NCBI GenBank assembly: GCA_947644305.1
Contig: CANRYS010000020.1
Location: 23,456 to 55,455 of the forward strand
Length of the DNA stretch: 32,000 nucleotides
From: an uncultured Roseburia sp.
Lineage (GTDB): Bacteria > Bacillota > Clostridia > Lachnospirales > Lachnospiraceae
Direction: 5' to 3'
In this document: positions 1 through 32,000 of the stretch, in pieces
How the letters are laid out: every line of letters begins with the position of its first letter
How positions within the stretch are numbered: position 1 is the first letter of the stretch
Notes under the pieces: model-generated
The model's input: only the letters and a program-made list of their open reading frames with translations
Databases searched by the model: none
Told to the model about the DNA's origin: nothing
Position numbers and translations under genes: made by a program

Positions 1-84
1 TAGATAATCGTTATACAGAAAATAATCCTCAAGAGTAGAAACGATGTCTGCCTCATCGTCTACGATAAAATCGTATCTCTCATT
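1..84 (-). pseudogene. Response-regulator receiver domain N-terminus (partial, runs off the window); apparent frameshift at the start
   Basis: The minus frame reads NERYDFIVDDEADIVSTLEDYFLYNDYL, a classic receiver N-terminus. That frame is closed by a TAG (85-87) and has no start codon. The only SD+ATG (GGAGGG then ATG at 81-83) is in another frame and stops after 7 codons. The frames would join with a 1-nt change in the A/T run at 67-70. Confidence 0.35.
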
Positions 85-94
85 CTACCCTCCA

Positions 95-226
95 CTAAAT
101 CGTTATTTCAATCTGATTTTCTTCAAAGTCAACTTCCGTATCCGCTGGAAAAAACATTCCAATCCAATATTCCGGTATACCATCCACTATATGCACTGCG
201 CCGATGTAAGCTATTTTAACAGCCAT
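95..226 (-). CDS. Hypothetical 43-aa protein (MAVKIAYIGAVHIVDGIPEYWIGMFFPADTEVDFEENQIEITI)
   Basis: Its ATG overlaps the upstream TGA (TGATG) and a GGAGGT lies about 8 nt upstream. Its stop overlaps the SD of the next frame. No recognisable family. Confidence 0.3.
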   Translation of the reverse strand: MAVKIAYIGAVHIVDGIPEYWIGMFFPADTEVDFEENQIEITI

Positions 227-801
227 CAGCATATACCTCCATAATCTCCGATTTTTCCCAGCAGCTTCCCAATGCTGTGATACATTCCCGAGTAAATCAC
301 AGGGTCTAATTTTGTAAGGTCAATACCAAAAGTGTCTCCGCACATAAGCTGCTTGTCTATTTGAACATTTTTGATTTTACAGAAAAAGGTAGCAGAATCC
401 CCTGTCTCAACAGTTTGCACCACTTCGCATTCATAAACCCATCTACTTGAATCAAGAATGGGAACATCCACGGCTTCCCCTCTGCTGACACTATAGGGAA
501 CTGCGTCTTTGAGTCCGTCTTCGGCACGGTGCGTCCCAAAATAGTCCATAAGTCCAAGTATATCCGTGCTGACGAGGTTGGCGCTTAAAACGCCTGTGCG
601 AAGCACGTTCTCTTTCGTTCTTTTTGTACCGAACATACTAATGACCAGCAAATAATCATGATCCCTTTCGCATGTAACGCTGACCCATGTGATCGGGGCA
701 AAATTATGTGTCCCGTCTTCATTGTTCGTGCCAATGATAAAAGCCGGCTGAACGCACATCGAAAAATGTGGTCCCATTGATTTTCTTTTTACAGTTTCCA
801 T
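226..801 (-). CDS. Flavin reductase-like (FMN-binding split-barrel) family protein
   Basis: 191-aa ORF with ATG at 799-801 and a GGAGGG SD. The sequence pattern PAFIIGTNNEDGTHNFAPITWVSV is typical of the Flavin_Reduct domain. Confidence 0.7.
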   Translation of the reverse strand: METVKRKSMGPHFSMCVQPAFIIGTNNEDGTHNFAPITWVSVTCERDHDYLLVISMFGTKRTKENVLRTGVLSANLVSTDILGLMDYFGTHRAEDGLKDAVPYSVSRGEAVDVPILDSSRWVYECEVVQTVETGDSATFFCKIKNVQIDKQLMCGDTFGIDLTKLDPVIYSGMYHSIGKLLGKIGDYGGIC

Positions 802-819
802 ATGTTTTGTTTCCCTCCT

Positions 820-1452
820 TCAATCCTTCGCCCAAAGTATGGCAAACTCCTCATTGTCCGTTTCCCACGTTTCGGGATTCAGTGGCGCATTTACGTTGTA
901 AAGATAACCCGTCTCGCCGTAACGTCCCAATTTTTCAGAATTGTAATGAGCTTCGTCCATCCAGACATTTACGATTTTAACACAAAGCACGGCATGATAG
1001 CTTCCTTCAAAAAGCTCTTTTTCCCACACCGTTTCACATTCCAGATTTAGAAAGCATTCGTCAACCACGGGGGCATCCACCTTGCTGCCGTCACAATAAT
1101 GCAGCCCTGACGCTGAAAGCTCGTCCGTTTCATACCCATTATTTTTCACCGTGTCCATACACCTGTCAATGCAGTTTTTATTAGGAAAGTTAATCACCAT
1201 CTGCTTTCTCTTGGTTGCAATCTCATACATATGAGACCCTTTATTCACGCTTCCGAAAATACAATAAAATTCATTTTCACTGGAAAAGCAGAACCATGAC
1301 TGCATCGTCGCATTTGCAGCACCGTTCTGCTTATATCCGGTTACAAGCACCAGAGGCGCAGGAATTGCCGTTACGTGTTCCAGCCAGTTAAATCCATACC
1401 ATTCCCTTTCCTTCATTTCATCCGGAATATAAAAAAACTGTTTCTTGTTCAT
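820..1452 (-). CDS. Flavin reductase-like family protein (second paralogue)
   Basis: The ORF track starts at 1497. The ATG at 1450-1452 (MNKKQFFY...) follows GGGGGA and is the likelier start. TAIPAPLVLVTGYKQNGAANATMQSWF is the typical domain core. Confidence 0.65.
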   Translation of the reverse strand: MNKKQFFYIPDEMKEREWYGFNWLEHVTAIPAPLVLVTGYKQNGAANATMQSWFCFSSENEFYCIFGSVNKGSHMYEIATKRKQMVINFPNKNCIDRCMDTVKNNGYETDELSASGLHYCDGSKVDAPVVDECFLNLECETVWEKELFEGSYHAVLCVKIVNVWMDEAHYNSEKLGRYGETGYLYNVNAPLNPETWETDNEEFAILWAKD

Positions 1453-1497
1453 GATTATCCCCCATTTCTGCACTATAATCTTTTTTATTTTTCGCAT

Positions 1498-2493
1498 TTA
1501 CCAGTTCAATGACTGGTACTCAATGGCACGTTCACGCAATATAAGATCCTGCAATGCCTCATCCGCCGATTTTCCTTCAAACAATACGGCATTAATCTGC
1601 TCCACAATCGGCATGTTTACATGATGCTTGTTGGCCAGCGCCATCGCCGCCCTGGCACAGTTCACTCCCTCAATCTCCTGACGGATTTCTTTTTTTGCCT
1701 CTTCCAGCGTCTTTCCCTTTCCAAGCAAATAGCCGCAGTTATGGTTCCGGCTGTGTGTGCTCGTGCACGTCACAATGAGATCACCAATCCCGGACAACCC
1801 GAAAAAAGATTCCATTTTCCCCCCCATCTCCATGCCGAGACGGCTGATTTCCGCGATGCCTCTTGTCATAAGTGCCGCCTTTGTATTATCCCCCAGTCCC
1901 ATCCCTTCCAAAATTCCGGCAGCGAGCGCGATCACGTTTTTCAATGCCCCACCGATTTCAATGCCAATCCGGTCTGGGCTCACATACACTCGAAAATGAT
2001 TTGCCATAAACACATCCTGAATAAATACCGCTGTCTTTTCTGTCCTCCCACCGACTACAACCGTAGTCGGCATGCCCTTGGATATCTCCTCCGCATGGCT
2101 CGGCCCGGAAAGAATGGCAACATCCGCCTGAGGAAGCTCATCCTCCAATATCTCACACATCGTCATAAGCGTCTTATCTTCAATTCCCTTCGCCACATTG
2201 ACGACAATCTGGCCGGGCTTAACAAACGGTTTCATAAGCCGCGCAGTCGAGCGCATATAAGGAGACGCCACCGAAACGGCAATAATATCCTTGTCTTTAC
2301 ATGCCTCTTCAACATCGTCTTCAATTTTTACCAAATCTGGAAACCTCGTCCCCGGCAGGCAGTCCACATGCTCCCGCTTTTTCCGGAACTTGTTTGTTGC
2401 TGACCACAGTACAACCCGGTGACCATTATTCGCACATAAAATGGCAAGTGCTGTTCCCCAGCTGCCTGCACCCAAAAAACATATCCGTTTCAT
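1498..2493 (-). CDS. gpsA: NAD(P)H-dependent glycerol-3-phosphate dehydrogenase
   Basis: 331 aa. N-terminal Rossmann motif ICFLGAGSWGTALA, plus GALKNVIALAAG and the CTSTHSRN region characteristic of GpsA. Confidence 0.93.
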   Translation of the reverse strand: MKRICFLGAGSWGTALAILCANNGHRVVLWSATNKFRKKREHVDCLPGTRFPDLVKIEDDVEEACKDKDIIAVSVASPYMRSTARLMKPFVKPGQIVVNVAKGIEDKTLMTMCEILEDELPQADVAILSGPSHAEEISKGMPTTVVVGGRTEKTAVFIQDVFMANHFRVYVSPDRIGIEIGGALKNVIALAAGILEGMGLGDNTKAALMTRGIAEISRLGMEMGGKMESFFGLSGIGDLIVTCTSTHSRNHNCGYLLGKGKTLEEAKKEIRQEIEGVNCARAAMALANKHHVNMPIVEQINAVLFEGKSADEALQDLILRERAIEYQSLNW

Positions 2494-2523
2494 TCTTCTT
2501 TATGTTTCCTTTCTCCAAATTTA

Positions 2524-3219
2524 TTATAAGCGTCTAATCATCCCTCGCTCTTGTATCAGCCTGTCTTCTTCATCTTTGTCATAAGGAATCTGGTGCTGAA
2601 TAACTGCAACTTTTTTTTCGTCATACTCAATAACAGTGTAATTACTCAAACTGTCATTTCTCCGTTGACCTACGGATGCACAGTTTATCAGTAATTTGCC
2701 GTTCATTGGTATTACGTGCGGCTCATGGAAATGTCCATAAACAATAATGTTTTCCTCCAAACCTCCATATGTATTCTCCAAAACCTCCAAATCTCTGTCA
2801 GATCCGCAAGTATAGGATTCCATATCGTTTAAAGCCGCATGGAATCCTATCAATGTGTACGCATTATTCAGTGTGATTCTGATTTCCGTTGGCAGGCTTG
2901 TTATAAGCCGGTAATACTCAGATTTCAGATTTTTTTTGAGCCAGCCATGAGTGAAATAAATTTCAGGATAGTAATCTCCGTTATCCTCTCCACGGTCAAT
3001 CAGATTAAGTATTTCTTCATGTCCGCCCCGTATGAGAACTACATTATTCTCAAGGCATAAATCTATTATATCATTGCAGCCGGCTCCCCATCCAAAATAG
3101 TCTCCTAAGCCAATAATATTTTCCACGTTTTCCAGTTTTTTTACTTCTTTTATAACTTCTTTAAGCCCGGTTATATTACCGTGGACATCTGAAAAAAGCA
3201 CTATTCTTTTTGTATCCAT
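2524..3219 (-). CDS. Metallophosphoesterase family protein (calcineurin-like/YfcE-like)
   Basis: Motifs in canonical order: DVHGN, GLGDY, RGGHE, GHFHEPH. ATG at 3217-3219 with a GGAGAAAGAGG SD. Confidence 0.82.
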   Translation of the reverse strand: MDTKRIVLFSDVHGNITGLKEVIKEVKKLENVENIIGLGDYFGWGAGCNDIIDLCLENNVVLIRGGHEEILNLIDRGEDNGDYYPEIYFTHGWLKKNLKSEYYRLITSLPTEIRITLNNAYTLIGFHAALNDMESYTCGSDRDLEVLENTYGGLEENIIVYGHFHEPHVIPMNGKLLINCASVGQRRNDSLSNYTVIEYDEKKVAVIQHQIPYDKDEEDRLIQERGMIRRL

Positions 3220-3290
3220 CCTCTTTCTCCTGATTCAAATTACCATTTGTTTTATTTTATCCTCCATTTCGAAGCGACACAAATAGTGGG

Positions 3291-3322
3291 GTGAAAAATA
3301 AGCCATCGAGCTTATTTTTCAC
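3291..3322 (-). terminator. Perfect 13-bp inverted repeat (GTGAAAAATAAGC-N6-GCTTATTTTTCAC) downstream of the MBL hydrolase gene
   Basis: Hand-checked reverse complementarity. The 3' arm is U-rich, but no long U tract follows. Confidence 0.4.
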
Positions 3323-3349
3323 ACTAAGCTTCTTCATGCTTCCTCTCCC

Positions 3350-4069
3350 TTAACAGATCCTGACAATATTTTCTGTCAGTCTGTCATATTTCTCCAAAAT
3401 ACCCGCATCGTGGAACGGCAGCGGTATCCATCCTCTATCATATGCCTTCTGGATAAACCTCTCATTTTTCTCTCCGCAAACACGGATACCGATGGGAATA
3501 TTTTGTTCCATATTGTCACACAAATAGCATTCGTCTCCCGTAATGCAATAGGTATCATTGCCCATTTGAAAATTGAGAACCGAAGAATCCGGCATATGCC
3601 CTCCGATCACTTCAAAGTAGAATCTGTTATAAAAACATTCCCTTTCCTCCACCAGCGAGATCTGGGCTCTCGTCTCCTGTAACCTGTCCCTCACGGCAGC
3701 GGTTCCCTCCGACACTGCCTGCTCATAAGTCAGCTTTGACATGATCAGCCGCACATTGGGATACAGGTCAATGTTGTTGATATGATCCCAGTGACTATGT
3801 GTCAAAAATATGGCGTCAATCTCAGGAAACAAACCGAAAACCTGTCTGATCTCCCCTTCTACTGAAAGCAAGGACACACCCATCTCCGCCGCTAGCTGCT
3901 CGTCCCTAAACCCAGTGTCAAACAGAAAATGCTTTCCGTCAGCCTCCGCAATGTAATAGAAGAAAGAGAAATCCGGTATTAGTTCACGATTTCCTTTCTG
4001 AGTGCGGAACACAGTCTCCATTGTTCCATATTGAAACCCTTTTGCAAAACGAATGCCATATACTTTCAT
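3350..4069 (-). CDS. MBL-fold metallo-hydrolase (lactonase-like)
   Basis: HxHxDH motif (THSHWDHINN). The ORF track start at 4108 is a GTG. The ATG at 4067-4069 (MKVYGIRF...) follows AAGGGG and is preferred. Confidence 0.78.
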   Translation of the reverse strand: MKVYGIRFAKGFQYGTMETVFRTQKGNRELIPDFSFFYYIAEADGKHFLFDTGFRDEQLAAEMGVSLLSVEGEIRQVFGLFPEIDAIFLTHSHWDHINNIDLYPNVRLIMSKLTYEQAVSEGTAAVRDRLQETRAQISLVEERECFYNRFYFEVIGGHMPDSSVLNFQMGNDTYCITGDECYLCDNMEQNIPIGIRVCGEKNERFIQKAYDRGWIPLPFHDAGILEKYDRLTENIVRIC

Positions 4070-4093
4070 AGGTACCCCTTTCTCAAAATAACC

Positions 4094-4114
4094 CCTGTGA
4101 ATTTTCACAGACTA
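4094..4114. repeat. 3'-flank repeat, copy A (cctgtgaattttcacagacta), containing the palindrome CTGTGAA-TT-TTCACAG
   Basis: 20/21 identical to 7098-7118. Overlaps the stop codon of the 87-aa ORF. Confidence 0.8.
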
Positions 4115-4375
4115 TTTCATTAAATTGTACTGCCCCAGGAGCGTTTCATGGAGCACGGTGCCGCACCAGTTATTCCAGCTATGCATGCCGCTTCCGATAT
4201 AACCGTTTGGTTTCACATACTTCTGAATTAACTGCATGTGTGGAAGTTCATATATTTCATCCATGAACTGTTTCTCTTCCTGCGCAGAAATATTGCCTAT
4301 AATTTCTTTTCTCAGTCGATACTGAATTACCGGTCCCGAATGATTTAACAAAAAATCGATTGATTTATTTTTCAT
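4112..4375 (-). CDS. Hypothetical 87-aa protein
   Basis: ATG at 4373-4375, preceded by the shared 5'-flank repeat that supplies GAAGGA. No family recognised. May be a truncated N-terminal fragment. Confidence 0.4.
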   Translation of the reverse strand: MKNKSIDFLLNHSGPVIQYRLRKEIIGNISAQEEKQFMDEIYELPHMQLIQKYVKPNGYIGSGMHSWNNWCGTVLHETLLGQYNLMK

Positions 4376-4380
4376 ATCTT

Positions 4381-4422
4381 ATTTTTCCTTCTCGCCTCTG
4401 TATGTAAACTCACCACCTCACA
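4381..4422. repeat. 5'-flank repeat, copy A (42 nt; minus strand TGTGAGGTGGTGAGTTTACATACAGAGGCGAGAAGGAAAAAT)
   Basis: 38/42 identical to 7981-8022 by hand alignment. Lies 5 nt from the start codon in both copies. Confidence 0.85.
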
Positions 4423-4939
4423 ATTTCTTTGAAAGATATATGACAAGATCATCATCATTTATGCACTCCTCATATGGTGTGCATATTTTCTCTTGATACC
4501 AAACACCCGAACCATCCGGTATATAACCACGCTTCACATACATTCTCTGAGCATTTCCATAGCCACTATGAAGTCCGACACCCAGGTACACTATGTCCGC
4601 ATATGTTGCAGCTATTTGTTCAGCTATATCCATTAAAACGGTACCAATACCCTGATTCCGGTATTTTTCCAAAACGCCAAAATCAACAATTTCCGGATAG
4701 CCTTTTCCTCCAAATGCTCCCCCTGCATGATCTGGATAAATATTTATATATCCAACTGGTTTTCCGGAGTATTCCGCAACCAATGAAATTGCCTTTCCCA
4801 ATCTCTGGTCCTCTAATCTTTTTTCATATTTCTCAATCGACGCATGCCATCCCTGTTCGATTTCCGCATCCGTAATTACCTGTGCATCTTCAGGCTCCAT
4901 GTTGCGAATCGTTAATTGTTCATTCGTAAAATAAATCAT
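4418..4939 (-). CDS. GNAT family N-acetyltransferase
   Basis: 173 aa. Acetyl-CoA binding motif RNQGIGTVLMDIAE. GGAGGAG SD before the ATG at 4937-4939. Confidence 0.85.
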   Translation of the reverse strand: MIYFTNEQLTIRNMEPEDAQVITDAEIEQGWHASIEKYEKRLEDQRLGKAISLVAEYSGKPVGYINIYPDHAGGAFGGKGYPEIVDFGVLEKYRNQGIGTVLMDIAEQIAATYADIVYLGVGLHSGYGNAQRMYVKRGYIPDGSGVWYQEKICTPYEECINDDDLVIYLSKKL

Positions 4940-4978
4940 TTGAGTTCTCCTCCTTAACTTAGCTCGACGGCGAGCATT

Positions 4979-5062
4979 TTACAGACAGCGATATATTAAA
5001 TCACTCGCTTTATAAAAGATCTCTTCCCCATCTTCTTTAGTAAGAGCCAGGGTGATTTGCAT
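4979..5062 (-). CDS. Possible 27-aa small protein (MQITLALTKEDGEEIFYKASDLIYRCL)
   Basis: GAGGAGG SD 4 nt before the ATG at 5060-5062. Lies between the phosphorylase and GNAT genes. No homology recognised. Confidence 0.25.
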   Translation of the reverse strand: MQITLALTKEDGEEIFYKASDLIYRCL

Positions 5063-5106
5063 AGTACCTCCTCAAAATGGCACTTTCTCCCGGTTCCTAT
5101 ATTCTA

Positions 5107-5868
5107 TTATTCTGCCGCATATCTAGCCAGTTCCAACGCAATGTCAAAATGCCCCGCATCATGCTGGGTGCCTTTCGTCTGTCCTTCTTTTCGCCTTGCA
5201 TCCCATTTGGGGGCATCAAGCAAATCCCCGCTTGTAAAAAACATGTACAAATTCAGTCCTCTGAAATCACACATCGCCTGCAAGGCGGCGCATTCCATCT
5301 CTACGGAGATACAGCCGTCCGATTTATGCTTCTCAAAGTTATTGACGGTTTCCCTGTAGAAAGAATCAGTGGTCCATGTTTTTCCTTTCACATAAGGAAT
5401 CCCGTTTTCCTCCATGAAAGCGGCAACAATATCCGCATTTCCTACAGTAACGTAATCCGATGCAGGCGCATAATGATAAGAAGTGCCTTCATCCCGCCAG
5501 GCCCTTGTCGGTATCATAACTTTTCCGCGTGCAATTTCCTTATTCAGACAGCCAGCAGCGCCAAATACAACATACTTATCCGTCTTTATTTCCGACAACG
5601 TATCCTCCACCGTTCCGACACACGCAGGCGCTCCCACATAGGTTTTATAAAATGCAAATTTCTTACCTTTGTAATTGATACAATAAATCGGTGTATTGCC
5701 CGTTGCAAACCAAAAAGATGCAATCTGCCTGCATTCGTAATTCTCCAAAACAAACTTTTCAATCACATGAGAAAAAGTCAGAATACACGCATCCACCTGC
5801 GGCGCATTTTCCTTTATCTGTGGATTGATGATTGCCGGGGACTGGTTGTCAAAAGCTTCTGTAATCAT
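5107..5868 (-). CDS. Nucleoside phosphorylase (PNP/UDP family, uridine phosphorylase-like)
   Basis: 253 aa. GAAGCL, a TWTTDSFYRET-like region and the VEMECAAL motif typical of the PNP_UDP_1 fold. Confidence 0.75.
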   Translation of the reverse strand: MITEAFDNQSPAIINPQIKENAPQVDACILTFSHVIEKFVLENYECRQIASFWFATGNTPIYCINYKGKKFAFYKTYVGAPACVGTVEDTLSEIKTDKYVVFGAAGCLNKEIARGKVMIPTRAWRDEGTSYHYAPASDYVTVGNADIVAAFMEENGIPYVKGKTWTTDSFYRETVNNFEKHKSDGCISVEMECAALQAMCDFRGLNLYMFFTSGDLLDAPKWDARRKEGQTKGTQHDAGHFDIALELARYAAE

Positions 5869-6017
5869 GTTTTTCTCTCCTCTCTTTCTGCATTCTTCAG
5901 GCTAAGCTCACAGAATATGCCAATACGTATTTTGTGTCATCACTATCATTAGCAATCTACTCTTTAATCTCTTCAGCAGTTGTTCCAAGTTCAATGTGTA
6001 TCCTCCAGCCACAGGAA

Positions 6018-6401
6018 TTATTGGCTTTCGGAACGTTCAACTATTAAGAACCACTTAAATCCAAATTTATCTTTTACTGCACTCATACAAGCTGCAAAAT
6101 CTGTTTTATGAGGTTCTTCCAACACGGTTCCCTCCTCTTTTAATATGTCGAAAACTTTCCAGACTTCGGCAACTGTATCAAAATCTACAGCAAAAAATAA
6201 CGAATCCGCTTGAATTTCCTTTCCGGTACCGCCATCAGATAGCCTAATTCTTTGATTTCCAATTCTTGCTTCTGTATGATAGATAAAGTTTGTTTTTTCA
6301 TCCTTCCCTTGCCAATCAACTTCTAAATGAAATGCCTTTTTATATAACTCAATCACCTCTGCGCAACGACCGCCACAATGTAAAGTTGGTATTAAAAACA
6401 T
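6018..6401 (-). CDS. VOC family / PhnB-like (glyoxalase-fold) protein
   Basis: The ORF track start at 6428 is a TTG. The ATG at 6399-6401 follows GAGGAGG at 8 nt. ELYKKAF...HTEARIGNQRIRLSDGG resembles PhnB/3-demethylubiquinone methyltransferase-like domains. Confidence 0.7.
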   Translation of the reverse strand: MFLIPTLHCGGRCAEVIELYKKAFHLEVDWQGKDEKTNFIYHTEARIGNQRIRLSDGGTGKEIQADSLFFAVDFDTVAEVWKVFDILKEEGTVLEEPHKTDFAACMSAVKDKFGFKWFLIVERSESQ

Positions 6402-6501
6402 GTTCTTTGCCTCCTCTGCTTTTGACAACTTATTTCCTCAACTATATTCTTACTGCTTCACCGAATTCGGACATGTAATGATCCGGCGTGTCACAATTTT
6501 T

Positions 6502-6948
6502 TCAGTCCGATGTGACATCAATTTCCCCTTTCACCGATTCCCAGTCTATAAACAAGCTATAACGCTGGGTGGTGAAGCGAATCACACAGAGATTGGGATC
6601 ATCGGGGCCAGAAAAATGATTTGCTAAACCATCGTACCACATCTCCCGACATGTTTCCGGGTCGGTGCAGACCTCGGCCGTACCAGTGAGGGAAATATGA
6701 TAGGTTGGAGAATTCAGACACACGGCAGCCTTGTTATCTTGCCCAAGTCGCACAGGGCTTGGAGCGTACAGACCTGTGCAAAAGGTGATCCAGCGTATTC
6801 CCTCGCTGCGGGAAGGGCTGATAGTTGTAGGCACAGGGGAACCGTCCGGGTCGATGGTAATAAGAGTGGCAAAGCTGTCCTTGTCCTGACGCACAGTACG
6901 CTGGGCGATGATTTCAGCGGCACGGGCCAAAATATTTTTTGTGTTCAT
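6502..6948 (-). CDS. Pyridoxamine 5'-phosphate oxidase family protein (general stress protein 26-like)
   Basis: Preferred start is the ATG at 6946-6948 (MNTKNIL...), behind AAGGAGG. Split-barrel-like sequence with the ...ATLITIDPDGSP... core. Confidence 0.7.
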   Translation of the reverse strand: MNTKNILARAAEIIAQRTVRQDKDSFATLITIDPDGSPVPTTISPSRSEGIRWITFCTGLYAPSPVRLGQDNKAAVCLNSPTYHISLTGTAEVCTDPETCREMWYDGLANHFSGPDDPNLCVIRFTTQRYSLFIDWESVKGEIDVTSD

Positions 6949-6977
6949 ATAAATGCCTCCTTTGAGTAATGGAAATT

Positions 6978-7014
6978 CTAAAATAAAATACAATCACAAG
7001 ACTTGTCAGTCCTG
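6978..7014 (-). terminator. Candidate intrinsic terminator after the APH-family gene
   Basis: Minus-strand CAGGACU-GACA-AGUCUUG hairpin (7 bp including one G.U), followed by UGAUUGUAUUUUAUUUU. Confidence 0.4.
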
Positions 7015-7097
7015 CATCTGACGGTGTGCGTTTCTGTTATCCTGATTTTAACATAAGCATCCCCCTCCGTCCAGTCCGGGCAATCACCATCAGCTCA

Positions 7098-7118
7098 CCT
7101 GTGAATTCTCACAGACTA
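7098..7118. repeat. 3'-flank repeat, copy B (cctgtgaattctcacagacta)
   Basis: 20/21 identical to 4094-4114. Overlaps the stop codon of the APH-family gene. Confidence 0.8.
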
Positions 7119-7975
7119 ATCATATCCCACAACACCTCCTTCTGTGCCAGACCAAACTCCAATATCTTCCAGAGGGAGTCGACGGCATCATCACCATAAC
7201 ACTGCATATAGGAAATCTGCATATATGCCGCTCCAGACCACAGTGCATCATATTCCTCGCGCGTAATCTCTTCTTCCCCATAATATCCCTCCAAAAACGC
7301 CTTCGCATAATCAAACCGATACCACAGATTCATCTCATCGTCATGTTCTACAAACTGGCAGATCAGGGCGTATCCCGAATCAAGGCAGCGGCTCCCCAAG
7401 CCGGAATCATCCAAATCAATAAGTATCAGTCTACCGTCCGGGGTCATTATGACATTGTGCGGCCCAAGATCGGTATGTATCAAACACTGATCCAACTCAC
7501 GAAAGTCTGGAAGCTGGTCAAGTATTCTGTCAAACGCAGACTTAAATGCCCTGTCCGTAAACCATCCGTAAAATCTCTGCTTATCCCCGGTTATACCCGC
7601 AGGGTACTGATACTCCGTATAGGCGTGATACCGCTTTGCAAGTCTGCCTAGAAGATATTCGTTTTCCACAGTAGCTTCCAATGGATGGCCATCGATAAAC
7701 TCTAACAGATAAAACCAGAATCCGTTTTCTTTTACATAAAAACTGCCATTCTTCATGGCAATAACACAAGGTGCCATTCCCTTTTCATTTCCTAGAAACT
7801 GATGGGCAGTCACATTCCCTCTGATTACACATTCCGGCATTTCTGCTGGAATTCCTTTCAATATATAAAAAAGTTTCTCTGCCTTAATTTTATAAATTAA
7901 TCTCGGAGAATTCTCATGTAACTGCTCCAGCACTTCTGTTTGGCAAAAGTCCCAATGTTTCAATACATGTTCCAT
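7109..7975 (-). CDS. Phosphotransferase enzyme family protein (aminoglycoside/choline kinase-like, APH fold)
   Basis: 288 aa. Catalytic loop HTDLGPHNVIM followed by LIDLDDSG (the Brenner-type HxDxxxxN...D arrangement). Confidence 0.8.
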   Translation of the reverse strand: MEHVLKHWDFCQTEVLEQLHENSPRLIYKIKAEKLFYILKGIPAEMPECVIRGNVTAHQFLGNEKGMAPCVIAMKNGSFYVKENGFWFYLLEFIDGHPLEATVENEYLLGRLAKRYHAYTEYQYPAGITGDKQRFYGWFTDRAFKSAFDRILDQLPDFRELDQCLIHTDLGPHNVIMTPDGRLILIDLDDSGLGSRCLDSGYALICQFVEHDDEMNLWYRFDYAKAFLEGYYGEEEITREEYDALWSGAAYMQISYMQCYGDDAVDSLWKILEFGLAQKEVLWDMISL

Positions 7976-7980
7976 TACAT

Positions 7981-8022
7981 ATTTCTCCTTTTCGCCTCTG
8001 TATGTAAATTTACCACCTCACA
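7981..8022. repeat. 5'-flank repeat, copy B
   Basis: 38/42 identical to 4381-4422. Supplies the SD (AAAGGAG) for the APH-family gene. Confidence 0.85.
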
Positions 8023-8159
8023 TACCTCCTTTAACTGACATTGCATTTCCTCTCTATCATATTGAATCGTTCCAGCTTCTCCAACATAGCAAGGGTATAA
8101 TAGGTTTCTTTAAGCATTGCCAGTCACTTCTCCTTTCATCTCCATTCTCATTGACAGGT

Positions 8160-9998
8160 TCAAGCATAATACTGTGCCTGCGCATTCCACATCTCATAAT
8201 AAAGTCCGTCCTCATCCCTGACCAGTTCCTCATGGCTTCCCTGCTGCACGATCTGACCGCCGTCAAACACGAGGATCTGATTGCAGAACCGGCAGCTTGA
8301 CATACGGTGTGAAATGTAAATGGCAGTCTTGTCCCCGACCAGTTTGTCAAAACTCTGGTAGATCTCATACTCTGAAACCGGGTCAAGCGCACTCGTCGGC
8401 TCATCAAGGATCACGAGCGGCGAATCTTTATACAGAGCGCGGGCAATCGCAATCTTCTGTGCCTCACCGCCGGAAATTTCGACTCCGTCCTCCTCCAGCT
8501 TATAAAGGCTCGTATGAATGTCCTTATCCAGTTTGCCGAGCCTCTCTGAAAATCCGGCTTTTTCCAGGCATTCCCTCACGTTCTTTTCATCAAACTCTTT
8601 TGACACTGCCACATTTTCCGCAATAGAGAACGAAAACAGTTTGAAATCCTGGAAAACAACCGAAAACAACCGGATATACTCATTATAATCATAATACCGG
8701 ATGTCCACGCCATTCAGCAGGATCACTCCCTCAGTCGGGTCATACAGACGGCACAAAAGTTTGATAAAGGTCGATTTGCCTGCTCCATTTGGCCCGACCA
8801 GCGACATCTTCTTTCCCACCTTCAGCTTCATCGTAATGTGTTTCAGCACCGGCTCTGAACTGTTCGGATACGAAAAGGACACATCCCGGAACTCAAATTC
8901 GTATTCATTGTCGTCCCGTTTTTCAATCGGCAGGGTGCCATTATATTTTTCATTCTCGATGCCCATAAACTCCTCGAAATAGGCGAGGTACTGGGCACAA
9001 ATTGAAATCTCCATATAGGTTCTTACGACGCTTCCCAACGCCGCGCTGAATTTTGTGAATGCCCCCACATATCTTGCCACACTTCCGATACTGATCAGAC
9101 CAAGTCCTGCCTTCACGCCAACGTATATATAACTGGCAATCGTATAAACCGCACTGCCGCACTCATTCAGAAAAGAGTATTTCTCGATCCGCCTCCTCAT
9201 CTCCCTGAATACATTCCACATACTGCCGATATCCTGTTTAAACCTCTCGATGATCGTGTCCGCAAGATCATACATCCGCACATCCTTTCCTTTTCCATAA
9301 TTCGACGTATCCATCAGGAAGGACATGTAATAAAAATAGTGCCTGTTTGCATCCACATTGATATCGAACTCCTCCTTTTGGAGCGCTCCCATCCGCCGCT
9401 GGCTCCACCCGAGAAGAATAAGCTGGCCGACTAAAATAAGATTTAGCGCCAAACTCCCGAAATGTGACTGGATAAATCCAAAAAAGGGCGAAACCCGGGC
9501 ATCTCCCACGGCAAAGAACACTGGAACAAATAACACTGCTGCGTAGATCATATCCGCCACGACACCGATCATATTGGCAAGTCTGTCGCAAAAAACAGTA
9601 ATGTCTCCAATTGAATTCATCCCCTCCCTTGCCTTATGGATGCCCTCAAGGGTTTCTTTCTTTTCCAGTATTTCATAATCAAGCGTTAACCCTTTTTCAG
9701 AAATCATTTTCTGAATCTGTTCTGCCAGTAAATACTTCCTTACGTTGATAAGCTTGTCGAGACCCCAGCACAACATGTTCAGAATAAAATTCAATCCGAT
9801 CATCCACAACGCATACTGGAATATTTCGTCAAATTGTTTTTTTTGCAACAGGGCATCAATGATAATACTGCTGCCAACGATATTTACATATGGGATTGCC
9901 GCACCGGATAATTTCATGAGTACGAGCAGCGGCAAAAAACTCGGACATAACCTGTGTACTGTTTTCAGTACAAGATGAACTGCTTTTCTGTTTTTCAT
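8160..9998 (-). CDS. ABC transporter ATP-binding protein/permease (fused TMD-NBD exporter half-transporter)
   Basis: 612 aa with a hydrophobic N-terminal half. Walker A GPNGAGKST, signature ISGGEAQK, Walker B LVILDEPTSALD, H-loop YISHR. Its ATG overlaps the upstream stop (ATGA at 9995-9998). Confidence 0.9.
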   Translation of the reverse strand: MKNRKAVHLVLKTVHRLCPSFLPLLVLMKLSGAAIPYVNIVGSSIIIDALLQKKQFDEIFQYALWMIGLNFILNMLCWGLDKLINVRKYLLAEQIQKMISEKGLTLDYEILEKKETLEGIHKAREGMNSIGDITVFCDRLANMIGVVADMIYAAVLFVPVFFAVGDARVSPFFGFIQSHFGSLALNLILVGQLILLGWSQRRMGALQKEEFDINVDANRHYFYYMSFLMDTSNYGKGKDVRMYDLADTIIERFKQDIGSMWNVFREMRRRIEKYSFLNECGSAVYTIASYIYVGVKAGLGLISIGSVARYVGAFTKFSAALGSVVRTYMEISICAQYLAYFEEFMGIENEKYNGTLPIEKRDDNEYEFEFRDVSFSYPNSSEPVLKHITMKLKVGKKMSLVGPNGAGKSTFIKLLCRLYDPTEGVILLNGVDIRYYDYNEYIRLFSVVFQDFKLFSFSIAENVAVSKEFDEKNVRECLEKAGFSERLGKLDKDIHTSLYKLEEDGVEISGGEAQKIAIARALYKDSPLVILDEPTSALDPVSEYEIYQSFDKLVGDKTAIYISHRMSSCRFCNQILVFDGGQIVQQGSHEELVRDEDGLYYEMWNAQAQYYA

Positions 9999-11827
9999 AT
10001 GGATCCTCCTGCTTCCTGAAGATTTGCCTGATGCGCGCTTTCTTCTTTCCGATAATAGTGGCTCTGTATTTCAAACATTTTGGCGTAAGCTCCTTTCCTT
10101 GCAAGCAGTTCTTCATGGGTTCCCCGCTCCGTCATCTTTCCATTTTCCAAAAATAGAACTTCATCACAAAAACGGGTACTTGCGAGCCGATGGGATATAA
10201 ATATGGATGTCTTCTCCTTCGTCATTTCATTATATGTTTCGTAAATACGGCTTTCTGCTATCGGGTCAAGCGCACTTGTCGGCTCGTCTAAGATCAGACA
10301 TCTCCCATCTTTGTACAGCGCCCGGGCGATCAGAAGTTTCTGGAACTCCCCGCCCGAAAAATTAACGCCATCCCGCTCCAGCGTCTGGGTAATATACGTT
10401 TCCTCTTTCTTCTCCAAAGAAACGATCTTCTCCCATATATCTGCTTCCTTCAGGCACCGTCGTACCCTGTCCTCGTCGATATCCGCTTCTTTTCCTCCCG
10501 CGACATTCATCGCCACCGTAAAAGCAGACATAAAACCATCCTGGAATACCGGTGAGATCAGCTTACCGTACTCATCCATATCATAATCCCTCGTGCTGAT
10601 ACCATTGACAAGAACCTCCCCCTCTGTCGGCATATAAAAACCACATAACAGCTTAACGATCGTCGTCTTTCCGGCTCCATTATTTCCCACGAGCGCGGCC
10701 TTTTTTCCTGGCTCAATGCGAAAACTAAGATGGGACAAAATGTCCTCCCCGTCCTCTTCATAGCGGAATGTAACATCGCGAAACTCAATGGAAACCCCGG
10801 AAGACAGATCAGGCTTTTTCCCGTTTCCATGCCGGAACACATCCTGGGTATCCATTGCTTCAACATAATATCCCGTTTCTACATTTGTCTCCATCACCTG
10901 TGATAAGTGCGTAACCGCCTCATTCATCCAGACAGAAAAACCTGCCACGACGCCGACATAAAACGTAAACTGCGCCACGGATATGCTGCCGTCTAACACC
11001 ATACGGATCAAGATCATGTACATAACAAAATCCCGGATAAAATTTCCCACCTGCTCTCCCGCCGTCGGGAAGTACCAGTGCAGCTCCTGTTTAGCAATGA
11101 CGCGGCCCATTTTCCGAATCTGTTCATCAAAAATATCCCGAAACCATTTTTCCACATGATAGATCCGGATATCCTTCCCATATTCAAGGGAAATCCCCTG
11201 ATGTTCCAACATGGAATTGACGCGCGCTGCCTGATACCTCTCATCCGCCAGCTTACGCCAGAAAAGGATCGCATGCTTTTTCAAGAAGAATGTGGCAACC
11301 GTCGTAGCTGCTACGATGATCAGAATGCTCCAGTGCATGGAAAACATGATCGTTCCATAGGATAACAGGCCAAAAAAACCATAAAACAGCTCAAAGGAAT
11401 AACGGGCGAACCCCTCGACGCCCCGTCCATTACCCATGACGCTTTGCATGCCCCGGAACATCTTTTTCTGCTGAACTGCCGGCTCCAAATTACAAAAATC
11501 CATCGTCAGACATTTCCGCAATAAACGGGCGCAGAATTTATGAAGACGCATACCCATGATATTCAGGTCAAACCGATTTCCTAAATAGATACGCATTCCT
11601 GTCAGCAGCGTACTGGCGGCAAGCAGTGCACTGATCCCAAATACATATGCGCCCAGATCATCCTGCGTCAGCAGCTCAATTGCAACCGCTGGTATCGCAC
11701 TGAGTAAAAGAGGCGAAACAATACAGATCAGCGCATATAACGGCATCTGCCAGCAGCTCCGCCTGTTATATCGGAACAACTCCCGAAATACCATACTAAA
11801 GGTTTTCAATATCCGCTTGGTGCTCAT
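9995..11827 (-). CDS. ABC transporter ATP-binding protein/permease (partner half-transporter)
   Basis: 610 aa. Walker A GNNGAGKTT, degenerate signature FSGGEFQK, Walker B LILDEPTSALD, H-loop FISHR. Translationally coupled to 8160-9998. No N-terminal C39 peptidase domain. Confidence 0.9.
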   Translation of the reverse strand: MSTKRILKTFSMVFRELFRYNRRSCWQMPLYALICIVSPLLLSAIPAVAIELLTQDDLGAYVFGISALLAASTLLTGMRIYLGNRFDLNIMGMRLHKFCARLLRKCLTMDFCNLEPAVQQKKMFRGMQSVMGNGRGVEGFARYSFELFYGFFGLLSYGTIMFSMHWSILIIVAATTVATFFLKKHAILFWRKLADERYQAARVNSMLEHQGISLEYGKDIRIYHVEKWFRDIFDEQIRKMGRVIAKQELHWYFPTAGEQVGNFIRDFVMYMILIRMVLDGSISVAQFTFYVGVVAGFSVWMNEAVTHLSQVMETNVETGYYVEAMDTQDVFRHGNGKKPDLSSGVSIEFRDVTFRYEEDGEDILSHLSFRIEPGKKAALVGNNGAGKTTIVKLLCGFYMPTEGEVLVNGISTRDYDMDEYGKLISPVFQDGFMSAFTVAMNVAGGKEADIDEDRVRRCLKEADIWEKIVSLEKKEETYITQTLERDGVNFSGGEFQKLLIARALYKDGRCLILDEPTSALDPIAESRIYETYNEMTKEKTSIFISHRLASTRFCDEVLFLENGKMTERGTHEELLARKGAYAKMFEIQSHYYRKEESAHQANLQEAGGSI

Positions 11828-11844
11828 GTTTATTCTCCCTTCTC

Positions 11845-11862
11845 ACAGAACTTTAGTTCTGT
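11845..11862. promoter_or_regulatory. Perfect inverted repeat ACAGAAC-TTTA-GTTCTGT in the ABC-operon upstream region
   Basis: Seen directly. It sits about 17 nt upstream of the ABC start codon, between the kinase terminator and the SD. Could be an operator or a 5'-UTR hairpin. Confidence 0.3.
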
Positions 11863-11897
11863 TGGAACTATCTTATTGACAGTGTAACATTATTTTT

Positions 11898-11949
11898 TAA
11901 AAAAAGACGCTTTATGCACGAATGGTAAAAATCCGTACATAAAACGTCT
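11898..11949 (-). terminator. Intrinsic terminator after the histidine kinase gene
   Basis: Minus-strand AGACGUUUUAUG...CAUAAAGCGUCU stem (12 bp, one G.U), followed by UUUUUUU. Confidence 0.6.
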
Positions 11950-11953
11950 TCTA

Positions 11954-12676
11954 TTAAAGCGGCAACATGATTTCCGTGACAAACACTCCCGGTTCATTTT
12001 TCCGGTTAATAAAGCCCTGATTTTTTTCCACGATATTGTCGATCCTCTTTAGCCCGTGCCCGTGATTTCCCCACTTACCGCTCACAAATTCATGATCGTG
12101 TTTTCGTTCCTTCTCATTCGTAGAATTCATGACCGAGATGTATAGCTGCTCTTTAAAAAGACCGATATAGATCCGGAGAAACTTCTTCTCAGAAGGGCTC
12201 ATCTTTTCACATGACTCCAGGCTGTTATCCACGAGATTCCCGATGATCACACAGAGATCAACATCACTGACCGAAAGTTCCTTTGGCACCTTTGCCTTGC
12301 AGTTGATCTCAATGTCCTTATCCGACGCCACGGAAAGTTTGCTGTTCAAAATCGCGTCCACACTTACATTCCCCGTCCGGTACGCGATGTCGATCGTATC
12401 CAGATCCTCTTCCAGCCGGTTTAAATACTCTGTTACTTCCTGAAACTGCCCGAGTGCCAAATGCGCCTTGATCGTCTGCATATGATTATGGTAATCGTGC
12501 CGCCACCCGCGCATCGTCTTATAAATGTTCTGTACTTCCTCTCGCTGGGTTTTAAGGATCTTATCCTGGTAGTCACCAAACGACTCCTCTTCCCTCTTTC
12601 TTACTACATAAGTAGTAATAATTACCGCCAGCACTACTGTCAAAATCCAGACAGCAATTCCAACGCCCATCTGCAC
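11954..12676 (-). CDS. Sensor histidine kinase, GHKL domain (LytTR-associated HPK10/SpoOB-type), single N-terminal TM helix
   Basis: 240 aa. TM segment GVGIAVWILTVVLAVIITTYVV, H-box RHDYHNHMQTI, N-box GNLVDNSLES, G-box GHGHGLKRI. The track start is a GTG at 12676; an ATG at 12670 is an alternative. Confidence 0.8.
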   Translation of the reverse strand: MQMGVGIAVWILTVVLAVIITTYVVRKREEESFGDYQDKILKTQREEVQNIYKTMRGWRHDYHNHMQTIKAHLALGQFQEVTEYLNRLEEDLDTIDIAYRTGNVSVDAILNSKLSVASDKDIEINCKAKVPKELSVSDVDLCVIIGNLVDNSLESCEKMSPSEKKFLRIYIGLFKEQLYISVMNSTNEKERKHDHEFVSGKWGNHGHGLKRIDNIVEKNQGFINRKNEPGVFVTEIMLPL

Positions 12677-12682
12677 GTTCCA

Positions 12683-13411
12683 TCATTCCCTTCGGTTATT
12701 GTAATACCGGATAAACGCCTCATTTACCGCTTTATACTGACTTCTGCTGACCGGTACGTGCGCGCCGTTATCAAGTATGCACTCGGTCTTTCCGACACGC
12801 GAGACCCGGCATAAATTAACAAGTACGCCCCTCCTTGTCATCACAAATCCGTGCTCTTCAAACAAGGCCTGTACGCTGCCAAAGCTTGATTTCCACTGCA
12901 CCTTCTGATCCCCGTAAGCCATTTGCACATAATGCCCCTGTGATTCTACGTACCAAATATCCCGAAACGGAATCTTCTGTATATTCGTCCCCGTTTCCAG
13001 CAAAAAACATTCTACACTTGTCTTATTCTGTTTTTCCGCCACCTCGTCCATAATGAGGAAAAACTCATTCTCTCTGACCGGCTTCAACAAATACCGGACA
13101 GCTCCCACTTCATATCCCTCGATCGCGTAGTCCTTTACACCGGTCAGAAAAAGAATGGCCGCCTGGGAATCCGCCGCCCGGATCTTTCTCGCCAGTTCCA
13201 TGCCGTTCATTTTCCCCATCTGTATATCCAGGATATACACCTGATAGGGAAGATCCCCGTCAAACGAATACATCAGCTGTTCGGCGCTGACATATCCGGT
13301 CGTTTCACACGGAATCCCTTTTTCCTCCGCCCACTGTTCTACCAGTGCACAGATGTAATCCCGCTGCGCGTCCTCATCCTCACAAACGGCAATCTTCAGC
13401 CATTCCGGCAT
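12683..13411 (-). CDS. LytR/AlgR (LytTR) family response regulator
   Basis: 242 aa. Receiver domain (IAVCEDED...ILDIQMGKMNG...LTG), then a C-terminal LytTR-type domain (IWYVESQGHYVQM...RRGVLVNL). Confidence 0.9.
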   Translation of the reverse strand: MPEWLKIAVCEDEDAQRDYICALVEQWAEEKGIPCETTGYVSAEQLMYSFDGDLPYQVYILDIQMGKMNGMELARKIRAADSQAAILFLTGVKDYAIEGYEVGAVRYLLKPVRENEFFLIMDEVAEKQNKTSVECFLLETGTNIQKIPFRDIWYVESQGHYVQMAYGDQKVQWKSSFGSVQALFEEHGFVMTRRGVLVNLCRVSRVGKTECILDNGAHVPVSRSQYKAVNEAFIRYYNNRRE

Positions 13412-13437
13412 CCTGCATCCCCTCCGAAGTTCCTCCC

Positions 13438-13584
13438 TCAGTCTTTATACAGCGCATAATAATCCGCTTCCATATTGGAAGCATTTCTCTCATAAAATTT
13501 CTTTGCGTCATCCATGATCAAAAATGGCTTTTCTCCCGGATACATCGCATCGACGAACGCCATCCTCAGACAGATCCCCATCAT
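13438..13584 (-). CDS. Possible 48-aa ORF in the leader of the two-component operon (MMGICLRMAFVDAMYPGEKPFLIMDDAKKFYERNASNMEADYYALYKD)
   Basis: Below the ORF-track cutoff. Weak SD (AGGA, very short spacing). Its stop overlaps the regulator's SD. Could be a gene remnant. Confidence 0.2.
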   Translation of the reverse strand: MMGICLRMAFVDAMYPGEKPFLIMDDAKKFYERNASNMEADYYALYKD

Positions 13585-13646
13585 ATCCTGATACACCGTA
13601 CCTGAATCCGTGGACTTAAATTGCCATGAACCTGTGTAACACTTAC

Positions 13647-13675
13647 ATTATAAGGGGATTTCCCGATATTGGCAA
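13647..13675 (-). promoter_or_regulatory. Sigma-70-type promoter for the LytTR two-component operon
   Basis: Minus strand TTGCCA-17 nt-TATAAT. The spacer contains the palindrome GGGAAATCCC. Confidence 0.55.
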
Positions 13676-13679
13676 CCAT

Positions 13680-13714
13680 ATTTTTTTGAACCATCAGGTG
13701 CCGATTTTTCAACC
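13680..13714 (-). promoter_or_regulatory. Direct repeat GGTTGAAAAAT / GGTTCAAAAAAAT, 22 bp start-to-start, just upstream of the -35
   Basis: Seen directly. The roughly two-helical-turn register and GTT core recall LytTR direct-repeat sites, but the match to the AgrA consensus is loose. Confidence 0.3.
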
Positions 13715-13762
13715 CTCATAGAAAGTAAGGTCAGAGGGACGAAATAATCCCCCCTTTATTGC

Positions 13763-15838
13763 TTACATTTCCACCAGTTGGGAATCATGCTTTTTAAAGA
13801 AATCTACTCTCGGTTCCAGATACTTGAGTTTGTGACTCTCCACGTCTGCAACATAAGATGAAATTGGCTCCAGTATATGACTCCAATCCCACAATTCTTC
13901 TCCTAAATTTAGATATTCCCGAAACATTTCACATCCTTCCGGTGCAATTGGATGAATTAGTATTGCCATAACCTTACAAGCATAAAAACAATCAATAACA
14001 AGCCGTTTTCTAAATTCCGCATTATTCGTGGCATCTGCAATCTTTACATTGTTTACCCAATGCTTGTTTACCCTCCGGATAAAATCATCTAAAACATAGG
14101 AGATACGATGAAACTCATGGTTATACATATAACGTTCATAATCAAGAACCGTTTTCTCTGTCATAAGCCGTATTTGTTCACTCACACCGCCCTTAGGAAT
14201 CTTCCCGTCACAATTATTCTGAATCGCATAGAAGCAGGTCCGGATTAGCCGGTTAAATACATTGGTTATTAAATTACCATCTTTCAGAACCATATCTGCA
14301 CCAACCCTGTCTTCCTCTTTCATAAATACCTGCGGTTTAAAACCTACACTTTTGGAAGACAGACCTAGACTCATAAAATGCATTCGCAACTGATCCTTGG
14401 TGTAATAATGAAGCAATTCATCTGCCGTAGGAGGCTTACATTCGGAACTGCTGCTGGCTTTTGTATCCATATACAATAAATGTCGATTGGCTATAATATG
14501 AGATAAGTATACTGTCTCCATATCCGGGACTTCCCCTCTGGGAACTTGTAATCCTGTAAATAACCCTGTCTGAGCGATGGCATAAAAATAAATGTTATCT
14601 TCTCCAATAAACTGATAAACCTTAGATTCCTCATCATACCACCACTTAGATAAGTCAGATTCTTTTCCTTGCTCTTTCAAATATGCCAAAGTAAAGGAAA
14701 TCGGCGCCCACAGCGATTCCGGCCATACCCAGAAGGTGAGGTCTTTTAATTCTTCACACTCCGGGAATGGTATCCCCCATTCTACATTACCTGACAGCCG
14801 GAAGGGAACCAGTGTCTTTCCGGGAGTATAATGAATGTTGCTGGCCTCCAATACATTTTTAGCCTTGTCACGGTCATCCAGATTTTCAAATTCAAACACA
14901 ACAGACGGTTTCTTTTCCTCATTGATACATTTATGAGAGGGGAGCTTCGCTGCCAATTCTGTCAGGTCCCCTACATACTTTCTTGGTACATATAGTAAGG
15001 GTTTTTTCAAAAATTCTTCTACGGTTTTTAACTGATACTTACGCGTATTCGTATTTTTCCGCAAGAAATCATTATATTCCTTTACTGCATCAATACAATA
15101 TTCTAAATCGAAATACCAGTTTTCCACATCCCTGAGGACAGGTTTTTTATTTGACAAGCAACTGACAGGATTGATAAGTTCCGAAGGCAAAAACTGATGT
15201 CCTAATGAACACTCATCGGCATATGCTTTTTCCGAAGTGCATCCCGGTATAGGACATTTCCCTGTTACCTGTCTTCCGTTTAAAAATATTTTTTTCTCTT
15301 CATCATAAAACTGAGGCATGGACATTTTCTTTACATATCCATTTTTGTATAAAGTATGAAACACTTCCGCGGATACCTGTTTGTGAACCGAACCTGCTTC
15401 TCCCAGAGCCGATGCGCCAAAGAAATCTAAACTGATACCATAGTTTTCCAAGGTTTTCTTCTGATCCTCATGGTTGACACGTACATAATCTTCCAAAGTA
15501 CCTTCATACCCTGCTTCCCGCAGCTTGCGATGGCTTTCCATGATAGGAGAACCATAACAATCTGTTCCTGAAAGAAAGATAACATTGTCTTTTCCGATTC
15601 GGTCTCTTAAAAATCGCGCAAAAATATCTGCATGTATAAACATACCACCTACATGTCCAAAATGTAAACTTTTATTTCCATAAGGCATACCTGCCGTAAT
15701 AATTGCCCGCTTAGGAAATACCGGGCGTTCATTTGATGCTAACCGCTTACATATCATATTATTTTGTTCCTTTCTGTTATTCATTTTAGTTATCACCTGC
15801 TTCCCCTTTTGTTGGGGAAGCTCTGACTGTTCCGGCAT
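13763..15838 (-). CDS. Methionyl-tRNA synthetase-like class I aminoacyl-tRNA ligase family protein (divergent MetRS2/E. coli-type paralogue)
   Basis: 691 aa. MPYGNKSLHFGH (HIGH region), DCYGSPIM, zinc-knuckle region GKCPIPGCTSEKAYADECSLGHQF, and WVWPESLWAPISF and QFIGEDNIYFY all line up by eye with E. coli MetG. The KMSKS position reads KASSS (14447-14461). AAGGAGG SD lies 7 nt before the ATG at 15836-15838; in-frame ATGs at codons 19 and 28 are alternative starts. Confidence 0.75.
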   Translation of the reverse strand: MPEQSELPQQKGKQVITKMNNRKEQNNMICKRLASNERPVFPKRAIITAGMPYGNKSLHFGHVGGMFIHADIFARFLRDRIGKDNVIFLSGTDCYGSPIMESHRKLREAGYEGTLEDYVRVNHEDQKKTLENYGISLDFFGASALGEAGSVHKQVSAEVFHTLYKNGYVKKMSMPQFYDEEKKIFLNGRQVTGKCPIPGCTSEKAYADECSLGHQFLPSELINPVSCLSNKKPVLRDVENWYFDLEYCIDAVKEYNDFLRKNTNTRKYQLKTVEEFLKKPLLYVPRKYVGDLTELAAKLPSHKCINEEKKPSVVFEFENLDDRDKAKNVLEASNIHYTPGKTLVPFRLSGNVEWGIPFPECEELKDLTFWVWPESLWAPISFTLAYLKEQGKESDLSKWWYDEESKVYQFIGEDNIYFYAIAQTGLFTGLQVPRGEVPDMETVYLSHIIANRHLLYMDTKASSSSECKPPTADELLHYYTKDQLRMHFMSLGLSSKSVGFKPQVFMKEEDRVGADMVLKDGNLITNVFNRLIRTCFYAIQNNCDGKIPKGGVSEQIRLMTEKTVLDYERYMYNHEFHRISYVLDDFIRRVNKHWVNNVKIADATNNAEFRKRLVIDCFYACKVMAILIHPIAPEGCEMFREYLNLGEELWDWSHILEPISSYVADVESHKLKYLEPRVDFFKKHDSQLVEM

Positions 15839-15873
15839 AGTATACCTCCTTTCCTAATCCCTTAAAATATGAC

Positions 15874-15914
15874 AAAATAAAAGCGGTCAAAAACTCGTAT
15901 CGAGCTTTCGACCG
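15874..15914 (-). terminator. Strong intrinsic terminator inside the 5' leader of the MetRS-like gene (attenuator)
   Basis: Minus strand CGGUCGAAAGCUCG-AUA-CGAGUUUUUGACCG (14 bp including G.U pairs), followed by CUUUUAUUUU. Lies about 35 nt upstream of the SD. Confidence 0.6.
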
Positions 15915-15946
15915 TTTGGTTCATATTAACTAGGATAAGCCACTTA

Positions 15947-16039
15947 TTATGAACACAATCCAAAAAGCCCGTTATCAATTTTGACAATAGGCTGCTGTTG
16001 CTGGTTCATTTTGTTCATGGTAATTAAAAGTTTAATCAT
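15947..16039 (-). CDS. 30-codon upstream ORF in the MetRS-like leader (MIKLLITMNKMNQQQQPIVKIDNGLFGLCS, double TAA stop)
   Basis: AAGGA about 11 nt upstream of the ATG at 16037-16039. Three Met codons, two within codons 8-11. Translation is unproven. Confidence 0.3.
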   Translation of the reverse strand: MIKLLITMNKMNQQQQPIVKIDNGLFGLCS

Positions 16040-16070
16040 GGGCTTATCTTTCCTTTGTTTTGTGTAATTT

Positions 16071-16099
16071 ATTTTAACAGTATATATTTTAGTTGTCAA
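16071..16099 (-). promoter_or_regulatory. Sigma-70-type promoter for the MetRS-like leader
   Basis: Minus strand TTGACA-17 nt-TAAAAT. Confidence 0.55.
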
Positions 16100-16157
16100 T
16101 ATGAATATTTTTTTCAATACTATTTACTTATAATTACTACAATATCATCACTTTCCT

Positions 16158-16670
16158 TTACATCTGTTTCATATACTCCGCATATCCCATCTGATCCAGC
16201 TTCTCTGCCTTGGCAGTCACTCCATCCTTCATCTCTACCTTGTACTCCTTCAGCTTCTTACGCAGCTCCATATCCGATACGGATAATATCTTTGCCGCCA
16301 GGATACCCGCATTTGCCGCGCCGTCGATGGCAACGGTGGCTACCGGAATACCCGATGGCATCTGCACGATAGAATAAAGGCTGTCCACGCCTCCTACGGA
16401 TTTGGTATGGATCGGGATGCCGATGACCGGAAGGTCAAACAAAGCGGCGCACATGCCCGGGAGGTGTGCAGCTCCCCCAGCGCCGGCGATAATTACCTGT
16501 ATCCCACGCTCTTCCGCCTTTGTTGCATAATCCACAAACACATCTGGCATGCGGTGTGCAGAAATGATTGTCATCTCATATTCGACACCAAACTTCTCCA
16601 ACATCTGAGCTGCCTTCTGCATCACCGGCAGATCTGAATCGCTTCCCATTAAAATTCCAACTTTTGCCAT
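16158..16670 (-). CDS. purE: 5-(carboxyamino)imidazole ribonucleotide mutase
   Basis: VGILMGSDSDLPVM, IISAHRMPD and IAGAGGAAHLPGM are the PurE signature. Preferred start is the ATG at 16668-16670 (MAKVGIL), about 9 nt after GAGAGGA. The track start at 16703 would overlap the upstream gene. Confidence 0.9.
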   Translation of the reverse strand: MAKVGILMGSDSDLPVMQKAAQMLEKFGVEYEMTIISAHRMPDVFVDYATKAEERGIQVIIAGAGGAAHLPGMCAALFDLPVIGIPIHTKSVGGVDSLYSIVQMPSGIPVATVAIDGAANAGILAAKILSVSDMELRKKLKEYKVEMKDGVTAKAEKLDQMGYAEYMKQM

Positions 16671-16689
16671 TTTACTCATCCTCTCTTTC

Positions 16690-18696
16690 TTATTCCATAT
16701 CATTTAGTATTTCTGTGCCCTCCAGCACGAATCTGCCCTCCCGGATAATGGTGATCTCTTTACCATCTCTAGTGTTCACCACGATATCCCCCAGTTCGTC
16801 ATAGGGAATGGTGATGTCCGTGTGGCAGTTAAAATAAGCCTTTTCTATCTCTGTTTTGCGCAGTGCAGAACATTCATTTTCCTTCGCAATGATTTCCTTT
16901 CCATCGGGATTATGAAGAACAATATCCTCACTCATGGAATAACAAGTATCCCCAACGGCAAAGTGTGGTCCCGTCTTCTCAGCGATTAGAATCGGCAACT
17001 TTGCCTCAATCCCAAAACGACGTCCCATGCGGTAGGCAGTGGTATTGGTCCCAATGGCAAACTCTCCCATGGGAAGGGTATCTCTGTTTTGAAGGACATT
17101 TTCTTTTATATATTTGCGGTTCTCCGCATCCTCTTTGTAATTACTACAGTTGTAGTCTTTTATCATTCCATCTTCAAAGGTCATCCGCAGGTTCTCATAT
17201 CTCAGTTGGTTCAGATATACTTTTGTGACATGAAGCACACCATTAGTTCCCTTAAGCACCGGGGAAGTAAATACCTCACCCACGGGAATATTCACATCTG
17301 CCAGACAGTTCTCAAAATTCGTCTCTTTCTCCGGATTCTTTAGCTCATGAAGCATCACGGTGATATCTGTCTCATTCTCTCCTCTGCCGGTGACATGAAC
17401 CGATTCTCCCTGATCCAGCGCATCGATAATGGCCTGATGGACCTTCCGGTAGAGCTCCATATCCAGCGTATTGATCTTGATGGTCTCGTCAAATATTTTT
17501 TCAAAATCACTGCCGATCTCTGGAATCGGGAAAGCAATGATCGTAAAGCTCCGCTCCTCCTCACGGATATAGCGGTTCTGAATCAGCATATAATCCCGGC
17601 GGTAATCCACTGAAAGTTTCTGCTGTTCCGGCGTGTAGGAGGGGCTCTCGCTCTTGGTCTCCGGCGCAAATAATTTTTCCCCGAAGATCTCGATCACTGC
17701 CGGTCCTGCAAAAGTATATGCCAGTTCCTTATAAGTTTCAAATACCTCTTCTGCATGGGAAAGTTTTTCCTTCACGATGGCATGGTTCAGCGTAAGGGCG
17801 TCGTCAAAACGGTGGTCATAAATATACTGCTTGCTCGCCGGCGTCGTACTCACTCCCATCGGCCTTGTATTTCCACTCATAAAAATAACTGGGGTAAGGC
17901 CCATCTCTGCAAACTGCCGGACAGCCTCTCTTACCACTGCCTCAAAACCGATATTGTAACGAATATTTACCGTTTTCTTCTTCGACAGATCTATGCCCGC
18001 CGCCACAAATCCCTGACGGTAACCCTCGGTATATGTTGTGGCGATCTTCTCAATCTTTTCTTTCGGAAGGGAAGAAATATACCGCGCTGTGGCGATCTCA
18101 TTTTCTGTGATATTTTCACCATAATAATACAGGTACTTCTCATCTGACAGATCGCTGTCTGTCACGATGCGCACAAGCCGGTCCAGGGAAGGATCGAGAA
18201 GCCTTCGTATTCCTTTTTCCGTATAATATTTATCATAGTCGTGAACGTAATAATACAGGGTTTCTTTGAGCCATCTCGGTTGGTCTTCTTCGGTAGTAAG
18301 CACCGTATATACCTGTAAAAACAACTCCATCAACAGAAGAAGGGACTCTCTGTCGCCGCCGTAGGCATCCAGGATGCCATCCCGGAAACGGCTGTAGAAA
18401 TAGGCCATTAATTTTCCCTGCTCCTCCCCAAATTTCTCTGTGCAGTACCGGGGATTTCCATAAAACTTCTCGTAGTTGTCCTCTCTCAACGGATCATAAA
18501 ATTGCGTATTCCATGTTTTCAGATGTTCTAGGGACACCGTCTGCAACCCGTCCCCCTCAGCCAGCACCAGCACCTGGTCCAAACTGGTTAATAATACAGC
18601 GGTCTCCTGGCAATACGCTCGGTACACCTCCGGAATATTTGTTTCTGAAATAATTTCATGAATCCTGTTATAAGCAAGCTCATATCGCTCTTTCAT
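16690..18696 (-). CDS. Aminopeptidase, M29 (AmpS/PepS-like) family with a long N-terminal extension
   Basis: 668 aa. C-terminal half has NIPVGEVFTSP, GPHFAVGD and HTDITIP, resembling M29 thermophilic metalloprotease motifs. AGGAGAG SD. Confidence 0.6.
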   Translation of the reverse strand: MKERYELAYNRIHEIISETNIPEVYRAYCQETAVLLTSLDQVLVLAEGDGLQTVSLEHLKTWNTQFYDPLREDNYEKFYGNPRYCTEKFGEEQGKLMAYFYSRFRDGILDAYGGDRESLLLLMELFLQVYTVLTTEEDQPRWLKETLYYYVHDYDKYYTEKGIRRLLDPSLDRLVRIVTDSDLSDEKYLYYYGENITENEIATARYISSLPKEKIEKIATTYTEGYRQGFVAAGIDLSKKKTVNIRYNIGFEAVVREAVRQFAEMGLTPVIFMSGNTRPMGVSTTPASKQYIYDHRFDDALTLNHAIVKEKLSHAEEVFETYKELAYTFAGPAVIEIFGEKLFAPETKSESPSYTPEQQKLSVDYRRDYMLIQNRYIREEERSFTIIAFPIPEIGSDFEKIFDETIKINTLDMELYRKVHQAIIDALDQGESVHVTGRGENETDITVMLHELKNPEKETNFENCLADVNIPVGEVFTSPVLKGTNGVLHVTKVYLNQLRYENLRMTFEDGMIKDYNCSNYKEDAENRKYIKENVLQNRDTLPMGEFAIGTNTTAYRMGRRFGIEAKLPILIAEKTGPHFAVGDTCYSMSEDIVLHNPDGKEIIAKENECSALRKTEIEKAYFNCHTDITIPYDELGDIVVNTRDGKEITIIREGRFVLEGTEILNDME

Positions 18697-18720
18697 ATAT
18701 CTCTCCTATTTTTTATAAGT

Positions 18721-19088
18721 ATGAGCAGCACGATAAGCCGAGTTCTGTCGTTGGATGATCATCTATCTGGACCTGCTGTTGCCAACAGGCTCTAGCGACC
18801 TACCCGAAAGCACGACGGGCCGCCGTATCGCTCTCTGTTCGGTCTTGCTTCGGATGGGGTTTACATCTGCCCTTTCTGTTACCAGAAAGGCGGTGAGCTC
18901 TTACCTCACCATTCCAACCTTACCTGTCCTGCCGCCAAATGGCGGTGGTTACAGGCGGTATATTTCTGTTGCACTAGCCTGGGAGTCACCTCCACCGGAC
19001 GTTATCCGGCATCCTGCCCTGTGAAGCTCGGACTTTCCTCACCTGGGACCTTTCGGTATAGCCAGGTGCGATCATCTGTGCTGCTCAT
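18721..19088 (-). ncRNA. rnpB: RNase P RNA, bacterial class A
   Basis: The minus strand carries the universally conserved GAGGAAAGUCCG (P4 5' strand) and ACAGAACUCGGCUUAUCG (P4 3' strand). The terminal P1 stem AUGAGCAGCAC/GUGCUGCUCAU closes it. Internal blocks (GGGCAGGAUGCCGGAUAACGUCCGG, AGUGCAACAGAAA, CAGGUAAGG...GGUAAGAGCUCACCGC, GGUAACAG) are collinear with E. coli M1 RNA. Confidence 0.92.
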
Positions 19089-19097
19089 ATAATCAGC

Positions 19098-19125
19098 ATC
19101 ATACAATGGAGCGGTACAAACTCAA
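19098..19125 (-). promoter_or_regulatory. Possible rnpB promoter overlapping the end of the nucleoside kinase gene
   Basis: Minus strand TTGAGT-16 nt-TATGAT. The -10 ends about 9 nt before the P1 stem. Confidence 0.35.
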
Positions 19126-20780
19126 TCAAGCAGAATACCGCCCCCGATAAATTCCCTCAAAATCGAATTTAACGGAACCTCCTCGGGATTGATCCCAAGA
19201 AAATAGTCTAAAAATTTTAATAGCCTCTGTGCCTCTGCGTACTCATCGCTCCCCCTGGGAACCCGGAACAAAAGCGGTTCAGCATACTGCTTCAACACTG
19301 CAAGCTCATATACCAGTGAAGAATTAAACATTTCATCGGCTTTTTCCTGGAATGGAAAAATATTTTCACTCTCTCCATTTCTCACGGATTTCCACATGGA
19401 AATGGTTTTCTGTGCCCCATGTCCTCTCGTTCTGGCATCCCGGATGATCCTCCGCAGAAGTCTGCCATCCGTGGTAGGAATGCGGTTATGCTCATCAATA
19501 TTCAATGACGTCAAAGCACTGATATACACCTTAAATTTATTCTCTGCCGGAATCTTTTCTGTCAATTTATCATTCAGTCCATGAATCCCCTCGATAACAA
19601 GAATCTCTTCCTCTGAAAGTTTCATCAAAGGTTTGTTGTATTCACGCATTCCTGTGATAAAATTGTAGGTAGGCAGTTGAACCTCTTCTCCTGCCAGCAA
19701 GTTTCCCAGATCCTCATTGAATTGAGCGGTATCAATGGCCTCGATACACTCATAATTATATTTTCCGTCGGGATCCTTCGGGGTATCCACCCGGTTTACA
19801 AAATAGTCATCCATCGCGATAGGATGGGGTTTTAGCCCCAGCGTCTTGAGCTGTGCCGACAACCGGTAAGAAAATGTAGTTTTCCCGGAAGAAGAGGGGC
19901 CGGCTATGGTCACCACCCGGATCTTTCCAGAGGCCGCGATCTGCTCGGCGATATCCCCAATTCGCTTTTCGTGCAGCGCTTCCTGTACCATAATCAGTTC
20001 CCTCATGCCGCCATTGACAATCACATCGTTGAGTTGTCCCACATGTTCTGCCCCTAGCCGCAGTCCCCACTCAGAAGTCTGTTTTAATTTATTATGCAGT
20101 TTCATACTGGGTGCAAACTCCGGCAATTCATCCGGCCTGTCAGCTCTGGGAACGATAAATACAAAACCATCATCAAATTTTTGCAGACGGAACCATTTGA
20201 GCACTCCTGTGCTGTAAGGCATGGGACCATAGAAATAATCCATCACCTTGCCGAGACGATAGAGATTTACCTTGGAACTTCTCCTATATTTCAACAGACT
20301 GCATTTATCGAACATCTTGCGCTCCCGAAAGAGCTGAATCGCCTTATCCACACTTATGGACTTCTTTTCAATTACCATGTCGTCCTCGACGTATTTGCGC
20401 ATCCGCGCCTCAACCCGCTCTAAGAGTTCCTCTGTCACCTCAGTCCCCCGAAGTGTACAATAAAATCCAGTATCCAGACTATTTTCCACTGTGATCTTTT
20501 CAAACTGATCCTTGGGTACTTCTTTGTAAAAGGCTTTCAGCATCATCATGGTAATTCCCCGAACATAGGCTTTCTTTCCCTCTTCCTCCGCATAAGTACA
20601 AAAACGTACCTCACTGTCCTCATGAAGATCGGAAGTGAGCTCCTTCACTACCCCGTTCACCTTGGCAGTGATAATATCCCTCTCCTGACAGGTTCCATAC
20701 TGCCTCGCCAGCTCGTACAGAGTGGTTCCTTTTTGACATTCCATCGTCCTACCATCTATCGTAACCTGAATCATATCCAT
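19122..20780 (-). CDS. Nucleoside (uridine-type) kinase with an N-terminal TGS/ThrRS-like domain
   Basis: 552 aa. N-terminus IQVTIDGRTMECQKGTTLYELA is TGS-like. P-loop IAGPSSSGKTTF sits in a PRK/Udk-like C-terminal half. The second ATG (20774) has better SD spacing than 20780. Confidence 0.72.
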   Translation of the reverse strand: MDMIQVTIDGRTMECQKGTTLYELARQYGTCQERDIITAKVNGVVKELTSDLHEDSEVRFCTYAEEEGKKAYVRGITMMMLKAFYKEVPKDQFEKITVENSLDTGFYCTLRGTEVTEELLERVEARMRKYVEDDMVIEKKSISVDKAIQLFRERKMFDKCSLLKYRRSSKVNLYRLGKVMDYFYGPMPYSTGVLKWFRLQKFDDGFVFIVPRADRPDELPEFAPSMKLHNKLKQTSEWGLRLGAEHVGQLNDVIVNGGMRELIMVQEALHEKRIGDIAEQIAASGKIRVVTIAGPSSSGKTTFSYRLSAQLKTLGLKPHPIAMDDYFVNRVDTPKDPDGKYNYECIEAIDTAQFNEDLGNLLAGEEVQLPTYNFITGMREYNKPLMKLSEEEILVIEGIHGLNDKLTEKIPAENKFKVYISALTSLNIDEHNRIPTTDGRLLRRIIRDARTRGHGAQKTISMWKSVRNGESENIFPFQEKADEMFNSSLVYELAVLKQYAEPLLFRVPRGSDEYAEAQRLLKFLDYFLGINPEEVPLNSILREFIGGGILLD

Positions 20781-20787
20781 CTCCTTC

Positions 20788-21492
20788 TCACCCTTCTTTC
20801 ATATTGGCTAGACATGCCTCGATTTCCCGGATCTTTCTCACAATTTCTTCCCGATCTTCCCGATTTGCAGAGGCAAACTGAGGATTCTCAAGAATACGTT
20901 CAAAGGTGTTTTTTTCTTTGTTCAAATAGCTCTGAAATACGGGATCTCTCCTCTGCGCCAAATATGTACCATACCGGAACTGCCACTCTGCCTCCGGTTT
21001 TTCTTCATCTTCTGCCTCGCGTCGCTCCGCCCGTATGGCAAAATAGTATTTACCATCCTCCAGACAGATCTTCTCCTGACAGATCGAAAACCCATGCTCC
21101 CAGAGGTAATGTCTCACGGCTCCGATATCCGACTGAGGCTGCAGGATCAGAGTACGAACCTGTTGAAGTACTGCCCTTCCCTCGGAAAGTATATGAATCA
21201 TAAGAGGGCCGCCCATACCCGCGATCATCAGCGTATCCACTTCTCCAGGAAGCAGCCTCTCTGTTCCGTTTCCCTGACGGCATTCAATCTGCCGCTCCAG
21301 ACCGGCCAGGCGCACATGTTCGATCGCCCTCTCAATAGGCCCCCGATTCACATCAGAAGCAATAACTCTTTCCGCGATTCCCTGCTGGACGAGCCAGATC
21401 GAAGCATACCCGTGATCGCATCCGATATCCGCAATTCTCGCTCCTCTTGGCACCAGTGATACATTCATCTTTAGACGTTCTGACAACTGCAT
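20788..21492 (-). CDS. trmK: tRNA (adenine(22)-N(1))-methyltransferase
   Basis: 234 aa. IADIGCDHGY SAM motif and DTLMIAGMGG. Lies immediately downstream of sigA, as in Bacillus yqfN. The start shares 1 nt with the sigA stop. Confidence 0.8.
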   Translation of the reverse strand: MQLSERLKMNVSLVPRGARIADIGCDHGYASIWLVQQGIAERVIASDVNRGPIERAIEHVRLAGLERQIECRQGNGTERLLPGEVDTLMIAGMGGPLMIHILSEGRAVLQQVRTLILQPQSDIGAVRHYLWEHGFSICQEKICLEDGKYYFAIRAERREAEDEEKPEAEWQFRYGTYLAQRRDPVFQSYLNKEKNTFERILENPQFASANREDREEIVRKIREIEACLANMKEG

Positions 21493-22634
21493 CAGTCCAA
21501 ATAATCCTTTAATTTTCTGCTTCGGCTCGGATGGCGGAGTTTGCGGAGCGCTTTGGCCTCGATCTGACGAATACGCTCTCTGGTGACATCAAACTCCTTG
21601 CCCACTTCCTCCAACGTCCTGGCGCGTCCGTCGTCCAACCCAAACCGGAGTCTGAGCACTTTTTGTTCTCTCTCTGTCAATGTATCCAATACCTCCGTAA
21701 GCTGTTCCTTTAACAGAGTAAAAGCTGCCGCCTCCGCCGGCACTGGTACATTGTCGTCCTGTATAAAATCTCCCAGATGGCTGTCTTCCTCTTCGCCAAT
21801 CGGCGTCTCCAGAGAAACCGGTTCTTGGGAAATCTTCTGAATCTCCCGTACTCGGTCCACCGGAAGCTGCATCTCCTTTGCAATCTCTTCTGGATAAGGT
21901 TCCCGTCCCAGTTCCTGTAAAAGCTGTCTCTGCACCCGAATCAGTTTATTGATGGTCTCCACCATATGCACCGGAATACGGATGGTACGCGCCTGGTCTG
22001 CGATGGCTCTGGTGATCGCCTGGCGAATCCACCAGGTGGCATAGGTACTGAATTTATAGCCCTTGCGGTAATCAAACTTTTCCACTGCCTTAATCAGACC
22101 AAGGTTGCCCTCCTGGATCAGATCCAGAAAAAGCATCCCCCGTCCCACATACCTCTTGGCAATGCTTACCACAAGACGCAGATTCGCCTCTGCAAGCCGC
22201 TTTTTCGAGTCAGCATCCCCTTCTTCCATCTTCTTCGCCAGCTCTACTTCCTCGTCAGCAGACAACAATGGCACCTTGCCGATCTCCTTCAAATACATGC
22301 GGACCGGATCCTCAATGCTGACGCCATCGGGAACAGAGAATTCAATATTTTCCAACTCCTCTTCCGTCGGCTCATCGTCTACATCAAGGATAATATCGTC
22401 GTCGGTATCACTGTCTGGAACCATTGCCACGATACCGTTTTGTTCAAGATAATCAAGAATCTTTTCGGTCTTATCACCGTCCAGATCAATTTCCTTAAAC
22501 TGGGCGTTGATATCACTAAATTCCAGGATCCCATTTTTTTTCTTCCCAAGCTCCACAAGTGTATTTAGTCCTTCTAAAAATAACGCTCGCTCGTCCACTG
22601 TATTCTTATTATCTTTCATGTCTTCCTCCTTCAT
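21492..22634 (-). CDS. sigA: RNA polymerase primary sigma factor
   Basis: Region 2 [30 protein letters not shown] and region 4.2 [30 protein letters not shown]. The sixth-codon ATG (22619) has the better SD (GGAGG-N5). Confidence 0.95.
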
Positions 22635-22644
22635 TCTATCGACA

Positions 22645-24414
22645 TCACTGTACCGGTAGTCTCAGACTCAGATGCTCCAGTTTCTTTTTCTCTGCAATCA
22701 ACGCCTGCAGTTGGGACAAATCTGTGATCTCCCTGCTCTGTTTTTCCAGACTCGCTTTCTTTAGTGTCTTTACTACTTCATTCAGCGCCTTTTCCCGCTC
22801 CGTGTGTTCTCTGACTTCCTTTACCTGGCGGTTGAACAGTCCCGCTACCACCGATTGTTCTTCCTTGCTGTCAAATCGGCTGATGATCGCCGCCGGCGAC
22901 ATGCTTCCTGTCTCTGCCTGCTCATACAGCAGTTTTGCCACTTCCCGGTATGGTTCATCCAGAAAATCTTCCGGCAGGATCGTCTCTTTGACAATGGGAT
23001 ATAAAGACAGGTCTTCGCTGATCCATGTCAGCAGAATTGCCTGAATCCGCCCAATGCCATCCTCTTTCCCGTTGTCTTTCTTTTTCTGTCTCTCACTCTT
23101 TATCTTTTCATATTGGATTCCCACTGCTGCCGCCGCATGATGCTTTACCAACTGTCTGAAATCTTCACTGCGAATCCCATATTCTCTGGAAAACGCCTCT
23201 ATATAATTATTTCTCTCTATTTCATTTTCAAACGTCAGGCATTTTTTTGCGGCCTCATTCATAAACTTTGTCTTTTCTTCGGGGTCCCCCATATCGTATT
23301 CTCTCTGCAAAATACCAATTTCATAGAAGAAACTGTTTTGCGCGGAATGAATACGGCTCTGGAACTCCTCTGCCGACAAACCTTTGATAAATTCGTCAGG
23401 ATCTTTATAAGGCTGCATGTCTATAACCCGCACCGTCAGTCCCGCCTCTTTCAACAAAGGAATTGCCCGGAGTGCCGCCTTGACGCCGGCACCATCACTG
23501 TCGTAGCAGAGATAGACGGTATCCGTATATCTTTTTAAAAGGCTGCTCTGTTGGCTGGTAAATGCTGTGCCAAGAGATGCCACTGCATTTGTAAATCCCG
23601 CCTGGTGAAGAGCAATCACGTCCATATACCCCTCACAGATGATCATGCCCTGGTCCTGCCTCCCGTGTACAAAATTCAAGCCATACAAATTCCGGCTCTT
23701 ATCAAAGACCATTGTCTCCGGCGAGTTCAAGTACTTCGGTTTTCCATCTCCCATCACCCGTCCGCCAAAGGCGATCACTTTTCCCGATCGATCCATAATG
23801 GGATACATAACCCGGTTCCAGAACTTATCATAAACGCCCTTTTTCTCATGAAAGGTAAACAATCCTGTCTGGTTTAATATAGTATCGTCAAAACCTTTCT
23901 TTTTCATGTATTGGTACAAATCATCGCTAAACTTGTCCGAATATCCTAGACCGAACCGGCGTATCGTTTCCTCGGAAAGTGCTCTTTGCAAAAGATATTT
24001 TTTTGCCTCTTCTCCCCGCCCAGAATTGAGTTTCGCGTAAAAATAATTGGCGGCCAGCTTGTAAATCTCCAGAATCCGCTCCCTCGTATTGCGCCGTCTC
24101 CGGTCCTCTTCGGAATTGCTTTTTTCTGGTAGCGCCATGCCGGCGCGGCCCGCCAGTTGTTCCAATGCTTCTGGAAATGTCAAATTCTCATATTCCATAA
24201 GAAAGGTAAAAACATTTCCACCTGCTCCACAGCCAAAGCAGTAATACATCTGCTTGCCTCCTGAAACCGAAAAAGAAGGTGTCTTTTCATTATGAAACGG
24301 ACATAGGCCTGTAAAATTGCTCCCGCTTTTTTTTAAATTGACATAGCCGGAAATCACATCCACAATATCATTTCTCTGACGGACTTCCTCGATAAACTCC
24401 TCACTATAATACAT
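22645..24414 (-). CDS. dnaG: DNA primase
   Basis: Zinc-binding [13 protein letters not shown]...[28 protein letters not shown]...CYDSDGAG. Confidence 0.95.
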
Positions 24415-24433
24415 CTGCCAGCCTGTCCTCCTG

Positions 24434-25444
24434 TCAATAAACCCTCCATGTCTTCGGTATCATCAGACTCTGGTAGGTGGATACGGCATACCGGTCTGTC
24501 ATACCGGCAATATAATCACACACCACACGCTCCACGGTCTCCCCCTGCTCCCATATCATTCTTGTGTATTCCTCAGGCAATTCTTCCATATGTTTTACAT
24601 AATACTCAAAAAGCTGTCCTATCATTCGTTCAGCTTTCCCCTCTTCTACCTTTGCCACAGAATTTACATACACATTGGCAAACATATATCGGCGGAGATG
24701 GAGCAGCGCCTCGTATTTTTCGTCGGACATAATGATGTCTTCTTTCCCCATGCTGTTGCTGACGATATCATGTATCAGTGTATTCAACCGCTCTCTTAGC
24801 GTGGCGCCAAGTACCTGGACACACCCGTCGGGAATATCCGTCTCTCGTATGATCCTTCCTCGTATGGCATCGTCGATATCTGAATTGACATAAGCGATCT
24901 TATCACAGAGCCTTACGATCTTTCCCTCCAGTGTCGATGGGCTGCCGGAAGTAGAATGATTCAGTATCCCATCCCGGACCTCTTTCGTAAGATTTAAGCC
25001 CCTTCCATTCTTCTCCAACCTTTCCACCACCCGCACACTTTGGAGCTGATGATGAAATCCATCGGAACAAATCCGGTTCAGCATTCGTTCTCCAGCATGT
25101 CCAAAGGGCGTATGTCCGAGATCATGTCCCAGCGCCACTGCCTCTGCCAGATCCTCATTCAGACGCAGCGCCTTGGCGATGGTTCTCGCATTCTGTGAAA
25201 CCTCCAGCGTATGGGTCAGTCTGGTGCGGTAATGGTCTCCCTCTGGCGCCAAAAAAACCTGAGTCTTTCCTTTCAGCCTGCGAAATGCCTTGGAGTGCAG
25301 GATCCGGTCCCGGTCCCTCTGATAGACTGGACGCAGATCACAGGGTTCCTCTGGATGATCTCTTCCCAGAGATTGGTCGCTGAATGCAGCAAAGGGACTG
25401 AATATATCATGCTCTCTCTGCTCAAACTCTTCCCGTAATGTCAT
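24434..25444 (-). CDS. dgt: Deoxyguanosinetriphosphate triphosphohydrolase-like HD-domain protein
   Basis: 336 aa. RTRLTHTLEVSQ and GHDLGHTPFGHAGE HD motifs. Lies directly upstream of dnaG. Confidence 0.85.
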   Translation of the reverse strand: MTLREEFEQREHDIFSPFAAFSDQSLGRDHPEEPCDLRPVYQRDRDRILHSKAFRRLKGKTQVFLAPEGDHYRTRLTHTLEVSQNARTIAKALRLNEDLAEAVALGHDLGHTPFGHAGERMLNRICSDGFHHQLQSVRVVERLEKNGRGLNLTKEVRDGILNHSTSGSPSTLEGKIVRLCDKIAYVNSDIDDAIRGRIIRETDIPDGCVQVLGATLRERLNTLIHDIVSNSMGKEDIIMSDEKYEALLHLRRYMFANVYVNSVAKVEEGKAERMIGQLFEYYVKHMEELPEEYTRMIWEQGETVERVVCDYIAGMTDRYAVSTYQSLMIPKTWRVY

Positions 25445-25648
25445 CTATGTACCCCTTTTTTTCTTAAAAAAACACCTACACTTTATTATTTCAACACGAA
25501 AGAGGAATTTCCTTTTTTCTTATTGATTATTTTTTCACGATGTTGTACACTTACTTTTAGATAGATAAACGGCACGTTTTTGGACCTTATTGACCATGTG
25601 TCAGCACACTAGATAACAGATACATTATATTCAGAAGGAGTATTACAT

Positions 25649-25906
25649 ATGGCAAGAACTGGAAAAAATACATGGGCACTTTTTTTACTGCTTTTGGCAG
25701 GCATCGTTTTGGGAAGTTTTATCGCCCAGATGACAGCCGGGATTTCTGGCCTCTCCTGGCTTTCCTTCGGGAAAACCTTCGGATTGGATAACCCCATTAC
25801 ATTAAATCTTGGAGTTCTCGTTCTCACTTTTGGCCTCAAGATCAAATTTACCATCGCCAGCATTATCGGAATTGTGATCGCCGCTATTATTTATCGTTTC
25901 CTATAG
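25649..25906 (+). CDS. DUF4321 domain-containing small membrane protein
   Basis: 85 aa, two hydrophobic helices, pattern ...LSFGKTFGLDNPITLNLGVLVLTFGLKIKF... AAGGAG SD 8 nt before the ATG. The only convincing plus-strand gene. Confidence 0.65.
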   Translation: MARTGKNTWALFLLLLAGIVLGSFIAQMTAGISGLSWLSFGKTFGLDNPITLNLGVLVLTFGLKIKFTIASIIGIVIAAIIYRFL

Positions 25907-26036
25907 TAAAAGTATCAACCTTTATTGTAAGATCACCGTACTCGAAGACTTTTTTGCTTTATGGGTTGATTTTCAAGAAACACCTTTCATTTACACCTTT
26001 GCTCAATCTCCTGCGAAAACAAGGAATTCTTACCTT

Positions 26037-26360
26037 TTATAGAACAGATGAAACACCTACCCAGGCAATCAGCAATAGTGACCATCCAAACAGTAAGTTT
26101 TGCATGTGGGTACACCATTCCAGAGAAGTCGATTTGTCGAAAGCATATTGACATTCAACTTCAGCTTCTCCAATTATAAATCCAACACCCATATATGAAA
26201 CAGAGCATTCTTCATAATTTACCAGTACAAAAGTAAAGCCATCAAGTGTATGCGAAGCAGAAGTTAAACATTTACATCTCTGTGCTTTTTCTACATCTCT
26301 AATAGTAGTATGTAATATATAGAATATTTTGATGTAACTTAAATTCCACACTGTGTACAT
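26037..26360 (-). CDS. Hypothetical 107-aa protein with a hydrophobic C-terminus (possibly the frameshifted remainder of a gene starting at 26380)
   Basis: The ATG at 26358-26360 has no SD. A perfect GGAGGG+ATG at 26378-26380 opens a different frame that stops after 13 codons. Low-GC region. Confidence 0.25.
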   Translation of the reverse strand: MYTVWNLSYIKIFYILHTTIRDVEKAQRCKCLTSASHTLDGFTFVLVNYEECSVSYMGVGFIIGEAEVECQYAFDKSTSLEWCTHMQNLLFGWSLLLIAWVGVSSVL

Positions 26361-26424
26361 ATTGCAGGTACTGATGACATAATACTAATCCCTCCATAAA
26401 ATATCAACATCTATTATTTAGATT

Positions 26425-26650
26425 TTATGAATTCATAAGCAAAATCTTTATTTGCTGATTAATCGCATCTTTTAACTCATCAGAAAATTCAGAGCCATTT
26501 TCAAAATATTGATCTTTAATACTAATAAAGTTCTCTGTATGAGTTCCATCTGGTTTTTCAGTATCATGACTTTGTCCACTTAATCCATGTAAAAAGCAAA
26601 ACCATCAACCTTTTTAGAACATAATCAAAATTGATGGTTTTCATATCCAT
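26425..26650 (-). pseudogene. Frameshifted gene remnant
   Basis: MDMKTINFDYVLKRLMVLLF... runs into a T5 run near 26590. It continues in another frame as LHGLSGQSHDTEKPDGTHTENFISIKDQYFENGSEFSDELKDAINQQIKILLMNS*. Neither piece alone looks complete. Confidence 0.3.
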
Positions 26651-27230
26651 TACTTTCTTTCTACTTGTATCAGGGCTTATGGTAATATTGTCAGTGCTCC
26701 ATTGTGCACCATCTAGTGCACCATTTTTCAAAAACCAATATGAATCTATATGGAAATATATCAGAGTAACAAAGCCACACAAGCCAGTATTCAGGGGATT
26801 TTATGGAATTACGGAAAAATTTATGAAACCGGCTCGCAAATTACGATTCCGAGCCGCATAACATTTCTTACCTTTTCAGAAACGCCGTATTTCCATGGGT
26901 TTCCTCCTTTCTCTTTATTTTTATCAATTTTTGTGCGAGCTTTTTACACACAGCATACTTTTGATCTATTTTCAAATTATCTTTTGTTCTCACGTTCACA
27001 AAATGCAAACAACAAAAGAGATTGACACCATGATAAAGTGTACCATAAAAGGGTTCAAAAGTAAACGGTAGAAATCAATCACAGTACGGAAATCACTCTA
27101 TACTATTTTTAATTTTAACTTTTTGAAAATTACTTCTTAAATAATTTCCAATCCACCTATGTGGGATGTTCTTTAAATCCCTTTTGTCTCTAATTGGAGT
27201 ATTAATCAAATCCTTATTGTACTACTATCT

Positions 27231-27253
27231 AAAACGGTTCTTATTACCGTTTT
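27231..27253 (-). terminator. Hairpin AAAACGGU-N7-ACCGUUUU directly after the lipoprotein gene
   Basis: Perfect 8-bp palindromic stem starting 9 nt after the TAG. The U run is part of the 3' arm. Confidence 0.4.
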
Positions 27254-27262
27254 AGCTGTAAT

Positions 27263-28294
27263 CTATTTAATATTTATGCATTTTATAGAATCGGATGTGA
27301 AGTATCCCCATCCTCCTAACACACCATTAAAATTATAGCCCTTTTTCATATTTCCGCTTCTTATGCTTTTCAGATAAGTTCCATCCAAATCCAACACGCA
27401 AAAATTATCTTTCTTTTCAGTATCAGACCATTTAATGCAATAAATTTTATTATTTTGAATGCAGAATTCTGATACACCGGTACTTAATAATGTTGTATCC
27501 AAATTGTAAATATCGGTTTTATATAATCTTCCATCATCCACATCCAAATAATACACATCTTTTTCCTTCAGAGACACCCTGTCCATTCTTCCACTCATCT
27601 TTTTAAAAGTAGCTAATTTTTGAACTTCTCTACCACCTTCTCCAATATCCAATTGGAATAAATCAACATCATCATCTTCTACTGTTAATTCCCCTAAATC
27701 CATACAATATATTTTTTTATTATAGATTTCAAACCAAATATTCTCTTTATCAAACAACAATTTAACATTTTTTCCATCCATATCCATATTAAAAATTCCT
27801 GTTGCTCCTTCCTTGCTATACTTAGAAAAATATATATTATTACCGTACACCCACATATCTTCAATTCTTGTCTCATATATTCTTTCAAAGCAAGATCCAT
27901 CTATTTTCAACTTACATATATTATATTTATAAACATCTTGTTTTGTTTCAGTAAGAGCAAAAATAATCCAATTACCACTTACATTTATATTTGAGATATA
28001 ACCTGCCTTATGTTCATAAAGAATCTGCTGATTATCCCCTTTTTCACTACACTTATTCAACGTCCCTCTCCCGTTCATATTTATGGCAAATATTATCTCA
28101 TTTCCTGCCATACCAACTTTTCTATTACTATACAATAAACTTGCATTACCCACAGAATAATCACAAAATTCTCCTGAAGAGAGATCTTCTGTTGCTATTA
28201 TTTGATTATTGGAAATATCATTTTTTACCACACAACCAGTAAGAATTAAAGCAAGCATTGTATTAAATCCAATTATGACTTTGATTTTGAACAT
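27263..28294 (-). CDS. Lipoprotein with a DUF5050-like beta-propeller domain; candidate immunity protein for the upstream RHS payload
   Basis: 343 aa. Signal peptide with lipobox LILTGC (Cys21). Repeated blades of the type GNWIIF / LKIDGS..ERI / GNNIYF / MDMDGKNVKLL / NKKIYC / KDVYYL / NNKIYC / LDLDGTYLK. AAGGAGG SD overlaps the RHS stop codon. About 30% G+C. Confidence 0.75.
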   Translation of the reverse strand: MFKIKVIIGFNTMLALILTGCVVKNDISNNQIIATEDLSSGEFCDYSVGNASLLYSNRKVGMAGNEIIFAINMNGRGTLNKCSEKGDNQQILYEHKAGYISNINVSGNWIIFALTETKQDVYKYNICKLKIDGSCFERIYETRIEDMWVYGNNIYFSKYSKEGATGIFNMDMDGKNVKLLFDKENIWFEIYNKKIYCMDLGELTVEDDDVDLFQLDIGEGGREVQKLATFKKMSGRMDRVSLKEKDVYYLDVDDGRLYKTDIYNLDTTLLSTGVSEFCIQNNKIYCIKWSDTEKKDNFCVLDLDGTYLKSIRSGNMKKGYNFNGVLGGWGYFTSDSIKCINIK

Positions 28295-28305
28295 ATTTGC
28301 CCTCC

Positions 28306-31300
28306 TTATTTCTTATCTTTTTTATACTTTATACCATTTATTATTGCCTGTCTCTTTCCCTTAGACTTAATATCTTCTACTGTCCATGGGTATTCTACTT
28401 TTTTATTAAATATGTATACATAAAATTTATCACCTTTTGCTCCAAAATAGCTTTTCTTCCCATCTCCCCCAAGATTTTTTAATAATTTAGAAGAGCCTTC
28501 CCCACTATTGTTACCAGTAGTATCACTTGGAGTGCCAGAATTATAATCAGCAACAATAGCAAATGAATATGATTTTACTTTCTTACCTTTCTTTTTTACA
28601 ACTAAACATACCCTTCCTAGTTTTGCCGTATCATTTGTTACTATATATGGTATCTTACTAGCATTAACATATGAATTCTGATCTTTATCATCTCCTCCTG
28701 GACGTTTTAGACTAGTTGCCGAAACATAATATTGTACAGCTCTCCCCTTTTTATCAATTTCATCACGAACAATCGGATTTCCCTCTCTATCAGTCACAAG
28801 TGCCCACCAATTTCCCGGTTTCCCCGCATTTCCAAGCTTATCTAATGGTTTTGCATAATTTTTCTTTCCCTTATTTTCTCCACTTTGCACTTTTTCAGGT
28901 GCATAAGCATGTGGAGATCCATCAAAATCAACAGTAAATCCCGAATATTTCATAAAAACATACTTATACCCACTTGGATCCCAGGTATTCACCCCATCGT
29001 TCCCACAGTACGTATACAGATGCAGGCTCAGTGGATCATCCTCTTTCCCAGTATAGGTATCCCTCGTCAGAAACCTCCCCACATTGGGCTGGTAGTACCT
29101 CGCCCTTAGGTAGATCTCCCCCGTCTCCTTATCATAGTACTCCCCACAGTAACGGAAGGGGTTATCATCCTTACTGTCCGGCTTTACTTCATTCCCAAAA
29201 GAATCATACTCATAAGTTCTAACAACCTTACCGCTCTCATCCGTCAGCTGCACTACATTTCCATGGGGATCCGTCACATAATACTTCTTCTCGGTATTAT
29301 TCCCCTTATCCGTATAAACTAAATCGTTTCCACGAATGTATCTGTTTTTTACTTTGCCGCCCTCAGACAGCTCCAGCACCAGCTGGTCGCCGTCCCAGAC
29401 AAAGACCGTCTTTTCCCCGTTCACTGTTTTGCTCGTGCGAAGCCCCTCGGCATCATACGTAAAGCTTACTTTATAGTTCTTTGTAAGCGTCTGGGTAAGC
29501 TGGTTCAGAGCATTGTAATGGTTCACCACATTTTCATTCAGGCGGTTGTCCCCCAGGGTCACATCGATATCGACGTAAGCGCTGTCCTTTTTGTCACTGG
29601 GGATCTCATAGCGGTTGATTGTCGCCAGCTGGTTTCCGTTCTTATCATTTTTATAGATGACAACGGAATCCTCCTCCGTGTCGGTATTCAACGTATCGGT
29701 GCGGAGCAGCTCGTCGTTTTTGTTGTATCTGTAGGCAGTTACTTTATTTCCAACCCTCATCTCTTTCCGGTTGTTGCTGCTGTCATAGGTGTAGGAAATG
29801 TCCTCACTGCCGGTTTTCGTTTCTTTCTGAATCCGTCCTAAAAGGTCATAGATGTAGGCAGCAGTCTTTGTGGACTTCTTTCCTTCTTTATCCTGGATCG
29901 TGGCAGTTTCCCTGGATTTCTGTCCATTGGCAAGATATTCGGAATGGTACTCCGAGACCACCCCGGCGCTGCCCGTCTGGTTTTTTTCTGACGTCAGACG
30001 GTTCTGGTAATCGTAGGTGTACATCGTGGTCAGGTTATTCCCCGGTACGGTTCTCTCCGCCAGGTTCCCATCCGTATCGTAAGAGTATGCCACAACCTGG
30101 CTGCCCTTCCCATCGGTAACAGAGGTGAGTTTCGATTCCCCATCATAAGTATAATGCAGGGAAAGTTTTGTGTCATCCCCCACCTTTACGGAAAAGGTAG
30201 ATTTATTTCCGGTGCTGTCATAAGTGTAATGTTTGACCACATCCTTATGTTTCATCAGTTTTGTGGTTTCCTTTGTAACCTGACCGGAAGCATCGTCATA
30301 GGCAAAGATGGTGCCGTCCTGCTCCGCCACATCTCCGTAGGCATTGTAGGTATAGGTATGTTTCGTTTCTTTCCCTGTCTTTTTTTCCTGCCCCTTCTGT
30401 GAAGGGGCGGCCACCATTTCCGTCAGACGATTCTGGTAATCATAGGTGTTTTTCTGGATGTTGCCATTCTTGTCTACGGTTTTCGTTAAGTTGCTGTTGA
30501 TATCATAGGTATAGGTTTCTCTTCTGCCTTCCGGGTCAGTAAAAGCCACCAGACGATTTTTCCCATCGTATTCGTACCTGGTTTCAGCAACGGTATCAGA
30601 TTTCTTTTTTCCACTGACCACAACAGCATATGTTTTGCCGGCATAAGTAAAGGTGTCTTCCTGCCCTTTTCCACTCTCCGTATCATCGGAGGTACTTTCC
30701 CCATCCGCATAATTTACAGCATCCGCCACCTCCGACACCGTCAGTGTCAGCGGGCTGGTCATGCCGGTAAACTGACGCACCTTATTTCCCTGGACATCAT
30801 AGACATACTGGACGTAATGCGCCTTTTTATCTTCCAGGCAGCTTTTTACCATGACAAGGTTGCCGCGCTTATCATAAGTATACTCGGTTCTGGCGGTCCT
30901 GTCATTATCGATCTGTTCCTCTTTTTGTGTCACGTTTCCCGTATTATCGTACTCTGTCCTGATTTTCTGGTATTCAACATTGCTATTCTTCTTTTCCCGA
31001 GGAATCTCTGACTGGATCATCCGGCCGAGAATGTCGTACTCATACTTTGTGGCTACATTTTCTTTTGTCCCCCTGGGCGTGTATTCTTTTGTGACCTGAC
31101 CCTGCTCATTATAATCGGTCTTAACGATCCGGGACTGCCAGCCACTCTCCCCCTCCTTCCGGCTCTTCGTCTCCATCTGGCTCACGTTCCCATTGTCATC
31201 ATAGGTGGAGAGTTTTTCTGTTTCATAGGCAGGAAGCCACTTTCCGTCCTGCTGTTTTCTGATGACTGTGTTTTCTTTGGTGGTTCTGCCAAAGTCGTCG

Positions 31301-32000
31301 GCTTCATAGGTCGTCACCGTTTCTATTCTGTTCTTTCCCCGGATGGCAGTACTTGTCCGGGATAAGATGTTCCCTTCCGCATCGGTTACAGTTTTTGTGA
31401 TATTTTCCCTTAGAACCGCATCGTTGAACTGGTCATAATACCCCTCTGCATCTGCCTCCGGCTGGTACTTCGCGGGATTCAGGGTTTTGCTGTAGCTGGT
31501 GGAGATGGTCTGTGCCTCATCTTCTTCCCCGGTTACTTCTGTTTCATTCTTGCTAAAACTCCATGACGTGCAGTGGGCGGCATCCAGTTCCCCGTTGCTG
31601 AATTGGGCACTGCCTATCTCATTGCCCAGGTTATCATAGAAATGCTTGCTGCCGCTCAGAATCTCCTTCCCTTTTCCAGTAATATAAAAGTTGGGGACGG
31701 TTTCTCCATTTTCATTGACAATGAACCTCTTTTCATCCGGTTCAAAGGGAAAGGTCCGCTCTTCTAACAGCCGGGCCGTCTCCTCTTTTTCCGTTTCGCT
31801 GCCGGTACTGTCGGGATCTTCCCCGTTTTCTCCATCCTCTGCTTCACTGCCATACTCATAGATACTTTCGGTCCAGGTGCCGGCCGCCTCGTCTTTGCTG
31901 ATGATCGTATTGCCAAAAGCATCCTGTATCGCAATGGATACACGCCCAAAATCGTCCACTGTCATGGTTTTCAGTCCGTCAGCAGACCGGTATTCCTTTT
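28306..32000 (-). CDS. RHS/YD-repeat polymorphic toxin, 3' portion (5' end lies beyond the window)
   Basis: The frame is open from 32000 (..KEYRSADGLKTMTVDDFGRV..), so the listed Met is internal. Dozens of YD-type repeats (YEYDILGR, YTYDKRGNL, YEYDGKNRL, YTYDINSNL, YDYQNRLT, YSYDTDGNL, FTYDAEGLR, YEYDSFGNE). Canonical core terminus FRYCGEYYDKETGEIYLRARYYQPNVGRFLTRDTYTG...LHLYTYCGNDGVNTWDPSGY. Confidence 0.92.
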   Translation of the reverse strand, partial: KEYRSADGLKTMTVDDFGRVSIAIQDAFGNTIISKDEAAGTWTESIYEYGSEAEDGENGEDPDSTGSETEKEETARLLEERTFPFEPDEKRFIVNENGETVPNFYITGKGKEILSGSKHFYDNLGNEIGSAQFSNGELDAAHCTSWSFSKNETEVTGEEDEAQTISTSYSKTLNPAKYQPEADAEGYYDQFNDAVLRENITKTVTDAEGNILSRTSTAIRGKNRIETVTTYEADDFGRTTKENTVIRKQQDGKWLPAYETEKLSTYDDNGNVSQMETKSRKEGESGWQSRIVKTDYNEQGQVTKEYTPRGTKENVATKYEYDILGRMIQSEIPREKKNSNVEYQKIRTEYDNTGNVTQKEEQIDNDRTARTEYTYDKRGNLVMVKSCLEDKKAHYVQYVYDVQGNKVRQFTGMTSPLTLTVSEVADAVNYADGESTSDDTESGKGQEDTFTYAGKTYAVVVSGKKKSDTVAETRYEYDGKNRLVAFTDPEGRRETYTYDINSNLTKTVDKNGNIQKNTYDYQNRLTEMVAAPSQKGQEKKTGKETKHTYTYNAYGDVAEQDGTIFAYDDASGQVTKETTKLMKHKDVVKHYTYDSTGNKSTFSVKVGDDTKLSLHYTYDGESKLTSVTDGKGSQVVAYSYDTDGNLAERTVPGNNLTTMYTYDYQNRLTSEKNQTGSAGVVSEYHSEYLANGQKSRETATIQDKEGKKSTKTAAYIYDLLGRIQKETKTGSEDISYTYDSSNNRKEMRVGNKVTAYRYNKNDELLRTDTLNTDTEEDSVVIYKNDKNGNQLATINRYEIPSDKKDSAYVDIDVTLGDNRLNENVVNHYNALNQLTQTLTKNYKVSFTYDAEGLRTSKTVNGEKTVFVWDGDQLVLELSEGGKVKNRYIRGNDLVYTDKGNNTEKKYYVTDPHGNVVQLTDESGKVVRTYEYDSFGNEVKPDSKDDNPFRYCGEYYDKETGEIYLRARYYQPNVGRFLTRDTYTGKEDDPLSLHLYTYCGNDGVNTWDPSGYKYVFMKYSGFTVDFDGSPHAYAPEKVQSGENKGKKNYAKPLDKLGNAGKPGNWWALVTDREGNPIVRDEIDKKGRAVQYYVSATSLKRPGGDDKDQNSYVNASKIPYIVTNDTAKLGRVCLVVKKKGKKVKSYSFAIVADYNSGTPSDTTGNNSGEGSSKLLKNLGGDGKKSYFGAKGDKFYVYIFNKKVEYPWTVEDIKSKGKRQAIINGIKYKKDKK
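28309..28965 (-). other. C-terminal payload domain of the RHS protein (219 aa, Lys-rich, GH75 chitosanase-like by motif order)
   Basis: Begins right after WDPSGY. Motifs: TVDFDGSPHAY, SKIPYIVTN, FAIVADYNSG...GNNSGEGSSKLLKNLG. About 28% G+C, against about 53% in the repeat core (hand counts on single 60-nt lines). Confidence 0.55.

What the first reader, a model, noticed from the sequence alone, without database searches (positions are those of the whole stretch)
27263..28305. Surface-anchored DUF5050-like beta-propeller lipoprotein in the immunity position of an RHS toxin
The gene starts 11 nt after the RHS stop, its SD (AAGGAGG) overlaps that stop, and it shares the payload's low G+C (about 30%). 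That is the standard arrangement for a cognate immunity gene. Immunity proteins of Gram-positive RHS/LXG toxins are usually small and cytoplasmic. This one has a lipobox (LILTGC) and a ~320-aa propeller-type domain, so it should sit on the outer face of the membrane. That placement implies the payload acts outside the cytoplasm, on the wall or membrane surface. DUF5050 has no assigned function as far as I know, so an immunity/inhibitor role would be new.
Basis: partly seen in the sequence, partly recalled or inferred. Interest (0 to 1): 0.65.

Follow-up and report, generated by a model that had tools for sequence, protein, structure and literature searches.

The report
Propeller lipoprotein immunity for RHS wall-toxin
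A surface-anchored seven-bladed propeller lipoprotein sits directly behind an RHS toxin whose tip looks like a cell-wall-cutting chitosanase, and it travels with that tip in other strains, so it is most likely the producer's protective immunity protein: a new family in a familiar role.

Summary
Window 27263..28294 (-) encodes a 343-aa protein with a canonical lipobox (LILTG|C21), a roughly 36-aa disordered tether and a 7-bladed DUF5050/PF16472 propeller. It starts 11 nt after the stop of an RHS gene, the SD overlaps that stop, and its G+C is 29.6%, against 33% for the tip and 48% for the RHS core.

The RHS tip is a GH75 chitosanase-like domain. It matches V-Csn by sequence (E 9e-10) and by fold (TM 0.70), and all four conserved acidic residues are kept. 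Its relatives are fused to GH25, CHAP, PG_binding, YkuD and SLH modules, which points to the cell wall.

Tip and lipoprotein move as one cassette:
- In sister strains the same pair is an orphan module behind an RHS with a different tip.
- In four further diverged lineages (59-75% identical lipoproteins), a 54-84% identical tip lies directly upstream: 9-11 nt in intact copies, 71 nt in one frameshifted copy.
- An orthologous RHS with a different GH75 tip is followed by a different lipoprotein.
- Tip-less copies sit in low-GC islands of other immunity-type lipoprotein genes.

The immunity reading is therefore well supported by comparative genomics. Binding and neutralisation remain untested.

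Lipoprotein inhibitors of wall-hydrolase effectors are already known (X-Tfi, Tsi1, EatI, TilA). This is a new family pair, not a new principle.

The parts
29038..32000 (-). RHS/YD-repeat shell (partial; the gene runs off the window end)
   Evidence: PF05593 RHS_repeat E 3e-37, TIGR01643 and TIGR03696 Rhs_assc_core. About 81% aa identity to the RHS of L001, and clearly orthologous to the 2052-aa RHS of L020, which has a Sec signal peptide.
29772..29772 (-). Upstream boundary of the mobile RHS C-terminal module. From here downstream the window is 99.2% identical to the orphan module of L001-L005. Upstream it is only about 78% identical to their main RHS.
   Evidence: blastn: window_rc 2229.. = L001 6879... 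Orphan ORF of 484 aa in L001/2/3/5.
28966..29037 (-). End-of-core motif DPLSLHLYTYCGNDGVNTWDPSGY (the DPxx...DPxG pair that marks RHS self-cleavage and the tip boundary)
   Evidence: Read in the translation. It lies at the end of TIGR03696. G+C drops here. That cleavage happens here follows from established knowledge of RHS proteins and was not tested.
28309..28965 (-). RHS tip (219 aa): GH75 chitosanase-like glycoside hydrolase domain, pI 9.7
   Evidence: PDB V-Csn 7TVM E 9e-10. AF2 pLDDT 86, Foldseek 7TVP/7TVM TM 0.70, E 1e-12. D13, D15, D140 and E156 correspond to V-Csn D34, D36, D148 and E157 (PMC9485262). Homologues carry PF07335.
28301..28308 (-). RHS stop codon TAA (28306-28308) overlapped by the Shine-Dalgarno AAGGAGG (28301-28307) of the lipoprotein gene
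   Evidence: Read directly. The same TAAGGAG...ATG junction is present in L099, L104 and L014.
28235..28294 (-). Signal peptide of the lipoprotein (aa 1-20, MFKIKVIIGFNTMLALILTG)
   Evidence: PS51257-type pattern match. Conserved in the family.
28232..28234 (-). Cys21, the predicted lipidated +1 residue
   Evidence: Lipobox L-T-G-C. Conserved as LTGC or NGC in 8 of 10 homologues.
28124..28231 (-). Flexible tether (aa 22-57)
   Evidence: pLDDT below 50 for residues 1-57 in the AF2 model.
27266..28123 (-). Seven-bladed DUF5050 (PF16472, now called LRP1-like_beta_prop) beta-propeller, pI about 5.1 for the mature protein
   Evidence: Pfam E 5e-22. AF2 gives 27 strands in 7 blades. Foldseek top hit 3S25, a 7-bladed propeller from Eubacterium rectale, E 8e-11. 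The family profile also hits 3S25 by sequence, E 4e-8.
27229..27255 (-). 10-bp hairpin 10 nt after the lipoprotein stop (TAG, 27263-27265); a possible operon end
   Evidence: RNA fold -15 kcal/mol, z -3.1. There is no proper U-tract and the terminator scan did not call it, so the evidence is weak.

Best explanation
The gene encodes the cognate immunity protein of the GH75 tip of the RHS toxin.

Proposed sequence of events:
1. The RHS protein is exported by Sec. This is inferred from the orthologue's signal peptide.
2. Its YD-repeat shell encloses the 219-aa basic tip, which is released at the DPxG boundary. This is inferred from what is known of RHS proteins.
3. The tip is an inverting endo-glycosidase of the GH75 (chitosanase) fold. 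It cuts a glucosamine-containing glycan in the Gram-positive envelope, most plausibly peptidoglycan glycan strands, possibly N-deacetylated ones. This is inferred.
4. The producer and its kin make the 343-aa protein, which is lipidated at Cys21. It is held on the outer face of the membrane by a roughly 36-residue tether.
5. Its acidic seven-bladed propeller binds the tip 1:1 and blocks the active-site cleft. Other lipoprotein inhibitors of wall-hydrolase effectors work this way. This step is inferred and was not tested.

Shown here:
- the anatomy of the gene and its product;
- the translational coupling to the RHS gene;
- GH75 homology of the tip with intact catalytic residues;
- the behaviour of tip plus lipoprotein as one cassette;
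- co-occurrence of the two across diverged lineages;
- orphan copies of the lipoprotein gene.
For: Coupling:
- 11-nt gap, with the SD overlapping the RHS stop.
- The same TAAGGAG..ATG junction, 9-11 nt, in L099/L100, L104/L105, L014 and L097.

Cassette behaviour:
- In L001, L002, L003 and L005 the identical lipoprotein follows a 484-aa orphan RHS C-terminal fragment carrying the same tip. That fragment lies downstream of a main RHS with a Tse3/DUF1402-like tip and its own 90-aa TM protein and 200-aa lipoprotein.
- In the window the same module is fused to the full RHS.

Co-occurrence:
- Lipoprotein clusters at 100, 75, 66, 66 and 59% identity each have the tip immediately upstream, at 99, 54-84, 72-76, 71 and 71% identity.
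- Pairwise tip and lipoprotein identities correlate, r = 0.77.

Specificity:
- The orthologous RHS in L020 carries a 44%-identical GH75 tip and is followed by a different lipoprotein.
- 148 loci with free-standing GH75 genes have no member of this lipoprotein family.

Orphan immunity pattern:
- L007 is a 6-kb low-GC island. It holds a 55%-identical copy, two 3' fragments of the gene, and homologues of the L020 lipoprotein and of the L014 192-aa protein. It holds no toxin.

Topology matches the target:
- The tip is GH75 with all four conserved acidic residues.
- GH75 relatives are fused to GH25, CHAP, PG_binding_1, YkuD_2 and SLH.
- The lipobox is conserved.

Other:
- Shared low G+C of tip and lipoprotein against the RHS core.
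- Complementary charge: pI 9.7 against 5.1.
Against: - No direct evidence of binding or neutralisation.
- Four of the ten homologue clusters (P0002, P0007, P0009, P0010) have no tip upstream. One, P0008, lacks the signal peptide and follows a different ORF. This fits orphan immunity genes, but it also fits a function independent of the toxin.
- At 343 aa the protein is large for an immunity protein.
- Another DUF5050 propeller, TsgL, is described as a core component of a T7SS variant and not as an immunity protein (PMC11217815).
- The tip's substrate is unknown. Characterised GH75 enzymes cut chitosan, not peptidoglycan (PMC9485262).
- The correlation of divergence rests on 5 related pairs and could reflect co-inheritance alone.
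Confidence: 0.75

Rival explanations
1. The propeller lipoprotein is an accessory factor for the toxin and not its inhibitor. It could be a surface dock, a maturation or release factor, or a secretion helper specific to this tip.
For: A DUF5050 propeller (TsgL) is listed as a core component of the T7SSg secretion system (PMC11217815). Propellers are common scaffolds in Tc/RHS export modules (PMC3482391). Tight coupling and co-variation with the tip would also be expected for a tip-specific chaperone.
Against: Copies persist without any toxin, among other immunity-type genes (L007, L009). That is typical of immunity genes and pointless for a helper. Sister tips on the same RHS scaffold are followed by unrelated lipoproteins, whereas export helpers normally go with the conserved N-terminal part. 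The orthologous RHS has an ordinary Sec signal peptide.
Confidence: 0.08
2. The lipoprotein does give immunity, but not by binding the toxin. It would bind, shield or modify the target glycan near the membrane, or sequester cleavage products.
For: Propellers of this general fold resemble glycan-binding and glycoside-hydrolase propellers in the Foldseek list, for example BACOVA_03493 and BACINT_00347. The tether would place it in the inner wall zone.
Against: Its sequence diverges in step with the tip, and a different GH75 tip has a different partner. This fits protein-protein specificity better than a common substrate. No catalytic motif or family beyond DUF5050 was detected.
Confidence: 0.08
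3. It is an unrelated surface lipoprotein that hitch-hikes on the low-GC cassette. The GH75 tip targets non-bacterial chitosan (fungal or dietary) and needs no immunity.
For: Characterised GH75 enzymes are chitosanases (PMC9485262). Free-standing GH75 genes have no such neighbour. Several lipoprotein homologues occur without the tip.
Against: The 9-11-nt coupling is conserved across lineages that have diverged to 59-75% identity. All three tips seen on this RHS scaffold are followed by lipoprotein genes. GH75 relatives are fused to peptidoglycan-binding and peptidoglycan-cleaving modules.
Confidence: 0.07

Closest known systems
X-Tfe(XAC2609)/X-Tfi(XAC2610) of the Xanthomonas citri T4SS, together with Tse1/Tsi1 of the Pseudomonas aeruginosa T6SS and the lysozyme inhibitor PliI
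   Same: A peptidoglycan-hydrolase effector is neutralised by an extracytoplasmic inhibitor. X-Tfi has a lipobox. [quoted passage not shown]
   Different: Those are Gram-negative periplasmic proteins with partial or fragmented propellers. They show no sequence relation to this protein (no PDB sequence hits). Their enzymes are lysozyme-like or amidase, not GH75. Delivery is by T4SS or T6SS, not by a Sec-exported RHS. Here the propeller is a complete 7-bladed DUF5050 fold.
Envelope-acting toxins with membrane or lipoprotein immunity proteins in Gram-positive bacteria and mycobacteria: TelC/TipC, TslA/TilA (DUF576 lipoproteins) and EatA/EatI
   Same: The toxin acts outside the cytoplasm, so the immunity protein is anchored at the outer face of the membrane. 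EatI is a lipoprotein that blocks a cell-wall glycoside hydrolase 1:1 with an inhibitory hairpin (PMC6193138, PMC10730906, PMC13444075).
   Different: Those toxins are T7SS substrates (LXG-type or ESX-4), not RHS proteins. Their targets are lipid II, lipids or arabinogalactan. Their immunity folds differ (EatI is a beta-sandwich; TilA is DUF576).
RHS and other polymorphic toxin cassettes with orphan toxin-immunity modules (for example WapA/WapI of Bacillus subtilis and the Rhs orphans of Salmonella; from my own knowledge, plus PMC3482391)
   Same: A YD-repeat shell, a DPxG boundary, a variable low-GC tip, the immunity gene immediately downstream, and an orphan C-terminal module that can recombine into the main gene. 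All of these are seen here.
   Different: Classical RHS tips are nucleases, deaminases or ADP-ribosyltransferases with small cytoplasmic immunity proteins. The 2012 census noted no beta-propeller immunity proteins and only one lipoprotein immunity family.
GH75 chitosanases (V-Csn, PDB 7TVL-7TVP; fungal Csn)
   Same: The fold (TM 0.70) and the four conserved acidic residues and glycines (PMC9485262).
   Different: Here the domain is the C-terminal payload of a polymorphic toxin. It has a 7-residue insertion between the catalytic Asp and Glu and a lysine-rich tail. The Pfam model PF07335 does not detect it. Its substrate is untested.
DUF5050 proteins of unknown or other role: EUBREC_1955 (PDB 3S25) and TsgL of T7SSg
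   Same: The same Pfam family and the same 7-bladed propeller.
   Different: 3S25 has no assigned function. TsgL is described as a secretion-system component. Neither is reported next to a toxin tip.

Membership tests
DUF5050 / PF16472 (LRP1-like_beta_prop) | Scores above the Pfam gathering threshold | tested here: met
   78.8 bits against a cut-off of 27, E 5.1e-22, residues 64-317.
DUF5050 / PF16472 (LRP1-like_beta_prop) | Seven-bladed beta-propeller fold | tested here: met
   AF2 model with 27 strands in 7 blades, pLDDT 76 overall and above 80 in most of the propeller. Best Foldseek hit is 3S25, E 8e-11. The family profile hits 3S25 by sequence, E 4e-8.
Bacterial lipoprotein (SPase II substrate) | Positively charged N-region, hydrophobic core, and a lipobox [LVI][ASTVI][GAS]C with the Cys within the first 35 residues | tested here: met
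   MFKIK-VIIGFNTMLALI-LTG|C21 matches a PS51257-type pattern. Conserved in homologues.
Bacterial lipoprotein (SPase II substrate) | Actual lipidation and surface location | not testable with these tools
   Needs fractionation, globomycin sensitivity or mass spectrometry.
RHS polymorphic toxin | YD/RHS repeats and the RHS-associated core domain, ending in the DPxG boundary and followed by a variable tip | tested here: met
   PF05593 E 3e-37, TIGR01643, TIGR03696. DPLSL...DPSGY read. Tips differ between the window, the L001 main gene and L020, on an 81%-identical core for L001.
RHS polymorphic toxin | N-terminal export determinant | tested here: inconclusive
   The N-terminus lies outside the window. 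The orthologous 2052-aa RHS in L020 starts with a Sec-type signal peptide.
GH75 glycoside hydrolase (the tip) | Match to Pfam PF07335 | tested here: not met
   No Pfam hit even at E 10. However, 25 of its 34 homologues carry PF07335, and phmmer hits V-Csn at E 9e-10.
GH75 glycoside hydrolase (the tip) | The universally conserved positions of GH75: four acidic residues and two glycines | tested here: met
   D13, D15, D140 and E156 plus G16 and G155 align with V-Csn D34, D36, D148 and E157 and are invariant or nearly invariant in alignments A1 and A4. The definition comes from PMC9485262.
GH75 glycoside hydrolase (the tip) | GH75 two-domain (DPBB) fold | tested here: met
   AF2 pLDDT 86. Foldseek 7TVP/7TVM TM 0.70, rmsd 3.3 A, E 1e-12. 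The next hits are other DPBB proteins at E 2e-3 or weaker.
GH75 glycoside hydrolase (the tip) | Endo-chitosanase activity | not testable with these tools
   An enzyme assay is needed. The natural substrate may be peptidoglycan and not chitosan.
Cognate immunity protein of a polymorphic toxin | Encoded immediately downstream of the toxin tip, on the same strand, in one operon | tested here: met
   11-nt gap with the SD in the stop codon. Conserved in the related loci with an intact tip.
Cognate immunity protein of a polymorphic toxin | Varies with the tip and not with the locus or the conserved toxin body; moves with the tip in orphan modules | tested here: met
   Orphan against fused arrangement. 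A different tip has a different downstream gene. Parallel divergence.
Cognate immunity protein of a polymorphic toxin | Binds and neutralises its toxin and protects cells | not testable with these tools
Experiments are needed.
Tsi1 / X-Tfi / PliI-type peptidoglycan-hydrolase inhibitors | Sequence or close structural relation to those inhibitors, and an inhibitory loop in the active site | tested here: not met
   No sequence match to any PDB chain of those proteins. They do not appear among the top 50 Foldseek hits. Loop insertion was not tested. The resemblance is functional and topological only.

The most novel reading that the evidence does not exclude
DUF5050 propeller lipoproteins would be a previously unrecognised immunity family, the first complete beta-propeller immunity protein. 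They would neutralise a new class of antibacterial toxins: GH75 'chitosanase' domains that cut the N-deacetylated (glucosamine-rich, lysozyme-resistant) peptidoglycan of gut Firmicutes. These toxins would be delivered by Sec-exported RHS proteins without any dedicated secretion machine. By extension, many bacterial 'GH75 chitosanases' fused to GH25, CHAP or PG-binding modules would really be peptidoglycan hydrolases.
Probability: 0.3. Interest if true: 0.62.

Novelty: new member of a known kind. Interest (0 to 1): 0.42.

Why it matters
It gives a first, testable function to one clade of a domain of unknown function: DUF5050, which is represented by an orphan structural-genomics structure, 3S25.

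It adds GH75 to the list of payloads used in bacterial warfare.

It suggests that bacterial GH75 enzymes annotated as chitosanases may act on cell walls. If the substrate is N-deacetylated peptidoglycan, that would show how gut Firmicutes attack walls that resist lysozyme.

The locus also shows RHS tip switching caught in both states, fused and orphan, in natural gut populations. A separate island of orphan lipoprotein immunity genes extends the idea of acquired interbacterial defence to Gram-positive gut bacteria.

The scope is limited. The lipoprotein clade is very small (11 clusters among 5.8 billion), and the principle of lipoprotein inhibitors of wall hydrolases is already established.

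Tried and rejected
- Pfam on the isolated tip found nothing. The GH75 assignment came from the PDB search, from homologues and from the fold.
- NCBIfam on the lipoprotein gave only noise.
- A profile search with the lipoprotein family added just one weak hit, so the clade is tiny.
- Reverse co-occurrence across 80 GTDB loci and 68 JGI metagenome loci with GH75 genes found none with this lipoprotein family. All but one were free-standing secreted GH75 enzymes or short fusions, mostly of soil or environmental bacteria (Acidobacteriota, Myxococcota, Bacteroidota). The scans therefore test specificity and not pairing. Only L020 was an RHS.
- tblastn of the tip against phage records and of the lipoprotein against plasmids gave no match.
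- The 1.3-kb low-GC stretch downstream (25950-27262) has no similarity to any fetched locus and no Rfam family.
- The promoter scan was no better than shuffled sequence, and the scanner called no minus-strand terminator.
- I considered and rejected a chance lipobox, because it is conserved in the family.
- I considered and rejected a mis-called start, because the SD spacing and the N-terminus are conserved.
- I considered and rejected the idea that the lipoprotein belongs to the chromosomal site and not to the tip. In L001-L005 it follows the orphan tip, while the main tip has its own partners.
Full report
**1. The observation**

The minus strand of window 27263..28294 holds a 343-aa ORF.

Directly upstream on the same strand is a long ORF that runs off the window end (28306..>32000). 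It carries RHS/YD repeats (PF05593 E 3e-37, TIGR01643) and the RHS-associated core domain (TIGR03696).

Read on the minus strand, the junction is ...AAA TAA GGAGGGCAAAT ATG. The gap is 11 nt, and the Shine-Dalgarno AAGGAGG borrows the last two bases of the RHS stop codon.

G+C values (profile):
- lipoprotein gene: 29.6%
- last 660 nt of the RHS gene: 33.3%
- RHS core: 48.1%
- whole window: 43.9%

The N-terminus MFKIKVIIGFNTMLALILTG|C21 fits the lipoprotein signal rule. Pfam gives DUF5050/PF16472 at E 5e-22, well above threshold. Newer Pfam releases call this family LRP1-like_beta_prop. Every element of the finding is therefore real.

One correction: the folded domain is about 286 aa, not about 320. 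It is preceded by a roughly 36-residue disordered tether.

**2. The lipoprotein**

An AlphaFold2 model built on the ten-member family alignment has pLDDT 76. Residues 1-57 are disordered. Residues 58-343 are all-beta, with 27 strands arranged as seven four-stranded blades.

The best structural match is 3S25, a seven-bladed propeller of unknown function from Eubacterium rectale (Foldseek E 8e-11). LRP/YWTD-type propellers follow. A profile of the family also finds 3S25 by sequence (E 4e-8).

The clade is very small. Only 10-11 clusters turn up among 5.8 billion, by single-sequence and by profile search, and almost all come from Logan, ENA or JGI metagenome assemblies. The lipobox is conserved in eight of the ten members. 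The other two are N-terminally truncated or different.

**3. The payload**

The 219 residues after the DPSGY boundary have no Pfam hit. They do match the solved GH75 chitosanase V-Csn (7TVM, E 9e-10). Of their 34 database homologues, 25 carry PF07335.

The V-Csn paper states that four acidic residues and two glycines are the only universally conserved GH75 positions. All of them are kept here: D13, D15, D140 and E156 correspond to V-Csn D34, D36, D148 and E157 (PMC9485262).

The AF2 model of the tip (pLDDT 86) superposes on V-Csn with TM 0.70 and E 1e-12. Nothing else comes close.

An exhaustive HMMER search found only 508 relatives in 1.84 billion representatives. Several of the nearest are fused to other modules:
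- GH25 muramidase
- CHAP
- PG_binding_1
- YkuD L,D-transpeptidase
- SLH

That company points to the bacterial cell wall as the place of action, and not to free chitosan. This is an inference, and the substrate is untested.

The tip is strongly basic (pI 9.7). The mature lipoprotein is acidic (pI 5.1).

**4. Do the two belong together?**

This was the key test, and several independent lines agree.

(a) Cassette mobility.
- The identical lipoprotein occurs on at least 21 contigs.
- In L001, L002, L003 and L005 it follows a 484-aa orphan RHS C-terminal fragment with the same tip (99% identity).
- That fragment lies downstream of a full RHS whose own tip is Tse3/DUF1402 lysozyme-like. This main tip is followed by its own 90-aa membrane protein and 200-aa lipoprotein.
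- In the window, the very same module is the 3' end of the full-length RHS. It is 99.2% identical from window position 29772 downstream, while the core upstream is only about 78% identical in DNA and 81% in protein.
- So tip and lipoprotein move as one unit between an orphan and an expressed position. This is the classical behaviour of RHS toxin-immunity modules.

(b) Conserved pairing in diverged lineages.
- Lipoprotein clusters at 75, 66, 66 and 59% identity (P0003, P0004, P0005, P0006) each have the same tip family immediately upstream, at 54-84, 72-76, 71 and 71% identity.
- The gap is 9-11 nt with the same TAAGGAG...ATG junction in L097, L014, L099/L100 and L104/L105. The exception is L096, a frameshifted copy, where the gap is 71 nt.
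- In L014/L015 and L099-L101 further RHS fragments follow downstream; L104 has only a weak 21-residue RHS match at its contig end.
- Pairwise identities of tips and lipoproteins correlate (r = 0.77, ten non-independent comparisons).

(c) A different tip has a different partner.
- L020, from a mouse-gut Eubacteriaceae MAG, carries the orthologous 2052-aa RHS with a Sec signal peptide.
- Its GH75 tip is only 44% identical to the window's.
- It is followed by an unrelated 374-aa lipoprotein with an LVGC lipobox and a weak FG-GAP signal.

(d) Orphan immunity pattern.
- Copies without a tip exist: P0002/L009, P0007/L007-8, P0009/L010-11 and P0010/L012-13.
- L007 is a 6-kb island at 30-33% G+C. It holds the 55% copy and two 3' fragments of the gene.
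- It also holds a homologue of the L020 lipoprotein (30% identity, E 6e-34) and a homologue of the 192-aa gene that follows the lipoprotein in L014 (55% identity). Several more small lipoprotein genes are present, and there is no toxin.

(e) Specificity.
- None of the 148 loci with free-standing GH75 genes, from GTDB genomes and JGI metagenomes, contains this lipoprotein family.

**5. Mechanism**

The best-supported reading is a cognate toxin-immunity pair acting outside the cytoplasm.

- The RHS protein is exported by Sec. This is inferred from the orthologue.
- Its shell encloses and later releases the GH75 tip at the DPxG boundary. This follows from established RHS biology.
- The tip cleaves a glucosamine-containing envelope glycan. 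Peptidoglycan, perhaps N-deacetylated, is the leading candidate. This is inferred.
- The lipoprotein, tethered to the outer leaflet, binds the tip and blocks its cleft. This is inferred by analogy.

I could not test binding.

Rival readings are listed separately with lower confidence: a tip-specific helper, substrate shielding, and a hitch-hiking surface protein with a chitosan-directed tip. The orphan copies in immunity-gene islands, and the switch of partner with the tip, count most strongly against them.

**6. Comparison with what is known**

The 2012 census of polymorphic toxins noted that beta-propellers had not been found among immunity proteins. It also noted that only one immunity family was a lipoprotein (PMC3482391).

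Since then, extracytoplasmic immunity proteins for envelope-acting effectors have become well established:
- Tsi1, a fragmented propeller, against the amidase Tse1 (PMC3391265).
- X-Tfi(XAC2610), a lipoprotein with propeller-like topology, against a lysozyme-like T4SS effector (PMC10933484).
- TipC against TelC (PMC6193138).
- The DUF576 lipoproteins TilA against the lipase TslA (PMC10730906).
- The lipoprotein EatI, which plugs the active site of the arabinogalactan hydrolase EatA (PMC13444075).

'Chitosanase-like' domains have been listed among T6SS WHIX effector domains by HHpred (PMC12135965).

A full-text search for DUF5050 found four papers, three of them listed and none of these about immunity. 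One describes a DUF5050 propeller, TsgL, as a T7SSg component.

So the principle is known. What is new is the pairing of these two families, a complete 7-bladed propeller in the immunity role, and the RHS/Sec/Gram-positive gut setting.

**7. Verdict**

- Biochemical proof is lacking.
- Novelty: a new member of a known kind.
- Interest is moderate (0.42). It offers a clean, testable functional hypothesis for a DUF and a new toxin payload, but in a very small clade and within an established paradigm.

Noticed in passing
L001 2-6894 (also L002, L003, L005), compared with window 29772-32000: Sister strains carry a main RHS with a different tip, Tse3/DUF1402 lysozyme-like. It is followed by a 90-aa membrane protein and a 200-aa lipoprotein (VSGC lipobox), and then by the orphan module that is fused to the RHS in the window. 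The natural population thus holds both states of an RHS tip switch. The orphan ORF start overlaps the stop of the 200-aa gene (ATGA).
   Followed up: partly
L007 1-6300 (JGI 3300035512) and L008: A low-GC (30-33%) island of small lipoprotein and membrane-protein genes without any toxin. It includes a 55% copy of the propeller lipoprotein, two extra 3' fragments of that gene, a homologue of the L020 immunity-position lipoprotein and a homologue of the L014 192-aa gene. It looks like an orphan immunity-gene cluster in a Gram-positive gut bacterium.
   Followed up: partly
L020 451-7866 (Eubacteriaceae bacterium MGBC000156, CAJTFB010000009.1): A complete orthologous RHS (2052 aa) with a Sec signal peptide and a second, canonical GH75 tip (KIDADGSPRAY). 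It is followed by an unrelated 374-aa lipoprotein with a weak FG-GAP signal, which is a second candidate GH75 immunity family.
   Followed up: partly
Proteins P0047, P0090, P0095, P0193, P0053, P0055, P0029, P0034: Bacterial GH75 domains are fused to GH25 muramidase, CHAP, PG_binding_1, YkuD_2 and SLH modules. This suggests that many bacterial 'chitosanases' of this family act on peptidoglycan or the cell wall.
   Followed up: partly
window 25950-27262: About 1.3 kb of low-GC (32%) sequence lies between the lipoprotein gene and the DUF4321 gene. It has only short, unconvincing ORFs, no similarity to any fetched locus and no Rfam family. It may be decayed cassette remnants.
   Followed up: partly
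window 27229-27255 (-): A 10-bp hairpin (CUAAAACGGU/ACCGUUUUAG) lies 10 nt after the lipoprotein stop, z-score -3.1, without a proper U-tract. It may mark the operon end.
   Followed up: partly
L010 1440-6576: Two DUF5050-like genes (a 370-aa lipoprotein and the 273-aa P0009) flank a SIR2_2-STAND NTPase gene of 847 aa in a low-GC patch, which is a defence-island-like context.
   Followed up: no
L012 136-4896: The most distant family member (P0010, 34% identity) sits between an Acyl_transf_3 gene and a BlaI/MecI-type repressor. A 622-aa protein that looks membrane-bound from its N-terminal sequence follows (possibly BlaR1-like, not tested). There is no toxin here, so the setting is different and possibly a cell-wall stress context.
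   Followed up: no
L107 63-1758: P0008 lacks the signal peptide and has a different N-terminus. Upstream are an RHS core-end fragment and an unrelated 166-aa membrane-type ORF. This is probably a recombined or decayed cassette.
   Followed up: no
window 20788-25906: The flanking genes are ordinary chromosomal housekeeping genes: DUF4321, an HD-domain dGTPase-like protein, DnaG primase, RpoD and TrmK (Pfam labels from the identical contigs). The RHS locus is therefore chromosomal, next to the dnaG-rpoD operon.
   Followed up: partly
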